Shown here: positions 1-64,000 of the stretch, one piece after another
Numbering within the stretch: the stretch's first letter is position 1
How the letters are laid out: the number at the start of each line of letters is the position of its first letter
Notes under the pieces: generated by a model
Told to the model about the DNA's origin: nothing
Seen by the model: only the letters and a program-made list of their open reading frames with translations
Database searches by the model: none
Program-made: the position numbers and the translations under genes
Assembly: GCF_055900595.2 (NCBI RefSeq)
Contig: NZ_CM148325.1
Reading direction: 5' to 3' (one strand)
Length of the DNA stretch: 64,000 nucleotides

Positions 1-1844
1 ATATTTTTCGCCATTTTTCCATTTTCATTTGTTTGATATATCACTCCAGGTATTCGTTGAAAAAAACTAGATAATGCATATTTGTCCGCTACATATGTAT
101 CATCCACATGATATTTCCCACCGAGCATAGTTGTAGTAACAATAAGCTTATACACACCTTTGGGTTGCCATGTTGATGGTAGTTCGAATTCTTTAATGAT
201 CACATCAAGATGATTAAGATAATGTTCAGAAATTCGATTTATTTGTTGAAAATAAGAACGCATAAATTTATTATTATGATCATGTATTAATGAGCTATCT
301 CCAACGATGTTACACACTTGCTGATAGTACTTACCATAATATATTGGTTGACCATTTGATTTTAGTTCTGTAAAAATCAAACAATCATCCAGGAGAATCA
401 CGCAATCGCACTGATAATTAGCATGAGCATCAATTGGAGAAGCTTTAATCCCCGCATCACGAACTTGTTTTATAAATTGTTGCTCATGAAATCGCCCTTT
501 ACTTGCTTGAGAAATTTTTTTGGAACCAAATAATGACATTAGAGAGCGAGTCACTGAGCTATTTGCTATTAATGCAGGCATTAAGCATAAACCGTCCATA
601 CAGGGAATAAATGGGCAATCATTAAGATCATGTGATTTTGAATTGAAGGTAAAATAATCTATCAGTTTTTTTGCTGCATCTGCTGCAATCCCCTTACGTT
701 GAAAGAATGATAACCAACTCTCACGGTTTTTTATGACCAGCCAGCGATCCAACTGTAGGGGTATAGGTTTTGTCGATGAAAATCTTTTGCTCATTTCTTC
801 TTTAGATAACTCGACTAAACATTGATAAGCGTGCACCCAATTAAATAATGATATATTCCCATATTCTTCATGAAGGTCATCAGGAGACATATTTTCCAAC
901 TCGCTTAAATGAAATGAGCTAAAAACGCCATCAGAATTTAAGTAAGATGGCATATGATCCTTTACCCAACTATTTAGATGAAAATGTTTGTTACTAAATT
1001 CATGAACTTCGCTATATAGATGTGACGCTCTCATCATTAGTCTATTTCTTGCAATCTCATAATCTCGGTATAAACAAAAACTATCAACCTCAAGAGAGTA
1101 AATGTTATTATCCAATTTTGTAAATACTGCACTACTTAGTCTGAAAAAGTCTCTTACTCTGCTTAATGAGTCAAAAACATTCCACTCATTAAGGTACCCT
1201 CCCATTGAAAGCAAGGTTTGTTTATTCACACAAGAAGTTAGTTTCAATGGCCCATGAGTCCGTAAATAAGAAAATATTCTTCCGGTGTAATTGGCTACCT
1301 CATCAAATGCCCTATCGATAACTCGAAAATATTCGATATCAGGTTCAGCATGAATATTAATATTTTCAGTAACGATAAATAATGGAAAAATCCTCTTCAT
1401 TTTTTTAGGATCATTGACCACAACCAAGGATGATAATGATGATAAAAACATCTCACAAAACATGATGAGATTAAGTATTAATGCATGTGATTTTTTTGTA
1501 TTTTTACGCCAAATACCAGCACATTTTGCAGCCGCAAAGAAAGAATTATTTATATCATGCATAATTTTACATTGACTCTCGAACTCAGAGATTAGTTCAA
1601 TGTTATCAGGAAATGAGTTTACTAGCTCATTAATACATTTTTTGAATGTATTGTTATACTCAACTTCAGTCTGAACTGAAAATCTATTATAATAGATGGA
1701 AGATATTCTCAGCACATCCAAGGCGATATCTATACTAATATCATCTCTTTTTATGTACTCACAAAAAAAAAGAACAAAACTGTTTCGGGTCGTTAGCAAG
1801 ATTACTAATTCTAGTGGTATCATAAACTTTTTCCATTTTTCCAT
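1..1844 (-). CDS. Hypothetical large protein, 3' end cut by window edge (at least 614 codons); AT-rich island gene with PD-(D/E)xK-like nuclease motif
   Basis: ATG at 1844-1842 on minus strand; I read all 614 codons down to position 3 and found no stop; in-frame stop at 1859-1857 closes the frame upstream. By-eye G+C about 30% versus about 50% in the flanking core. Translation contains FHEQQF...QCDCVILLDD...TELK around residues 450-495. Absent from the ORF track because it has no in-window stop. Confidence 0.6.
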   Translation of the reverse strand, partial: MEKWKKFMIPLELVILLTTRNSFVLFFCEYIKRDDISIDIALDVLRISSIYYNRFSVQTEVEYNNTFKKCINELVNSFPDNIELISEFESQCKIMHDINNSFFAAAKCAGIWRKNTKKSHALILNLIMFCEMFLSSLSSLVVVNDPKKMKRIFPLFIVTENINIHAEPDIEYFRVIDRAFDEVANYTGRIFSYLRTHGPLKLTSCVNKQTLLSMGGYLNEWNVFDSLSRVRDFFRLSSAVFTKLDNNIYSLEVDSFCLYRDYEIARNRLMMRASHLYSEVHEFSNKHFHLNSWVKDHMPSYLNSDGVFSSFHLSELENMSPDDLHEEYGNISLFNWVHAYQCLVELSKEEMSKRFSSTKPIPLQLDRWLVIKNRESWLSFFQRKGIAADAAKKLIDYFTFNSKSHDLNDCPFIPCMDGLCLMPALIANSSVTRSLMSLFGSKKISQASKGRFHEQQFIKQVRDAGIKASPIDAHANYQCDCVILLDDCLIFTELKSNGQPIYYGKYYQQVCNIVGDSSLIHDHNNKFMRSYFQQINRISEHYLNHLDVIIKEFELPSTWQPKGVYKLIVTTTMLGGKYHVDDTYVADKYALSSFFQRIPGVIYQTNENGKMAKN

Positions 1845-2485
1845 ACATCCTATTGTCTAAATTACTATAAAACTAGCCACTTAACTAATAATTATAAATT
1901 TCATCTTTTACACCTTGCATTTTTATAACCAATGAAATCTACAACAAGCAACTGATGGATAATCCGATATTGGTCGCATTTAATGGCATGGTAGCAAAGT
2001 TTTCATCACATACCTCCTTTGCACCAGAATAAACGCCAGAGACCTGAAATTGCGAGTACACTACAGAAATTGTACTGCCGGTCCCATCAGCATAAAACCA
2101 TAGTTACACAGGTAATCATCATTATTCACCAAGATAATAAATATTATTCGGTAGAATAGCGTTCTCAGGTGGTCAGTAAAATTGTCTTCAACAAGATGTC
2201 TGCGCATCTCGTCTGCTAGCCCTACATAACTGCTCTCGACCGAAACTATTTATTGAATGTTCACCAAGGTGGGCGTGGAGACAAAATGACGTCTTTTGAT
2301 ATTAGCTACCTGAGCCACATGGTCAAAACGTTCAAGTAGCATAGCGAAACCACCCTGCCCACGTAATGTGGACGATGCAGCTCCCAGCCAGAGCAAACTT
2401 GGGACCATCGACTACAAAATGAAGAATACTGAACTGCTTTTCTGGCAGGCCTATATACTGCACGGATATGGGTGATTTCAGACAC

Positions 2486-2510
2486 AAAAAAAGCCGCTCT
2501 TAAGCGACTC
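2486..2510 (-). terminator. Putative rho-independent terminator of leuX (hairpin with one G-U pair, then U-run on minus strand)
   Basis: Plus-strand A-run 2486-2492 followed by inverted repeat gccgct/agcgac 2493-2510, lying directly 3' of the tRNA on the minus strand. Confidence 0.45.
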
Positions 2511-2525
2511 GATTTGCATACGGTG

Positions 2526-2610
2526 TGGTGCCGAAGGCCGGACTCGAACCGGCACGTATTTCTACGGTTGATTTTGAATCAACTGCGTCTACCGATTTCG
2601 CCACTTCGGC
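2526..2610 (-). tRNA. leuX: tRNA-Leu (anticodon CAA)
   Basis: Reverse complement reads GCCGAAGTGGCGAAATCGGTAGACGCAGTTGATTCAAAATCAACCGTAGAAATACGTGCCGGTTCGAGTCCGGCCTTCGGCACCA: 85 nt with CAA in the anticodon loop, a long variable arm and an encoded CCA end. Confidence 0.92.
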
Positions 2611-2805
2611 ACTGAAGAGGTATGCGGAAAACGTTGTGGATTATACCTGTCACGCGCCACCATGCAAGCGCCAGCTTGCTCCCACCTCGCTAAGTGCTGA
2701 AATTTTCAGCATTGCATACAGCGATGTGTAACCTTTGTCACACTCCAGGCACCCCGCCCTACCATGCTCTACACTTCCCAGACAACACCAGAGAAGGACA
2801 AAAAT

Positions 2806-3825
2806 ATGTCGATGATAAAAAGCTATGCCGCAAAAGAGGCTGGCGGCAAACTGGAAGTTTATGAGTACGATCCCGGTGAACTGAAACCACAAGATGTCGA
2901 AGTGCAGGTGGATTACTGCGGGATCTGCCATTCCGATCTGTCGATGATCGACAACGAATGGGGATTTTCACAATATCCGCTGGTTGCCGGGCATGAGGTG
3001 ATTGGTCGCGTGGTGGCGCTCGGGAGCGCCGCGCAGGATAAAGGTTTGCAGGTCGGTCAGCGTGTCGGGATTGGCTGGACGGCGCGAAGCTGTGGTCACT
3101 GCGATGCCTGTATTAGCGGTAATCAGATCAACTGCGAGCAAGGTGCGGTGCCAACAATTATGAATCACGGCGGTTTTGCCGAGAAGTTGCGTGCAGACTG
3201 GCAATGGGTGATTCCACTGCCGGAAAATATCGATATCGAATCCGCCGGGCCGCTGCTGTGTGGTGGTATCACGGTCTTCAAACCACTGTTAATGCACCAT
3301 ATCACTGCCACCAGCCGCGTTGGGGTAATTGGTATTGGCGGGCTGGGGCATATCGCTATAAAACTTCTGCACGCAATGGGATGCGAGGTGACGGCCTTTA
3401 GTTCTAATCCGGCGAAAGAGCAGGAAGTGCTGGCGATGGGTGCCGATAAAGTAGTGAATAGCCGCGATCCGCAGGCACTGAAAGCACTGGCGGGGCAGTT
3501 TGATCTCATTATCAACACCGTCAACGTCAGCCTCGACTGGCAGCCTTATTTTGAGACGCTGACGTATGGCGGTAATTTCCATACAGTCGGCGCGGTCCTC
3601 ACGCCGCTGTCTGTTCCGGCCTTTACGTTAATTGCGGGCGACCGCAGCGTCTCTGGTTCAGCAACAGGTACACCTTATGAGCTGCGTAAGCTGATGCGCT
3701 TTGCCGCCCGCAGCAAGGTTGCGCCGACTACCGAACTGTTCCCGATGTCGAAAATTAACGACGCCATTCAGCATGTACGCGATGGTAAAGCGCGCTACCG
3801 CGTGGTGTTGAAAGCAGATTTTTGA
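2806..3825 (+). CDS. ahr: NADPH-dependent aldehyde reductase, Zn-dependent alcohol dehydrogenase family (339 aa)
   Basis: Translation [14 protein letters not shown]... with [16 protein letters not shown] and CGHCDAC zinc-ADH motifs. The ORF-track start at 2764 is an N-terminal over-extension; the start was placed at the MSMIKS methionine. Confidence 0.9.
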
Positions 3826-3828
3826 AAA

Positions 3829-4392
3829 TCATTCGCAGCGCTGATCTGAGGCGCTGCCCTCTTTCGCACATATTCTGTTTTGTCTTATCGCCAGCACAGC
3901 CTGCCGACATTGTTCGGTGACATTGGCAATATCATGGTTGATATCAATGCGCACAATATCCTGTTCATCTGCTTGTGGTCGCTCCAGCGCCTCAAACTGA
4001 CTTTTTAGTAACGCTACCGGCATAAAATGCCCAGCCCGACGCTGCATTCGCGCGAGAATAGTTTCATAATCGCCATCTAACCAGAGGAAATGAACATGGG
4101 GGCTACCCTTGCGTAAAATATCACGATACTGTTTTTTTAATGATGAACAGACAATAAATCCTGTTTCATTCTTTTTATAAAGACTGTATGAAGCATCATT
4201 TAAGCGTTCCAGCCAGGGAAGTCGATCTTCATCAGATAATGGAATGCCTTGCGACATTTTATCTATATTTTTGGCTGGATGAAGATCGTCACCATCAATA
4301 AATTTCGCAGACAATAACGCGGCAACCTTGCTACCAATTAATGTTTTACCACTCCCTGATACGCCCATCAAAATAAAGCTTTCACCCGCCAT
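3829..4392 (-). CDS. idnK: Gluconokinase of the idonate pathway (187 aa)
   Basis: Walker A GVSGSGKT near the N-terminus; sits divergent from idnD and convergent with ahr, with a 3-nt gap. Confidence 0.9.
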   Translation of the reverse strand: MAGESFILMGVSGSGKTLIGSKVAALLSAKFIDGDDLHPAKNIDKMSQGIPLSDEDRLPWLERLNDASYSLYKKNETGFIVCSSLKKQYRDILRKGSPHVHFLWLDGDYETILARMQRRAGHFMPVALLKSQFEALERPQADEQDIVRIDINHDIANVTEQCRQAVLAIRQNRICAKEGSASDQRCE

Positions 4393-4493
4393 TTAAAATC
4401 TCCTGAATCATCTTACCTGCGGCGATACTACGCCTGGCGGCATAATAATTTCACGTTTTTTTATTTCTGTTGATAAGAATTACAAGGCACATC

Positions 4494-4522
4494 ACGTTAT
4501 GCGTAACATAGTAATGTAACAA
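4494..4522. promoter_or_regulatory. Putative GntR/IdnR-type operator in the idnK-idnD divergent promoter region
   Basis: Near-palindrome cgttatgcgtaacat, then gtaatgtaacaa, resembling the gnt operator half-site pattern (GTTAnnnnTAAC) within the 216-bp intergenic region. Confidence 0.3.
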
Positions 4523-4608
4523 TTTTCTGACGTGATCTTCATCACAAATAATGACAATTAAAACCGCTTAAATGCTTCCGAGGTGTCTACCTGACCAGTG
4601 AGGAATTT

Positions 4609-5640
4609 ATGCAAGTGAAAACACAGTCCTGCGTTGTTGCGGGCAAGAAAACTGTTGCCGTTACCGAGCAGACGATAGATTGGAATAATAATGGAACATT
4701 AGTACAAATAACCCGAGGTGGAATTTGCGGTTCCGATTTACATTATTATCAGGAAGGAAAAGTAGGTAATTTCATGATAAAGGCACCGATGGTGTTAGGT
4801 CATGAAGTTATCGGTAAAGTTATTCATAGCGACTCATCAGAATTACATGAAGGGCAAACGGTAGCCATTAATCCGTCTAAACCTTGCGGTCACTGCAAAT
4901 ACTGCATTGAACATAACGAGAATCAGTGTACAGAGATGCGTTTTTTTGGCAGTGCCATGTATTTCCCTCATGTTGATGGTGGCTTTACCCGTTATAAAAT
5001 GGTCGAAACGTCGCAATGTGTCCCTTATCCGGCCAAAGCTGACGAAAAGGTTATGGCTTTTGCCGAACCTTTAGCCGTCGCGATTCATGCCGCACATCAG
5101 GCCGGCGAGTTACAGGGCAAGCGAGTATTTATTTCCGGTGTTGGGCCCATTGGCTGCCTGATTGTCAGTGCTGTGAAAACACTGGGGGCCTCGGAAATTG
5201 TCTGTGCCGATGTGAGTCCCCGTTCCCTTTTGCTGGCCAAAGAGATGGGGGCGGATGTGCTCGTAAACCCACAAAACGACGATATGGATCACTGGAAAGC
5301 GGAAAAAGGCTATTTCGATGTCAGCTTTGAAGTGTCCGGTCATCCTTCATCAGTGAATACCTGTCTGGAAGTCACTCGTGCACGCGGCGTAATGGTGCAG
5401 GTAGGTATGGGAGGCGCGATGGCAGAATTCCCAATGATGACGTTGATTGGTAAGGAGATTTCACTCAAAGGCTCTTTCCGTTTTACCAGCGAATTTAATA
5501 CCGCAGTGTCATGGCTGGCGAATGGCGTTATCAATCCACTGCCTTTACTGAGTGCTGAATATCCCTTCACTGACCTGGAAGAGGCGCTACGTTTCGCCGG
5601 TGATAAAACCCAGGCAGCAAAAGTCCAGCTTGTTTTCTAA
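4609..5640 (+). CDS. idnD: L-idonate 5-dehydrogenase, Zn-dependent ADH family (343 aa)
   Basis: GICGSDLHYY and GHEVIGKV motifs; first gene of the idnDOTR cluster. Confidence 0.9.
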   Translation: MQVKTQSCVVAGKKTVAVTEQTIDWNNNGTLVQITRGGICGSDLHYYQEGKVGNFMIKAPMVLGHEVIGKVIHSDSSELHEGQTVAINPSKPCGHCKYCIEHNENQCTEMRFFGSAMYFPHVDGGFTRYKMVETSQCVPYPAKADEKVMAFAEPLAVAIHAAHQAGELQGKRVFISGVGPIGCLIVSAVKTLGASEIVCADVSPRSLLLAKEMGADVLVNPQNDDMDHWKAEKGYFDVSFEVSGHPSSVNTCLEVTRARGVMVQVGMGGAMAEFPMMTLIGKEISLKGSFRFTSEFNTAVSWLANGVINPLPLLSAEYPFTDLEEALRFAGDKTQAAKVQLVF

Positions 5641-5663
5641 GAGATAAATAAAGGAATAATACA

Positions 5664-6428
5664 ATGAACGATCTATTTTCACTGGCAGGAAAAAATATCT
5701 TGATTACCGGTTCAGCACAGGGCATTGGCTTTTTACTGGCAACCGGCCTGGGTAAATATGGCGCACAAATAATTATTAATGATATTACTGCCGAACGCGC
5801 AGAACTTGCTGTAGAAAAACTCCGCCAGGAGGGTATTCGGGCCGTTGCCGCACCTTTTAATGTTACCCATAAACATGAAATTGATACCGCCGTTGAACAT
5901 ATCGAAAAGGACATCGGCCCCATTGATGTGCTGGTGAATAACGCCGGTATCCAGCGCCGTCATCCTTTTACTGAGTTCCCTGAACAAGAGTGGAATGATG
6001 TGATCGCAGTAAACCAGACCGCCGTGTTCCTGGTGTCGCAAGCGGTAACTCGTCACATGGTTGAACGCAAGGCGGGTAAAGTTATTAATATTTGCTCGAT
6101 GCAAAGCGAACTGGGACGTGACACCATCACCCCTTATGCCGCATCGAAAGGAGCGGTAAAAATGCTCACCCGCGGCATGTGCGTCGAGCTGGCGCGCCAC
6201 AATATTCAGGTCAACGGTATTGCGCCGGGCTATTTCAAAACAGAAATGACTAAAGCACTGGTTGAGGACGAAGCCTTCACCGCCTGGTTGTGCAAACGGA
6301 CCCCCGCCGCACGCTGGGGCGATCCGCAGGAACTGATTGGTGCTGCGGTGTTCCTTTCTTCAAAAGCCTCTGATTTCGTAAACGGCCACCTGTTGTTTGT
6401 TGATGGCGGCATGTTGGTGGCTGTTTAA
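5664..6428 (+). CDS. idnO: 5-keto-D-gluconate 5-reductase, short-chain dehydrogenase (254 aa)
   Basis: SDR glycine-rich motif ITGSAQGIG and a YxxxK active-site context. Confidence 0.9.
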   Translation: MNDLFSLAGKNILITGSAQGIGFLLATGLGKYGAQIIINDITAERAELAVEKLRQEGIRAVAAPFNVTHKHEIDTAVEHIEKDIGPIDVLVNNAGIQRRHPFTEFPEQEWNDVIAVNQTAVFLVSQAVTRHMVERKAGKVINICSMQSELGRDTITPYAASKGAVKMLTRGMCVELARHNIQVNGIAPGYFKTEMTKALVEDEAFTAWLCKRTPAARWGDPQELIGAAVFLSSKASDFVNGHLLFVDGGMLVAV

Positions 6429-6492
6429 CAGCCACTACCCTGCGTGCAGCGCGAAAGCGCTGCTTTTCTGGCACTAATAAGAGATAAAGACT

Positions 6493-7812
6493 ATGCCATT
6501 AATCATTATTGCGGCAGGCGTCGCGCTGCTTCTTATCCTGATGATCGGCTTTAAAGTTAACGGCTTTATTGCCCTCGTTCTGGTAGCTGCCGTCGTCGGA
6601 TTTGCCGAAGGGATGGATGCACAGGCCGTCCTGCACTCTATACAAAATGGTATCGGCAGCACGCTCGGCGGGCTGGCAATGATCCTCGGTTTCGGGGCCA
6701 TGTTAGGCAAGCTGATTTCTGATACGGGCGCGGCACAACGTATCGCCACTACGCTGATTGCTACTTTTGGTAAAAAACGCGTGCAATGGGCGCTAGTGAT
6801 CACCGGTCTGGTTGTGGGCCTCGCCATGTTTTTTGAAGTGGGTTTTGTCCTGCTGTTGCCGTTGGTATTTACCATCGTAGCATCATCAGGATTACCCCTG
6901 TTGTATGTTGGCGTACCAATGGTAGCAGCGCTCTCTGTAACCCACTGTTTTCTGCCGCCACATCCTGGTCCTACTGCCATCGCGACTATCTTTGAGGCTA
7001 ATCTCGGAACGACTCTACTGTATGGATTTATCATTACCATTCCGACAGTTATTGTCGCAGGACCGCTGTTTTCTAAACTGCTAACTCGCTTTGAGAAAGC
7101 ACCACCAGAAGGCTTATTTAATCCTCATCTGTTTAGCGAAGAGGAGATGCCCTCCTTCTGGAACAGTATTTTCGCTGCCGTGATCCCGGTCATCCTGATG
7201 GCTATCGCCGCCGTTTGTGAAATTACGTTACCGAAAACTAACACCGTGCGCCTCTTCTTTGAATTTGTCGGTAACCCTGCCGTTGCACTGTTTATTGCCA
7301 TTGTTATTGCGATTTTCACACTGGGCCGACGTAATGGACGCACCATCGAGCAAATCATGGATATCATTGGGGATTCTATAGGCGCTATCGCGATGATTGT
7401 GTTTATTATCGCTGGCGGCGGCGCGTTTAAGCAGGTATTAGTAGATAGCGGTGTCGGGCAGTATATTTCACACTTAATGACCGGAACTACGCTTTCGCCG
7501 TTATTGATGTGCTGGACTGTTGCGGCGCTGTTGCGTATCGCTCTGGGCTCTGCCACCGTCGCGGCCATTACCACCGCGGGTGTGGTGTTGCCGATTATCA
7601 ACGTTACCCATGCCGATCCCGCTTTAATGGTACTGGCAACCGGTGCGGGCAGCGTGATCGCGTCACACGTAAACGACCCTGGCTTCTGGCTATTTAAAGG
7701 GTATTTTAATCTGACGGTTGGTGAAACGTTGCGTACCTGGACGGTGATGGAAACCCTTATTTCTATTATGGGTTTGCTGGGCGTGTTAGCCATTAACGCC
7801 GTATTGCACTGA
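6493..7812 (+). CDS. idnT: Gluconate/idonate transporter, GntP family (439 aa)
   Basis: Polytopic hydrophobic protein beginning MPLIIIAAGVALLLILMIGF; position within the idn cluster. Confidence 0.9.
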   Translation: MPLIIIAAGVALLLILMIGFKVNGFIALVLVAAVVGFAEGMDAQAVLHSIQNGIGSTLGGLAMILGFGAMLGKLISDTGAAQRIATTLIATFGKKRVQWALVITGLVVGLAMFFEVGFVLLLPLVFTIVASSGLPLLYVGVPMVAALSVTHCFLPPHPGPTAIATIFEANLGTTLLYGFIITIPTVIVAGPLFSKLLTRFEKAPPEGLFNPHLFSEEEMPSFWNSIFAAVIPVILMAIAAVCEITLPKTNTVRLFFEFVGNPAVALFIAIVIAIFTLGRRNGRTIEQIMDIIGDSIGAIAMIVFIIAGGGAFKQVLVDSGVGQYISHLMTGTTLSPLLMCWTVAALLRIALGSATVAAITTAGVVLPIINVTHADPALMVLATGAGSVIASHVNDPGFWLFKGYFNLTVGETLRTWTVMETLISIMGLLGVLAINAVLH

Positions 7813-7878
7813 AAGAATAAAATATTGTGATGTAGTTTCGGGGGAAGATTGAAGATTCCCCCGACGTTGGGAGAAGTT

Positions 7879-8877
7879 ATGCGCAATCACAGAATTTCTT
7901 TACAGGATATCGCTACGCTGGCTGGCGTAACAAAAATGACCGTGAGTCGTTATATCCGCTCGCCGAAAAAGGTGGCAAAGGAAACAGGCGAGCGCATCGC
8001 CAAAATTATGGAAGAGATCAATTATATCCCTAATCGCGCTCCCGGCATGTTGTTGAATGCACAAAGTTATACCCTCGGTATCTTGATTCCGTCATTTCAA
8101 AATCAACTCTTCGCTGACATTCTCGCGGGAATAGAATCCGTCACCTCTGAGCATAATTATCAGACCCTTATTGCTAATTACAATTACGATCGCGATTCCG
8201 AAGAAGAGTCGGTGATTAACCTGCTCTCTTATAACATTGACGGGATTATTCTTTCGGAAAAATATCACACCATCAGGACGGTGAAATTTCTGCGTTCAGC
8301 CACCATTCCGGTCGTGGAATTGATGGATGTACAGGGAGAACGGCTGGATATGGAGGTCGGTTTTGATAATCGGCAGGCCGCTTTTGACATGGTGTGTACC
8401 ATGCTGGATAAGCGAGTCAGGCGCAAAATTCTGTATCTCGGTTCCAAAGATGACACCCGCGATGAACAGCGTTATCAGGGGTATTGCGATGCGATGATGC
8501 TGCATAATCTTTCCCCGTTACGCATGAATCCACGCGCCATCTCATCCATTCATTTAGGAATGCAATTAATGCGTGATGCCCTTAGCGCAAACCCGGATTT
8601 AGACGGTGTATTTTGCACCAATGACGATATTGCGATGGGTGCGCTTCTGCTGTGCCGCGAGCGAAACCTCGCCGTGCCAGAACAAATTTCCATTGCGGGT
8701 TTTCATGGGCTGGAGATTGGCAGGCAAATGATCCCAAGCCTCGCCAGCGTAATTACTCCCCGTTTTGATATTGGTCGGATGGCCGCCCAAATGTTGCTGA
8801 GAAAAATTAAAAATAACGATCACAACCACAACACTGTTGACCTCGGGTATCAGATTTATCACGGTAACACGCTTTAG
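7879..8877 (+). CDS. idnR: LacI-family transcriptional regulator of idonate catabolism (332 aa)
   Basis: N-terminal helix-turn-helix [21 protein letters not shown]; start placed at MRNHRISL, 30 nt inside the ORF-track start. Confidence 0.85.
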
Positions 8878-8954
8878 GTTATTTTCTCTTCATTACACGT
8901 ATTCTCTTTGCCGGACGTTGCCTATACTCCAGGCAGGAAACTGGAGGAAATCTC

Positions 8955-10457
8955 ATGAGCGAACCCCTGTTAATTGCCCGCACGTCGGACACAGAACTGT
9001 TTTTACTGCCGGGAATGGCTAACCGTCACGGGCTGATTACTGGCGCAACGGGGACGGGTAAAACCGTTACGCTGCAAAAACTGGCGGAGTCATTGTCGGA
9101 AATCGGTGTTCCGGTGTTTATGGCCGATGTAAAAGGCGATCTGACCGGCGTCGCGCAGGCAGGAACTGCGTCGGAAAAACTGCTCGCAAGGCTGAAAAAC
9201 ATCGGCGTCAACGACTGGCAACCGCATGCTAATCCGGTGGTGGTGTGGGATATCTTTGGCGAGAAAGGCCATCCGGTGCGGGCGACGGTTTCAGACCTGG
9301 GGCCGCTGTTGCTGGCGCGACTGTTGAATCTCAACGATGTGCAATCTGGCGTGCTGAATATTATCTTCCGCATTGCTGATGATCAGGGGCTGTTACTGCT
9401 CGACTTTAAAGATTTGCGGGCGATTACCCAGTACATCGGCGATAACGCCAAATCCTTCCAGAATCAGTACGGTAATATCAGTAGCGCATCGGTTGGTGCC
9501 ATCCAGCGCGGGCTGTTGTCGCTGGAACAACAAGGCGCAGCACACTTTTTTGGCGAGCCGATGCTGGATATCAAAGACTGGATGCGCACCGATGCCAATG
9601 GTAAAGGGGTTATCAATATCCTCAGCGCCGAGAAGCTCTACCAGATGCCGAAACTGTATGCCGCCAGCCTGCTGTGGATGCTTTCAGAGTTATATGAACA
9701 ATTACCTGAAGCGGGCGATCTGGAGAAACCAAAACTGGTGTTTTTCTTCGACGAAGCACATCTGCTGTTTAACGATGCGCCACAGGTACTGCTGGATAAG
9801 ATTGAGCAGGTGATAAGGCTTATTCGCTCAAAAGGCGTGGGCGTCTGGTTCGTTTCGCAAAACCCGTCAGATATTCCGGATAATGTGCTCGGACAGCTAG
9901 GTAATCGCGTTCAACACGCTTTGCGGGCTTTTACGCCCAAAGATCAGAAAGCAGTAAAAGCTGCGGCGCAAACCATGCGGGCCAATCCGGCGTTTGATAC
10001 CGAAAAGGCAATCCAGGAACTGGGGACCGGCGAGGCGTTAATCTCGTTTCTCGATGCGAAAGGAAGTCCTTCAGTGGTGGAACGGGCGATGGTTATCGCG
10101 CCTTGTTCGCGAATGGGGCCGGTGACGGAAGATGAGCGTAACGGCCTGATTAATCACTCCCCGGTGTATGGCAAGTACGAGGATGACGTGGACCGGGAAT
10201 CCGCCTATGAGATGTTGCAAAAAGGCTTTCAGGCCAGTACCGGGCAGCAAAATAATCCTCCTGCGAAAGGGAAAGAGGTGGCGGTGGATGACGGTATTCT
10301 TGGTGGATTGAAGGATATTTTGTTTGGCACTACCGGACCACGCGGCGGGAAGAAAGATGGTGTGGTGCAAACAATGGCGAAAAGCGCCGCCCGCCAGGTG
10401 ACGAATCAGATTGTACGCGGTGTGCTGGGGAGTTTGCTGGGGGGGAGAAAAAGGTAA
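8955..10457 (+). CDS. yjgR: Conserved P-loop ATPase of unknown function, DUF853 (500 aa)
   Basis: Walker A GATGTGKT and a Walker B-like VFFFDEAH. Confidence 0.85.
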
Positions 10458-10569
10458 GTCAGGTGCGATTTGTCTTTGCTTGATGCGACGCTGGCGCGTC
10501 TTATCATGCCTACACCACTGCAATATATTGAATTTTCATGATTTTTCAGGCATGAACAAAGCACACTTT

Positions 10570-10600
10570 GCTAACAATAATAAAGGGAGCTTTCGCTCCC
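10570..10600 (-). terminator. Putative terminator downstream of lptG
   Basis: Inverted repeat gggagc/gctccc at 10585-10600 with a U-rich tract on the minus strand, in the convergent gap between yjgR and lptG. Confidence 0.4.
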
Positions 10601-10617
10601 CTTATACGTTCATCCAG

Positions 10618-24157: not shown

Positions 24158-24751
24158 TCACTCCTTGAGAAGAGTTTTTATCGCTTCCCCCGCCAGGGCA
24201 GCTGTTGCACAGAGTTGTTCGATGGAGTGCCCCTCTCGTGCCTTCGCAGAAAGCCCTGACATCACGGTACTCATAAAATCAGTCACACATTGTGCGCTTT
24301 GTGGATGCCGCCTGGCGATATAGTCATAAATGGTTGTTTCTGCGGCGTGATAACATTGAACGGCAATATCACGCGCTTGTGGATCATGACTATGAATACC
24401 TTCAAGAACCATACAGCCAGCGCAGCCGCCGTTTTGGCTATATCTGCGCGCCGCTTCTTTTAATACCTCAACCAGGCACTCGCCTACCGGACGATCATCA
24501 CGAAGAATATCGGCAAGCGGAATAGCTTCCGTACCGACATATTCATTGAGTACACGGCTAAATAACCCAGCCTTACTGCCAAAAGCCGCGTAGAGGCTCG
24601 GGGGGTTAATACCAAGATAATCAGTGATTTCAGCAACACTGACAGCATCGAAACTTTTTTGGTGAAAAAGCACTTTTGCCGCAGAGACTGCCTGCTCAGG
24701 AGCGAAACGTCTGGGACGACCAGGAACACGAGATTGTTTTTTAGTGACCAT
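24158..24751 (-). CDS. bdcR: TetR-family transcriptional regulator (197 aa)
   Basis: N-terminal TetR helix-turn-helix FAPEQAVSAAKVLFHQKSFDAVSVAEITDYLGINPPSLYAAF; divergent from bdcA. Confidence 0.85.
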   Translation of the reverse strand: MVTKKQSRVPGRPRRFAPEQAVSAAKVLFHQKSFDAVSVAEITDYLGINPPSLYAAFGSKAGLFSRVLNEYVGTEAIPLADILRDDRPVGECLVEVLKEAARRYSQNGGCAGCMVLEGIHSHDPQARDIAVQCYHAAETTIYDYIARRHPQSAQCVTDFMSTVMSGLSAKAREGHSIEQLCATAALAGEAIKTLLKE

Positions 24752-24821
24752 TACAAAACTTGTTGACAGAAAGTTAAAACAGTTTTGTAATGCATGTTAC
24801 ATAATAAATCAAGGAGTCCTT

Positions 24822-25535
24822 ATGGGCGCTTTTACAGGTAAGACAGTTCTCATCCTCGGTGGCAGTCGTGGAATCGGTGCTGCTATCGTACGTCGTTTCG
24901 TCACCGATGGGGCCAATGTACGATTCACCTATGCGGGGTCGAAAGATGCCGCTGAACGCCTGGCACAAGAGACGGGAGCGACAGCAGTATTCACAGATAG
25001 TGCTGACAGAGACGCTGTCATTGATGTCGTTCGTAAGAGCGGCGCATTGGATATCCTGGTGGTAAATGCAGGTATTGGCGTCTTTGGCGATTCCCTGGAA
25101 TTAAATGCCGACGATATTGATCGCCTTTTCAAAATCAATATTCATGCTCCTTACTATGCCTCTGTTGAAGCCGCCCGGCAGATGCCCGAAGGCGGGCGCA
25201 TCTTAATCATCGGCTCCGTGAATGGCGATCGTATGCCTGTTGCAGGCATGGCTGCTTATGCCGCCAGTAAATCTGCCCTGCAAGGTATGGCGCGCGGACT
25301 GGCCCGTGATTTTGGACCGCGTGGGATCACCATCAACGTCGTCCAGCCAGGGCCAATTGATACCGACGCGAATCCCGCCAACGGGACAATGCGCGATATG
25401 TTGCATGGTTTTATGGCTATCAAAAGACATGGGCAACCGGAAGAGGTCGCTGGTATGGTCGCATGGTTAGCAGGGCCAGAAGCCAGTTTTGTTACCGGTG
25501 CGATGCATACCATTGATGGCGCGTTTGGCGCATAA
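24822..25535 (+). CDS. bdcA: Short-chain dehydrogenase, biofilm dispersal mediator (237 aa)
   Basis: SDR motif LILGGSRGIGAAIV; start at MGAFTGK preceded by aggag; the ORF-track start at 24744 is an over-extension. Confidence 0.85.
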   Translation: MGAFTGKTVLILGGSRGIGAAIVRRFVTDGANVRFTYAGSKDAAERLAQETGATAVFTDSADRDAVIDVVRKSGALDILVVNAGIGVFGDSLELNADDIDRLFKINIHAPYYASVEAARQMPEGGRILIIGSVNGDRMPVAGMAAYAASKSALQGMARGLARDFGPRGITINVVQPGPIDTDANPANGTMRDMLHGFMAIKRHGQPEEVAGMVAWLAGPEASFVTGAMHTIDGAFGA

Positions 25536-25665
25536 CCGACTACGCTCAATTAAGCCCAGCCATTATCCATGATGTCTGGGTTTTGTTTACTCACATCGTC
25601 CCCTAAAAGCGGCTCCCGGTAAATATAAATCTTCTGTTCATGTCGTAAATCTTGAGGATAACCAA

Positions 25666-26061
25666 ATGGTAGAAAGAACCGCTGTTTTCCCTGCTGGCCG
25701 ACATTCACTGTATGCTGAACATCGTTATTCTGCGGCTATTCGTTCCGGCGATTTGCTGTTTGTTTCCGGGCAAGTAGGAAGTCGCGAGGACGGAACACCA
25801 GAACCCGATTTTCAGCAACAAGTCAGACTGGCATTTGATAATTTGCATGCGACCCTGGCAGCTGCGGGATGCACTTTTGACGATATCATTGATGTGACGA
25901 GCTTTCATACCGATCCTGAAAAACAATTTGAAGACATCATGACAGTCAAAAATGAAATATTTAGCGCCCCACCTTATCCAAACTGGACGGCGGTGGGTGT
26001 TACCTGGCTGGCAGGCTTTGATTTTGAAATTAAAGTGATAGCGCGCATCCCTGAGCTGTAA
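25666..26061 (+). CDS. yjgH: RidA/YjgF-family protein (131 aa)
   Basis: Translation MVERTAVFPAGRHSLYAEHRYSAAIRSGDLLFVSGQVG...; YjgF-like fold signature. Confidence 0.85.
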   Translation: MVERTAVFPAGRHSLYAEHRYSAAIRSGDLLFVSGQVGSREDGTPEPDFQQQVRLAFDNLHATLAAAGCTFDDIIDVTSFHTDPEKQFEDIMTVKNEIFSAPPYPNWTAVGVTWLAGFDFEIKVIARIPEL

Positions 26062-26341
26062 GCAATAGTGTTAGCCGTGAGTTTTCACACTCCGCCCTAT
26101 AAGTCGGATGAATGGAATAAAATGCATATCGGATTGGGTGAAAGTGAAAAAGAAAAAAGCAGGAAATGTCTGCAATTATTGATACCGAACGACCGTTCCC
26201 CTCCAGAACCATAGAAAATAAAAATGCACATACTTTGACTTTTAATTCAAATAAACCGTTTGCGCTGACAAAATATTGCATCAAATACTTGCACCGCTTC
26301 TGGCTATGAGTATAATGCCGGACAATTTGCCGGGAGGATGT

Positions 26342-26476
26342 ATGATTCAGTGTGTTCGACATTTTGTCTTACCGCGTCTGAAAAAAGACGCTGGTCTGCC
26401 GTTTTTCTTCCCGTTGATCACCCATTCCCAGCCCCTCAATCGAGGGGCTTTTTTTTGCCCAGGCGTCAGGAGATAA
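26342..26476 (+). CDS. pyrL: pyrBI operon leader peptide (44 aa)
   Basis: Translation MIQCVRHFVLPRLKKDAGLPFFFPLITHSQPLNRGAFFCPGVRR, ending 3 nt before the pyrB ATG. Confidence 0.8.
   Translation: MIQCVRHFVLPRLKKDAGLPFFFPLITHSQPLNRGAFFCPGVRR
26431..26456 (+). terminator. pyrBI attenuator terminator hairpin
   Basis: gcccctc-aatc-gaggggc followed by an 8-T run, inside the leader ORF. Confidence 0.8.
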
Positions 26477-26479
26477 AAG

Positions 26480-27415
26480 ATGGCTAATCCGCTATATCAG
26501 AAACATATCATTTCCATAAACGACCTTAGTCGCGATGACCTTAATCTGGTGCTGGCGACAGCGGCGAAACTGAAAGCAAACCCGCAACCAGAGCTGTTGA
26601 AGCACAAAGTCATTGCCAGCTGTTTCTTCGAAGCCTCTACCCGTACCCGCCTCTCTTTCGAAACGTCCATGCACCGCCTGGGTGCCAGCGTGGTGGGCTT
26701 CTCCGACAGCGCCAATACATCACTGGGTAAAAAGGGCGAAACGCTGGCCGATACCATTTCGGTTATCAGCACTTACGTCGATGCGATAGTGATGCGTCAT
26801 CCGCAGGAAGGTGCAGCGCGTCTGGCCACCGAGTTTTCCGGCAATGTACCGGTACTGAATGCCGGTGATGGCTCCAACCAACATCCGACACAAACCTTGC
26901 TGGACTTATTCACCATTCAGGAAACCCAGGGGCGTCTGGACAATCTCCACGTCGCAATGGTTGGTGACCTGAAATATGGCCGCACCGTTCACTCTCTGAC
27001 CCAGGCGTTAGCGAAGTTCGACGGCAACCGTTTTTACTTCATCGCGCCGGACGCGCTGGCAATGCCGCAATACATCCTGGATATGCTCGATGAAAAAGGG
27101 ATCGCCTGGAGTCTGCACAGCTCCATTGAAGAAGTGATGGCGGAAGTGGACATTCTGTATATGACTCGCGTGCAAAAAGAGCGTCTGGACCCGTCCGAAT
27201 ATGCCAACGTGAAAGCACAGTTTGTTCTTCGCGCCAGCGATCTCCACAACGCCAAAGCCAATATGAAAGTGCTGCATCCGCTACCGCGTGTTGATGAGAT
27301 TGCCACCGATGTTGATAAAACACCGCACGCCTGGTACTTCCAGCAAGCAGGCAACGGAATTTTCGCTCGCCAGGCGTTACTGGCACTGGTTCTGAATCGC
27401 GATCTGGTACTGTAA
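26480..27415 (+). CDS. pyrB: Aspartate carbamoyltransferase catalytic subunit (311 aa)
   Basis: Translation [35 protein letters not shown]... with the STRTR motif. Confidence 0.95.
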
Positions 27416-27427
27416 GGGGAAATAGAG

Positions 27428-27889
27428 ATGACACACGATAATAAATTGCAGGTTGAAGCTATTAAACGCGGCACGGTAATTGACCATATCCCCGCCCAGA
27501 TCGGTTTTAAGCTATTGAGTCTGTTCAAGCTTACCGAGACAGATCAGCGTATTACCATCGGCCTGAATCTGCCTTCTGGTGAGATGGGGCGTAAAGATCT
27601 GATCAAAATCGAAAATACCTTTTTGAGTGAAGATCAGGTAGACCAACTGGCTTTGTATGCACCACAAGCCACAGTAAATCGCATCGACAACTATGAAGTG
27701 GTGGGTAAATCGCGCCCCAGCCTGCCGGAGCGCATCGACAATGTGCTGGTCTGCCCGAACAGCAACTGTATCAGCCATGCCGAACCGGTTTCATCCAGCT
27801 TTGCCGTGCGAAAACGCGCCAATGACATCGCGCTCAAATGCAAATACTGTGAAAAAGAGTTTTCCCATAATGTGGTGCTGGCCAATTAA
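27428..27889 (+). CDS. pyrI: Aspartate carbamoyltransferase regulatory subunit (153 aa)
   Basis: Translation [26 protein letters not shown]...; C-terminal Zn-binding cysteines CPNSNC and CKYCEK. Confidence 0.95.
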
Positions 27890-27961
27890 TTGCGGTTGGT
27901 AATAAAAGTCTGGCTCCCTATAATGAGCCAGACTTTTTACCGCTGTAATAAAGGAGAAATC

Positions 27962-28348
27962 ATGAGCAAAACTATCGCGACGGAAAATGCACCGGCAGCT
28001 ATCGGTCCTTACGTACAGGGCGTTGATCTGGGCAATATGATCATCACCTCCGGTCAGATCCCAGTAAACCCGAAAACCGGCGAAGTACCGGCAGACGTCG
28101 CTGCACAGGCACGTCAGTCGCTGGATAACGTAAAAGCGATCGTCGAAGCCGCTGGCCTGAAAGTGGGCGATATCGTTAAAACCACCGTGTTTGTGAAAGA
28201 TCTGAACGACTTCGCAACCGTAAACGCTACCTACGAAGCGTTCTTCACCGAGCACAATGCCACCTTCCCGGCACGTTCTTGCGTTGAAGTTGCCCGTCTG
28301 CCGAAAGACGTGAAGATTGAGATCGAAGCGATCGCTGTTCGTCGCTAA
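27962..28348 (+). CDS. ridA: Enamine/imine deaminase RidA (128 aa)
   Basis: Translation MSKTIATENAPAAIGPYVQGVDLGNMIITSGQIPV...; the ORF-track start at 27890 is an over-extension. Confidence 0.9.
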   Translation: MSKTIATENAPAAIGPYVQGVDLGNMIITSGQIPVNPKTGEVPADVAAQARQSLDNVKAIVEAAGLKVGDIVKTTVFVKDLNDFATVNATYEAFFTEHNATFPARSCVEVARLPKDVKIEIEAIAVRR

Positions 28349-28406
28349 TCTTGATGGAAATCCGGGCTATCATGCCCGGATTAAGTCTGATGGCAAAAGC
28401 AAAATA

Positions 28407-28495
28407 GCCTGATGCGCTACGCTTATCAGGCCTACGTGATTCCTGCAATTTATTGAATTTGTAGGCCGGATTAGGCGTTTACGCCGCATCCGGCA
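28407..28495. repeat. BIME (inverted REP pair) between ridA and mgtA
   Basis: gcctgatgcgctacgcttatcaggcctac and gtaggccggattaggcgtttacgccgcatccggca. Confidence 0.7.
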
Positions 28496-28552
28496 TGATC
28501 AAAGCTCACTTTGTCTGTAATCGAATCCGGGCCACCATGCCCAGTTTATTCT

Positions 28553-31249
28553 TTACTGCCAGCCGTAACGACGGCTATAGAACCCTTTCACCAACTGGGT
28601 TAACGTCATATACCCTGCCAGAATCGCAACCAGCCACGGGAAATAGCTTAACGGCAGCGCCTGCAGTTGCAGATAACTGGCCAACGGCGAAAACGGCAAT
28701 GCGATCCCGACTATCATCACAATCACGGTCATGATCATTAACGGCCACGATGCACAGCTCTGAATAAACGGTACACGACGGGTACGGATCATATGTACAA
28801 TCAGCGTTTGCGACAGTAATCCCACCACAAACCAGCCCGACTGGAACAGCGTTTGCGTTTCCGGCGTGTTGGCATGGAATACCCACCACATCAGGCAAAA
28901 CGTCAGAATATCGAAGATCGAACTGATCGGTCCGAAGAAGATCATAAAGCGCCCCAAATCCGCCGGATTCCAACGCTGAGGCTTTTGAATTTGCTCGTCG
29001 TCGACGTTATCAAACGGGATCGCCACCTGTGACACATCGTACAGCAGGTTCTGGATCAGTAAGTGTAAAGGCAGCATCGGCAGGAAGGGCAAGAAAGCAC
29101 TCGCCACCAGCACGCTGAACACATTACCGAAGTTAGAACTCGCCGTCATTTTTATGTATTTCAGCATGTTGGCGAAAGTCCGGCGTCCTTCAATAACCCC
29201 CTCCTCCAGCACCATCAGGCTTTTTTCCAGCAGGATGATATCAGCCGCTTCACGGGCAATATCTACCGCACCGTCCACAGAAATGCCGATATCCGCAGCG
29301 CGTAAGGCGGGCGCATCATTAATACCATCGCCCATAAAGCCAACCACATGCCCTTCGCGCTTTAGCAAGGTCACGATGCGTTCTTTATGCATCGGCGTCA
29401 GGCGAGCAAACAGCGTGGTGCGCTGTGCAAGATTTGCCAGTTCGTCGTCAGATAGCGTTTCAATATCACTACCAATGACCACCTCTCCCGCGTCCAGTCC
29501 CACTTCATGGCACACTTTCGCCGCCACTAACTCGCTGTCGCCAGTAAGGATTTTCACGGTAATGCCACTCGCTTTTAATGCCTTCAGTGCCGGAGCTGTT
29601 GTCTCTTTCGGCGGATCAAGGAAAGCAATATATCCTTCGAGGATCAGGTCGGATTCATCCGCCCGCTGGTAATCCCCTTCACGTGCTGGCAGGTATTTCG
29701 TCGCCACCGCAACCACGCGCAGCCCCTGACGATTCAGCGTATCAGTAACGCGCTTAATCTTACGCAGTATGATGTCATCAAGCGGCACAATCTCACCATT
29801 GTGACGCACCTGCGAACACACATTGAGGATTTCCTGCAATGCGCCTTTGCAAACCAGTTGATGATGTTCGGTATTCTCTGCCACTACCACCGACATCCGG
29901 CGACGCTCGAAATCAAACGGAATCTCATCAATTTTTTGCCAACGACTGGCCAGCGAGCGCGCTGACTCTTCATCCGTACCTTCGAGCACCGCTGTATCAA
30001 GCAGGTTTTTAAGTCCGGTCTGATAATGACTGTTCAACCACGCGCTATGCAGCACGCGTTCGCTGGTTTTACCGGAGATATCGGTATGATTCTCCAGCAC
30101 AATTTTATCCTGCGTCAGGGTGCCGGTTTTATCAGTGCACAGAATATCCATAGCGCCAAAGTTCTGAATGGCATCCAGATGTTTGACGATCACTTTCTGT
30201 TTCGACAGCTTTACGGCACCACGCGCCAGCGTCGAAGTGACAATCATCGGCAACATTTCCGGCGTTAAGCCTACCGCGACCGAAAGCGCAAACAGTGCCG
30301 CTTCCCACCAGTCACCTTTGGTGTAACCGTTGATCAGCAACACCACCGGAGCCATCACCAGCATAAAGCGAATCAGCAGCATACTGACGCGGCTAATCCC
30401 CTGCTGAAAGGCATTCGGCTCGCTTTCCTGCTCACTAACACGCCCCGCCAGTTGACCAAACCAGGTGTTGGCTCCTGTAGCAATCACCATTGCTTGTGCC
30501 GTGCCGCTCACCACGGTGGTGCCCATAAAACACAGGGTGTCGCACTCCAGCGGATTGCTGTGCTCCGGCTGGCGAGTGGTTGCGGCTTTTTCTACGGGCA
30601 GAGACTCACCGGTTAACGACGCCTGAGCGACAAACAGATCCCGCGCCTGCAAGATACGTAAATCTGCCGGGATCATATCCCCCGCCGCCAGTTTTATAAT
30701 ATCGCCGGGCACCAGCTGGTCGATCGGGATCTCCAGCCAGCCATTTTCGCCTTTGTCGTTAATTACGCGCAGCACCGTCGCGGTATTGCTGACCATCGCT
30801 TTCAGGGCATCTGCCGCTTTAGTGGAACGTGCTTCCTGAATAAAGTTCAGCAACGTAGAAATAGCGACCATTAGCGCGATAACACCTGCGGCAAATAAAT
30901 CTTCCGTGGCGTAAGAAATAGCACCGAGAATGGTGAGCAAAATATTAAAGGGGTTGCGATAGCAGACCCATAAATGCACCCACCACGGCGACGGTTGTTG
31001 CGCGGGTAATTTATTTTCACCATGTTGTTCGCGGGCAGATTCCACTTCCGCCTGATTTAACCCTTCCGGATGGGTATTGAACGTTTTCCATAATTCCTGT
31101 TCTGGCATCACCGCCATTTTCAGGCAATGCGCACTTAAGGACGGCGGGACCGCCGTATTCACTGTCTGCTGCGCGCCAGGCAATGGATCGCGATGAACCA
31201 GACGGGAAGGTAAATGGCGAATGAGCCGGGTAAAAATTTCTTTAAACAT
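28553..31249 (-). CDS. mgtA: Mg2+-importing P-type ATPase (898 aa)
   Basis: P-type ATPase phosphorylation motif DKTGTLT and hinge motif GDGINDAPAL. Confidence 0.95.
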   Translation of the reverse strand: MFKEIFTRLIRHLPSRLVHRDPLPGAQQTVNTAVPPSLSAHCLKMAVMPEQELWKTFNTHPEGLNQAEVESAREQHGENKLPAQQPSPWWVHLWVCYRNPFNILLTILGAISYATEDLFAAGVIALMVAISTLLNFIQEARSTKAADALKAMVSNTATVLRVINDKGENGWLEIPIDQLVPGDIIKLAAGDMIPADLRILQARDLFVAQASLTGESLPVEKAATTRQPEHSNPLECDTLCFMGTTVVSGTAQAMVIATGANTWFGQLAGRVSEQESEPNAFQQGISRVSMLLIRFMLVMAPVVLLINGYTKGDWWEAALFALSVAVGLTPEMLPMIVTSTLARGAVKLSKQKVIVKHLDAIQNFGAMDILCTDKTGTLTQDKIVLENHTDISGKTSERVLHSAWLNSHYQTGLKNLLDTAVLEGTDEESARSLASRWQKIDEIPFDFERRRMSVVVAENTEHHQLVCKGALQEILNVCSQVRHNGEIVPLDDIILRKIKRVTDTLNRQGLRVVAVATKYLPAREGDYQRADESDLILEGYIAFLDPPKETTAPALKALKASGITVKILTGDSELVAAKVCHEVGLDAGEVVIGSDIETLSDDELANLAQRTTLFARLTPMHKERIVTLLKREGHVVGFMGDGINDAPALRAADIGISVDGAVDIAREAADIILLEKSLMVLEEGVIEGRRTFANMLKYIKMTASSNFGNVFSVLVASAFLPFLPMLPLHLLIQNLLYDVSQVAIPFDNVDDEQIQKPQRWNPADLGRFMIFFGPISSIFDILTFCLMWWVFHANTPETQTLFQSGWFVVGLLSQTLIVHMIRTRRVPFIQSCASWPLMIMTVIVMIVGIALPFSPLASYLQLQALPLSYFPWLVAILAGYMTLTQLVKGFYSRRYGWQ

Positions 31250-31389
31250 AAGGAGTCCCTCCGCACTGACTGAAACAGTGCAGAAATGTCTTCAGGCGTG
31301 GCGAAGCCTTACCTGAAGGTAATAAAGCTGAGCTGGGACGTTAAAACGTCACGGCCTTACGCATCCGGTAACGCCGTGAAAAGACGGGC
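31250..31389 (-). promoter_or_regulatory. mgtA 5' leader between mgtL and the mgtA start (Mg2+/proline-responsive attenuation region)
   Basis: 140-nt untranslated segment between the mgtL stop and the mgtA ATG; regulatory role taken from established mgtA biology, structure not evaluated here. Confidence 0.45.
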
Positions 31390-31443
31390 TTACCGGAAAA
31401 GTTTTAATCTCCGTCGAGGGAGAGGCGTGGGATCAGGTTCCAT
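31390..31443 (-). CDS. mgtL: mgtA leader peptide (17 aa, proline-rich)
   Basis: Minus-strand ATG at 31443 encodes [17 protein letters not shown] then stop; it is the C-terminal part of the 68-aa ORF-track entry 31390..31596. Confidence 0.75.
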
Positions 31444-31625
31444 ATAACCTCCGGTAAGTGAAAAAAGCGCCGCAAATAATAAGGAGAATCCAATAATATT
31501 CGTGGCATTTATGGCGATATAATACCTACTGGCAACTAAACCAACGATAAACCAGACTTTACCCATTGCTGAATGCACGGGTAAAGTTAGGCTCAAATAA
31601 TGAAACGCAATTACGGGACAACAGG

Positions 31626-32573
31626 ATGCAAAATCGGCTGACCATCAAAGACATCGCGCGCTTAAGCGGCGTGGGGAAATCTACGGTTTCCCGAGTGCTG
31701 AATAACGAAAGCGGCGTGAGTCAGCGCACGCGCGAGCGCGTGGAAGCAGTGATGAATCAGCATGGATTTTCCCCTTCCCGCTCCGCGCGCGCTATGCGTG
31801 GGCAAAGCGATAAAGTGGTCGCCATCATTGTTACCCGTCTGGATTCGTTGTCAGAAAATCTCGCCGTCCAAACCATGCTGCCAGCGTTCTATGAACAAGG
31901 TTACGACCCGATCATGATGGAAAGTCAGTTTTCTCCGCAATTAGTTGCCGAACATTTGGGGGTGCTGAAACGGCGTAATATCGACGGCGTAGTGCTGTTC
32001 GGTTTTACCGGCATAACCGAAGACATGTTAGCCCACTGGCAGTCATCGCTGGTTCTGCTGGCGCGTGACGCAAAAGGCTTTGCTTCGGTCTGTTATGACG
32101 ACGAAGGGGCAATCAAAATCCTGATGCAACGGCTGTATGACCAGGGGCATCGTAATATCAGTTATCTCGGCGTACCGCACAGTGACGTGACGACCGGTAA
32201 GCGACGTCACGAAGCCTACCTGGCGTTCTGCAAAGCGCATAAACTGCATCCCGTTGCCGCTCTGCCAGGCCTTGCGATGAAGCAAGGCTATGAGAACGTA
32301 GCAAAAGTGATTACGCCTGAAACTACCGCGTTACTGTGCGCAACCGACACGCTGGCACTTGGCGCAAGTAAATACCTGCAAGAGCAACGCATCGACACCT
32401 TGCAACTGGCGAGCGTCGGTAATACGCCGTTAATGAAATTCCTCCATCCGGAGATCGTCACCGTTGACCCAGGTTACGCCGAAGCTGGACGCCAGGCGGC
32501 CAGCCAGTTAATTGCGCAGGTAACCGGGCGCAGCGAACCGCAACAAATCATCATCCCTGCCACCCTATCCTGA
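31626..32573 (+). CDS. treR: Trehalose operon repressor, LacI family (315 aa)
   Basis: Translation MQNRLTIKDIARLSGVGKSTVSRVLNNE... with helix-turn-helix; the ORF-track start at 31566 is an over-extension. Confidence 0.9.
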   Translation: MQNRLTIKDIARLSGVGKSTVSRVLNNESGVSQRTRERVEAVMNQHGFSPSRSARAMRGQSDKVVAIIVTRLDSLSENLAVQTMLPAFYEQGYDPIMMESQFSPQLVAEHLGVLKRRNIDGVVLFGFTGITEDMLAHWQSSLVLLARDAKGFASVCYDDEGAIKILMQRLYDQGHRNISYLGVPHSDVTTGKRRHEAYLAFCKAHKLHPVAALPGLAMKQGYENVAKVITPETTALLCATDTLALGASKYLQEQRIDTLQLASVGNTPLMKFLHPEIVTVDPGYAEAGRQAASQLIAQVTGRSEPQQIIIPATLS

Positions 32574-32612
32574 TCGTTTCCTGAACGATAAATTGTGATC
32601 TTCGCTGCGTTT

Positions 32613-32626
32613 CGGGAACGTTCCCG
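32613..32626. promoter_or_regulatory. Putative TreR operator (perfect 14-bp palindrome) with adjacent CRP-like half-site
   Basis: cgggaacgttcccg is a perfect palindrome 66 bp upstream of treB; a TGTGA motif lies at 32594-32598. Confidence 0.5.
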
Positions 32627-32691
32627 TTTTTAAATTTTTCCGCGCACTATATTCTGCAGCCAACCAAAAATGTCATCTGCCATGGGGCTTT

Positions 32692-34113
32692 ATGATGAGC
32701 AAAATAAACCAAACGGATCTCGATCGGTTGATTGAACTGGTCGGCGGGCGCGGCAACATTGCGACGGTGAGCCACTGTATTACTCGCCTGCGCTTTGTCC
32801 TCAACCAACCGGCCAATGCCAGACCGAAAGAGATTGAGCAACTCCCCATGGTGAAAGGCTGTTTCACCAATGCCGGGCAATTTCAGGTGGTAATTGGCAC
32901 CAACGTGGGTGATTACTATCAAGCGCTGATAGCGACGACCGGACAGGCGCAGGTTGATAAAGAGCAGGTGAAAAAAGCTGCCCGGCAGAATATGAAATGG
33001 CATGAGCAGTTGATCTCTCATTTCGCGGAGATCTTCTTCCCGCTGCTGCCCGCGTTGATTAGTGGTGGTTTGATCCTCGGTTTTCGCAATGTGATCGGTG
33101 ATTTGCCCATGAGCAACGGTCAAACGCTGGCGCAAATGTACCCTTCCCTGCAAACGATCTACGATTTTCTATGGTTGATCGGTGAAGCGATCTTCTTCTA
33201 CCTGCCGGTCGGAATTTGCTGGTCAGCGGTGAAAAAAATGGGCGGCACGCCGATCCTCGGTATCGTGCTTGGCGTGACGCTGGTTTCCCCACAGTTGATG
33301 AACGCTTATCTGCTCGGGCAGCAGCTACCGGAAGTATGGAACTTTGGCATGTTCAGCATCGCCAAAGTGGGCTATCAGGCACAGGTTATTCCGGCACTGT
33401 TAGCCGGGCTGGCGCTGGGCGTGATAGAAACTCGCCTTAAGCGTATCGTGCCGGATTATCTCTATCTGGTGGTGGTGCCGGTCTGTTCGCTGATCCTCGC
33501 GGTGTTCCTCGCCCATGCGCTGATTGGTCCGTTTGGTCGCATGATTGGCGATGGCGTTGCCTTTGCGGTGCGTCACCTGATGACCGGCAGCTTTGCCCCC
33601 ATTGGTGCGGCATTGTTTGGCTTCCTTTACGCACCGCTGGTGATCACCGGCGTACACCAGACCACGCTTGCTATAGATTTGCAGATGATTCAAAGCATGG
33701 GTGGCACGCCAGTGTGGCCGCTTATTGCGCTGTCGAATATCGCTCAGGGCTCCGCCGTGATAGGCATTATCATTTCCAGCCGCAAGAGCAATGAACGCGA
33801 GATCTCCGTACCTGCCGCTATCTCCGCCTGGCTTGGGGTCACTGAGCCTGCAATGTACGGCATCAACCTGAAATATCGCTTCCCGATGCTGTGCGCGATG
33901 ATTGGTTCTGGTCTGGCAGGATTGCTATGTGGTCTGAACGGCGTTATGGCGAATGGCATCGGCGTAGGCGGCCTGCCGGGAATTCTCTCTATTCAACCGA
34001 GCTACTGGCAAGTGTTTGTGCTGGCAATGGCTATCGCCATCATCATCCCGATTGTACTCACTTCGTTTATCTACCAGCGGAAATACCGCCTGGGTACGCT
34101 GGACATTGTTTAA
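32692..34113 (+). CDS. treB: PTS trehalose-specific EIIBC component (473 aa)
   Basis: Translation MMSKINQTDLDRLIELVGGRGNIATVSHCITRLRF... with the EIIB cysteine motif. Confidence 0.9.
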   Translation: MMSKINQTDLDRLIELVGGRGNIATVSHCITRLRFVLNQPANARPKEIEQLPMVKGCFTNAGQFQVVIGTNVGDYYQALIATTGQAQVDKEQVKKAARQNMKWHEQLISHFAEIFFPLLPALISGGLILGFRNVIGDLPMSNGQTLAQMYPSLQTIYDFLWLIGEAIFFYLPVGICWSAVKKMGGTPILGIVLGVTLVSPQLMNAYLLGQQLPEVWNFGMFSIAKVGYQAQVIPALLAGLALGVIETRLKRIVPDYLYLVVVPVCSLILAVFLAHALIGPFGRMIGDGVAFAVRHLMTGSFAPIGAALFGFLYAPLVITGVHQTTLAIDLQMIQSMGGTPVWPLIALSNIAQGSAVIGIIISSRKSNEREISVPAAISAWLGVTEPAMYGINLKYRFPMLCAMIGSGLAGLLCGLNGVMANGIGVGGLPGILSIQPSYWQVFVLAMAIAIIIPIVLTSFIYQRKYRLGTLDIV

Positions 34114-34162
34114 TTTTCTTCGGGGCGCAATTGCGCCCCCTCGCATTTGCAGGAATAACGTA

Positions 34163-35818
34163 ATGACGAATCTTCCCCACTGGTGGCAAAACGGCGTTAT
34201 CTACCAGATTTATCCCAAGAGTTTTCAGGACACCACGGGCAGCGGTACCGGCGATTTACGTGGCGTTATCCAACGCCTGGACTATCTGCAAAAACTGGGC
34301 GTCGATGCTATCTGGTTGACCCCCTTTTATGTCTCTCCCCAGGTCGATAACGGATACGACGTAGCGAACTATACGGCGATAGATCCCACTTACGGTACGC
34401 TGGACGATTTTGACGAACTGGTGACGCAGGCGAAATCGCGCGGCATTCGTATCATTCTCGATATGGTGTTTAATCATACTTCTACCCAACATACCTGGTT
34501 TCGCGAGGCGCTGAGCAAAGAAAGCCCTTACCGTCAGTTTTATATCTGGCGCGATGGTGAACCAGAAACGCCACCGAATAACTGGCGTTCAAAATTTGGC
34601 GGTAGTGCGTGGCGCTGGCATGCGGAAAGCGAACAGTACTATTTGCATCTCTTTGCACCAGAACAGGCGGATCTCAACTGGGAGAATCCGACGGTACGCG
34701 CAGAACTGAAAAAAGTCTGTGAGTTCTGGGCCGATCGCGGGGTCGATGGGTTACGCCTGGATGTAGTGAATTTGATCTCTAAAGATCCGCGTTTTCCTAA
34801 TGACCTGGATGGCGACGGGCGTCGCTTCTACACCGACGGGCCACGAGCACACGAGTTTTTGCACGAGATGAACCGCGATGTGTTTACGCCTCGCGGTTTA
34901 ATGACCGTGGGTGAAATGTCCTCCACCAGCCTTGAGCATTGCCAGCGATACGCGGCACTAACAGGCAGTGAATTGTCGATGACCTTTAATTTTCATCACC
35001 TGAAGGTCGATTATCCCGGTGGTGAAAAATGGACGCTGGCTAAACCTGACTTTGTGGCGTTGAAAGCATTGTTCCGCCACTGGCAACAAGGAATGCACAA
35101 CGTGGCATGGAATGCCTTGTTCTGGTGTAACCACGATCAGCCGCGCATTGTTTCTCGTTTTGGTGATGAAGGGGACTACCGCGAACCTGCGGCAAAAATG
35201 CTGGCGATGGTGCTGCATGGCATGCAGGGAACGCCATATATCTATCAGGGCGAAGAGATTGGCATGACTAACCCACATTTCACGCGCATTACTGACTATC
35301 GCGACGTGGAGAGCCTCAATATGTTTGCCGAACTGCGCAACGATGGGCGTGACGCCGAGGAGTTATTGGCAATCCTCGCCAGTAAATCCCGTGACAATAG
35401 TCGCACGCCAATGCAATGGAGCAACGGCGATAATGCCGGGTTTACAACGGGTGAACCGTGGATTGGCCTGGGCGATAACTATCAAGAAATCAACGTAGAA
35501 GCCGCGCTGGCCGATGAGTCCTCGGTGTTTTACACCTACCAAAAGTTAATCGCACTGCGTAAGCAAGAAGCCGTCCTGACATGGGGCAATTACCAGGATC
35601 TGCTGCCAGACAGCCCTGTATTGTGGTGCTATCGCCGTGAATGGAAGGGGCAAACCTTGCTGGTCATTGCCAACCTTAGCCGTGAGATCCAACCCTGGCA
35701 GCCAGGGCAAATGCGCGGAAACTGGCAGCTTGTGATGCATAACTACGAAGAAGTCTCAGCACAACCCTGTGCCATGACTTTACGGCCTTTTGAGGCCGTC
35801 TGGTGGTTACAGAAGTAA
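34163..35818 (+). CDS. treC: Trehalose-6-phosphate hydrolase, GH13 (551 aa)
   Basis: Translation MTNLPHWWQNGVIYQIYPKSFQDTTGSGTGDL... with GH13 motifs DAIWLTPF and GVDGLRLDVV; the ORF-track start at 34016 is an over-extension. Confidence 0.9.
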   Translation: MTNLPHWWQNGVIYQIYPKSFQDTTGSGTGDLRGVIQRLDYLQKLGVDAIWLTPFYVSPQVDNGYDVANYTAIDPTYGTLDDFDELVTQAKSRGIRIILDMVFNHTSTQHTWFREALSKESPYRQFYIWRDGEPETPPNNWRSKFGGSAWRWHAESEQYYLHLFAPEQADLNWENPTVRAELKKVCEFWADRGVDGLRLDVVNLISKDPRFPNDLDGDGRRFYTDGPRAHEFLHEMNRDVFTPRGLMTVGEMSSTSLEHCQRYAALTGSELSMTFNFHHLKVDYPGGEKWTLAKPDFVALKALFRHWQQGMHNVAWNALFWCNHDQPRIVSRFGDEGDYREPAAKMLAMVLHGMQGTPYIYQGEEIGMTNPHFTRITDYRDVESLNMFAELRNDGRDAEELLAILASKSRDNSRTPMQWSNGDNAGFTTGEPWIGLGDNYQEINVEAALADESSVFYTYQKLIALRKQEAVLTWGNYQDLLPDSPVLWCYRREWKGQTLLVIANLSREIQPWQPGQMRGNWQLVMHNYEEVSAQPCAMTLRPFEAVWWLQK

Positions 35819-35830
35819 GTATCCGCTAAG

Positions 35831-35860
35831 CCCCGGTAATACTGGTCATTCCGGGGTTTT
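35831..35860 (+). terminator. Putative treC terminator
   Basis: ccccgg-(14-nt loop)-ccgggg followed by tttt, 13 nt after the treC stop. Confidence 0.45.
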
Positions 35861-35962
35861 GCCTTTCAGTATGTTGTTTTTGTTGATTTTATAATCAAAA
35901 AATTCATTAAAAAATTTACATAACGCTGTAGCGCCCGTCATCCGTACGCTCTGCTTTTTACT

Positions 35963-36019
35963 TTGAGCTACATCAAAAAAAGTTCAAACATCCTTGATGC
36001 AAAGCACTATATATAGACT
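35963..36019. promoter_or_regulatory. Putative FNR boxes and NrdR-box-like palindrome upstream of nrdD
   Basis: TTGAGctacATCAA (35963-35976) and TTGATgcaaAGCAC (35995-36008) match the FNR TTGAT-N4-ATCAA pattern; the overlapping cactatatatag resembles an NrdR box. Confidence 0.4.
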
Positions 36020-36211
36020 TTAAAATGCGTCCCGACCCAATATGTTGTATTAATCGACTATAATTGCTACTACAGCTCCCCACGAAAAAGGTGCGGCGTT
36101 GTGGATAAGCGGATGGCGATTGCGGAAAGCACCGGAAAACGAAACGAAAAAACCGGAAAACGCCTTTCCCAATTTCTGTGGATAACCTGTTCTTAAAAAT
36201 ATGGAGCGATC

Positions 36212-38350
36212 ATGACACCGCATGTGATGAAACGAGACGGCTGCAAAGTGCCGTTTAAATCAGAGCGCATCAAAGAAGCGATTCTGCGTGCAGCTAAAGC
36301 AGCGGAAGTCGATGATGCAGATTATTGCGCCACTGTTGCCGCGGTTGTCAGCGAGCAGATGCAGGGCCGCAGCCAGGTGGATATCAACGAGATCCAGACC
36401 GCCGTTGAAAACCAGCTGATGTCGGGTCCATACAAACAACTGGCTCGTGCTTACATCGAGTACCGTCACGATCGCGACATTGAACGTGAAAAACGCGGTC
36501 GCCTGAATCAGGAGATCCGTGGTCTGGTCGAGCAGACCAACGCCTCGTTGCTCAACGAAAACGCCAACAAAGACAGCAAGGTGATTCCAACCCAGCGCGA
36601 CCTGCTGGCCGGGATTGTGGCTAAACACTATGCACGTCAGCACCTGCTGCCGCGTGACGTGGTGCAGGCGCATGAGCGTGGCGATATTCACTATCACGAT
36701 CTCGATTACTCGCCGTTCTTCCCGATGTTCAACTGCATGTTGATCGACCTGAAAGGTATGCTGACCCAGGGCTTTAAGATGGGTAACGCCGAGATTGAAC
36801 CACCGAAGTCGATCTCTACGGCAACCGCGGTAACAGCGCAGATTATTGCTCAGGTCGCCAGTCATATTTATGGCGGCACCACCATTAACCGTATCGATGA
36901 AGTGCTGGCACCGTTTGTCACCGCCAGCTACAACAAACACCGCAAGACCGCAGAAGAGTGGAACATCCCGGACGCCGAAGGTTACGCTAACTCTCGTACC
37001 ATCAAAGAGTGCTACGATGCCTTCCAGTCGCTGGAGTACGAAGTAAACACCCTGCACACCGCCAACGGTCAAACACCGTTTGTGACCTTTGGTTTTGGTC
37101 TGGGCACCAGCTGGGAGTCTCGCCTGATTCAGGAGTCTATCCTGCGTAACCGTATCGCTGGCCTGGGTAAAAACCGCAAAACTGCGGTGTTCCCGAAACT
37201 GGTGTTTGCGATTCGCGATGGCCTGAACCATAAAAAAGGCGATCCGAACTACGACATCAAACAGCTGGCGCTGGAGTGCGCAAGCAAGCGCATGTATCCG
37301 GATATCCTGAACTACGATCAGGTAGTGAAAGTCACCGGTTCGTTTAAAACCCCGATGGGCTGCCGTAGCTTCCTCGGCGTGTGGGAAAATGAAAACGGCG
37401 AACAGATCCACGATGGTCGTAACAACCTCGGCGTGATCAGCCTGAACCTACCGCGCATTGCGCTGGAAGCGAAAGGCGATGAGGCCACCTTCTGGAAGCT
37501 GCTGGATGAACGTCTGGTGCTGGCACGTAAGGCGCTGATGACCCGTATCGCTCGTCTCGAAGGCGTTAAAGCGCGCGTGGCCCCGATCCTCTATATGGAA
37601 GGTGCTTGTGGCGTTCGTCTGAATGCTGACGACGACGTTTCTGAAATCTTCAAAAACGGTCGTGCGTCTATTTCGCTGGGTTACATCGGCATCCACGAAA
37701 CCATTAACGCGCTGTTTGGCGGCGAGCATGTGTATGATAACGAGCAGCTGCGCGCGAAAGGTATCGCCATTGTTGAACGTCTGCGTCAGGCGGTGGATCA
37801 GTGGAAAGAAGAAACGGGTTACGGTTTTAGCCTTTACAGCACGCCAAGTGAAAACCTGTGCGACCGCTTCTGCCGTCTCGATACCGCGGAGTTTGGCGTG
37901 GTGCCGGGCGTGACTGATAAAGGTTACTACACCAACAGTTTCCACCTCGATGTGGAGAAGAAGGTGAACCCGTACGACAAGATCGACTTTGAAGCGCCTT
38001 ACCCGCCGCTGGCGAACGGTGGCTTCATTTGCTACGGCGAATATCCAAACATTCAGCACAACCTGAAGGCGCTGGAAGATGTCTGGGATTACAGCTATCA
38101 GCATGTACCGTATTACGGCACCAATACGCCGATTGATGAGTGTTACGAGTGTGGTTTTACCGGTGAGTTTGAGTGCACCAGTAAAGGCTTCACCTGCCCG
38201 AAATGTGGTAACCATGACGCCTCCCGTGTGTCGGTGACTCGCCGCGTGTGCGGATATTTAGGTAGCCCGGATGCGCGTCCGTTTAACGCTGGTAAGCAGG
38301 AAGAAGTTAAGCGCCGCGTTAAACATTTGGGAAATGGGCAGATCGGTTAA
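36212..38350 (+). CDS. nrdD: Anaerobic ribonucleoside-triphosphate reductase (712 aa)
   Basis: C-terminal glycyl-radical motif RVCGYLG and the Zn-ribbon cysteines CYECGF...CPKCG. Confidence 0.95.
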   Translation: MTPHVMKRDGCKVPFKSERIKEAILRAAKAAEVDDADYCATVAAVVSEQMQGRSQVDINEIQTAVENQLMSGPYKQLARAYIEYRHDRDIEREKRGRLNQEIRGLVEQTNASLLNENANKDSKVIPTQRDLLAGIVAKHYARQHLLPRDVVQAHERGDIHYHDLDYSPFFPMFNCMLIDLKGMLTQGFKMGNAEIEPPKSISTATAVTAQIIAQVASHIYGGTTINRIDEVLAPFVTASYNKHRKTAEEWNIPDAEGYANSRTIKECYDAFQSLEYEVNTLHTANGQTPFVTFGFGLGTSWESRLIQESILRNRIAGLGKNRKTAVFPKLVFAIRDGLNHKKGDPNYDIKQLALECASKRMYPDILNYDQVVKVTGSFKTPMGCRSFLGVWENENGEQIHDGRNNLGVISLNLPRIALEAKGDEATFWKLLDERLVLARKALMTRIARLEGVKARVAPILYMEGACGVRLNADDDVSEIFKNGRASISLGYIGIHETINALFGGEHVYDNEQLRAKGIAIVERLRQAVDQWKEETGYGFSLYSTPSENLCDRFCRLDTAEFGVVPGVTDKGYYTNSFHLDVEKKVNPYDKIDFEAPYPPLANGGFICYGEYPNIQHNLKALEDVWDYSYQHVPYYGTNTPIDECYECGFTGEFECTSKGFTCPKCGNHDASRVSVTRRVCGYLGSPDARPFNAGKQEEVKRRVKHLGNGQIG

Positions 38351-38373
38351 TCTTCACTCTGCGCTAAGCAAAT

Positions 38374-38457
<84 letters not shown>

Positions 38458-38507
38458 GTTGATTGCCTGATACCGCCTACACGCGGACTGATAAGCCAGG
38501 CGAAATA

Positions 38508-38972
38508 ATGAATTATCATCAGTACTATCCTGTCGACATCGTCAACGGCCCCGGCACTCGCTGCACCCTGTTTGTCTCCGGGTGTGTTCATGAATGCCCC
38601 GGTTGCTATAACAAAAGCACCTGGCGGGTAAATTCCGGTCAGCCATTTACCAAAGCAATGGAAGACCAGATCATTAACGATCTGAATGACACCCGCATCA
38701 AACGCCAGGGTATTTCCCTCTCCGGCGGCGATCCGCTGCATCCGCAAAACGTGCCGGATATTCTGAAACTGGTACAACGCATCCGCGCCGAATGTCCGGG
38801 TAAAGACATCTGGGTGTGGACAGGCTATAAACTCGACGAACTCAACGCTGCGCAAATGCAGGTTGTTGATTTGATTAACGTGCTGGTCGACGGCAAATTT
38901 ATGCAGGATCTAAAAGACCCTTCCCTGATCTGGCGCGGCAGCAGCAATCAGGTGGTGCATCATTTGCGTTAG
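38508..38972 (+). CDS. nrdG: Anaerobic RNR activating enzyme, radical SAM (154 aa)
   Basis: Translation MNYHQYYPVDIVNGPGTRCTLFVSGCVHECPGCYN... with the CxxxCxxC cluster; the ORF-track start at 38463 is an over-extension. Confidence 0.9.
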   Translation: MNYHQYYPVDIVNGPGTRCTLFVSGCVHECPGCYNKSTWRVNSGQPFTKAMEDQIINDLNDTRIKRQGISLSGGDPLHPQNVPDILKLVQRIRAECPGKDIWVWTGYKLDELNAAQMQVVDLINVLVDGKFMQDLKDPSLIWRGSSNQVVHHLR

Positions 38973-39212
38973 TCACTCATCCAGTCGGACCTTAATGGCC
39001 TCCTGTGGGTTGGCCAGTCGTTCCCTGACAGTGCGTAACAAGGCTTCTTCACTATCACTGACAGTGAGCGTTTTTACCGGCATTCGTCCATTTTCCGCAA
39101 CGTACTGAAACAGCAGCCGCACTGCTTCAGTAGGCGTGATGTTTAATTTTTCCAGCACCGCATAAGCCTCATTTTTCAGTTTGTCATCCAGGCGGACGTT
39201 AAGTGTGGCCAT
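38973..39212 (-). CDS. Small RelB/DinJ-like ribbon-helix-helix protein (79 aa), no cognate toxin adjacent
   Basis: Translation MATLNVRLDDKLKNEAYAVLEKLNITPTEAVRLLFQYVAENGRMPVKTL... resembles the DinJ N-terminal pattern (VRARIDEDLKNQA...GLT.SDLVR); its stop codon abuts the nrdG stop. Confidence 0.5.
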   Translation of the reverse strand: MATLNVRLDDKLKNEAYAVLEKLNITPTEAVRLLFQYVAENGRMPVKTLTVSDSEEALLRTVRERLANPQEAIKVRLDE

Positions 39213-39402
39213 TATGCCTCCGGTAATTATGAAAAGTGTAATGCATTATAGCATTACATATGCATTACATTCATTTCTGGAAAACGCCTCGCAAAAATGA
39301 GGACGACACGCAGGAATATGCCGTAGTGAAGATAGATATTGCGGTGATTTTACGAAGGGGAAGAAAGCGTTGGGCGGTAACGTTTCACCGCCCAATAAGG
39401 AA

Positions 39403-39792
<390 letters not shown>

Positions 39793-39841
39793 TCACTTCC
39801 TTTTTCTTATTAAGATTTGGCGCGGCAGGTCGCGCCTTTTT

Positions 39842-41194
39842 TTACTGCCCGGCGATTTTCATCTCCGGCAACAGCACAGAACCACACTGTATATTGCTGC
39901 GTGTTTCAATATCGTTACCGACGGTGACAATATTGCGCCACATATCTTTTAAATTACCTGCGATGGTGATTTCGCTAACCGGATACTGAATTTCGCCATT
40001 CTCTACCCAGAAGCCCGCAGCACCACGGGAATAATCACCGGTAATGGCACTCACGCCCTGGCCCATCAGTTCCGTCACCACCAGCCCGGTGCCCATCTCT
40101 TTGAGCATTTGTTCGAAGCTTAGCCCTTGTCCGGCAATCCGCCAGTTGTGAATACCGCCCGCATGTCCGGTGCTTTTCAGCCCCAGTTTCCGCGCCGAAT
40201 AGCTGGTCAGCAGCCACTGAGTCAGGATACCATCTTTGACGATATCGCGGCGCTCGGTGCGCACACCTTCGCTGTCGAATGGTGTAGATGCCAGTCCTTT
40301 CAGCAGATGCGGATGCTCTTCAATGGTCAGCCAATCCGGCAGAATTTGTTTACCCAGCGAATCCAGCAGGAAGGTGGATTTACGGTAAACCGATCCACCC
40401 GCTATCGCCCCCACCAAATGACCAAACAACCCTGTTGCCACTTCATTGGCAAAAATTACCGGCGCTTTCATGGTGGAAAGTTTACGCGGTGACAGGCGCG
40501 ATAAAGTACGGCGAGCACAGTCGGCCCCGACCCACTCTGGCGTCTGCAGATCGCTCATCGCGCGACCAATGGTGTAGGCGTAATCACGCTCCATATCGCC
40601 ATTTTCTTCGGCAATTACGCAGCTTGAGAGTGAATGACGCGTTGAGCAATAACCCTGCAACATGCCGTGGCTGTTGCCAAAAACTTTTACGCCGTAGTGG
40701 CTGTTAAAACTGCCGCCTTCGGTATTGGTGATGCGTTTATCCGCCTGTAATGCTGCCTGTTCTGCGCGAGCCGCCAGTTCAATAGCTTCATCCGGGGAAA
40801 CTTCCGCAGGGTGAAACAAGTCGAGATCCGGCGCGTCAAAGGCCAGCAGCTCTTTGTCTGCCACGCCGGCACAGGGATCTGGCGAGGTATAACGGGCAAT
40901 ATCCAGCGCTGCCTGTACGGTGCGGGCAATGGCCTGCGGGCTTAAATCGGTAGACGATGCGCTACCTTTACGGTTCTGGTGATAAACAGTGATCCCCAGC
41001 GCGCCATCGCTATTGAATTCAACATTCTCCACTTCACCATAACGCGTGCTTACGCTAATGCCGGTGGTCTTGCTGACGGCAACTTCCGCACCGTCCGATT
41101 TGCCTGAGGCCAACTCCAGCGCAGTGGAAACTGCTTCTTCCAGAATCTTGCGCTGCGCTTCAACTTGAGAGATTACTTTCATTGCAAGTGCCAT
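39842..41194 (-). CDS. pmbA: Metalloprotease PmbA/TldE (450 aa)
   Basis: Translation [40 protein letters not shown]... Confidence 0.9.
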
Positions 41195-41287
41195 AATGTA
41201 GAGAGTTTCTCTGAAGTCTAACAGAGAACCGTTTTTCAGTGCGCATCTTAACTGGTAACATTAGCCTCTTTTTTTAAGGAGCCTGAG

Positions 41288-41839
41288 ATGACTAAGCAGC
41301 CCGAAGACTGGCTCGACGACGTTCCCGGTGATGACATCGAAGACGAAGACGATGAAATTATCTGGGTCAGTAAAAGTGAAATTAAACGCGATGCCGAGGA
41401 GCTAAAACGCCTTGGCGCAGAAATTGTTGATCTGGGGAAAAACGCGCTGGATAAGATCCCGTTAGACGCGGATCTGCGTGCGGCTATCGAGTTAGCCCAG
41501 CGTATTAAGATGGAAGGTCGCCGCCGCCAGTTGCAGCTCATCGGTAAGATGCTGCGCCAGCGCGACGTAGAACCGATCCGTCAGGCGCTGGATAAGCTGA
41601 AAAACCGCCACAACCAGCAAGTGGTGTTGTTCCATAAACTGGAAAACCTGCGCGATCGTCTGATCGAGCAAGGTGATGACGCCATCGCTGAAGTATTGAA
41701 TCTGTGGCCCGATGCCGATCGTCAGCAACTGCGAACTCTGATCCGCAACGCGAAGAAAGAGAAAGAAGGGAATAAGCCGCCGAAATCCGCGCGCCAGATT
41801 TTCCAGTATCTGCGTGAGTTAGCGGAAAACGAAGGGTAA
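41288..41839 (+). CDS. yjgA: Ribosome-associated protein YjgA, DUF615 (183 aa)
   Basis: Translation [43 protein letters not shown]... Confidence 0.85.
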
Positions 41840-41866
41840 TTTTCGTTGTTGATGTGAGTATGGTTT

Positions 41867-41970
41867 GCCGGATGCGGTGCACCTGTAGGCCTGATAAGAC
41901 GCATCAAGCGTCGCATCAGGCACTATGCTCAAATGCCGGATGCGGCGTGAACGCCTTATCCGGCCTACAC
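41867..41970. repeat. BIME / REP cluster between yjgA and mpl
   Basis: gccggatgcggtgcacctgtaggcctgataagacgcatcaagcgtcgcatcaggcac and gccggatgcggcgtgaacgccttatccggcctacac. Confidence 0.75.
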
Positions 41971-41994
41971 ACACTATATCAGGCTGAGGCAGAA

Positions 41995-43368
41995 TTACTG
42001 CGCGGCTTCCGCTTTCTTCGCTAGCCCATCCAGCAGTTTCTGATGAATTCCACCAAAACCGCCGTTGCTCATCACCAGAATATGGTCGCCAGGCTGAGCG
42101 GTTTTCACCACCATATCTGCCAGCGTATCAACATCGCCACTCCAGTGTGCAGGCTGAACGCAGGCTTCTGCCACTTCTGCGACCTGCCACGGAATATGCG
42201 CCGGTTGCAGCAGGAAGACTTCATCGGCACGACCTAATGAAGGTGCCAAATCGTCTTTGCAGATCCCCATTTTCATGGTGTTTGAGCGCGGTTCCAGCAC
42301 GGCAATAATGCGCGCCGTACCGCCAACTTTGCCGCGCAGCGCAGCCAGCGTTGCCAGAATCGCCGTCGGGTGATGGGCAAAATCGTCATACACCGTCACG
42401 CCATTTGCTTCTCCGCGCAACTCCAGACGACGACGAGCGTTAATAAACGAACCCAGCGCGTTAGCAGCATCTGCCGGCGCTACGCCAACATGACGGGCCG
42501 CCGCAATCGCCATCAGGCCGTTGTGCATATTATGTTCGCCCACCAGCGACCATTTCACTTCGCCCACTTTTTCGCCATCCAGCAAGACTTCCCATTCGGA
42601 AGCGTCAGTGGTCAGCTTTTTCGCCTGCCAGTGCCCCTGCTCGCCCACCAGCTCCTGCTCGCTCCAGCAGCCCATCGCCATGGTTTGTTTCAGGTTGATG
42701 TCGTTTTCCGGCCAGATAATACGCCCCTGCCCCGGAACGATACGCACCAGATGGTGGAACTGTTTCTGGATCGCTTTCAGGTCGTCAAAGATATCGGCAT
42801 GATCGAACTCAAGGTTGTTGAGGATCAGCGTACGCGGGCAGTAATGGACAAATTTAGAGCGTTTGTCGAAGAAGGCGCAGTCATACTCATCCGCTTCGAT
42901 AACAAAGAAGTCGCTTTCGCCTAAACGTGCCGAAACGTCAAAGTTCCCCGGAACACCGCCGATCACAAAACCCGGTTTATAGCCACACTGTTCCAGAATC
43001 CAGGTCGCCATTCCCGCCGTGGTGGTTTTGCCGTGTGTACCGGCAACGGCCAACACCCAGCGGTCACGCAGCACAAAATCGTGCAGCCACTGCGGGCCAG
43101 ACATATAAGGGATGTTTTTTTCCAGTACCGCTTCCACACACGGATTTCCACGGGTCATGGCGTTGCCAATGATCACCAGATCCGGCTGCGGGTCGAGCTG
43201 GCTGGCATCGTAACCCTGAATCAGTTCAATGCCTTGCTTCTCAAGTAAGGTGCTCATCGGCGGATACACATTGGCGTCCGAACCCGTTACTTCATGGCCT
43301 AACTGGCGCGCCAGCATCGCCAGACCGCCCATAAACGTGCCACAAATTCCTAAAATATGAATGCGCAT
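41995..43368 (-). CDS. mpl: UDP-N-acetylmuramate:L-alanyl-gamma-D-glutamyl-meso-DAP ligase (457 aa)
   Basis: Mur ligase ATP-binding motif GTHGKTTT; begins MRIHILGICGTFMGGLAMLARQLGH. Confidence 0.9.
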   Translation of the reverse strand: MRIHILGICGTFMGGLAMLARQLGHEVTGSDANVYPPMSTLLEKQGIELIQGYDASQLDPQPDLVIIGNAMTRGNPCVEAVLEKNIPYMSGPQWLHDFVLRDRWVLAVAGTHGKTTTAGMATWILEQCGYKPGFVIGGVPGNFDVSARLGESDFFVIEADEYDCAFFDKRSKFVHYCPRTLILNNLEFDHADIFDDLKAIQKQFHHLVRIVPGQGRIIWPENDINLKQTMAMGCWSEQELVGEQGHWQAKKLTTDASEWEVLLDGEKVGEVKWSLVGEHNMHNGLMAIAAARHVGVAPADAANALGSFINARRRLELRGEANGVTVYDDFAHHPTAILATLAALRGKVGGTARIIAVLEPRSNTMKMGICKDDLAPSLGRADEVFLLQPAHIPWQVAEVAEACVQPAHWSGDVDTLADMVVKTAQPGDHILVMSNGGFGGIHQKLLDGLAKKAEAAQ

Positions 43369-43543
43369 ACGTCACTATCCTTTTTTAATCTGGCGCTCAT
43401 TTTACGCATATGTCGGGCAAGTGAGAAACGCATTTCAGGATAATCCGTAATTTGCTGGCGCGATTCACCTGAGCGCAACATTGAGATTATTTGTTAAGAT
43501 TGTTGCGGTCGCTTTACTCCATAAACATTGCAGGGAAAGTTTT

Positions 43544-44542
43544 ATGAAAACGTTAGGTGAATTTATTGTCGAAAAGCAGCACGAGTTTTCTCATGCTACC
43601 GGTGAGCTCACTGCTTTGCTGTCGGCAATAAAACTGGGCGCCAAGATTATCCATCGCGATATCAACAAAGCAGGACTGGTTGATATCCTGGGTGCCAGCG
43701 GTGCTGAGAACGTGCAGGGCGAGGTTCAGCAGAAACTCGACTTGTTCGCTAATGAAAAACTGAAAGCCGCACTGAAAGCACGCGATATCGTTGCGGGCAT
43801 TGCCTCTGAAGAAGAAGATGAGATTGTCGTCTTTGAAGGCTGTGAACACGCAAAATACGTGGTGCTGATGGACCCACTGGATGGCTCGTCCAACATCGAT
43901 GTTAACGTCTCTGTCGGTACCATTTTCTCCATCTACCGCCGCGTTACGCCTGTTGGCACGCCGGTAACGGAAGAAGATTTCCTCCAGCCTGGTAACAAAC
44001 AGGTTGCGGCAGGTTACGTGGTATACGGCTCCTCTACCATGCTGGTTTACACCACCGGATGCGGTGTTCATGCCTTTACTTACGATCCTTCGCTTGGCGT
44101 TTTCTGCCTGTGCCAGGAACGGATGCGCTTCCCGGAGAAAGGCAAAACCTACTCCATCAACGAAGGAAACTACATTAAGTTTCCGAACGGGGTGAAGAAG
44201 TACATTAAATTCTGCCAGGAAGAAGATAAGTCTACCAACCGCCCGTATACCTCACGTTATATCGGTTCACTGGTCGCGGATTTCCACCGTAACCTGCTGA
44301 AAGGTGGGATTTATCTCTACCCAAGCACCGCCAGCCACCCGGACGGCAAACTGCGTTTGCTGTATGAGTGCAACCCGATGGCGTTCCTCGCGGAACAAGC
44401 GGGCGGTAAAGCGAGCGATGGCAAAGAGCGTATTCTGGATATCATCCCGGAAACCCTGCACCAGCGTCGTTCGTTCTTTGTCGGCAATGACCATATGGTT
44501 GAAGATGTCGAACGCTTTATCCGTGAGTTCCCGGACGCGTAA
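43544..44542 (+). CDS. fbp: Fructose-1,6-bisphosphatase class I (332 aa)
   Basis: Translation [45 protein letters not shown]...; the ORF-track start at 43481 is an over-extension. Confidence 0.95.
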
Positions 44543-44548
44543 TCTCCT

Positions 44549-44577
44549 GCGCCTCTCCATACGGAGAGGCGTTTTTA
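44549..44577. terminator. Bidirectional terminator between fbp and yjfF
   Basis: gcctctcc-atac-ggagaggc followed by gttttta, starting 7 nt after the fbp stop. Confidence 0.55.
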
Positions 44578-45570
44578 TCGCTGCGCAATATTGACTCTTG
44601 TCACTGGCGAACTCTGGCGATTCTCCCACAGCACCGTTAATCCACGCTGTAAGGCAATAAAAATGAACAGCAAAATGCCGATGGCGATTTTCGTCCACCA
44701 GGAACTCAGCGTACCGTCAAAGTTGATATATGTCTGAATCAGTCCCTGAATCGCCACGCCAAAAAGCGTCCCAAGTACTGTTCCAACGCCACCGCTCAAA
44801 AGTGTACCGCCAATCACCACTGAGGCGATAGCGTCCAGTTCCACACCTACGCCCGCCAGCGCATATCCGGCTTGGGTATAAATCGAGAAAACAATCCCCG
44901 CCAGTGTTGCCAGCCCGGTGGAGAGCATATAAATGCGAATAGTGGTGCTGCGAGTGGAAATGCCCATCAGGTTCGCCGACGTCGCGTTGCCACCAATGGC
45001 GTATACCTGATTACCAAAACGGGTACGATGCGCGAGGAATATGCCGATAACCACCACCGCAAGCATCAGCAGCCCCATCGCACTTAAGCGACCGCCGCCA
45101 GGGATTTTCCATGCAAGGCTTGAGAGCGTGTCATAAACAGGATGATTTATCGGGATCGACTCTTCCGAAACGAGATAGCTGACGCCACGCAAAAAGAACA
45201 TTCCTGCCAGAGTAATGATAAACGCCGGGATCTTCAGGGCGTCGATCAAAAGCCCCATAAATGCGCCAAAGGCACAGCCCATCACCAGCACCAGTGGAAA
45301 CGCCAGCAGCGGCGAGAGGCCGAAATCGCCAATCACTTTTGCCAGAAACACGCCGGTAAAGGCGATCACCGAACCGACGGAGAGATCGATCCCACCGGAG
45401 AGGATCACAAAGGTCATGCCAACGGCGATGATCCCCAGAAAAGCGTTATCGGTCAGGATATTGCAGATCACTCTTGTGGAAGCAAAACCGGGAAACTGCG
45501 TCAGACAGTAGAGATAACCCAGCACAAAGACGCCGATGGTGATCATAAGCGGCAGGTTACGTTTTATCAC
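44575..45570 (-). CDS. yjfF: Galactofuranose ABC transporter permease (331 aa)
   Basis: Polytopic permease beginning MIKRNLPLMITIGVFVLGYLYCL...; last gene of the ytfQRT-yjfF operon. Confidence 0.85.
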   Translation of the reverse strand: MIKRNLPLMITIGVFVLGYLYCLTQFPGFASTRVICNILTDNAFLGIIAVGMTFVILSGGIDLSVGSVIAFTGVFLAKVIGDFGLSPLLAFPLVLVMGCAFGAFMGLLIDALKIPAFIITLAGMFFLRGVSYLVSEESIPINHPVYDTLSSLAWKIPGGGRLSAMGLLMLAVVVIGIFLAHRTRFGNQVYAIGGNATSANLMGISTRSTTIRIYMLSTGLATLAGIVFSIYTQAGYALAGVGVELDAIASVVIGGTLLSGGVGTVLGTLFGVAIQGLIQTYINFDGTLSSWWTKIAIGILLFIFIALQRGLTVLWENRQSSPVTRVNIAQR

Positions 45571-46582
45571 GGCTACGCACTCCTTTAATCAGACTGATAA
45601 AGCGTTGCGACTGAACAATCAGCACGCAAAGCACCACTACCGCTTTCACCACCTGGTTCATCTCTGGCGGAAAGCCAGAAAGTAAAATTCCGGTGTTCAT
45701 CCCCTGAATAATCAGCGCCCCTACCACTGAGAGCAGCAGGTTAAAACGCCCGCCCATCAGCGATCCGCCGCCAATCACCACCGCAAGAATGGCGTCCAGC
45801 TCCAGCCATAATCCGGCGTTGTTGGCATCGGCACCGCGAATATCCGCCGCCACGATAATGCCCGCAATCGCCGCACACAGCCCGCTCAACACATAAGTGA
45901 GCATGACGATGATTCGTGTGTTGACTCCGGCATTTTTTGCCGCCCGAATGTTGATACCAACGGCTTCGATAAACATCCCCAGTGCCGTTTTGCGGGTCAA
46001 CAGCCAGAAGAGGAGAAGCGTCAGTACCGCAATAATGACTGGTGTTGGCAGGAACACCAGCGATCCGCTGCCAAACCATGAGAGATCCGGCGAGTTAAAC
46101 GTGACGATCTGTCCGGAGGTGATCAGTTGCGCCACGCCGCGCCCGGCGACCATCAGGATCAGGGTGGCGACAAACGGCTGAATTTTGAGGATCGCTACCA
46201 GTATGCCGTTCCACAACCCCGCCAGGATGCCGGTGCCCAGGGCGCTTAACAAAACAATCGGCAGGCTGAATCCCGCGACCGTCATCGCAGCCGTTGTGGC
46301 TCCGGCGATAGCCATCACCGCCCCTACGGAGAGATCGATACCACCGGTGGCGATAACCAGCGTCATGCCAATCGCCAGTAGCGCAACCGGGGCGGCGCGA
46401 TTAAGAATGTCGATGGGGCTACCGAACAAACGCCCATCCTGAAGCACGACCTGCCAGAAATGCGGGGCCACCAGGCTATCGACCAGCAGCACCAGCAATA
46501 GCGCCGCCAGCTGCGGCATTCCCGTTGGCCAGCGAAAGCGCCTTTTCGACGGCGTAGTGTCCGGGAGAGATTGAGGCATCAC
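45557..46582 (-). CDS. ytfT: Galactofuranose ABC transporter permease (341 aa)
   Basis: Start placed at the GTG (46582) preceding MPQSLPDTTPSKRRF; the 3' end overlaps the yjfF start by 14 nt. Confidence 0.8.
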   Translation of the reverse strand: MMPQSLPDTTPSKRRFRWPTGMPQLAALLLVLLVDSLVAPHFWQVVLQDGRLFGSPIDILNRAAPVALLAIGMTLVIATGGIDLSVGAVMAIAGATTAAMTVAGFSLPIVLLSALGTGILAGLWNGILVAILKIQPFVATLILMVAGRGVAQLITSGQIVTFNSPDLSWFGSGSLVFLPTPVIIAVLTLLLFWLLTRKTALGMFIEAVGINIRAAKNAGVNTRIIVMLTYVLSGLCAAIAGIIVAADIRGADANNAGLWLELDAILAVVIGGGSLMGGRFNLLLSVVGALIIQGMNTGILLSGFPPEMNQVVKAVVVLCVLIVQSQRFISLIKGVRSRDKT

Positions 46583-46592
46583 ACAGTTCTCC

Positions 46593-48095
46593 TTACGCCG
46601 CAATGGCGTTCATGATCGCCGGAACGGAAAGCTCTGCCAGCGGGATCTCCGCAACCTGTTTGCGATCGCGCATGATAATCACCCGGTCGGCATAGCCCAC
46701 CAGCTCTTCCAGTTCGGAGGAGATCACCAGCAGCGCCAGACCATCGGCGCATAGCGTTTCAATCAGGAGGATGATCTCAGCGTGGGCACCAACATCAATG
46801 CCGCGCGTTGGCTCGTCGAGGATCAGAAATTGTGGACGAGTCAGCAGCCAGCGAGAGAGCAGCACTTTTTGCTGATTGCCACCGGAGAGAAACTCAATCG
46901 GCTGTTCGGTGGAAGGTGTGCGAATGCCAAGCTGGCGGATAAAGCGTTCGGCAATCTCTTGCTGTTCTTTGCGCGAAATCGGCCGTAACCAGCCGCGCTG
47001 GGCCTGGAGAGCGAGGATGATATTTTCCCGCACCGAGGCGGCGGCGATGATGCCATCGGTTTTCCTGTCTTCCGGGCAGAAGCCGATACCCAGTACCGAC
47101 GCCTGATGTGGGGATCGCAGGGTTTGCTGTTTGCCTTTGATCAACGCCGTGCCGCTGTCAGCAGGTTTGATACCGAAGATCACTTCGGCGGTTTCGGTAC
47201 GTCCTGATCCCAGCAGACCTGCCAGTCCGACGATCTCGCCGGGGCGCACTTCGAGATCGAACGGTGCGATTGTTCCTTTTTTGCCGTAATTTTTGAACGC
47301 GGCAACGGGTTTGTCGCTTAACAATGTTCGCCCGGCACGCTGCAGCGCGTGGGTGTCCAGTTCGCGCCCCAGCATCATTTTTACCAGTTCGATCTGCGGT
47401 AGCTCGCGGGTTTCCCGACAGCCAACAAAACTGCCGTTGCGTAAGACAGTGATCCGATCGCTGACCTGATAGACCTGATCGAGAAAGTGAGTGACAAAGA
47501 TCAGGCTGACGCCGCGATCGCGCAACTGATGCATCAGGCCAAACAGTAACTCTACTTCCTGAGTGTCGAGGCTGGCGGTGGGTTCATCGAGGATCAGCAC
47601 TTTGGCGGAGAGATCAATGGCCCGACAAATGGCGACTATTTGCTGCATCGCCACCGAAAAGCGGTTGAGCGGTTCCCGCACGTCGAGGGAGAAACCGTAA
47701 GATGCCATCAGTTCGGTGGCGCGCTTTTCCATCTCTTTACGGCGTAGAAGGCCGAAACGTTTGGGTTCGCGACCTATGAATAGATTATCAGCGACCGACA
47801 TATTGGGTAGCAGGTTGACTTCCTGATAGACGGTGCCGATGCCGAGTTGTTGTGCGTGGGCGGTATTTTTCGGTGAGATAGTCTGGCCTTCCAGCCAGAT
47901 GGTGCCACGATCGGCGTGGTAGACACCGGTTAATGCTTTGATTAGCGTTGATTTTCCCGCCCCGTTTTCACCGAGCAGCGCCATGATTTCACCACGGCGC
48001 AGGCTGAAATCAACGTTGTCTAACGCTTTGACGCCGGGGAAAAATTTACTTAATCCTTCGGTGCGGAGGATTTCCTGGTGTTGGTTAGTATTCAT
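46593..48095 (-). CDS. ytfR: Galactofuranose ABC transporter ATP-binding protein, duplicated ABC domains (500 aa)
   Basis: Two Walker A sites (GENGAGKST and GLLGSGRT) and two LSGG signatures; start placed at MNTNQHQEIL, inside the ORF-track extension. Confidence 0.85.
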   Translation of the reverse strand: MNTNQHQEILRTEGLSKFFPGVKALDNVDFSLRRGEIMALLGENGAGKSTLIKALTGVYHADRGTIWLEGQTISPKNTAHAQQLGIGTVYQEVNLLPNMSVADNLFIGREPKRFGLLRRKEMEKRATELMASYGFSLDVREPLNRFSVAMQQIVAICRAIDLSAKVLILDEPTASLDTQEVELLFGLMHQLRDRGVSLIFVTHFLDQVYQVSDRITVLRNGSFVGCRETRELPQIELVKMMLGRELDTHALQRAGRTLLSDKPVAAFKNYGKKGTIAPFDLEVRPGEIVGLAGLLGSGRTETAEVIFGIKPADSGTALIKGKQQTLRSPHQASVLGIGFCPEDRKTDGIIAAASVRENIILALQAQRGWLRPISRKEQQEIAERFIRQLGIRTPSTEQPIEFLSGGNQQKVLLSRWLLTRPQFLILDEPTRGIDVGAHAEIILLIETLCADGLALLVISSELEELVGYADRVIIMRDRKQVAEIPLAELSVPAIMNAIAA

Positions 48096-48116
48096 AGTTT
48101 CCCCCGTTGTAAAGCG

Positions 48117-48198
48117 TGCGCCAGATAAGACACAACAGCGTCGCATCAGGCATCTCGCACAACCGCCGGATGCGGCGTGAATGCCTTATCCGGCGGCC
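48117..48198. repeat. BIME / REP cluster between ytfR and ytfQ
   Basis: gcgccagataagacacaacagcgtcgcatcaggca and gccggatgcggcgtgaatgccttatccggcggccc. Confidence 0.7.
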
Positions 48199-48227
48199 CA
48201 CAAGTCGGCATCAGGCATTGATGCCCC

Positions 48228-49184
48228 TCAATACCCCATGTTTTTCTTCTTCTCTAACTCTTCTTTTGCAGTATCAGGCAGGTAAAGGGTGGACTTGGTC
48301 AGGGTCAGCTTTTCAGGCATGGTGCCGTCTTTTTTATATTTCTCCAGCGCATCAAAAGCGGGGCCTGCCATGTTCGGCGTCAGTTCAACGCTGGCGTTCG
48401 CTTCGCCATCAATCATCGCTTTGTAGATGTCCGGCACGCCGTCGATAGAGCCTGTCAGGATATCTTTGCCCGGTTTCAGGCCCGCTTCTTTAATTGCCTG
48501 AATTGCACCAATCACCATGTCATCGTTATGGGCGTAAACCATGCAGATGTTTTTGCCGTTGTTTTCCGCTTTGATAAAGCTCTCCATCACTTCTTTGCCT
48601 TTGCTGCGGGTGAAGTCACCTGACTGCGAGCGGATAATTTTGATATTTGGCGCATTCTTAATGGCTTCGGCAAAGCCTTTCTTACGGTCAATGGCGACGC
48701 TGGCCCCAACGGTGCCCTGCAGCTCCACCACGTTGCATGGTTTGCCATTCACTTCTTTTACCAGCCAGTCACCGATCAATTTGCCTTCGAGGATGTTGTC
48801 GGCAGTGACGGTGGTCATATAGAGAGATTTGTCTTTCACATCGATGGAACGGTCAAGCAAGAAGACCGGGATTTCGGCATCTTTCGCCTCTTTTAATACC
48901 GGCTCCCAACCGGTCGCTACCACCGGAGCGATAAAGATCGCATCCACCCCTTGCGCGACGAAGGAACGTACCGCTTTAATCTGGTTTTCCTGCTTTTGCT
49001 GACCATCGGCAATTTTCAACGTAATTCCGCGCTTTTCGGCTTCACTTTTCGCCACATTGGTTTCTGCGGCGCGCCAGCCGGATTCCGATCCGACCTGCGA
49101 AAATCCTACGGTTAATGGAGCGGCCAACGCCATAGACGACATGGCTGCCGAGACTGCAGAGACTACAAGTAAGCGTTTCCACAT
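48228..49184 (-). CDS. ytfQ: Periplasmic galactofuranose-binding protein (318 aa)
   Basis: Signal peptide MWKRLLVVSAVSAAMSSMALA; periplasmic sugar-binding fold. Confidence 0.9.
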   Translation of the reverse strand: MWKRLLVVSAVSAAMSSMALAAPLTVGFSQVGSESGWRAAETNVAKSEAEKRGITLKIADGQQKQENQIKAVRSFVAQGVDAIFIAPVVATGWEPVLKEAKDAEIPVFLLDRSIDVKDKSLYMTTVTADNILEGKLIGDWLVKEVNGKPCNVVELQGTVGASVAIDRKKGFAEAIKNAPNIKIIRSQSGDFTRSKGKEVMESFIKAENNGKNICMVYAHNDDMVIGAIQAIKEAGLKPGKDILTGSIDGVPDIYKAMIDGEANASVELTPNMAGPAFDALEKYKKDGTMPEKLTLTKSTLYLPDTAKEELEKKKNMGY

Positions 49185-49493
49185 AGGGTTGTCCTCGTCG
49201 GGGTAATTATTATTGGTGAAAAGATGTTCGCGAAAAAACTATAGACAATTCGTTATGTAACGGATTGCGTTACATCACACTTCAAAAAAGTAAATAAAAC
49301 GTTAATCACAAGTTTGTAATCGCTTTCATCTCACTATGAAAAATGCGGCTACGGTTATGGATTTTCCTGCTCTGTAAACCTTCTTAAAACTGGCGAAAAA
49401 GGAAAATGAAGACGAAAACAAGCGAAGACATTCGGCGCGAGTTGGCTATAATACTCGGCACTTGTTTGCCACATATTTTTAAAGGAAACAGAC

Positions 49494-50024
49494 ATGAGCT
49501 TACTCAACGTCCCTGCGGGTAAAGATCTGCCGGAAGACATCTACGTTGTTATTGAGATCCCGGCTAACGCAGATCCGATCAAATACGAAATCGACAAAGA
49601 GAGCGGCGCACTGTTCGTTGACCGCTTCATGTCCACTGCGATGTTCTATCCGTGCAACTACGGTTACATCAACCACACCCTGTCTCTGGACGGTGACCCG
49701 GTTGACGTACTGGTCCCGACTCCGTACCCGCTGCAGCCAGGTTCCGTGATTCGCTGCCGTCCGGTTGGCGTTCTGAAAATGACCGACGAAGCCGGTGAAG
49801 ATGCGAAACTGATTGCTGTTCCGCACACCAAGCTGAGCAAAGAATACGATCACATCAAAGACGTTAACGATCTGCCTGAACTGCTGAAAGCACAGATCGC
49901 TCACTTCTTCGAGCACTACAAAGACCTCGAAAAAGGCAAGTGGGTGAAAGTTGAAGGCTGGGAAAACGCAGAAGCCGCTAAAGCTGAAATCGTTGCCTCC
50001 TTCGAGCGCGCAAAGAATAAATAA
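49494..50024 (+). CDS. ppa: Inorganic pyrophosphatase (176 aa)
   Basis: Translation [45 protein letters not shown]... Confidence 0.95.
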
Positions 50025-50359
50025 GTTCTTCTAGTGCCATAACCCTGAACGCCGGGCTTCGGTTAGTAAGGGTTTTTTATGCCCGCGATAAATAAACTCT
50101 CTATTCCCCTATCATTATTCTCAGCGCTTGCAAGGCTTGAACGGTAAGAACAAGCAAACACGACCACCATTTTGCTGTTCATAGCCGCTTGCTGGAAATT
50201 AGCCGACCTCACTCATTCTCACCGTTCAAAGCATGCCCCCGTTTTACCCCTACGTAATTGTGAACGCCAGCAGAGTTTTTTATGCGTTTACGGATATGGA
50301 AAGCGGCTCGGAGAGAAAAGCTAAAGATGGGGAAGTTACAAAAAAAATCGCGAGATACA

Positions 50360-50400
50360 TCGCATAAAACAACGCCACCCGAAGGTGGCGTGCTTTTATT
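50360..50400. terminator. Bidirectional terminator immediately 3' of ytfP
   Basis: cgccacc-cgaa-ggtggcg flanked by A/T-rich runs on both sides (aaaacaa before, tgcttttatt after). Confidence 0.5.
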
Positions 50401-50401
50401 A

Positions 50402-50743
50402 TTACTTATCCCTGTCTAACCAGTCGCCGCTTTCAATTAGCTTTAATCCATCGACGGGTCGTTGATAAACGTACATCCATGCACTCCCGTACGGCGTCTG
50501 AATCAACTGGCGCGCGTATTCACCGCCCCTGGTGCGCAAGGCATCAAGTTCGGCCAGCGTGGCGTTGTCAATACGATAAACTTCACCGTGTACTGTTCCG
50601 TTCCCCGGAACTGCGCCTGGATAGTGGCCCAGGCTATACAACTGGTAGTTATCGATACTGAAATCGCCCAGTAACTGGGCATTGGTCATCCAGTGACTGT
50701 TGCCTTGTTTGTGGCGTAAACTGCCGTAGACAAATATTCGCAT
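50402..50743 (-). CDS. ytfP: Gamma-glutamylcyclotransferase-family protein (113 aa)
   Basis: Translation MRIFVYGSLRHKQGNSHWMTNAQLLGDF...; the YGSL motif is typical of the GGCT/AIG2 fold. Confidence 0.85.
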   Translation of the reverse strand: MRIFVYGSLRHKQGNSHWMTNAQLLGDFSIDNYQLYSLGHYPGAVPGNGTVHGEVYRIDNATLAELDALRTRGGEYARQLIQTPYGSAWMYVYQRPVDGLKLIESGDWLDRDK

Positions 50744-50745
50744 TG

Positions 50746-56297
<5,552 letters not shown>

Positions 56298-56460
56298 TTA
56301 AACGGCTTAACAAAAATCCAGTAATATGGATTAAAAAGCAGACTAAACCCCAAATATTTCTTATGTTTTACTTTAGACCTATTCACGGTGGTTATTGTGT
56401 GCAAATACGTCTCTTGTTACAACCTTAACCCCAATGACCGATTTTCGGGAGAGCGACACC

Positions 56461-57099
56461 ATGAGTTTATTTGATAAAAAGCATCTGGTTTCCCCCGCCG
56501 ATGCCCTGCCTGGACGTAACACCCCGATGCCCGTAGCCACGCTGCATGCGGTCAATGGTCACTCAATGACCAATGTACCTGACGGAATGGAGATTGCCAT
56601 TTTTGCGATGGGTTGTTTCTGGGGTGTGGAGCGTCTGTTCTGGCAGTTACCCGGCGTTTACAGCACCGCCGCAGGTTACACCGGCGGATATACGCCAAAC
56701 CCCACTTATCGGGAAGTGTGCTCCGGTGATACTGGTCATGCCGAAGCGGTGCGCATTGTTTACGATCCTTCCGTCATCAGCTATGAGCAGTTGCTACAAG
56801 TATTTTGGGAGAATCACGATCCCGCCCAGGGAATGCGTCAGGGCAATGACCACGGCACGCAGTATCGTTCAGCGATTTATCCGCTGACCCCAGAACAGGA
56901 TGCCGCCGCTCGTGCCAGTCTGGAGCGTTTTCAGGCGGCGATGCTTGCCGCCGATGACGATCGTCACATCACCACGGAAATCGCTAACGCCTCACCATTT
57001 TATTATGCCGAAGATGACCACCAGCAATATCTGCATAAAAACCCATATGGTTACTGTGGAATTGGCGGAATTGGCGTCTGTCTGCCGCCGGAAGCATAG
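56461..57099 (+). CDS. msrA: Peptide methionine sulfoxide reductase A (212 aa)
   Basis: Active-site GCFWG motif; start placed at MSLFDKKHL, 66 nt inside the ORF-track start. Confidence 0.9.
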
Positions 57100-57146
57100 C
57101 GTTACGGTTACAAATTCAGATTGTTGATAAAGTGAGCTTTGTATAT

Positions 57147-57245
57147 GCCGGATGCGGCGTAAACGCCTTGCCAGGCCTACAAAACCCTCAAAATTCAATG
57201 TATTGCAGAGACTTCGTAGGCCTGAACAGCATAGCGCATCAGGCA
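57147..57245. repeat. BIME (inverted REP pair) downstream of msrA
   Basis: gccggatgcggcgtaaacgccttgccaggcctac and gtaggcctgaacagcatagcgcatcaggca. Confidence 0.7.
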
Positions 57246-57421
57246 GTTTTGCATTTATCAGTCGTCTGAATTTTAACCCTCTGGCGACTTTACAGTACCT
57301 TACGCTATACTAGCCACTGAAAATGCCGGTTCACTTTCTTCGAATCGGCTTTCAATGTGTATTTCACACAAATTAATCAACTTCCCCTTCCGAGGATCTG
57401 GCCTGAAAGGTCGGATAAGAT

Positions 57422-58765
57422 ATGTTAAACAGTATTTTTGTCATACTCTGCTTGATCGCTGTAAGTGCGTTCTTCTCGATGTCCGAGATCTCACTTGCCG
57501 CTTCACGCAAAATCAAACTAAAACTGCTGGCTGATGAAGGCAATATAAATGCCCAACGCGTTCTGAATATGCAAGAAAATCCTGGCATGTTCTTTACCGT
57601 GGTACAAATCGGTCTTAACGCAGTGGCGATTCTCGGCGGTATTGTCGGTGATGCGGCGTTTTCTCCAGCTTTTCACAGCCTGTTTTCCCGCTATATGTCG
57701 GCGGAACTCTCTGAGCAACTGAGCTTTATTCTCTCTTTCTCGTTAGTAACTGGCATGTTTATCCTGTTTGCGGATTTAACTCCGAAACGCATCGGTATGA
57801 TTGCGCCAGAAGCGGTGGCTTTGCGTATCATCAACCCGATGCGCTTCTGCCTGTACGTTTGCACCCCGTTGGTGTGGTTCTTCAACGGCCTGGCGAATAT
57901 GATCTTCCGTATCTTTAAACTGCCAATGGTACGTAAAGATGACATCACTTCTGATGACATCTATGCAGTTGTGGAAGCAGGTGCACTGGCGGGCGTGTTA
58001 CGTAAACAGGAACACGAGCTGATAGAAAACGTCTTTGAGCTGGAATCCCGTACCGTTCCGTCGTCAATGACACCGCGTGAAAACGTGATTTGGTTTGATC
58101 TCCACGAAGATGAGCAAAGTCTGAAGAATAAGGTGGCGGAACATCCGCACTCGAAATTTCTCGTCTGTAATGAAGATATTGACCACATCATCGGCTATGT
58201 CGATTCTAAAGACCTGCTGAACCGCGTGCTGGCTAACCAAAGCCTGGCACTGAACAGCGGCGTACAAATTCGCAACACACTGATTGTGCCGGATACATTA
58301 ACCCTTTCAGAGGCATTGGAAAGTTTTAAAACTGCGGGTGAAGACTTCGCGGTGATCATGAACGAGTACGCGCTGGTCGTGGGGATCATCACCCTCAACG
58401 ACGTAATGACCACACTAATGGGCGATCTGGTCGGTCAGGGACTGGAAGAGCAGATTGTCGCCCGTGATGAGAACTCATGGTTGATTGATGGCGGCACCCC
58501 GATTGACGACGTAATGCGTGTGCTGGATATTGATGAGTTCCCGCAGTCAGGCAACTACGAAACCATCGGCGGCTTTATGATGTTTATGCTGCGTAAAATC
58601 CCGAAACGCACCGACTCGGTGAAATTCGCCGGCTACAAATTTGAAGTGGTGGATATCGATAACTACCGCATCGACCAGTTGCTGGTAACGCGGATCGACA
58701 GCAAGGCCACCGCCCTTTCGCCCAAACTGCCTGACGTTAAAGATAAAGAAGAAAACGTCGCGTAA
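57422..58765 (+). CDS. ytfL: UPF0053/CNNM-family inner membrane protein with CBS and CorC-HlyC domains (447 aa)
   Basis: N-terminal DUF21 membrane region, then a CBS pair and C-terminal transporter-associated domain. Confidence 0.85.
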   Translation: MLNSIFVILCLIAVSAFFSMSEISLAASRKIKLKLLADEGNINAQRVLNMQENPGMFFTVVQIGLNAVAILGGIVGDAAFSPAFHSLFSRYMSAELSEQLSFILSFSLVTGMFILFADLTPKRIGMIAPEAVALRIINPMRFCLYVCTPLVWFFNGLANMIFRIFKLPMVRKDDITSDDIYAVVEAGALAGVLRKQEHELIENVFELESRTVPSSMTPRENVIWFDLHEDEQSLKNKVAEHPHSKFLVCNEDIDHIIGYVDSKDLLNRVLANQSLALNSGVQIRNTLIVPDTLTLSEALESFKTAGEDFAVIMNEYALVVGIITLNDVMTTLMGDLVGQGLEEQIVARDENSWLIDGGTPIDDVMRVLDIDEFPQSGNYETIGGFMMFMLRKIPKRTDSVKFAGYKFEVVDIDNYRIDQLLVTRIDSKATALSPKLPDVKDKEENVA

Positions 58766-58780
58766 CCCCAAGAAACATCA

Positions 58781-58810
58781 ACGGCTCCTGAATCAGGAGC
58801 CGTCTTATTT
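58781..58810. terminator. Bidirectional terminator between ytfL and ytfK
   Basis: acggctcctga-atcaggagccgt perfect inverted repeat followed by cttattt. Confidence 0.5.
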
Positions 58811-58827
58811 ACTGCATAGCACTTTGG

Positions 58828-59034
58828 TTAAGCCATCTCTGTTTGCAGACGCATAACCTGACGGTTAACTTCGGACATCACTGACAAATGCAGCTTATCC
58901 TTCACTTTTGGGATAAGAATCTTACCCTTATCAAATTCAAAAGCGCCAACGTCCTTGATGTATAACCGTCCACGGAACAGGATCTTTACGTACTTCGCCA
59001 CCTGCAGTGGGTTGTACCGTTGGAAAATTTTCAT
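58828..59034 (-). CDS. ytfK: Small protein YtfK, DUF1107 (68 aa)
   Basis: Translation [68 protein letters not shown]; the ORF-track start at 59100 is an over-extension. Confidence 0.75.
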
Positions 59035-59359
59035 TGTTATCTCCTGCTGAGTATTACGCCTTTGCGGTGCCACAATCGGCCCAACTATTATGAGGCGCAA
59101 ATTTTAATGCTTAGTGACTATAGACTATCCGGGTAATGTTTCCACCGCGTATAACTTTTTTTACCTAAAGGTTACAATTATTCAGAATTATCTTTTTACC
59201 GAAGCGCGGTCTTCAGTATAAGCATTCATTTTTCATATGATTTGTGCGCTTGACCGCAAACTGGCATCACACTTGCGGGAAATTCGATAAATAGCACATA
59301 TGATTAAAAGTCAGACCCCAAGTGGTCGGATCACCTGCATATCATAAGAAGGATACACC

Positions 59360-59914
59360 ATGACCCTACGTAAGATTCTGGCACTCACCTGCCTGCTGTT
59401 GCCGATGATGGCTTCCGCACATCAGTTTGAAACCGGTCAACGAGTGCCACCGATAGGCATTACCGATCGGGGCGAGTTAGTGCTTGATAAAGATCAGTTT
59501 AGCTACAAAACCTGGAACAGCGCGCAGTTAGTGGGAAAAGTGCGAGTACTGCAACATATTGCTGGTCGCACCTCTGCAAAAGAGAAAAACGCGACGCTGA
59601 TTGAAGCGATTAAATCAGCAAAGTTACCGCACGATCGTTACCAGACCACCACCATTGTGAACACCGACGACGCGATTCCGGGTTCTGGCATGTTTGTGCG
59701 CAGCAGTCTGGAGAGTAATAAAAAGCTTTATCCCTGGTCGCAGTTTATTGTCGATAGCAATGGCATCGCGCGCGGTGCCTGGCAGCTAGATGAAGAAAGT
59801 TCCGCTGTAGCGGTGCTGGACAAAGACGGTCGAGTGCAATGGGCCAAAGACGGTGCGCTCACTCAGGAAGAGGTGCAGCAAGTGATGAACCTGCTGCAAA
59901 AGTTGCTCAAATAA
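59360..59914 (+). CDS. ytfJ: Periplasmic protein YtfJ (184 aa)
   Basis: Signal peptide MTLRKILALTCLLLPMMASA. Confidence 0.8.
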   Translation: MTLRKILALTCLLLPMMASAHQFETGQRVPPIGITDRGELVLDKDQFSYKTWNSAQLVGKVRVLQHIAGRTSAKEKNATLIEAIKSAKLPHDRYQTTTIVNTDDAIPGSGMFVRSSLESNKKLYPWSQFIVDSNGIARGAWQLDEESSAVAVLDKDGRVQWAKDGALTQEEVQQVMNLLQKLLK

Positions 59915-60014
59915 TGTTAATAACATAAATTCTGGAAAAATAAATTTCCCCTATCGATATATATGGGATAGGGGAATTAAGTCTCTGAGTTTTTACGCCG
60001 AACTCATACTAGTA

Positions 60015-60938
60015 TCAATAACCCTTATTCGCGTTTAACGGTTTTACCTCTTTTTTAAACGCTTCAATGGTAGATTTATATTTCTCGGAAATCTTTTCTT
60101 CGGTATAATTACCGTTTGCGGCCAGATTTGCACTTATAATCGCTTCCACTTGCTCGGTTATTTCCACTTGTTGGTAACCTGCATTAACCAGAAAATTATA
60201 AATAAGAGAGTAATCTTCACCCTGCAAAAAAATATAAGAGCCAGTTCGAAATTCCTCATCCCCTCCATAGATTTTAAGAGCAAAGCCCAAAGATTCTATG
60301 ACCATGGCATAATTTCCATTATTTATTTTCTCGCAAAAATACCATCCTTCACATTCTTTAATGCTACCTCCTGGCCCTTCAAGTTCAAATTTACCCCGTT
60401 TTAATTTGCTTACTACATTCTCAAAATAAGCAGAACCGTAAGACAAGCCACCCGCCGCCGTCCGAAAATAACCGTTAATCCTTTCAGGTATGTCAGACTG
60501 TTTTTTCTGCAAAATATCATAGGCATACAATCTTCTATTTTGTGCTAGTGGAAATTCACGGTTCTTAAAGTCTATAAATGAGTTATACTCATTTATTGTT
60601 ATAGAGATTTCTTCGTATTCAAATCCATTGCCTCGCAATGTCATTGTATATTCGGCACCGTTATCTTTAAGGCGGAAGCTGATAAGAAAATTATCCATGG
60701 CGTGAACGGTTTCATCTTTTGATGAAAGCACCTGATAACTATTTTTATCGATCTGTGTTGCTCTAAGAAAGAACTCCCTTAAAATTAACAGACTATCATA
60801 ATTCGAAATCCAATCCCTTTTCTTAAATGCATGCTGAATATTATTAAAGAAATTATTTGAATGTATTTTTGTATGCGATGACTTTACAAATAACTCCACT
60901 GCACCAAAAAAATTATTGTGTCTGATCTTGGGTAACAT
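60015..60938 (-). CDS. ytfI: AT-rich hypothetical protein at the position of K-12 ytfI (307 aa)
   Basis: Clean ORF with low G+C and an AT-rich upstream region; no recognisable catalytic motif; assignment by synteny between ytfJ and cysQ. Confidence 0.65.
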   Translation of the reverse strand: MLPKIRHNNFFGAVELFVKSSHTKIHSNNFFNNIQHAFKKRDWISNYDSLLILREFFLRATQIDKNSYQVLSSKDETVHAMDNFLISFRLKDNGAEYTMTLRGNGFEYEEISITINEYNSFIDFKNREFPLAQNRRLYAYDILQKKQSDIPERINGYFRTAAGGLSYGSAYFENVVSKLKRGKFELEGPGGSIKECEGWYFCEKINNGNYAMVIESLGFALKIYGGDEEFRTGSYIFLQGEDYSLIYNFLVNAGYQQVEITEQVEAIISANLAANGNYTEEKISEKYKSTIEAFKKEVKPLNANKGY

Positions 60939-61150
60939 ATGACAACCTTATTATATTTGGTTATTCTATGTCGCCATTAAATATCTTGTTAAAGAAGTAA
61001 ACTATCAAAAAACGCTCATTATTAAAATATAACTTATTAGCGTTAGAATATTTACACTTTAAATACAATCCCTTTATATCTATAACTTTTTAGGTTGGAA
61101 ACAAATCAGGATGGCAGAATCAGGAAATACACTGTTTCTGCCATCTGTAT

Positions 61151-64000: not shown

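Follow-up and report, generated by a model that had tools for sequence, protein, structure and literature searches.

A predicted NERD-type PD-(D/E)xK nuclease gene beside leuX in Escherichia coli, a candidate stand-alone defence gene present here as a rare frameshifted allele

Results

The gene and its reading frame

At the left end of the window (the whole 64,000-nucleotide stretch of DNA that was analysed), a long AT-rich frame on the minus strand lies next to the tRNA gene leuX, with the following features.

1..1844, minus strand: ORF as read in the window, 614 codons corresponding to residues 1-614 of the 681-aa T9-allele protein
36..503, minus strand: predicted PD-(D/E)xK (NERD-type) nuclease core, about residues 445-600 (536 numbering, as below)
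516..758, minus strand: winged-helix-like segment, in the order helix-strand-helix-helix-strand-strand, about residues 360-440
759..1763, minus strand: all-helical N-terminal domain, about residues 25-360, poorly conserved
1759..1761, minus strand: TGA closing the native frame after 29 codons
1763..1771, minus strand: homopolymer T9 (A9 on the plus strand), which shifts the frame by +1 against the usual T8; T7 also exists
1834..1848, minus strand: native start region, with ATG 1848-1846 and ATG 1836-1834 in the family frame
1845..2525, no strand: non-coding spacer of 680 bp between the gene and leuX, kept in 536, UTI89 and SCU-124
2526..2610, minus strand: tRNA-Leu(CAA), leuX, the anchor of defence hotspot #37 (PMC12707154)

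The preliminary description had reported a frame from ATG 1844 that stays open for 614 codons to the window edge and is missing from the ORF track because its stop lies outside; our re-scan found the frame from ATG 1844-1842 free of stop codons down to base 1, and the ORF list indeed leaves out ORFs extending past the window edge. The final 64 residues of the protein and its stop codon lie past base 1, off the window, and the intact gene product, as found in E. coli 536 (ECP_RS23530), comprises 678 residues (WP_000417001.1). The G+C content, estimated at first as about 30% against about 50% for the neighbouring genes, was 0.30-0.35 over positions 1-2000 vs. 0.49-0.56 over 2250-3750 by windowed calculation.

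The leuX site is the most occupied phage-defence hotspot of E. coli (PMC12707154), and ahr, idnK, idnD, idnO and idnT follow beyond the tRNA gene. Within the spacer lie a terminator-like hairpin of leuX (2510-2491) and, at 2018-1980, a mini-ORF that has a strong Shine-Dalgarno sequence. No ORF of at least 60 aa was found between the gene and the tRNA (1845-2525) and hence no integrase there, in line with the earlier remark that the gene sits beside leuX with the integrase absent. In 536 and UTI89, the island terminates at a degenerate leuX repeat, with the nuclease gene outside, past the repeat; given this position and the lack of an integrase in 1845-2525, we rejected the idea that the gene is cargo of a leuX-integrated P4-type island.

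The assignment of ATG 1844 as the start held for the open frame but not for the true start of the family, which lies in the frame of ATG 1848/1836. That frame encodes the family-conserved N-terminus (MYGK)MEKVYDTTRI, matching the M-(E)-K-x-Y-D-x-x-R-I of relatives, whereas ATG 1844-1842 is in a different frame and the first 27 residues of its ORF are non-homologous to the family. The 8-nt unit ATGGAAAA occurs as a tandem duplicate at 1844-1829. In the window, T9 in place of T8 at 1763-1771 makes the native frame run into the TGA at 1761-1759. The window copy thus represents a rare allele, T9, frameshifted by +1, in which the long ORF persists only by way of an out-of-frame ATG.

Protein architecture and catalytic signature

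The N-terminal domain has no Pfam or PDB match and is the least conserved part of the protein; we surmise that it serves as a sensor or regulatory part. The segment that follows bears a near-invariant S-x-D-L-x-D-C-P-F-I (D403, D406, P408), and its DSSP string suggests a winged helix. A small C-terminal alpha/beta domain (about residues 620-668) lies off the window.

Between these lies a core with the restriction-endonuclease-like alpha/beta fold of the PD-(D/E)xK superfamily and its signature (E...D...D/E-x-K on helix 1 and strands 2-3). The PD-(D/E)xK-like motif announced for residues of about 450-495 was recovered at window residues 452-496, with E454...K495 encoded by bases 485-360. In 536 numbering, the core residues are E451, D477, E490-x-K492, Q531 and D584, the candidate catalytic residues being encoded by bases 485-483 (E), 407-405 (D), 368-366 (E), 362-360 (K), 245-243 (Q) and 86-84 (D). 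Across 111 full-length relatives (14-55% identity), D477, E490, K492, P408 and G447 are invariant, while D403, D406, E451 (97%), Q531, R534 and D584 are conserved in at least 90%. The family profile aligned its G-x-x-F-E...D...E-C-K motif to the nuclease motif of Can2 (E 0.038). The core is a predicted NERD-type PD-(D/E)xK metal-dependent nuclease.

Family and distribution

The gene is horizontally acquired and sporadic: of the complete E. coli genomes, about 6% carry it. The family comprises 226 clusters at 50% identity, mostly of 600-700 aa, and full-length structural matches in AFDB came from Firmicutes, Proteobacteria and Planctomycetes. As to the nuclease-fold match expected of profile searches, the E. 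coli protein itself had no Pfam match even at E<=10, whereas 9 of the 111 relatives matched Pfam NERD at E<=1e-3, a number that rose to 29 at E<=0.1; matches of relatives to Card1_endonuc and Mrr_cat were weaker. In UniProt, the relatives carry the name 'NERD domain-containing protein'.

For the E. coli protein, no match was obtained in NCBIfam or PHROGs, no phage copies were found, and a PDB sequence search gave no annotation. PADLOC-DB 2.0 of 2023, which includes a model for Upx (see below), gave no significant match; its best match, PDC-M29B (E 0.001 over 50 residues), was rejected as too weak. A profile built without enterobacterial members returned five proteins, a further profile search only E. 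coli variants, and a profile search of genome contigs with a 10-sequence alignment eight loci, none in Pseudomonas. Literature and database searches yielded no functional characterisation of the 600-700 aa family and, in the literature searched, no mention of WP_000417001; peptide and accession searches of the DefensePredictor supplements, several of them as partial tables, did not find the protein.

Genomic contexts

Known defence systems adjoin the gene in 7 of 14 informative contexts. The neighbours of relatives are type I R-M with Cap4, Gabija within Tn7 cargo, KAP NTPase/Mrr/PIN in an integrase island, type I R-M with ThsB, AbiGi/AbiGii and Wadjet; at the leuX hotspot, the gene adjoins a PT-DNA restriction endonuclease and an HNH endonuclease. 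The other seven contexts are without a firm defence neighbour; in Izhakiella, for instance, the gene is flanked by entD and sugar genes, in Pantoea it adjoins flagellar genes, and two further cases are plasmids of Bacillales. No partner gene was conserved across the contexts examined, and the upstream ORFs of three loci (L003, L009 and L013; 324, 325 and 176 aa, respectively) are mutually unrelated. A Thoeris ThsA-like effector was rejected, as ThsB is directly upstream only in Enterobacter (L017) and is missing from every other context, including that of its close relative L022.

Plasmids, IS-flanked regions and toxin loci that lack recognised defence genes account for several of the contexts, and NERD domains (PF08378) also occur in non-defence proteins. 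Both points would fit a non-defence nuclease (toxin/addiction module, inter-element competition, or DNA repair/recombination) whose location in islands is incidental, but these contexts revealed no conserved partner of the antitoxin or immunity type, bona fide defence systems adjoin the gene in half of them, and both the sporadic distribution and the frequent frameshifts described below argue in the other direction; we consider such a role very unlikely.

Comparison with known defence nucleases

The best structural match of the protein, with structural similarity in the nuclease domain, is Upx (SeUpx, PDB 9wuf), reportedly the single-protein defence of Gao et al. 2020. Single-protein PD-(D/E)xK defences include Upx (PMC13099982; bioRxiv 10.64898/2026.04.30.721860), ZwsA (bioRxiv 10.64898/2026.04.06.716636) and DS-26 (PMC13092281). 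Upx has 1272 aa in three domains, of which the beta-rich N-terminal domain is a second atypical nuclease/sensor, and its nuclease core is at the extreme C-terminus (PMC13099982). In contrast, the 678-aa leuX protein has an all-helical N-terminus and about 80 more residues after the core, with an extra C-terminal domain. Sequence homology to Upx was not detected in PADLOC at E<=1, nor was 9wuf retrieved by the family profile at E<=10. Membership in the Upx family was therefore rejected, as both sequence homology and the three-domain architecture of about 1200-1300 aa are lacking.

ZwsA (Zowangsin) of Pseudomonas aeruginosa is a stand-alone NERD-domain RNA endonuclease acting against ssRNA phages (bioRxiv 10.64898/2026.04.06.716636). 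It shares with the leuX protein a stand-alone organisation, a size of about 700 aa (716 aa) and a place in defence islands, and by its published description it comprises helical N-terminal domains, NERD and a small C-terminal nucleic-acid-binding (S4) domain, an order compatible with the secondary structure of our protein. Its tetrad E535/D567/E580/K582 has a D-to-E spacing of 13, equal to that of E451/D477/E490/K492, whereas 134 residues follow the catalytic lysine in ZwsA vs. 170-230 in the leuX-gene family. None of the 111 family members matched ZwsA by residue numbering, ZwsA having been compared by description only, and none matched Pfam S4; the C-terminal G-x-I-T-I-D-K-F-I resembles the 'LDKxL' helix of S4.

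DS-26 ('NERD', WP_054626965.1) was validated by DefensePredictor as a single-gene defence of E. coli (PMC13092281). It resembles the leuX gene in being an accessory single gene of E. coli, in its NERD-like PD-(D/E)xK domain and in its remote similarity to Upx, and hhalign aligned the motif order D-x-P-F...G-x-x-x-E...D...(D/E)-x-K collinearly. At 532 aa it belongs to a separate family; we rejected it as a family member based on hhalign (E 0.15, probability 0.4%), hmmsearch (-6.5 bits) and the absence of a BLASTP match, as judged from the first 399 of its 532 residues. NERD itself (PF08378; PD-(D/E)xK clan CL0236) fits the leuX protein in fold and catalytic signature, but no described domain covers about 450 of the protein's residues.

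Discussion

For this gene we have established the fold, an invariant catalytic signature, single-gene organisation, a patchy distribution, a foreign base composition and repeated occurrence in defence islands. Recognizing that the family is uncharacterised, lacks a conserved partner and adjoins defence systems in half of the informative contexts, we infer a role in anti-phage or anti-mobile-element defence, and the suggestion that this might be a horizontally acquired, possibly single-gene nuclease effector, for instance in phage defence, is supported to this extent. The gene, of which the window holds a rare T9 allele, probably encodes a stand-alone sensor-nuclease (678 aa when intact) acting in such defence. 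We surmise that the N-terminal domain would hold the nuclease inactive until an infection cue is detected, whereupon the released nuclease would cut phage or cellular nucleic acid.

The same domains could instead belong to a solitary restriction-type endonuclease, most plausibly a modification-dependent (type IV-like) one, in which the N-terminal and winged-helix-like parts read foreign DNA directly. This is unlikely, as Pfam searches of the 111 members revealed no known modified-base reader or DNA-recognition domain (SRA, EVE/YTH, SBD, Mrr_N and similar), the low conservation of the N-terminal domain suggests arms-race sensing, and the best structural match, Upx, is reportedly triggered by a phage protein and not by a DNA site (bioRxiv 10.64898/2026.04.30.721860).

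Within the favoured reading of a sensor-nuclease, the 'long NERD' family (600-700 aa) might represent an unrecognised, widespread form of single-gene immunity, in which the helical N-terminus senses an infection cue and the nuclease cuts RNA like ZwsA, with the E. coli gene directed against ssRNA coliphages (MS2/Qbeta); we regard this extension as quite unlikely. To our knowledge, few E. coli defences against ssRNA coliphages have been described. If the leuX gene does serve defence, it would enlarge the E. coli pan-immune system by a further stand-alone sensor-nuclease, whose family spans more than 200 clusters (50% identity) in several phyla and is not recognised by PADLOC-DB 2.0 (2023) or NCBIfam, and its confidently modelled N-terminal domain of about 360 residues could reveal a new mode of infection sensing.

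The state of the window copy is a separate matter. Most carriers have T8, and the exact 80-mer spanning the T9 run occurs in only 1 of 335 complete genomes. Together with the closure of the native frame at 1761-1759 and the poor spacing of an AGGA Shine-Dalgarno sequence only 3 nt from ATG 1844, this rarity would be expected if the copy were a decaying pseudogene or T9 a homopolymer sequencing error, in which case the 614-codon ORF overstates expression. Annotation points the same way, with PGAP calling a 674-aa protein from an internal Met in the T9 allele of SCU-124, and T7 alleles being given a start at Met92 or left unannotated. On the other hand, several independent assemblies encode T9-type proteins (P0066-P0071), the remainder of the frame is 99% identical to intact alleles, with 587 codons without a further stop, and every catalytic residue is retained; weighing these, we give decay or error not quite an even chance. 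As a genuine allele, T9 may yield a weakened or inactive protein, with its first 24-27 residues altered or a forced internal start.

The T7 frameshift occurs in 52 of 335 carriers and, together with the frameshift in the window, indicates that the gene is often lost. The five listed T7 carriers (ExPEC XM, NU14, SF-173, APEC O18 and O18) are all extra-intestinal or avian pathogenic strains, a group that also includes UTI89, the source of the query T7 allele. We therefore rejected reversible phase variation of the T-run; T7 looks like one inherited frameshift. Both 536, with an intact allele, and UTI89, with a frameshifted one, represent uropathogenic lineages, in which the T7/T8/T9 tract provides natural on/off alleles for gauging the cost and benefit of the gene.

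A candidate nuclease gene beside leuX

The gene beside leuX is accessory and horizontally acquired, and its product is predicted to be a NERD-type PD-(D/E)xK nuclease that includes a large helical domain; in the window copy the 5' end of the gene is frameshifted. Translation of 1-1844 on the minus strand yielded 614 codons without a stop, beginning MEKWKKFMIPLELV, as the preliminary description had claimed, and the frame is missing from the ORF list for the reason it had given, namely that the list leaves out ORFs running off the window. Its contrast between an AT-rich gene and neighbors of about 50% G+C was likewise borne out, with G+C of 0.30-0.35 over 1-2000 vs. 0.49-0.56 over 2250-3750. 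The adjoining tRNA gene was located with ARAGORN:

2526-2610, minus strand, tRNA-Leu(CAA)

Since this tRNA is followed by ahr, idnK, idnD, idnO and idnT (NCBIfam), the locus is the leuX locus of E. coli. The 680 bp between gene and tRNA contain no ORF reaching 60 aa and no integrase, in agreement with the earlier view of the site. Within this interval, 135 nt upstream of the nuclease gene, we noticed a mini-ORF of 8 codons (MKTLLPCH, stop; 1980-2018, minus strand) with a canonical AGGAGG 6 nt ahead, which could be a leader peptide or a chance occurrence.

Sequence and predicted structure of the protein

A direct search with the E. coli protein returned nothing significant in Pfam, NCBIfam, PHROGs or PDB sequences, and the sole PADLOC match was the candidate PDC-M29B (E 0.001, 50 residues). 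When 1.84 billion cluster representatives were searched exhaustively with phmmer, 226 relatives were recovered, most of 600-700 aa, in which residues 320-650 (numbered as in the E. coli 536 protein) are the best conserved. Conservation was measured on an alignment of 111 full-length members sharing 14-55% identity: P408, G447, D477, E490 and K492 are invariant, and conservation reaches at least 90% at D403, D406, E451, Q531, R534 and D584. Judged from this alignment, the conserved set is the E...D...E-x-K signature of PD-(D/E)xK nucleases, and it falls on the very residues flagged in the preliminary description, whose quoted motif corresponds to EQQFIKQVRDAGIKASPIDAHANYQCDCVILLDDCLIFTELK, encoded by bases 485-360. 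When the 111 members were compared singly with Pfam, NERD was matched in 9 at E<=1e-3 and in 29 at E<=0.1, with weak matches also to Card1_endonuc, Mrr_cat, Hjc and MTES_1575, all PD-(D/E)xK families; in addition, the G-x-x-F-E...E-C-D...E-C-K block of the family profile aligns with the Can2 nuclease motif (E 0.038).

An AlphaFold2 model built with the 111-member alignment as input (pLDDT 92.7, pTM 0.91) comprises the following parts:

to about residue 360, helices
residues 362-418, helix-strand-helix-helix-strand-strand unit, which may be a winged helix
residues 445-600, alpha/beta core
residues 620-666, small domain of two helices and a beta-hairpin

Foldseek against AFDB50, as had been proposed, returned full-length matches (TM 0.7-0.97), many of them 600-700 aa proteins named 'NERD domain-containing protein', from Bacillales, Clostridia, Listeria, Streptococcus, Legionella, Agrobacterium, Paracidovorax and Planctomycetes. 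We regard the fold and the predicted nuclease assignment as solid. We found no functional studies of this widespread family. One database protein, P0072 (733 aa, ENA), joins residues ~25-666 of the gene product to a YchF-type C-terminus (PF06071) and is probably an assembly chimera.

Comparison with known systems

The protein joins a well-populated kind, the sensor-nuclease fusions, and is not a new kind of system. Upx, a single-protein defence of 1272 aa, has a C-terminal PD-(D/E)xK core (D1161, E1176, K1178) needed for defence and is reportedly activated by phage proteins, one study naming the terminase and another gp16 (bioRxiv 10.64898/2026.04.30.721860; PMC13099982). Its nuclease domain resembles that of the leuX-side protein in structure, but the two differ in size and domain set and share no detectable sequence similarity. 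ZwsA of P. aeruginosa is a stand-alone NERD-domain RNA endonuclease of 716 aa acting against ssRNA phages, described as VHS + DUF647 + NERD + S4 with catalytic E535, D567, E580 and K582 (bioRxiv 10.64898/2026.04.06.716636). Compared by this published description, it shares with the family the D-to-E spacing of 13 and the general layout, but differs in the length beyond the catalytic Lys. Were ZwsA to tie the family to RNA-phage defence, the finding would gain in value, but such a link lacks support at present. DS-26 ('NERD', DefensePredictor), a validated E. coli single-gene defence of 532 aa with remote Upx similarity (PMC13092281), was considered as a relative of the family and rejected, the similarity being not significant.

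Disruption of the 5' end

The relatives in Izhakiella, Xenorhabdus, Pectobacterium and Pantoea begin M-K-x-Y-D-x-x-R-I, and the 536 protein begins MEKVYDTTRI. The start proposed earlier, ATG 1844, does open the long frame, but the frame of the family N-terminus is that of ATG 1848/1836, which in the window reads MYGKMEKVYDTTRISNLANDPKQFCSFFL and then meets TGA 1761-1759. This termination is due to a T run at 1763-1771, with nine Ts in the window (T9), eight in 536 (T8, intact) and seven in UTI89 (T7, frameshifted). The long ORF is kept solely by ATG 1844, whose different frame stays open until the run, and the 27 residues at its N-terminus bear no relation to the family. Of 335 carrier genomes, at least 206 share the T8 79-mer exactly, 52 the T7 78-mer (UTI89 allele as query), and one, SCU-124, the T9 80-mer of the window; T9-type proteins recur in a few assemblies (P0066-P0071). 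The strains listed with T7 are ExPEC XM, NU14, SF-173, APEC O18 and O18; the UTI89 gene is annotated from Met92 only, and these five strains have no annotation over the tract. The nine-T run may reflect an error in homopolymer sequencing, or else a genuine allele of impaired function; the tract is a hotspot of mutation, at which the gene has been disrupted repeatedly near its 5' end. We also observed a tandem duplication of an 8-nt unit, ATGGAAAA, at the start codon (1829-1844), where SCU-124 carries one copy. The duplication places ATGs in two frames and, together with the T run, enables frameshifted alleles to retain a long ORF.

Distribution and neighborhood in E. coli

Megablast with window 1-2500 as query found matches of at least 99% identity in 335 complete E. 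coli genomes, and matches covering at least 80% of the query in 332 of 5426 (about 6%). The whole gene and its left-hand neighbors are seen in other E. coli genomes. The 536 copy is ECP_RS23530, whose product WP_000417001.1 ('hypothetical protein') has 678 aa; the last 64 residues are therefore absent from the window. Leftward in 536 and SCU-124 stand:

gene fragment, 180 nt
convergent PT-DNA-binding restriction endonuclease (NF045808, 438 bits vs. cut-off 180)
HNH endonuclease, complete in SCU-124 but reduced to a fragment in 536
further left, truncated nanS, then nanM, nanC and fim genes

The two neighboring nuclease genes stand in place of the 3' part of nanS (L006 7791-9674; L001 13100-14400), and no dnd modification genes were seen near the PT-DNA-binding enzyme at these two loci. 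The preliminary description had also entertained the first gene of a larger island continuing leftward. AT-richness is confined to the gene and ~400 bp on either side, the left neighbors having 45-49% G+C; this gene is a separately acquired module and not the first gene of an operon. Its other reading, of a horizontally acquired and possibly single-gene element, was supported.

Between leuX and the nuclease gene, 536 and UTI89 have the end of a CP4-like island (CbtA/YeeU, DUF957 and others). In SCU-124, too, an island separates the two, so the window does not come from that strain. The shared sequence in 536 and UTI89 extends as far as a degenerate repeat of the 3' end of leuX, TGGTGC-GAAGGCCGGACTCGAAC, with one base deleted (L001 ~17520-17545 and L007; equivalent to window 2526-2550), directly after which the island end begins. 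The nuclease gene therefore lies beyond the attachment site, outside the integrated islands. A Pantoea homologue (L004), next to an Hcp-Ntox44 toxin pair, likewise lies less than 2 kb from a tRNA gene, whose 3' end (11708-11730) matches leuX at all of the 23 nt compared; this suggests that another genus uses the same tRNA-anchored variable region. A 99%-identical copy on a 4.2-kb contig labeled 'MAG: Lachnospiraceae bacterium' (L014, SFGN01000178.1) in all likelihood reflects E. coli DNA contaminating that metagenome bin.

Contexts and a probable role in defence

On the map of E. coli defence islands, leuX corresponds to hotspot #37, the most occupied one, with defence genes there in 97% of isolates (PMC12707154). 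Firm defence neighbors lie within a few kb of family members in 7 of 14 informative contexts; softer signals occur in 3, and in the other 4 the neighbors are housekeeping, toxin or plasmid genes.

Defence-related neighbors of family members (L numbers, loci in other genomes)
Firm, E. coli: PT-DNA restriction endonuclease and HNH endonuclease
Firm, L003: type I R-M and Cap4 nuclease
Firm, L008: Gabija GajA/GajB, in Tn7-like cargo
Firm, L009: integrase island with KAP NTPase, Mrr and PIN
Firm, L017, Enterobacter: type I R-M and ThsB TIR gene
Firm, L018, Paenibacillus: AbiGi/AbiGii
Firm, L016, Xenorhabdus: Wadjet JetC/JetD
Soft, L021: PDC-M68B
Soft, L022: HigBA-like pair
Soft, L025: YobI-type ATPase and HNH gene

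Five plasmids, of Bacillus, Priestia, Exiguobacterium and Fusobacterium, carry family members, and no copy was found in phage genomes. No neighbor is conserved across contexts, similar-sized upstream ORFs being mutually unrelated; the unit is the single gene. On guilt by association without a control set, we lean, with restraint, towards a defence gene; the protein is most likely a single-gene defence protein.

ThsB was considered as a regular partner and rejected, the adjacency being seen only once. In that instance (L017, Enterobacter genomosp. O), a complete TIR gene of ThsB1 type (8536-9588; PADLOC E 4e-157) stands immediately upstream of the family member, and no ThsA-like effector was present among the ORFs examined over 3.3-13.5 kb of the locus, whose sequence ends ~1.9 kb downstream of the gene. 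This ThsB is either an orphan or part of a local TIR-nuclease pairing.

Follow-up and report, generated by a model that had tools for sequence, protein, structure and literature searches.

In Escherichia coli, the tRNA gene leuX anchors defence hotspot #37, which PMC12707154, citing PMC10121019, gives as the most occupied of 41 such hotspots and as one in which the cargo is replaced between strains. A hypervariable region at leuX is also described in Salmonella (Bishop et al. 2005, cited in PMC12707154), and the set of three described for O-island 172 (10.1101/2025.09.22.677730) lies within the known context of the leuX locus. P4-type tyrosine-integrase islands, namely PAI-UTI89-leuX, PAI II of strain 536 and the K-12 intB element, involve the same tRNA gene and the same 24-bp target as the locus considered here; the sizes and cargo of the leuX PAIs are given in PMC7545054.

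We analysed a 64,000-nt stretch of E. coli chromosome (the window), in which leuX is followed on its right by ahr and idnK-D-O-T-R and is separated on its left, by a 669-bp gap at 1857-2525 (also called the spacer), from a large minus-strand ORF that runs past the window start. Like hotspot #37, this locus is anchored at leuX and carries variable cargo. However, PMC12707154 describes an integrase at the leuX anchor, whereas the variant in the window, present in 106 complete genomes, is without one and its cargo abuts the leuX terminator. Compared with the leuX islands, for which the spacer of the window is the sequence just outside the far-end repeat, the locus has no integrase, no second repeat and nothing between leuX and the spacer, which is the state of an empty site. 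The original prediction had taken the gap for the place in which an integrase had decayed or from which it had been lost by deletion, so that the island would be a fixed remnant. We consider it very probable that the gap is non-coding, with an unoccupied leuX site on one side and, on the other, the first cargo gene of defence hotspot #37. The features of the region, in window coordinates, are listed below.

1..1844, minus strand: large ORF for a hypothetical protein, 678 aa in the common allele, running off the left end of the window
1828..1844, minus strand: 8-bp tandem duplication (TTTTTCCA x 2.1 as read on the plus strand), from Tandem Repeats Finder
1860..2084, no strand assigned: AT-rich non-coding DNA upstream of the large ORF, from GC content, a promoter scan and identity to the related sequence L008
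2085..2360, minus strand: pseudogene remnant of a HipA-family Ser/Thr kinase toxin, from Pfam, tblastn, a custom profile and dN/dS
2361..2473, no strand assigned: non-coding DNA with no Pfam, HipA-profile or integrase match
2474..2525, no strand assigned: conserved leuX trailer, from blastn and a four-way alignment with strains of differing cargo
2484..2510, minus strand: predicted rho-independent leuX terminator, from a terminator scan and RNA folding
2526..2549, no strand assigned: integration core attB, the 3'-terminal 24 bp of leuX, from alignments with UTI89, SCPM-O-B-12142, 19M19 and Nissle
2526..2610, minus strand: leuX, tRNA-Leu(CAA), from ARAGORN, the Rfam tRNA model (59.4 bits) and RefSeq annotation in matching genomes

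The left limit of the gap, 1857-1859, is the stop codon that closes the large-ORF reading frame upstream. Between this codon and leuX, no ORF starting with ATG, GTG or TTG exceeds the 59 aa of that at 2306..2485 on the minus strand, and stop-free stretches reach at most 72 codons. Among random 669-mers of the same first-order composition, 42% likewise had no ORF of at least 60 aa; the absence of ORFs is statistically unremarkable, and only the length of the intergenic region is unusual. GC content is 41% in the gap (30% at 1857-2000) and 33% in the large ORF, compared with about 54% in ahr on the other side of leuX. Tandem Repeats Finder and a repeat search detected no repeats inside the gap, the sole tandem repeat being the duplication at 1828-1844 just outside it, and a check for IS, REP and other repeated elements showed that no E. 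coli genome has any portion of the gap at a second location. Phage records gave no match to the gap; plasmid records matched the trailer only, in records of chromosome size.

At the right-hand side of the gap, the predicted leuX terminator consists of a stem–loop at 2491-2510 with an 8-bp stem, followed on the minus strand by a T-run (the U-tract) at 2484-2490. Its computed folding energy is -16.7 kcal/mol (z = -3.2), and none of 200 shuffled sequences folded as well. By its sequence, the element has what is expected of a rho-independent terminator, that is, a stable hairpin and a U-tract directly after the gene. The intrinsic terminators of other tRNA genes likewise combine a GC-containing hairpin with a U-tract, here 15 nt past the mature 3' end, and nothing about this one is out of the ordinary. 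The terminator lies within the trailer, which occupies the last 45-52 bp beside leuX, occurs in 1771 of 5426 complete E. coli genomes and is the sole widely shared part of the gap, adjoining either leuX or the 24-bp repeat described below; the more distant blastn matches begin at positions 617-628 of the gap query. The outer edge of the trailer, at about 2474-2484, is the junction at which the conserved flank gives way to variable cassette DNA, directly after the U-tract. Three elements of the original prediction are thereby confirmed: a gap at 1857-2525 without any ORF of 60 aa or more, a leuX terminator hairpin (given as 2486-2510, which is essentially right) and an island junction inside the gap, located here by the edges of the blastn matches and by strain alignment. 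Islands at leuX were also seen to bring a trailer of their own, with flanks homologous to those of the chromosomal trailer at 2474-2525 and a different sequence in the stem of the terminator hairpin, as in UTI89 (L023 8198-8260) and K-12 (L007 1491-1539).

The complete 669-bp spacer was found in 337 of the 5426 complete genomes (about 6%), in 291 of them at an identity of at least 99%. All copies are chromosomal, and RefSeq annotates no feature within them. The full-length spacer is always accompanied by the large ORF, with 332 genomes covering at least 80% of window positions 1-2700. Because the spacer never occurs without the large ORF, we regard it as part of an imported cassette and not as ancestral core DNA. 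Using a junction-spanning query that runs from the spacer into leuX, we could separate two layouts: the spacer is contiguous with an intact leuX in 106 complete genomes, which is also the layout of the window, and in the remaining genomes (about 226) the match ends 24 bp into leuX. In UTI89, SCPM-O-B-12142, 19M19 and Nissle, of which the last two share less of the spacer than the first two, a 24-bp imperfect repeat of the leuX 3' end (one base is missing) stands beside the spacer-side sequence, and the cbtA/yeeU/DUF957 end of a CP4-type island comes next. The order in UTI89 is leuX, integrase, an island of 118.6 kb, the 24-bp leuX 3' repeat, the spacer and the large ORF; the integrase is a tyrosine integrase of 420 aa, 187 bp downstream of leuX, and the island is the 122-kb PAI-UTI89-leuX (PMC7545054). 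In K-12, intB lies 260 bp past leuX. Since the spacer abuts intact leuX in 106 genomes and lies beyond the island-end repeat in about 226, it is outside the mobile island, on the chromosomal side of the integration site, and the leuX attachment site of the window is vacant, not degraded. The vacant site may equally be one left by precise excision.

The gap also contains the remains of a gene of another kind. A six-frame Pfam scan gave a single match, on the minus strand, to HipA_C (PF07804; E = 2.3e-7, 31.1 bits against a cut-off of 30.5). Through an exhaustive HMMER search we found an intact relative, P0098, a protein of 446 aa with an HTH (HipB-like) gene upstream, and its residues 233-325 align to window positions 2360-2085 (tblastn E = 1.3e-31, 60% identity). 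The fragment is thus internal: 93 residues are left of about 440, and neither the N-terminal domain nor the C-terminal end is preserved. It carries an in-frame TAA at 2250-2252 and a one-codon deletion, and the catalytic loop DDDHLRN, which we take to fall on the catalytic residues of E. coli HipA, has become DDYLCN. A custom profile built from 20 full-length HipA relatives matched at E = 1.1e-25 over positions 231-319 of 418 only, or 21% of a HipA protein, and identified no further hipA sequence in any of the six frames of the gap, so both ends of the gene, and any antitoxin, have been lost; consistent with this, the Pfam scan yielded no HTH match of the hipB-type antitoxin in any gap frame. 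For the fragment, tblastn against plasmids matched only annotated HipA genes, a PDB sequence search and NCBIfam gave nothing, and K-12 HipA and HipH were too distant to align. The fragment is therefore clearly homologous to the middle of the HipA C-terminal domain but differs from HipBA type II toxin–antitoxin modules in lacking either end and hipB, in its stop codon and damaged loop, and in its neutral evolution: of the attributes of a HipA kinase toxin, we observed the HipA_C match, whereas a full ORF, an intact loop, a HipB gene and purifying selection were absent.

The evolution of the fragment could be followed in a diverged copy of the whole module, comprising the terminator, the fragment and a large ORF 91% identical in protein, in a Logan assembly (L008). 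The unit shared by E. coli and L008 is 3.3 kb long and of low GC, with the trailer at one end and its other limit about 580 bp beyond the large ORF. Between the two, dN/dS is 0.99 for the hipA fragment, a value based on 114 codons and one pairwise comparison, and 0.108 for the large ORF (dS 0.40). Identity at the three codon positions of the fragment is 0.79, 0.77 and 0.83. A stop interrupts the reading frame in the window, and a frameshift does so in a third lineage (L022). The frame is open in L008 and in a few E. coli genomes; in one of these, L021, 6 of the 669 positions are changed relative to the window, and one of these changes removes the stop. At 41-75% identity, the large ORF has homologues in Salmonella (75%, where the gene closes a conjugative element), Izhakiella, Pectobacterium and another Logan assembly; they stand in unrelated contexts, and a HipA gene is next to none of them. 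It follows that the hipA fragment does not belong to the large ORF as a partner but is a leftover, dead and drifting neutrally, and the loss of its ends shows that deletions or replacements have taken place at the leuX junction.

The rest of the gap is non-coding. On the leuX side of the fragment, 2387-2473 is also present, at about 88% identity, where a 1.2-kb 'membrane protein' cassette replaces the large ORF; strain 19M19 shares 2387-2525 at 88% identity and then diverges. On the other side, the approximately 225 bp at 1860-2084 presumably contain the large-ORF promoter and ribosome-binding site. A sigma-70 consensus scan returned two sites against 3.3 expected by chance, with no convincing consensus site in 1857-2084. 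The one promoter-like site of the gap, at 2326-2299, is not conserved in L008, and we set it aside.

We weighed three other accounts of the gap against this reading. The one put forward in the original prediction, in which a tRNA-anchored island became immobile when its P4-type integrase beside leuX was deleted or decayed within the gap, has points in its favour: the DNA beyond leuX is low in GC (33-41%) and present in about 6% of genomes, so it was imported; leuX integrases usually lie 190-260 bp from leuX; deletions have happened here, the hipA fragment having lost both ends; and in SCPM-O-B-12142 a leuX island has no annotated integrase beside leuX. We nevertheless judge it very unlikely. 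No integrase similarity emerged at any threshold tried: tblastn of the gap with K-12 IntB (best E = 0.55) and with the UTI89 leuX integrase (best E = 2.5) stayed at chance level, and Pfam matches in the six frames, listed to E = 10, included neither Phage_integrase nor Arm-DNA-bind. In about 226 genomes, moreover, the spacer is on the far side of the 24-bp island-end repeat. Allowing up to three mismatches, no second copy of the leuX 3' 24-mer was present in the window, nor was there one across the fimF-leuX interval of about 51 kb in EC42405 (L003/L015), which we used for the far side beyond the window and whose layout is identical to that of the window; no integrase or transposase is annotated in that interval. 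Of the properties of a P4-type-integrase island, neither the integrase nor the distal repeat was found, whereas atypical composition and variable presence were, and these are common to any horizontally acquired DNA. The statement that the gap is free of an integrase thus holds for ORFs and fragments alike; the integrase fragments that had been suspected within it, the direct repeat of the leuX 3' end that had been sought at the far end and the decayed island as a whole do not find support, given a spacer outside the leuX islands. Pseudogene debris had likewise been proposed and is indeed present, but it is of the hipA family and on the minus strand at 2085-2360, neither integrase nor the plus-strand frame that had been quoted. 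That frame (2368..2475, 35 aa) was rejected as debris, as no plus frame matched any family. The original prediction had also named two findings that together would tell against it, and one of them was made: similarity to integrases and mobile elements is lacking, but the full spacer, expected also in strains without the large ORF, always occurs with it. The cassette may have arrived through an ancient integrase-mediated event, with the integrase and the distal repeat later fully erased.

The two other accounts fare no better. That the HipA_C fragment is a small working gene (111-116 aa, in an open frame), a truncated kinase-domain partner of the large ORF, could be argued from its position, ahead of the large ORF in each of three diverged lineages (L008, L022 and the window type), from the open frame in L008 and a few E. 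coli genomes (L021) and from one GenBank record that names a 'HipA domain-containing protein'; yet a dN/dS of 0.99 with equal divergence at all three codon positions, a stop in the window at which ORF calls from other samples also end, the frameshift in L022, a damaged catalytic loop in 21% of a HipA and the homologues of the large ORF without a HipA neighbour leave this account almost no credence. It is highly improbable, too, that the gap is a structured non-coding RNA or a long regulatory leader of the large ORF. Divergence from L008 is uniform, with about 80% identity throughout the spacer, 79% at 1860-2084 and 0.818 at the third codon positions of the large ORF, and it equals that of synonymous or neutral sites; apart from the terminator, no block is conserved. 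In Rfam, with E up to 1, the tRNA was detected and no sRNA or riboswitch family, the gap has no repeats, and the DNA upstream of the large-ORF homologues in Salmonella, Izhakiella, Pectobacterium and the Logan assembly has no similarity to 1860-2084. The points that would have favoured an RNA or leader are the unusual length of the intergenic region upstream of the gene and the AT-richness of 1857-2000, which is typical of regulated horizontally acquired genes.

SCPM-O-B-12142 was examined at L019 13557-14997. The element at leuX in this strain is about 34 kb long, contains a fec operon and IS elements, has no annotated integrase beside leuX and has an AbiJ-NTD4 gene in that place. It is a real case of the imagined integrase loss, but in another strain.

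We return to the reading that we favour, non-coding DNA between a vacant leuX site and the first cargo gene, under which the gap is laid out as follows. Proceeding from leuX on the minus strand, it has first the trailer with the intrinsic terminator, which would end transcription of the tRNA, and directly past the U-tract the junction to the 3.3-kb low-GC cassette. About 110 bp of non-coding DNA follow, then the dead internal hipA fragment and, last, about 225 bp of AT-rich DNA that would hold the promoter and ribosome-binding site of the 678-aa gene. The tyrosine integrases of the leuX islands recombine within the last 24 bp of leuX, and an inserted island then sits between leuX and the spacer, pushing the spacer away intact. 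The absence of an integrase here would follow from the absence of any inserted integrase-bearing island in the window strain.

The cargo past the junction differs between strains: it is a type I R-M system in Sx181-0-1, an Eco31I-type R-M system with McrBC in Nissle and the 'membrane protein' cassette in 19M19. Defence cargo that varies in this way right beside leuX is what characterizes hotspot #37, an identity that we take from PMC12707154. These strain comparisons suggest that cargo at the junction appears to turn over by cassette replacement between conserved flanks and not by a resident integrase; the neighbouring cargo belongs to a known integrase-independent layer of the leuX defence hotspot. 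In EC42405, we also observed a nanM fragment, a kelch-repeat pseudogene (L003 10900-11395, L015 9469-11206), between Zorya II and an HNH nuclease, and an intact nanM with a truncated nanS about 33 kb away, on the other side of an ARMADA/Druantia/Zorya block. This arrangement suggests that the block was inserted into the nan locus or duplicated part of it.

The first cargo gene itself, complete in EC42405 at L003 13799-15835, belongs to a small family found in E. coli, Salmonella, Izhakiella, Xenorhabdus, Pectobacterium and Pantoea as a single gene in unrelated contexts. The family has no Pfam or NCBIfam match, and PADLOC gave a weak match to PDC-M29B (E = 1.3e-3). Four residues are invariant among the homologues (D477...D483...E490-x-K492), and their arrangement resembles a PD-(D/E)xK motif. 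In UniRef, a 52%-identical homologue is named a NERD-domain protein. The AlphaFold model is poor (pLDDT 57.8); a Foldseek search with it against the PDB gave no match below E = 0.5, and the weak top matches are PD-(D/E)xK nucleases. The invariant motif and the position in a defence hotspot make the large ORF a candidate for an uncharacterised nuclease-type defence gene.

The start of this gene varies in a homopolymer. Near its 5' end is a T-tract (A9 on the plus strand, 1763-1771) that has eight residues (T8) in most carriers and seven (T7) in the UTI89 lineage, in which PGAP calls a truncated CDS or none; the nine-residue form of the window (T9) was found in just one genome, SCU-124, among 335 complete ones. 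With nine residues, ATG 1836, the conserved start, is no longer in frame, and the body of the ORF is open from ATG 1844; the two ATGs, in different frames, result from the duplication at 1828-1844, of whose 8-bp unit L008 carries a single copy. Read from ATG 1844, the T9 allele would begin with an unrelated 27-residue N-terminus. The T9 form may reflect a genuine frameshift, slippage of the tract or an error in sequencing the homopolymer. At the other end of the gene, 23 bp past it, a perfect 21-nt inverted repeat with a 2-nt spacer (L003 13733-13776) is probably its terminator. One could go further and suppose that the 678-aa PD-(D/E)xK/NERD-like protein is a single-gene anti-phage system switched by T7/T8/T9 slippage, with its promoter in the gap and the hipA fragment left by a displaced toxin–antitoxin cassette; we regard this combination as unlikely.

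Taken together, the gap is ordinary and explained, at a locus already known, and it matters little beyond annotation. For annotation, an unannotated hipA pseudogene is added to the E. coli genomes with the cassette, roughly 6% of the total, and the boundary between core and cassette is placed no more than about 10 bp from the leuX terminator, a help in parsing pangenomes at hotspot #37. More generally, when a tRNA gene has no integrase next to it, an island has not necessarily decayed there. The more promising lead at this locus is the nuclease-like 678-aa gene with its variable homopolymer tract.

Follow-up and report, generated by a model that had tools for sequence, protein, structure and literature searches.

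An intact mgtL leader peptide and its RNA switch upstream of mgtA in an Escherichia coli genome, concealed within a longer open reading frame

Is a 68-codon open reading frame just upstream of the Mg2+ transporter gene mgtA a gene in its own right, or does it conceal the regulatory leader peptide MgtL together with the RNA switch that the peptide serves? The question arises in a stretch of E. coli DNA of 64,000 nucleotides (the window), where the mechanical ORF list holds a minus-strand entry at 31390..31596, 68 aa long and opened by a TTG, whose 17 C-terminal residues are MgtL. The original prediction held that the 17-codon mgtL lies intact in front of mgtA, concealed in this 68-codon entry, and the ORF list bears this out. 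Small regulatory ORFs like mgtL vanish inside longer mechanical ORFs, so that the main value of the case is an annotation check, and a scan that picks out mgtL-type small ORFs is behaving correctly. The region itself is the known E. coli mgtL leader and RNA switch 5′ of mgtA; it had been labelled known biology, and rightly, the locus being the ordinary, well-studied K-12 mgtL element. The mgtL-mgtA pair is a textbook leader-peptide case: elongation of the peptide signals the state of cytoplasmic Mg2+ (and of proline decoding), and a Mg2+ importer is controlled accordingly.

The mgtL coding sequence comprises 17 codons and a stop (31390..31443, minus strand), the start ATG being at 31443-31441 and the stop TAA at 31392-31390, and it encodes a 17-residue peptide. 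A Shine-Dalgarno (SD) sequence GGAGG (31452-31448, minus) is located 4 nt 5′ of the ATG, and the mRNA across mgtL reads CUUACCGGAGGUUAU-AUG GAA CCU GAU CCC ACG CCU CUC CCU CGA CGG AGA UUA AAA CUU UUC CGG UAA. A frameshift or the loss of proline codons would speak against a functional mgtL; instead, proline codons 3, 5, 7 and 9 are all intact and in frame on the minus strand, the acidic residues 2 and 4 of the N-terminal EPDP motif are likewise intact, and no frameshift relative to K-12 was found. Both the peptide and its DNA are identical to K-12 b4702, and RefSeq places mgtL (WP_001387276.1) and mgtA at the same positions in strain 2013C-4282, the one genome of the complete E. coli set to match a 551-nt query around the site at 100% identity. 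When the 68-aa frame served as a carrier sequence for the Pfam test of the 17-aa MgtL, PF17059 (MGTL) matched with 36.1 bits against a cut-off of 25, over profile positions 1-17 of 17; the match covered residues 52-68 alone, leaving the first 51 residues of the frame without a match. On the downstream side, mgtA (28553..31249, minus; RefSeq) encodes a Mg2+-importing P-type ATPase of 898 aa, which scores 1603 bits against TIGR01524 (magnesium-translocating P-type ATPase; cut-off 610.75). The arrangement of mgtL upstream of mgtA is thereby recognized by three family models, namely Pfam MGTL, TIGR01524 for MgtA and Rfam RF01056 for the RNA described below.

How close is this locus to the K-12 prototype? 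The two share the peptide, the mgtL DNA, the SD sequence, stems A, B and C of the switch, the 140-nt spacer, the PhoP box, and the gene order treR / mgtL-mgtA. The alignment with the K-12 mgtA leader, which had been proposed as a check, showed zero base differences from 31503 to 31335, such that the SD sequence, mgtL and the switch stems are base-for-base equal. The two sequences differ only by substitutions at three positions of the distal leader (A instead of T at 31334, C instead of T at 31280 and T instead of A at 31269), at two positions near the transcript start (31509, or +3, and 31504, or +8) and at two more, 31532 and 31528, that lie between the PhoP box and the −10 hexamer, and by a 2-nt deletion near 31611/31610, beside the treR start. 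Judged by this alignment, the locus is the K-12 element itself rather than a relative of it. By analogy with the K-12 and Salmonella literature, MgtL would be translated here and would regulate mgtA.

Where does the transcript begin? A PhoP box GGTTTATCGTTGGTTTA is present at 31537..31553 on the minus strand (−42..−26 relative to the inferred start site) and is identical in K-12. As in PhoP-activated promoters, a direct repeat (T/G)GTTTA-N5-(T/G)GTTTA stands here in place of a −35 hexamer, and the pattern KGTTTA-N5-KGTTTA has a single match in the 64-kb window, where 0.02 would be expected by chance. A candidate −10 hexamer TATTAT of the PhoP-dependent mgtA promoter P1 can be read at 31519..31524 (minus). 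A sigma-70 promoter scan of 31150-31750 returned nothing and there is no −35 hexamer, which is what activator dependence would lead one to expect; for such a promoter an empty scan is uninformative, and we relied on the PhoP box and on published numbering. In the E. coli mgtA 5′ region, GUAAGGCCGUGA occupies nt 152-163 and a C is nt 175 (PMC11552253). We found GUAAGGCCGUGA at 31360-31349 and a C at 31337 (minus strand), and for this reason we place the +1 of the mgtL-mgtA mRNA at 31511 on the minus strand, plus or minus 1 nt. The leader from +1 to mgtA is thus roughly 262 nt long. The spacer between the mgtL stop and the mgtA ATG (31389..31250) was counted as exactly 140 nt, the length given for it in the original prediction and also that found in K-12 (4467485..4467624). 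The interval first proposed for study, 31250-31443, does contain mgtL and the spacer, but the functional unit begins upstream of 31443, since the leader starts near 31511 and 31458-31448 holds both the mgtL SD sequence and the 5′ arm of stem A.

Does the RNA around mgtL retain the switch? Rfam RF01056 (Magnesium-II, the mgtA Mg2+-responsive leader) gives a full-length match at 31343..31458 on the minus strand, with 125.8 bits against a gathering value of 40 and model positions 1-115 of 115 covered, and it is the sole Rfam family match in 31150-31700 at E<=1. The 5′ arm of stem A, CUUACCGGAGG (31448..31458, minus), which holds the mgtL GGAGG, is supported by the Rfam alignment, the minimum free energy (MFE) fold and RNAalifold, and the 3′ arm, UUUCCGGUAAG (31389..31399, minus), which contains the mgtL stop codon, by the Rfam alignment and folding. 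Stem-loop B, ACGGCGUUAC...GUAAGGCCGU (31351..31377, minus), is recovered by Rfam, the MFE fold, covariation and RNAalifold, and stem-loop C, UCCGGUAA/UUACCGGA with an inner CCGU/ACGG (31364..31397, minus; −18.6 kcal/mol), becomes the MFE fold once stem A loses its 5′ arm. Bases 31397-31390 serve stem A as part of its 3′ arm and stem C as its 5′ arm; likewise, stem B shares bases of its 5′ arm with the 3′ arm of stem C (31371-31364). The sequence CCGGUAA, including the mgtL stop, can pair backwards with CUUACCGG to give stem A, leaving stem B possible, or forwards with UUACCGG to give stem C, abolishing stem B. In these folding models, A+B and C are two mutually exclusive conformers that share CCGGUAA/UUACCGG.

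The entire leader (31512..31247) folds at −90.5 kcal/mol (z = −5.1) into A+B, stem A pairing 31458-31450 with 31397-31389 around nearly all of mgtL and stem B lying within 31379-31349; the helix energies are −32.9 kcal/mol for A+inner+B vs. −24.8 kcal/mol for C+inner. The folding of 31443..31250, which had been suggested as a way to see the alternative stem-loops, yielded stem C (31397-31390 with 31371-31364); stem A cannot arise in this interval because its 5′ arm at 31458-31448 lies outside. When the ribosome footprint was masked, with the P site at Pro3, 5, 7, 9 or the last codon, and the RNA was refolded, stem A stayed closed regardless. The translation-coupled model is therefore not reproduced by thermodynamics alone; since such a shortcut cannot capture the steric or kinetic effect of a ribosome, this masking is not used as evidence.

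To place the element in an evolutionary context, we used a DNA-pattern scan of 100,044 species genomes, which gave 100 matches. Of these, 46 proved to be mgtL-type loci (45 different sequences) and belonged, among others, to Escherichia, Salmonella, Citrobacter, Klebsiella, Raoultella, Kosakonia, Leclercia, Phytobacter and Yokenella. Roughly half of all matches came from GC-rich Actinobacteria and MAGs, for example Glycomyces and Streptomyces; they had no stop codon nearby and were dropped as chance hits. The pattern demanded M-[DE]-P-[DE]-P-x-P-x-P-R and left the third positions, the C-terminus and the downstream sequence free, so that any conservation of the proline codons in this comparative set is circular, the search itself having required those residues. 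In the 45-sequence alignment including the window (about 15 genera), 95.3% of the cells in stems A+B together with the hairpin H0 (see below) are paired; nine pairs show compensatory changes, and none of 500 shuffles reached the observed value. RNAalifold independently gives the A+B+H0 structure. For stem B, 5 of the 10 pairs are compensatory across genera, and 98.2% of the cells are paired. The pairs in the cores of stems A and C are invariant among the 45 leaders, and covariation is thus neither for nor against them. Invariance of both cores is what a doubly paired sequence would show.

The coding sequence varies in its own manner. Across the 45 leaders, codons 2-10 of MgtL hold their amino acids while third positions vary, with synonymous variation at codons 3, 6, 7 and 9 (at codon 9, CCG is used in 20 leaders, CCT in 17, CCC in 5 and CCA in 3). 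The C-terminal codons differ both in sequence and in number, giving peptides of 14-17 aa, and the UAA stop nevertheless keeps its place within CCGGUAA in 44 of the 45. This pattern suggests that the N-terminus of MgtL matters as a peptide, and the 3′ end as RNA and as a position where the ribosome stops. Within the species, 5425 of 5426 complete E. coli genomes yield a match to the 551-nt query. Identity of 99% or more is seen for the 116-nt Rfam element in 5417 of 5424 genomes, whereas the surrounding 551 nt attain it in only 13. Because of this disparity, the 116-nt element is, as far as sequence identity can tell, under very strong purifying selection within E. coli. What the window adds is solely that the element is intact, and very strongly purified by selection, in a minority E. 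coli lineage.

In light of these data, we are highly confident that the region is the 5′ leader of the E. coli mgtL-mgtA transcript and that it would work by the published translation-coupled switch, the best supported of the mechanisms considered. Every test of the identification came out in its favour, and no result speaks against it. According to this mechanism, PhoP-P bound at 31553-31537 would drive transcription from about 31511. With ample cytoplasmic Mg2+ and sufficient prolyl-tRNA, EF-P and EttA capacity, ribosomes would clear the N-terminal EPDP and the later prolines and reach the stop; a ribosome at the mgtL stop would cover CCGGUAA while RNA polymerase makes stem B, thereby favouring the stem B (OFF) fold and a premature end of transcription before mgtA, near 31298. 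At low Mg2+, or when proline decoding is slow, ribosomes would stall or fall off in the first codons, CCGGUAA would be left free, stem C would form, and transcription would run on into mgtA. The link from translation to fold and the termination step are taken over from the literature by analogy, and they fit the sequence, the K-12 identity and the alternative folds with their conservation and covariation, all observed here.

The published evidence is as follows. Efficient mgtL translation at high Mg2+ leads to stem A/B (OFF) and premature termination, and inefficient elongation over the proline and acidic codons at low Mg2+ leads to stem C and mgtA expression (PMC11552253). The E. coli ribosome aborts translation within MEPDPT, the more so at low Mg2+ or without bL31, and the EPDP effect requires an empty exit tunnel, i.e., an N-terminal position (bioRxiv 2021.02.02.429294). 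Ribosome drop-off occurs at EPDP; EttA, an ABC-F factor, stabilises ribosomes on mgtL and so represses mgtA transcription, which is higher in an ettA deletion strain (PMC11282234). The proposal that the proline codons of mgtL control read-through into mgtA agrees with this literature but needs widening, as the acidic residues of EPDP count too, in ribosome destabilisation and in the response to EttA.

How might transcription end before mgtA? In K-12, Term-seq places 3′ ends at 4467490 and 4467576 (PMC7815308, supplement 3), which correspond to 31384 in the window, 6 nt past the mgtL stop, and to 31298, 49 nt before the mgtA ATG and within the hairpin H1. For the 3′ end at 4467576, the surrounding region was called significant for Rho termination (bicyclomycin-based Rho score 1.56), and the intrinsic-terminator score is low, at 1.46 (PMC7815308). 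A search of the leader (31250-31511) for intrinsic terminators revealed no terminator-like site, and premature 3′ ends without an intrinsic terminator, as the K-12 Term-seq data give, are characteristic of a uORF-controlled Rho-dependent attenuator. Such an attenuator should also have a Rho loading (rut) region that is rich in C, poor in G and open in the OFF fold; in this leader, the ratio of C to G amounts to 1.5-2.1 over 31461-31382 and to about 1.5 over 31351-31272. Rho dependence of the mgtL-mgtA leader is firmly established for Salmonella, whereas in E. coli it is a matter of dispute: in a ChIP assay with rho R66S, E. coli mgtA scored 1.0 for Rho, which argues against it (PMC5499598), and according to a 2025 review the Rho mechanism 'may not be conserved in E. 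coli'. We consider that termination would probably be Rho-dependent in E. coli as well.

What does the leader peptide actually sense? With four proline codons among its first nine, mgtL might chiefly report proline or charged tRNA-Pro, for example under hyperosmotic stress, over Mg2+, in the manner of amino-acid attenuators. Up-regulation of mgtA under proline limitation was proposed by Park et al. 2010, as summarised in PMC5740661; the same summary cites another study by which mgtL translation may not respond to cytoplasmic proline. Later work credits Mg2+-dependent elongation at the proline and acidic codons (PMC11552253, PMC11282234, bioRxiv 2021.02.02.429294), and the leader is without an intrinsic terminator. 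We therefore regard proline as the chief signal as rather unlikely, though still deserving of some weight; as an extra input it is compatible with the translation-coupled switch driven by Mg2+.

A more radical proposal dispenses with translation altogether: the leader would be a pure Mg2+-binding riboswitch, in which Mg2+ alone moves the RNA from C to A+B, with mgtL translation dispensable or secondary. Rfam does classify RF01056 as a riboswitch, A+B is the thermodynamic ground state, and in a ribosome-free purified system a rise in Mg2+ from 2 to 20 mM raises Rho termination on a Salmonella mgtA template (PMC10085680). Against this stand the MgtL N-terminus, kept across genera despite synonymous variation, and the stop held in the switch sequence, both of which argue for selection on translation, as well as the genetics that link regulation to mgtL translation, bL31 and EttA (PMC11552253, PMC11282234, bioRxiv 2021.02.02.429294). 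A riboswitch acting on its own is, in our estimation, improbable, although direct Mg2+ action and the translation-coupled mode are compatible with each other. The Mg2+-sensing RNA structure that the original prediction invoked therefore stands as far as the switch folds are concerned, which were recovered, but a direct action of Mg2+ on the RNA is not agreed upon in the literature (PMC11552253).

As for the 68-codon ORF (31596..31390) being a true gene with the MgtL sequence simply as its C-terminus, its unbroken frame and TTG start count for next to nothing against the facts that the TTG (31596) and the in-frame ATG (31566) precede the inferred start site by 85 and 55 nt, are also 5′ of the PhoP box, and hence fall off the P1 transcript, given a +1 at 31511; that no in-frame ATG, GTG or TTG occurs between this +1 and the mgtL ATG, and no SD sequence precedes either upstream start; that Pfam matches residues 52-68 alone and a search of the 68-aa frame against NCBIfam matched no model; that RefSeq annotates the 17-codon gene at the locus and no longer frame; and that EPDP destabilisation needs an N-terminal position (bioRxiv 2021.02.02.429294), contrary to a long extension. 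Nor is the open frame 5′ of the mgtL ATG conserved: it has 67 codons here, 105 in K-12 and 16 in E. albertii, and it ranges from 5 to 119 codons across the 47 other enterobacterial leaders compared (the 46 genome-scan loci and K-12). The 51 added codons begin 5′ of the PhoP-dependent start site, and mgtL is, as had been anticipated, easily missed in ORF calls. An antisense ORF on the plus strand (31286..31447, 53 aa), without a family match in NCBIfam or Pfam, was treated as a chance frame.

The translation-coupled switch thus being the preferred reading, it is instructive to compare the leader with related systems. The mgtL-mgtA leader of Salmonella enterica, the experimentally dissected model, has the same architecture, with the CCGGUAA switch and the stems. 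Its peptides (subspecies arizonae and diarizonae) read MDPEPTPLPRWR(V/I)FLFR and differ from the one in the window in that residues 2 and 4 are swapped (DPEP vs. EPDP), residue 11 is W rather than R, and the C-terminal residues are different; stem B carries compensatory differences relative to the window. The corL-corA leader of E. coli and Salmonella (PMC11552253) likewise has a uORF and mutually exclusive stems A/B and C, and efficient translation of its uORF represses a Mg2+ transporter gene through Rho-dependent termination. It differs in having another peptide with a single conserved proline, a UUG start and a constitutive rather than a PhoP-dependent promoter, and its sequence is non-homologous to the mgtL leader, Rfam giving RF01056 alone here. 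With the trpL, hisL and pheL attenuators, the mgtL leader has in common a short leader ORF whose translation rate chooses between RNA hairpins and so determines downstream read-through. Those attenuators have runs of cognate codons and an intrinsic terminator (a GC hairpin followed by a U-tract), whereas the signal sensed by mgtL is mainly Mg2+-dependent elongation. The mgtL leader works similarly to a trpL-type attenuator, yet it falls outside that class because it lacks the intrinsic terminator hairpin with a U-tract.

Beyond stem B, the distal leader on the minus strand contains three hairpins. H0, GACGU-UUUA-ACGUC (31337..31350), has compensatory changes in 3 of 5 pairs and belongs to the RNAalifold consensus; H1, CUUCAGGU...GCCUGAAG (31290..31318), was found by folding and has compensatory changes in 6 of 11 pairs; and H2, CUGCACUG...CAGUGCGG (31261..31283), with 5 of 8, abuts the SD sequence of mgtA, GGAGGG (31262-31257). 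In the 38 leaders aligned over this part, H0, H1 and H2 together show compensatory changes at 14 of 24 pairs, and none of 500 shuffles reached the observed value. Two of the substitutions relative to K-12 are located in H2: the C at 31280 converts a U-G pair to C-G, the majority state in other Escherichia, and the substitution at 31269 sits in the loop.

Could the distal leader also act on the translation of mgtA? The motif GUCCCUG (31339-31333) may serve as an anti-SD sequence by pairing with AGGGAC (31260-31255) at the mgtA ribosome-binding site, a suggestion from RNA folding that we hold to be quite unlikely. The long-range GUCCCU/AGGGAC pairing occurs in the MFE fold, and 91.2% of its cells are paired in the 38 leaders; the covariation test gave it no support, since 315 of 500 shuffles did equally well. 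Such a pairing is not described in the literature searched, a set that excluded primary structural papers. If true, mgtA would be under translational control on top of the known transcriptional switch, and the T-to-A change at 31334 would cost the pairing one base pair. The proposed pairing would also compete with H0, which uses the same GUC. The motif is nearly invariant across leaders and reads GUCCCAG in this strain, and the 31334 A allele is common to 180 of 5426 E. coli genomes.

Between mgtL (31390-31443, minus strand) and mgtA (28553-31249, minus strand), the distal leader carries three conserved hairpins at 31261-31350 on the minus strand, H0 (31337-31350), H1 (31290-31318) and H2 (31261-31283). 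Compensatory changes across genera were found in 14 of the 24 base pairs that make up these hairpins, and the Rho-associated 3′ end of the K-12 transcript falls within H1, at the position equivalent to 31298.

Directly past H0 lies a nearly invariant GUCCCUG (31333-31339, minus strand), which finds its complement in the AGGGAC of the mgtA Shine-Dalgarno region (31255-31260, minus strand). The two are paired in the minimum free energy fold, and this pairing and hairpin H0 exclude each other. In the set of 38 leaders used for distal-leader pairing, 91.2% of the cells were paired, and comparison with shuffles gave no covariation support for the GUCCCUG/AGGGAC pairing, because the shuffles scored equally well. 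Within GUCCCUG, at position 31334 (minus strand), the window strain bears an A. K-12 has a T there, and so do 43 of the other 44 enterobacterial leaders in the alignment; by an exact 37-nt query, 180 of the 5426 complete E. coli genomes share the A.

Over the 551 nt spanning 31150-31700, only 13 of 5425 E. coli genomes were at least 99% identical to the window, and most of the 5425 were about 97% identical; the 116-nt mgtL switch was at least 99% identical in 5417 E. coli genomes. The window belongs to a minority E. coli lineage. Among the roughly 5400 E. coli matches to the mgtL region, three were to records labelled as plasmids.

On the other side of the leader, the start region of treR (31569-31628, plus strand) was considered by combining the RefSeq annotation with a comparison to K-12. 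In the strain that is 100% identical over the 551-nt query, RefSeq annotates a TreR of 334 aa that begins from a CTG codon at 31569 (plus strand), whereas the K-12 protein comprises 315 aa and starts from an ATG equivalent to 31626. The longer N-terminus looks like an annotation artefact, since relative to K-12 the window has a 2-nt deletion at 31611/31610, which opens the frame upstream of treR.

A natural loss of the mgtL-mgtA locus was encountered in E. coli GCU-H1 (locus L103; NZ_CP178558.1, 4193-5200), where an IS1 element immediately follows the treR-proximal intergenic DNA; the missing stretch comprises mgtL, mgtA and every gene from there as far as a truncated member of the Rid family that adjoins bdcA. 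In a metagenome-assembled genome of Leclercia sp. UBA7405 (L040, 1103-1235), mgtL encodes the 14-aa MDPDPAPLPRRRAL* and ends at an earlier in-frame TAA, two codons ahead of the usual CCGGUAA stop, the sole such case in the 45 aligned leaders. The mgtL search pattern also matched a recurring LDPEPRPVPRRP... stretch with no stop codon nearby (loci L003, L009, L010, L071, L078, L079, L096 and L098, with Glycomyces and Dactylosporangium among them). All the named loci of this kind are from Actinobacteria, and the stretch is presumably a piece of conserved coding sequence unrelated to mgtL.

Elsewhere in the window, a tRNA-Leu (CAA) gene at 2526-2610 (minus strand) corresponds, by its position relative to mgtA, to leuX, a known integration site for islands. 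The Rfam matches above the gathering score in the rest of the window were Ysr276 (13625-13819, 185.8 bits), ES239 (61958-62080, 149 bits), STnc450 (57303-57360, 77.2 bits) and three copies of naRNA4 (14655-14730, 41888-41965 and 48119-48195).

Follow-up and report, generated by a model that had tools for sequence, protein, structure and literature searches.

Without glucose, treBC is activated, and TreR represses it as long as trehalose-6-phosphate is absent (PMC3938415). In a preprint (bioRxiv 10.1101/2025.04.02.646877, citing Horlacher & Boos 1997), trehalose-6-phosphate is described as the inducer, and trehalose as an anti-inducer that stabilises the binding of operator DNA. TreR is a LacI-family repressor, and the rules by which proteins of this family recognise their sites have been set out by Camas, Alm and Poyatos (2010, PMC2978694). 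The hinge helix makes contact with a central CG in the operator, an Arg at AA-20 goes with a G at NT-6, and NT-5/4 are set by the residues at AA-15/16. The combination (K,S) at AA-15/16 pairs with GG at NT-5/4 (44 sites, r = 0.99; Table S1, PMC2978694), and other Lys-Ser members of the family, from distant taxa, have sites of the TGGGAACGTTCCCA type (PMC2978694). For E. coli K-12 treR (VIMSS 18266), Dataset S1 of the same paper gives a single site, the computational prediction cgtttCGGGAACGTTCCCGttttt, in the downstream intergenic region. A full-text literature search for the operator sequence returned only an unrelated Streptomyces paper.

We identified the three genes of this system in the window (the whole stretch of DNA analysed, 64 kb in length):

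31626..32573, + strand: treR, a 315-aa LacI-family repressor with the recognition helix GKSTVSRV (TIGR02405, 588 bits vs a cut-off of 357)
32692..34113, + strand: treB, the trehalose PTS EIIBC component, 473 aa (NF008236, 969 bits)
34163..35818, + strand: treC, trehalose-6-phosphate hydrolase, 551 aa (NF008183, 1213 bits), with its start aligned with that of K-12

All three scores are far over the NCBIfam equivalog cut-offs, and thus the gene identities are secure. The treB reading frame opens with ATGATG at 32692. The gene order (mgtA / treR-treB-treC-nrdD) is the same as in E. coli K-12, and the genome is E. coli-like. The spacer between treR and treB aligns with that of K-12 MG1655 without indels and with one difference, C32647 (A in K-12), which is outside the palindrome considered below. 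This base is at position -15, just 5' of the -10 hexamer, and neither allele makes an extended -10 TG. The TreR protein differs from K-12 TreR at three residues, all outside the recognition helix. Of 5426 complete E. coli genomes, 5417 contain a match to the 401 bp surrounding the site; the shorter stretch 32591-32640 (50 bp) occurs without change in 5008 of 5387 E. coli genomes. Over positions 32400-32800, identity is at least 99 % in only 12 of the 5417 matching complete genomes and 95-99 % in the rest. A scan of species-representative genomes recovered two Escherichia coli loci (L002, L003), and TreB has 97 % identity to each. The window seems to derive from a divergent Escherichia lineage.

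A sequence-only reading of the window had reported an exact 14-bp inverted repeat 66 bp upstream of the treB start, with a TGTGA half-site resembling that of CRP 15 bp farther upstream, and had proposed the repeat as the TreR operator. Both elements are present at these distances. The repeat is as follows:

32613..32626, no strand: predicted TreR operator, the 14-bp palindrome CGGGAACGTTCCCG (K-12 TreR site list in PMC2978694, conservation)

Direct reading and an independent script both give a perfect reverse-complement palindrome. It is separated by 65 nt from the ATG at 32692 (an offset of 66) and by 14 nt from TGTGA at 32594-32598 (an offset of 15); the span 32594-32626 runs from the start of TGTGA through the end of the palindrome. 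The dyad centre is between 32619 and 32620 (C32619/G32620; CGGGAAC/GTTCCCG), with a central CG step. An inverted-repeat search of the window did not report the palindrome, as its arms abut and are shorter than the limit of that search, but the script confirmed it.

Perfect palindromes of at least 14 bp occur in the 64 kb at the expected rate (4 observed vs 4.7 expected from first-order Markov simulations), as they should if this one were a chance feature without function. Thus, symmetry alone proves nothing, and the case depends on location and conservation. For the 118-bp spacer between treR and treB, the rough expectation of a 14-bp palindrome is 0.009. The exact 14-mer is found in a single copy within the window, and allowing up to 3 mismatches gives about as many matches as chance would (4, with 2.79 expected).

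A TreB scan of a genome collection provided 80 loci from about 25 genera of Enterobacteriaceae, with TreB proteins that are 86-97 % identical. The 12-bp core of the palindrome, GGGAACGTTCCC (32614-32625), is unchanged 5' of treB in all 80 loci, each with a distinct sequence. The outermost C..G pair is not conserved, and is C..A in most genera. Across these sequences, a perfect palindrome of 14 bp is confined to Escherichia and a few further lineages. As the outer pair is variable, the conserved element is 12 bp rather than 14. The proposed identity as the TreR operator is supported, with one correction: the palindrome is perfect over 14 bp in the window, but only the inner 12 bp are conserved among the 80 sequences.

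The ungapped consensus of the 80 distinct sequences, anchored on the core, reads TGTGATC.tcGC....TTTCGGGAACGTTCCCaTTTT, with TA..cT following 24 bp past the core. Information is 2.0 bits per column in the core, in TGTGATC and in the TT after the core, and near 2 bits at the T, A and final T of TAnncT. The spacers and flanks have 0.3-0.4 bits. In all 81 sequences measured, TGTGA and the core lie at a distance of 20. A core that never changes while the spacers around it vary, and that keeps its distance to both the CRP half-site and the -10 element, is not the pattern of a functionless accident; this pattern effectively refutes the chance reading, to which we give almost no credence.

The promoter was located from published K-12 data. 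SMRT-Cappable-seq identified reverse-strand transcripts of treB-treC and of treB alone, both from 4466210 (PMC6131387 Supplementary Data 1), and this start was mapped to the window through the indel-free alignment. The features of the control region are:

32662, + strand: treBC transcription start (K-12 4466210, reverse strand; 8155 SMRT-Cappable-seq reads), giving a 30-nt leader
32650..32655, + strand: -10 element TATTCT, at -12..-7, placed from the start site and conservation
32627..32632, + strand: putative -35 element TTTTTA, at -35..-30, a weak hexamer abutting the palindrome, placed from the start site
32591..32612, no strand: putative CRP site, the 22-mer AATTGTGATCTTCGCTGCGTTT, with its centre at 32601.5 (-60.5), a class I position

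Relative to this start, the palindrome occupies -49..-36, with its centre at -42.5; its K-12 coordinates are 4466246-4466259. The operator in the 1997 DNase I footprint of Horlacher and Boos is said to be directly 5' of the -35 element, which agrees with the geometry derived here. The first TT of the -35 element is invariant across genera, and nearly all of the 80 sequences have TAnncT as the -10 element (T 0.96, A 1.0, final T 1.0). A sigma-70 consensus scan detected no promoter in the region. This result fits a weak, CRP-dependent promoter, and the hexamers were placed by the published start site and by conservation. In the start-site table of Kim 2012, treB is absent.

The left half of the putative CRP site (TGTGA, 32594-32598) is perfect and invariant, as is the longer TGTGATC in the 80 sequences. 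The right half, CTGCG, is poor (it equals TCACA at 1 of 5 positions) and varies among genera. Overall, the 22-mer matches the consensus at 14 of 22 positions by our count. The centre at -60.5 is one base from the canonical -61.5, which is within the uncertainty of the start site. The invariance of TGTGATC, its fixed spacing to the core and the centre at -60.5 from the published start support TGTGA as the strong half of a putative CRP site.

The palindrome conforms to all three LacI-family rules when it is set against the TreR encoded beside it. TreR (KSTVSR) has Arg at AA-20, and NT-6 of the palindrome is G on both arms. NT-5/NT-4 are GG/CC, matching the Lys-Ser of TreR at AA-15/16. The central CG is present, and the half-site is thus C-G-G-G-A-A-C from NT-7 to NT-1. 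Furthermore, the K-12 treR site cgtttCGGGAACGTTCCCGttttt listed in PMC2978694 is the sequence found in the window. Identity with K-12, conservation (the core in 80 of 80 loci), position relative to the mapped start, the recognition rules, the adjacent tre genes and the site of PMC2978694 all argue for the proposed function. The palindrome is very probably the primary operator of TreR, which is encoded just upstream.

Could the palindrome be bound, in place of TreR, by a different member of the LacI family whose operator is centred on AACGTT (e.g., Cra/FruR or PurR)? The central AACGTT and the dyad are common to many operators of the family, including sites listed in PMC2978694. The flanking bases are more discriminating, given that GG at NT-5/NT-4 goes with Lys-Ser at AA-15/16, which TreR carries. 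The site co-occurs with treR in 79 of 80 loci (the exception, L033, has no treR in the 3 kb upstream), and local regulation of an adjacent operon is the norm in this family (PMC2978694). Repression is also lost in a treR deletion (PMC3938415). We consider binding by such a regulator in place of TreR very improbable.

The palindrome is followed by TTTTTAAATTTTT, and the two together could form a Rho-independent terminator of treR, instead of or besides an operator. A pattern scan does flag such a structure 40 nt past the treR stop: five stem pairs, four of them GC, closing a loop of 4 nt, and then a T run. The region is transcribed only as the 3' end of treR, as the treB start is downstream at 32662. 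However, the predicted fold (-8.4 kcal/mol, z -0.51) is no better than that of shuffled sequence, and RNA folding of both the palindrome region and the whole spacer gave nothing better than shuffles. In most genera the outer C-G pair is lost and the T run is down to 4 T, whereas the 12-bp core is constant. There are no compensatory changes in the stem, only invariance, which fits recognition by a sequence-specific protein and not a stem. K-12 Term-seq (PMC7815308) assigned no 3' end to treR or to the region upstream of treB, although treR may be too weakly expressed for one to be seen.

Three Enterobacter loci in which treR no longer adjoins the treB promoter also bear on this question: L038, L074 and L033 (Enterobacter cloacae, Enterobacter quasihormaechei and Enterobacter asburiae). 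In L038 and L074, a 1.7-kb insert lies between treR and treB. The block from TGTGA through the palindrome remains with treB, 1.7 kb from treR, which is not expected of a treR terminator, and no copy of the block was found behind treR in these two loci. In L033, no treR was identified within the 3 kb upstream examined, and the block is still with treB. The core of the predicted operator is kept in 80 of 80 loci, and treR was found in 79 of 80. Overall, a terminator of treR is an unlikely identity for the palindrome, although a minor additional role in termination may exist in E. coli.

In each of these Enterobacter genomes, the treB control block is intact. The insert in L038 (1137-2900) has two minus-strand open reading frames, of 159 aa (Hcp-like) and 230 aa (unannotated). 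The former is taken to be Hcp-like from its N-terminus. The insert in L074 is of the same size.

A second repeat occurs immediately after treR:

32573..32589, + strand: inverted repeat ATCGTT-tcctg-AACGAT, starting from the last base of the treR stop codon and containing CGTTTCCTGAACG

Its hairpin has a predicted energy of -5.0 kcal/mol (z -2.9). CGTTTCCTGAACG (32575-32587) recurs 33 bp downstream as the direct repeat CGTTTCGGGAACG (32608-32620). By our count, the upstream segment matches the operator in the left half only (7/14), and its conservation is limited to Escherichia and Citrobacter. In some genera a hairpin of different sequence is found there, followed by TTTATT (e.g., AGCGTC/GACGCT in Leclercia, AGCCTC/GAGGCT in Silvania and CGCT/AGCG in Citrobacter). 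Many genera lack a hairpin at this place, and a conserved treR terminator maintained by compensatory changes in the post-stop hairpin was not established.

RegulonDB lists two TreR sites at treBC, according to PMC3505978, and a TreR-derived chimera behaves as if looping (PMC3505978). The repeat at 32573-32589 may be a weak 3' hairpin or terminator of treR, or may be an auxiliary TreR half-site or the second, weaker TreR site of RegulonDB. A function of the operator beyond occlusion would take one of two forms. TreR could act with 32575-32587 (centre about -75.5), bracketing CRP by looping or trapping, or the palindrome and T run could terminate weakly and so shield treBC from transcripts reading through from treR. 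We regard such additional functions as doubtful.

Other palindromes and transcript ends were identified in the course of this analysis. A perfect 18-bp palindrome, GGGGCGCAATTGCGCCCC, is at 34122-34139, in the 49-bp spacer between treB and treC, and is identical in K-12. K-12 Term-seq shows a very strong 3' end at 4464728 (425,606 reads), 5 nt past GGGGCGCAATTGCGCCCC (window ~34144). SMRT-Cappable-seq shows an end at 4464727, and most reads from the treB start end there or within 50 bp. These 3' ends imply that, in the interval separating treB and treC, many treBC transcripts either terminate or are trimmed back. As GGGGCGCAATTGCGCCCC lacks a U tract, it looks like a processing-protective or attenuating hairpin. 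Another K-12 Term-seq 3' end is at 4466176 (window ~32696), 4 nt into the treB reading frame (47,785 reads; not Rho-dependent; intrinsic terminator score 1.4), and corresponds to a short, leader-length RNA from the treB promoter. Elsewhere in the window, a perfect 24-bp palindrome, AAGGCCGGAGCATGCTCCGGCCTT, at 18156-18179 is followed by TTTTT on the + strand and is located between convergent open reading frames of 951 aa (+ strand, ending at 18135) and 407 aa (- strand, ending at 18189). This arrangement points to a terminator shared by the two reading frames. At 1682-1697 there is a further perfect palindrome, ATCTATTATAATAGAT, which is 16 bp long and AT-rich.

At class I promoters, the alpha C-terminal domain and sigma region 4 of RNA polymerase dock between CRP and the -35 element. 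In the arrangement proposed here, a TreR dimer would bind the GGGAAC/GTTCCC dyad at -42.5 of the treBC promoter and would sit between the putative class I CRP site (-60.5) and the weak -35 element (-35..-30). Bound TreR would block docking of RNA polymerase (via sigma region 4 and the alpha C-terminal domain), cancelling activation by cAMP-CRP. Trehalose-6-phosphate, formed upon import of trehalose by TreB, would then release TreR. We infer a steric mechanism of repression. The constant distances between the CRP half-site, the operator and the promoter hexamers in different genera are consistent with such close packing, with the repressor filling the gap.

Judged by its sequence and setting, the palindrome is the already described TreR operator of treBp: real, strongly conserved and ordinary. 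All parts of the textbook treBC control region are present in this genome (CRP site, TreR operator, weak -35 element, and a -10 element), and the finding has little importance beyond correct annotation. The cross-genus comparison adds two refinements: an operator core of 12 bp, not the 14-mer, and a CRP half-site, operator and hexamers at fixed spacing.

The closest described system is the K-12 treBC promoter (treBp). Its TreR operator is identical base for base, at the same position of the spacer and between the same flanking genes; there is no difference in the operator, and the spacer has one substitution, at -15. Operators of the LacI/GalR TVSR subgroup (e.g., lacO-sym, the purF operator and the CcpA cre) are likewise short dyads with a central CG for the hinge helix. 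They also have a G at NT-6 that is read by Arg AA-20, and derive specificity at NT-5/NT-4 from AA-15/16. Unlike these, the half-site here is GGGAAC (NT-5/4 = GG), which is specific to the Lys-Ser class, and the hinge position of TreR is Met rather than the usual Leu of the family, based on our own alignment. In common with class I CRP sugar promoters (lacP1, with regard to the placement of CRP), CRP is predicted about 60 bp 5' of the start and the -35 element is weak. As at those promoters, a specific sugar repressor acts on top of catabolite control (PMC3938415). The treBC promoter differs from them in that the dyad takes up exactly the interval (-49..-36) left between CRP and the -35 element, and in that the right half of the putative CRP site is degenerate and unconserved. 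It differs also from lac, in which the operator is over the start site, whereas the predicted TreR operator is 5' of the -35 element.

Follow-up and report, generated by a model that had tools for sequence, protein, structure and literature searches.

We found that positions 35963-36050 of the window (the whole 64,000-nucleotide stretch of DNA analysed) almost certainly form the regulatory core of the nrdDG promoter of Escherichia coli, comprising two FNR dyads and, downstream, two NrdR boxes around the core promoter elements. Control of this promoter by FNR and NrdR is already known, and nothing is new in the sites and their spacing, in the binding proteins or in the physiological logic, all of which have been published for E. 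coli K-12 and Salmonella. Here we establish, for this window, the positions of the sites, their statistical strength, their near identity to DNA used in experiments, and their conservation.

Results

The window belongs to E. coli: over the 461 bases that surround the sites it is 100% identical to E. coli strain Z0117EC0005 and ~96.5% identical to K-12-type genomes. The sites lie on the plus strand in the 393-bp treC–nrdD intergenic region, upstream of nrdDG. On the upstream side treC ends at 35818 (NCBIfam equivalog model and RefSeq annotation). Downstream, nrdD (36212-38350, plus strand) encodes the anaerobic ribonucleoside-triphosphate reductase of 712 aa (NCBIfam equivalog NF006732, 1219.8 bits; RefSeq also annotates nrdD), and an open reading frame at 38463-38972 (plus strand) holds nrdG, the gene for the activating enzyme (NCBIfam NF008335, 312 bits, residues 16-169), the match starting at residue 16, or ~38508.

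The K-12 nrdD promoter, nrdDp, was reportedly described by Boston and Atlung in 2003 and by Roca et al. in 2008 as carrying tandem FNR sites at -64.5 and -33.5. The window has the same flanking genes, the same dyad 14-mers, the same 31-bp spacing and the same -10 hexamer. Alignment with a K-12-type genome from 35925 to the nrdD start codon revealed two differences only, both outside the FNR dyads and the NrdR boxes; divergence was greater upstream of 35925. The first, at 35983 (T in the window, C in K-12), falls in the spacer between the FNR sites, and the second, at 36034 (G in the window, A in K-12), falls on the predicted +1, which is also the last linker base between the NrdR boxes. G at 36034 is the state in ~80% of the sequences of an alignment of 55 Enterobacteriaceae, and K-12 thus holds the minority base. 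We would expect neither difference to have a functional effect. A 98-bp region with the sites was found in 5425 of 5426 complete E. coli genomes, 83 records being identical to the window.

The original prediction had assigned the sites by eye, proposing that TTGAGctacATCAA and TTGATgcaaAGCAC fit the FNR dyad and that cactatatatag, with a second A/T-rich palindromic stretch about 30 bp downstream, resembles tandem NrdR boxes. All three strings are present, at 35963-35976, 35994-36007 and 36005-36016, respectively, and the downstream stretch corresponds to ACCCAATATGTTGTAT at 36035-36050, whose centre lies 31 bp from that of the first box. Judged against the experimentally defined sites the assignment was correct to the base, the boxes being refined here to 16-mers.

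Against the consensus TTGAT-N4-ATCAA, TTGAGctacATCAA has one mismatch and TTGATgcaaAGCAC two. At up to two mismatches, the window contained 49 matches versus 37 ± 5.5 expected in shuffled sequences. Since consensus matching does not discriminate FNR dyads, we replaced the consensus scan by a weight matrix derived from 62 other ChIP-supported FNR sites (Table S6, Myers et al. 2013, PMC3688515), with the nrdD site left out. The distal dyad (35963-35976, plus strand) scored 17.9 bits and ranked first among 63,987 positions, with 0.02 such matches expected per shuffled window, and is by weight matrix an FNR operator. The same site was recovered in the K-12 FNR ChIP-seq study, in which the peak at nrdD was found by all methods and assigned to TTGATGTAGCTCAA, the reverse complement of window 35963-35976, with a PatSer score of 15.68 that exceeds the precision-recall threshold of that study (PMC3688515, Tables S5/S6).

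The proximal dyad (35994-36007, plus strand) is weak. It scored 10.7 bits (rank 11; 4.6 expected by chance), which is below the lowest-scoring training site (11.7 bits), and it is missing from the list of high-quality sites of the ChIP study (PMC3688515). The matrix scan thus upheld the predicted distal dyad and left the proximal one below threshold. The two dyads lie 31 bp apart from centre to centre, a distance that is also given by the published site centres. A 54-bp E. coli nrdDG oligonucleotide that was used for FNR binding and small-angle X-ray scattering (SAXS) is identical to window 35959-36012 apart from one spacer base, 35983 (PMC10425943). As reported in those parts of this paper that treat the nrdDG sites, which cite Roca et al. 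2008 and summarise data from EMSA and mutagenesis, the FNR motifs are centred at -33.5 (site 1, our proximal site) and -64.5 (site 2 or FNR-2, our distal site); site 2 binds FNR more tightly and is necessary and sufficient for nrdDG expression, and site 1 merely boosts expression (PMC10425943). Both sites were occupied in SEC-SAXS, and two FNR dimers are bound in the SAXS model (PMC10425943). We accept the proximal dyad as a weak auxiliary site on account of its 31-bp phasing, its conservation and its published binding and mutagenesis, and not of its matrix score. A low matrix score, which the original prediction had named as grounds for rejection, was formally found for this site alone, where it is outweighed by conservation and the published experiments. 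A weight-matrix threshold by itself would have discarded a genuine auxiliary FNR site.

The site centres, -33.5 and -64.5, do not coincide with the positions from which FNR canonically activates (-41.5, or -61.5 and farther from the start), and the authors of the SAXS study call the mechanism of activation "a remaining mystery" (PMC10425943).

We used the published site centres, as given in this secondary citation, to place the core promoter elements. They put the transcription start (+1) at 36034 on the plus strand and the -10 hexamer TAAAAT at 36021-36026, within the 15-bp linker between the NrdR boxes. The geometry of the FNR dyads relative to this conserved -10 hexamer agrees with the published -64.5 and -33.5, the start site being a derived one and the positions non-canonical. 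Comparison with the mapped K-12 promoter, which had been proposed as a check, gave matching spacing and two base differences outside the sites. Five of the six bases of TAAAAT are at least 99.9% identical (marked with a star in the alignment) across the 55 Enterobacteriaceae. We found no acceptable -35 hexamer for TAAAAT, and a simple promoter scan of 35780-36260 returned no sigma-70 promoter, a result that is uninformative for an activator-dependent promoter; both absences are expected if the promoter depends on an activator. Our literature search yielded no usable genome-wide or primer-extension start-site data for nrdD. A perfect -10 sequence, TATAAT, lies at 36059-36064, just downstream of NrdR box 2, and might be a minor second promoter. 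We rejected it as the alternative nrdD promoter: it has no recognisable -35, is partly conserved and has no published support.

Operators of NrdR in gamma-proteobacteria are reportedly made of two 16-bp palindromic boxes separated by a linker of 15-16 bp, as described by Rodionov and Gelfand in 2005 and by Torrents et al. in 2007. The window contains box 1, GCACTATATATAGACT, at 36004-36019 (-30 to -15) and box 2, ACCCAATATGTTGTAT, at 36035-36050 (+2 to +17), both on the plus strand; cactatatatag lies within box 1. They are separated by a 15-bp linker, their centres are exactly 31 bp apart, and box 1 shares 4 bp with the proximal FNR site. Each box has three mismatches (13 of 16 positions matching) to the consensus acaCwAtATaTwgtgt (ACACWATATATWGTGT), and at up to three mismatches this consensus occurs in just these two places in 64 kb versus 0.56 expected. 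A crude NrdR matrix, made from only the four boxes of the other two E. coli RNR operons (nrdHIEF and nrdAB), ranked the two boxes first and second in the window with 0.16 expected, bearing out the proposed tandem NrdR boxes. From the match rates, we estimate that chance alone would produce two such matches at the canonical 31-bp spacing in roughly one of 10^5 to 10^6 windows. The boxes are 162-208 bp upstream of nrdD and flank the -10 hexamer and the predicted +1 of an RNR operon, and the arrangement has what defines an NrdR operator: two 16-bp palindromic boxes, a linker of 15-16 bp (31-32 bp between centres) and a location in an RNR promoter. The K-12 nrdR gene itself is located far from the nrdDG locus.

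With 14.1 and 13.8 bits, two other 16-mers, at 18706-18721 and 18784-18799, equalled the real boxes in score. Both lie in an A/T-rich open reading frame on the minus strand (18189-19412), at a distance of 78 bp from each other, and we rejected them as probable chance matches in view of their non-canonical spacing and of a matrix that was built from only four sites.

Binding of NrdR to the nrdDG boxes has been measured. A 57-bp nrdDG probe bound E. coli NrdR with a KD of ~160 nM in the presence of ATP plus dATP and of ~150 nM with ADP plus dATP, and there was no binding with ATP alone (PMC12176259). The probe, with its published 15-bp linker, is laid out as 5+16+15+16+5, which sets the box boundaries at 36004-36019 and 36035-36050, and it is identical to window 35999-36055 apart from one linker base, the last one (36034) (PMC12176259). 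Nothing substantial thus distinguishes the window from this probe, and it shares with the gamma-proteobacterial NrdR operators of that study the two boxes, the 15-bp linker and the overlap with the RNR core promoter (PMC12176259). In Salmonella, according to those sections of the published study that cover the nrd promoters, mutations in NrdR boxes derepress nrd promoter fusions, as shown for nrdAB, and nrdDG box mutants were assayed alongside in one figure; an overlap of NrdR box 1 of nrdDG with an FNR site is pointed out as well (PMC2892513). As far as these sections describe it, the Salmonella Typhimurium nrdDG promoter has the same architecture as the window, including the overlap of box 1 with the proximal FNR site (PMC2892513). 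The near identity of the window to the published FNR and NrdR probes supports the original reading of anaerobic and dNTP-responsive control.

To follow the sites across species, we scanned GTDB representative genomes for NrdD, which gave 80 loci across Enterobacterales. Among the 57 Enterobacteriaceae loci scanned (L002-L058), nearly all retain at least one of the FNR dyads, which lie at ~-249 and ~-218 relative to the start codon, with a spacing of 31 bp wherever both were detected, and the NrdR boxes are at ~-208 and ~-177. In the alignment of 55 distinct Enterobacteriaceae upstream regions, all four elements stand out as conserved islands: mean identity to the window was 0.93 for the proximal FNR site, 0.85 for NrdR box 2, 0.82 for the linker containing the -10 hexamer, 0.81 for NrdR box 1 and 0.77 for the distal FNR site, whose TTG and ATCAA reach an identity of at least 99.9% (again starred), versus 0.39-0.51 for the leader outside any site.

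These data bear on whether the sites could be chance resemblances in A/T-rich intergenic DNA that have no regulatory role, as the lack of enrichment of FNR consensus matches (49 versus 37 expected) might suggest. The matrix ranks (first for the distal FNR site, first and second for the NrdR boxes) argue otherwise, as do the 31-bp and 15-bp spacings, which are exactly as published, the strong conservation of the sites amid a variable leader, and the published binding to probes each of which departs from the window by a single base. We regard the idea of chance resemblance as effectively refuted already and give it next to no credence.

Conservation is also informative on the role of the proximal dyad. 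Most genera carry a better one, TTGATgcaaATCAC, with the half-site ATCAC; the half-site AGCAC was seen in Escherichia and a few other scanned loci only. Conversely, the left half TTGAG of the distal dyad in E. coli is unusual, as TTGTT or TTGTC takes its place in most other genera. Set against L005-L058 at 36004 and 35966-35967, Escherichia combines a weaker proximal half-site with a distal left half that is better, and the balance between the two FNR sites appears to have changed from genus to genus. The loci of Salmonella enterica diarizonae and arizonae have their sites at the same positions from the start codon as the window, with TTGTTctacGTCAA as the distal and TTGATgcaaATCAC as the proximal site, so that by mismatch counts the strong and weak FNR sites are reversed relative to E. 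coli.

It has to be asked whether the distal dyad is the sole working FNR site, with 35994-36007 being kept as a -35 region or as the edge of the NrdR operator and FNR at this place being irrelevant or inhibitory in vivo. The proximal score (10.7 bits, rank 11, 4.6 expected), lower than that of every training site, would fit such a role, as would the ChIP list of high-quality sites, which has the distal site only (PMC3688515), the centre at -33.5, which overlaps the -35 region in a position typical of repression, and the mechanism of activation left unexplained by the SAXS authors (PMC10425943). Yet the TTGAT half at 35994-35998, which NrdR box 1 does not reach, hardly varies, the dyad is a better one in most genera, and its 31-bp phasing to the distal site is kept in nearly all scanned Enterobacteriaceae loci. 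We therefore consider a single working FNR site improbable and retain two, of which the proximal one is auxiliary.

Outside the Enterobacteriaceae, the loci from Edwardsiella, Hafnia, Serratia, Yersinia, Brenneria, Pectobacterium and Dickeya (L062-L080) showed a rearranged layout 30-210 bp upstream of nrdD, with a single FNR-like dyad and a pair of NrdR boxes at 31-bp spacing. In these loci NrdR box 2 is directly adjoined by a TTATCCACA box, which often has a second one, CATCCACA, beside it and is followed by a GC-rich hairpin-like stretch and a convergent TGTGGATAA. The combination of FNR, NrdR and DnaA motifs is thus kept, in rearranged form, in Yersinia, Serratia, Pectobacterium, Dickeya and Hafnia, and the adjacency of NrdR and DnaA sites suggests a possible interplay.

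The 178-nt nrdD leader of the window also contains DnaA boxes. A perfect box, TGTGGATAA, is located at 36100-36108 on the plus strand (+67 to +75; identity 0.998 in the 55 Enterobacteriaceae), and a double box, TGTGGATAAccTGTTCTTAA, at 36177-36196 on the plus strand, just upstream of the ribosome-binding site. The double box is composed of a second perfect 9-mer at 36177-36185 (identity 0.994) and a weaker partner, TGTTCTTAA, 2 bp further downstream at 36188-36196. It has the form of a DnaA box pair, a TTATCCACA 9-mer with a closely spaced second box, and its occupancy comes from published ChIP-seq. The two perfect boxes are the most conserved elements of the intergenic region (at least 0.99); they are conserved more strictly than any FNR or NrdR base, and the leader between them varies freely. 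A DnaA ChIP-seq study of 2024 reported a peak at nrdD with 62-fold coverage and lists tTTAAGAACAggTTATCCACAg, the reverse complement of window 36176-36197; the window therefore carries the same double box as the DnaA-bound nrdD upstream region (PMC11317965). Furthermore, NrdD protein increases in a DARS2 deletion (PMC12371093). In the literature examined we found no experiment that directly addresses how the DnaA boxes affect nrdD expression.

These observations could be taken to mean that nrdDG is controlled mainly by DnaA, which would occupy the leader boxes downstream of +1 and act there as a roadblock or repressor, and that FNR and NrdR are the lesser controllers. The exceptional conservation of the boxes, the ChIP-seq peak (PMC11317965) and the rise of NrdD upon deletion of DARS2 (PMC12371093) speak in favour of it. 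However, control by DnaA would come on top of that by FNR and NrdR, with which it is compatible; experiments have established both FNR dependence and repression by NrdR, and a direct test of the boxes is not among the literature examined. DnaA as the main controller is in our view very improbable, and we keep FNR and NrdR in this role. Whether DnaA contributes is a separate matter: with more doubt than confidence, we suggest that DnaA-ATP on the leader boxes could either form a roadblock after initiation or work together with NrdR, the binding being published and the regulatory role our own proposal.

An Rfam scan of 35780-36300 (E up to 1) detected no known riboswitch or sRNA in the leader. 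The sole match, STnc410, was rejected as noise, with 15 bits against a gathering score of 50 and an E value of 0.83.

Several other features were observed in the upstream part of the intergenic region. A treC terminator-like hairpin lies at 35830-35861 (GCCCCGG...CCGGGG followed by TTTT); it escaped our terminator scan, which admits loops of 3-8 nt, presumably on account of its 14-nt loop, and several of the differences from K-12 cluster just around it. A perfect inverted repeat, TTGAT-N6-ATCAA (TTGATTTTATAATCAA), is found at 35883-35898 (~-143.5). It is poorly conserved, K-12 carrying TTGATTTTTCAACCAG in its place, and its half-sites are FNR-like, yet a spacer of 6 bp does not fit FNR. A conserved block, AGCGCCCGTCAT, lies at 35929-35941 (~-105 to -93), upstream of the distal FNR site, and a conserved TTTTTAC at 35955-35961 is immediately beside the distal dyad.

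Discussion

FNR and NrdR binding, FNR dependence and nucleotide dependence at the nrdDG promoter are taken from the literature, and from the published work on K-12 we infer how the promoter would operate in the strain analysed here. Upon anoxia, [4Fe-4S] FNR dimers would occupy the strong distal dyad at -64.5 and the weak proximal dyad at -33.5; since these are three helical turns apart, both dimers would lie on the same face of the DNA. They would then recruit sigma-70 RNA polymerase to a promoter with a good -10 (TAAAAT) and without a usable -35, the distal site being presumably necessary and sufficient for activation and the proximal site probably adding a boost only.

NrdR loaded with ATP and dATP would occlude the core promoter. 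Because its boxes lie on either side of the -10 hexamer and +1, with box 1 extending into FNR site 1, bound NrdR would be predicted from this geometry to exclude polymerase and probably also FNR at site 1. With ATP only, NrdR would form higher oligomers that do not bind the operator, and repression would be lifted.

In the published physiological logic, FNR turns on the oxygen-sensitive class III reductase only in anoxia, and NrdR dampens every RNR operon at times of abundant dATP. If DnaA does act at the leader boxes, it would couple the anaerobic supply of dNTPs to the initiation of replication.

Follow-up and report, generated by a model that had tools for sequence, protein, structure and literature searches.

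A solitary RelB-family antitoxin gene between nrdG and cybC of Escherichia coli, the remnant of a relBE cassette that lost its toxin gene

The interval between nrdG and cybC holds a short open reading frame that resembles the antitoxins of relBE modules and stands there without a toxin gene, which raises the question of whether it encodes a genuine antitoxin and, if so, how it came to be alone. The window analysed here is the whole stretch of 64,000 nucleotides (64 kb) that surrounds it. The frame starts with ATG and runs for 79 codons on the minus strand, and its translation is the one quoted in the preliminary description. Reading the frame and positions 38970-38975 confirmed that it ends directly against nrdG: its stop codon (TCA on the plus strand, 38973-38975) adjoins the nrdG stop codon TAG (38970-38972) with a gap of 0 bp. 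On the other side, 190 bp separate its start from the end of cybC (stop at 39403). These 190 bp had been said to contain no frame at all and to leave no room for a partner toxin; the latter stands, but the former has to be amended, as short overlapping frames of 39-49 aa are present, none of them toxin-like. A cognate toxin elsewhere in the same transcript, which would have changed the picture, was not found, and tblastn searches of the 64-kb window with the cognate RelE and with K-12 RelE returned no RelE-like sequence (best E = 4).

The length of the frame is uninformative by itself, since the surrounding 3 kb has antisense frames of 88-255 aa inside nrdD, cybC and pmbA. The encoded protein matches the NCBIfam equivalog NF008412 over profile positions 1-79 of 80 (128.2 bits against a cut-off of 96, E = 1e-37), a curated cut-off of the RelB/DinJ family being exceeded across the full length, as well as TIGR02384 (72.2 bits against a cut-off of 45.65) and Pfam RelB PF04221 (8.1e-16). 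It also aligns end to end (residues 1-79, E = 4e-20, 47% identity) with E. coli K-12 RelB (PDB 4FXE), a protein of the same family and length that belongs to the relBE module of the Qin cryptic prophage. [quoted passage not shown] The putative C-terminal toxin-binding region is present as well and aligns with K-12 RelB residues 49-78, with only the last Leu gone. Like K-12 RelB, the protein would thus join an RHH N-terminus with R7 and K13 to a toxin-wrapping C-terminal region, a likeness read here from sequence alone; unlike K-12 relBE, the gene lies at the nrdG-cybC locus and not in a prophage, has no relE downstream and lacks the codon of the terminal Leu. The DinJ/RelB-like RHH pattern that had been read from the letters is therefore borne out by the NF008412, PF04221 and 4FXE matches, the profile searches returning strong antitoxin similarity rather than the lack of it that would have counted against the claim. 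Judged by its sequence, the 79-aa ORF encodes a RelB-family antitoxin in full length. A frame that is open by chance, or an artefact of annotation, which the chance ORFs of similar length on both strands of this region could suggest, is refuted by the equivalog-level profile match, by the PF04221 and 4FXE matches and by a conservation that extends to 35 species loci (57-100% identity, with the Shine-Dalgarno sequence and promoter conserved), and can be dismissed with near certainty. RefSeq names the identical protein, which occupies the same position in Z0117EC0005 (NZ_CP098223) and many other strains, and the exact 79-aa sequence is found in 1,000 or more public contigs; the gene is already annotated and, in this sense, already known. 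A literature search on the nrdG-cybC antitoxin locus returned nothing beyond a 2007 O157:H7 transcriptome paper.

The solitude of the gene was studied by comparing the nrdG-cybC interval of 5,426 complete E. coli genomes, which carry one of three alleles. The empty allele, a 44-bp spacer with a hairpin, is present in ~4,970 of them. K-12 MG1655 is among these: a distance of 44 bp separates its cybC pseudogene from nrdG and no gene lies between them, which answers a question that the preliminary description had left open. Toxin DNA was found in 394 of the 5,426 genomes (~7%) and antitoxin DNA in 452, so that ~58 genomes should have the antitoxin alone; the antitoxin-only (orphan) allele was indeed found in ~57 (~1%), the window among them, and the relBE-family cassette as a whole occurs in ~8% of E. 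coli. In the intact pair, an 80-aa antitoxin (WP_000212715.1 in all the intact pairs examined) is followed by a 96-aa RelE-family toxin (WP_001105433.1 and variants; 64% identical to K-12 RelE) whose start overlaps the end of the antitoxin, and the toxin stop codon adjoins that of nrdG. This nrdG-linked relBE, found in E. coli and other Enterobacteriaceae, has the same gene at the same site as the window and an identical promoter and operator; the antitoxin differs only in its last residue and the window allele lacks the 283 bp with the toxin gene. In nearly every genome, a toxin DNA probe matched no more than a single locus, which was always the one at nrdG; the orphan genomes gave no match. 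Since the adjacent toxin that characterizes a type II module is missing from the window and present in the allelic copies (394 E. coli genomes), the window holds the remnant of a module and not a module. The two readings first offered for the ORF, a solitary regulator related to antitoxins or what is left of a decayed toxin-antitoxin (TA) pair, thus both hold, as the allelic copies have RelE and the window has a 283-bp deletion.

When the three alleles are aligned, a single clean deletion of 283 bp, which removes the toxin gene, sets the window allele apart from the intact one; an unrelated 1-bp indel near 39359 also separates them. The intact relE and relB genes each have a copy of the octamer TCATCCAG at their 3' end, and the two copies lie at a distance of 283 bp (positions 1778 and 2061 of the intact locus L001). 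On the coding strand, the octamer reads CTGGATGA and encodes L-D-E; the repeat exists because RelB ends in ...VRLDEL and the cognate RelE in ...KRLDE. In the full allele, relB ends in GAT GAA CTA TGA and relE in GAT GAG TGA, and in the window the relE tail lies to the left of the single remaining copy and relB to its right. The ORF is a relB-relE chimera in its last four bases and uses the stop codon of the toxin in frame. The deletion cost the antitoxin no more than one residue, the Leu at the end of the 80-aa form. K-12 RelB without residues 70-79 still suppresses RelE and represses its operator (PMC12301738), and by analogy the loss of this Leu should be harmless.

The junction was then followed across genomes with three 46-nt probes that are able to seed only across the contiguous junction. 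The first, for a TCATCCAG-T-CGG junction, found 29 genomes, including the window type, IAI39 and CE10; the second, for TCATCCAG-C-CGG with a TAG nrdG stop codon, found 2; and the third, for the C variant with a TAA nrdG stop codon, found 26, mostly O145:H28. These add up to 57 orphans, essentially all the toxin-less loci, and the junction lies at TCATCCAG in 57/57, so that the toxin deletions found in the E. coli orphans all used that repeat. The point of crossover resolution within an imperfect 11-bp repeat, TCATCCAG-Y-CG, can be read from base 38985, a T in the window and a C in other orphans, the T and C junction variants corresponding to crossovers on either side of its single mismatch. 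The toxin gene was removed by a microhomology deletion between 8-bp direct repeats.

Two other rearrangements were observed in single genomes of the same species. The toxin of E. coli O158:H23 CFIAFB20140388 (L042, 2493-4793) is split by IS100 (istA/istB) and its antitoxin is intact; this insertion is another route of toxin inactivation. The reverse case is E. coli RM14516 (L041, NZ_CP043937, 2445-2745), with a 124-bp deletion inside relB that corresponds to ~39036-39159 of the window. The promoter is kept, and codons 1-18 of relB continue through a frameshifted stretch of 18 codons into an apparently intact relE (WP_001105433.1), which stays in frame; no antitoxin is left.

Table 1. Features of the cassette remnant and its surroundings in the window
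Feature	Positions	Strand	Basis
RelB-family antitoxin ORF, 79 aa, WP_000212714.1	38973..39212	-	predicted N-terminal RHH domain and C-terminal toxin-binding region
Deletion scar: one 8-bp repeat TCATCCAG left	38977..38984		three-allele alignment, junction sequences
Stop codon TGA and third base of the last codon GAG, relE-derived	38973..38976	-	allele alignment and junctions
Shine-Dalgarno sequence GGAGG, 4 nt 5' of ATG	39217..39221	-	read from the sequence; conserved across genera
Extended -10 TGCTATAAT (TATAAT 39245-39250, TG 39252-39253)	39245..39253	-	sequence; without a good -35
Putative operator, three TGTAATGC/GCATTACA half-sites (39237-39244, 39251-39258, 39262-39269)	39237..39269	-	repeats, conservation
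GC-rich hairpin with T-rich tail, likely cybC terminator	39370..39395	-	terminator scan, inverted repeat
Whole cassette remnant replacing the 44-bp nrdG-cybC spacer	38970..39394		allele comparison

The remnant as a whole (Table 1) has a GC content of 0.47, against 0.51-0.52 in the flanking genes. The hairpin at its right end is missing from the empty allele, which has another one; as the cybC terminator, it likely shields the relB promoter from cybC read-through. At the left end, nrdG and relB converge without a terminator between them (38970-39212), where the empty allele has a hairpin, so that read-through of nrdDG would run antisense to relB, and vice versa. The intact pair likewise lacks a terminator on the nrdG side, and anaerobic induction of nrdDG could disturb the expression of the cassette. 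Among the neighbouring features, cybC (cytochrome b562, 39403-39789) has 128 intact codons in the window, unlike the gene annotated as a pseudogene in K-12 MG1655, and the space between nrdD and nrdG has palindromic repeats of the REP/BIME type (38351-38500). At gathering thresholds, Rfam returned no RNA family in the nrdG-cybC interval; three matches to the REP-derived naRNA4 are found elsewhere in the window (41888-41965, 14655-14730 and 48119-48195).

A strict sigma-70 scan of 38800-39500 found no promoter, because there is no good -35; the putative relB promoter was assigned from the conserved extended -10. The motif TGCTA occurs in 34 of the 36 upstream regions compared, and the upstream block made up of the Shine-Dalgarno sequence, TGCTATAAT and the half-sites is nearly invariant across the enterobacterial loci (~30 species). 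In E. coli, the Shine-Dalgarno sequence, TGCTATAAT and the three TGTAATGC half-sites are the same in the orphan and full alleles, and most orphans are unchanged. The half-sites overlap and flank the -10, and the hexad ATGTAA within them fits the motif [A/T]TGT[A/C]A that defines relO in K-12 (PMC2812701), where relO, TTGTAATGACATTTGTAATTACAAG, likewise overlaps the -10. At the sequence level, repeated hexads that overlap the -10 are what would be expected of the autoregulatory operator of a relBE module. The candidate operator thus resembles K-12 relO in being made of ATGTAA-type hexads over the -10, and differs from it in having three TGTAATGC half-sites at 11-bp spacing instead of four subsites. 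Two orphan genomes, AF3 (L055) and MSB1_4I, have lost one 11-bp unit (39251-39261 in the window), the leftover being a palindrome, TGTAATGC-TATAAT-GCATTACA; this may reflect relaxation or a retuned autoregulation after the loss of the toxin.

The locus was also searched beyond E. coli by a scan of one genome per bacterial species, which returned 35 loci and, having been seeded with antitoxin peptides, is biased against loci with decayed antitoxins. The antitoxin has 79-80 aa in all 35 and a relE-like sequence lies directly downstream in 33. The gene converges on nrdG in ~29 of the 35 (NrdG identities 86-100%), including loci from Citrobacter, Salmonella enterica subsp. arizonae and diarizonae, Enterobacter, Klebsiella pneumoniae, Kluyvera, Kosakonia, Pluralibacter, Trabulsiella and others. 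The comparison across Enterobacteriaceae that the preliminary description had proposed therefore yields what it looked for, a RelE gene next to the antitoxin, in ~30 other species. The toxin is intact in ~24 of the 35 loci and disrupted in ~7 (L005, L007, L009, L016, L017, L029 and L034), all with a full-length antitoxin; in two more (L030 and L035) it has an altered and longer C-terminus (117-118 aa), and in two Escherichia representatives (L004 and L006) it is deleted at the same junction as in the window. The hosts of the independent toxin frameshifts or truncations are E. coli E69, E. whittamii, Citrobacter sp. NCU1, Enterobacter asburiae, Huaxiibacter, Kosakonia quasisacchari and Rosenbergiella. 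The 8-bp terminal repeat is found only in the Escherichia and Trabulsiella alleles, those of the other genera sharing at most 5 bp, which accounts for the precise deletion in Escherichia and the frameshifts in other genera.

The comparison of 12 orphan and 8 toxin-bearing E. coli alleles bears on whether the deletion occurred once or several times. Two main upstream haplotypes were found, group A with the window and most intact alleles and group B with IAI39, O145 and OkiPb01695. Each of the two groups includes the T as well as the C junction variant, and one intact allele, from strain GF4-3, has the group-B haplotype. All four combinations of deletion state and haplotype thus exist, which implies either that the deletion arose independently two or more times or that recombination took place within the 400-bp cassette. 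A tract of ~13 kb (window ~32,000-45,000, treR to mpl) is nearly identical to Z0117EC0005 (L053), with flanks that differ by 2-4%. The orphan allele certainly moves between strains by homologous recombination, and this 13-kb treR-mpl tract carries it. Elsewhere, the window and Z0117EC0005 differ in content at 21865-22868, by the ornithine carbamoyltransferase gene (argF in L053), and at ~50364-50389, where the window is without a 1.6-kb segment of Z0117EC0005 that holds a frameshifted esiB.

The interpretation that we favor, with a probability of about 80%, is that the gene is the antitoxin of a relBE pair that lost its toxin by the 283-bp repeat deletion and is now a near-neutral intermediate of TA loss. 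The functional steps of this scenario are modelled on K-12 RelB (PMC2812701, PMC12301738), which is only 47% identical. The orphan RelB would still be made and, as an RHH dimer, would bind its own operator. It would repress itself only partially because its co-repressor RelE is gone, K-12 RelB alone binding relO more weakly than with RelE (PMC12301738), and a weaker autoregulation than that of the intact relBE would be expected by analogy. Lon, of which K-12 RelB is a substrate (PMC2812701), would degrade the protein from the C-terminus that RelE normally protects. There is no toxin in cis to neutralise, and the loss of the TA pair would proceed toxin first and antitoxin later, since only this order avoids self-poisoning. 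Some orphan lineages have changes that are absent from the intact E. coli alleles sampled, namely A72T, an operator SNP and an 11-bp operator deletion. The orphan of the O145:H28 lineage (L039 and 25 others, mostly) combines A72T (38999), in the toxin-binding region, with a C>T change in the operator (39244) that sits in the promoter-proximal half-site; the T at 38999 is also found in the toxin-frameshifted allele of E. whittamii (L007).

Certain observations run counter to a neutral relic. The 79-codon frame is intact in all 12 orphan alleles read, without a single broken ORF, and none of the 46 orphans listed has a net coding indel. Moreover, 6 of the 7 coding substitutions private to orphans are synonymous and 1 is non-synonymous. 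This excess hints at a continuing purifying selection, or else at a very recent origin or import from intact alleles. It was dropped as a decisive test of selection: the order of substitutions and deletion cannot be established, because an intact allele with the group-B haplotype exists (GF4-3) and recombination tracts are evident.

One possibility is that selection maintains the orphan antitoxin because it confers immunity (anti-addiction) against an incoming cognate RelE or a mobile relBE, in which case intact cassettes or mobile relBE DNA could be lost or replaced without post-segregational killing. The intact frames and the synonymous excess could be explained in this way, as could the unchanged promoter and operator of most orphans, the apparent retention of the entire toxin-binding C-terminus, the fixation of the orphan allele in whole lineages such as O145:H28, the wide occurrence of the exact 79-aa protein (at least 1,000 public contigs) and the coexistence of the intact allele in the same species at 7%. 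Anti-addiction is also an established idea for orphan antitoxins (PMC7354431). The chromosomal ccdA of Erwinia chrysanthemi, as cited in that source, is likewise a chromosomal antitoxin able in principle to neutralise an incoming toxin; unlike this RelB, it belongs to another family and to an intact pair, and a matching plasmid toxin is known. Here, no closely matching toxin on invading mobile DNA was found in the plasmid and phage collections: among true plasmids no homologue exceeds 54% identity (the best is from Aeromonas), and the only genuine phage match has 47%. The plasmid collection gave three higher matches, to records of 0.55-5.4 Mb that were not counted as true plasmids, and the phage collection one of 83.5%, to a 501-kb Salmonella contig with the chromosomal pair. 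This lack of a close plasmid or phage homologue is the sole evidence that bears on the functions first suggested, neutralisation of incoming toxins or action as a transcription factor, and it speaks mildly against them. Furthermore, cross-talk among non-cognate RelBE pairs is reportedly rare (PMC12301738), the orphan occurs in only ~1% of genomes, some of its lineages carry A72T, the operator SNP or the operator deletion, and the synonymous excess could have been inherited from intact alleles or imported by recombination. A maintenance for immunity is therefore unlikely, though the intact chromosomal allele is a possible "invader" through recombination, against which the orphan might protect.

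This leads to a related and rather improbable scenario, in which the built-in 8-bp repeat makes the in-frame excision of the toxin recurrent and the resulting orphan is selected as immunity against the re-acquisition of the cassette. Excised alleles belong to two or more haplotypes, and their junctions come in two variants. If this were the case, the locus would be a three-state polymorphism (empty, addictive and immune) and not a simple decay series, with the cassette moving in ~10-kb tracts.

Alternatively, the orphan RelB could by now act in trans as a transcriptional regulator of other genes with TGTAATGC-type sites. The conservation of the predicted RHH domain and of its DNA-contact residues would allow it, and a regulatory role of orphan antitoxins has been suggested (PMC10790755). 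Nevertheless, the sole operator-like repeat cluster in the region covered by the repeat search (39190-39420) is its own, and the weaker binding of relO by K-12 RelB alone also makes such a role very unlikely. It is harder still to believe in a split system with a functional partner toxin at a distant place in the genome. TA components that are split or orphaned have been described (PMC10790755), and the RelE of the Qin-prophage relBE, present in many E. coli, has 64% identity to the deleted toxin; yet the 64-kb window has no RelE-like sequence, the toxin DNA probe always fell at nrdG and found nothing in orphan genomes, and an origin by deletion explains the solitude of the gene without a distant partner.

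A near-neutral relic left by the repeat deletion is thus the reading retained here, and it places the gene in a recognised class. Orphan antitoxins are abundant in surveys of E. coli (PMC10790755) and Klebsiella (K. pneumoniae via PMC7354431), which read them as remnants, regulators or anti-addiction genes; the catalogued ones are likewise antitoxins without an adjacent toxin. Unlike them, the orphan described here has a degradation event resolved to the base in ~57 genomes and on several haplotypes. The deletion mechanism at the base level and the three-allele polymorphism are a small addition to what is recognised for this class, and the significance is slight beyond annotation hygiene. Still, the locus offers a base-level example of how a TA pair may be safely dismantled, a microhomology deletion taking the toxin first and sparing the antitoxin, its promoter and its operator, and the natural empty, intact and orphan alleles within one species make it a convenient system for tests of orphan-antitoxin immunity.
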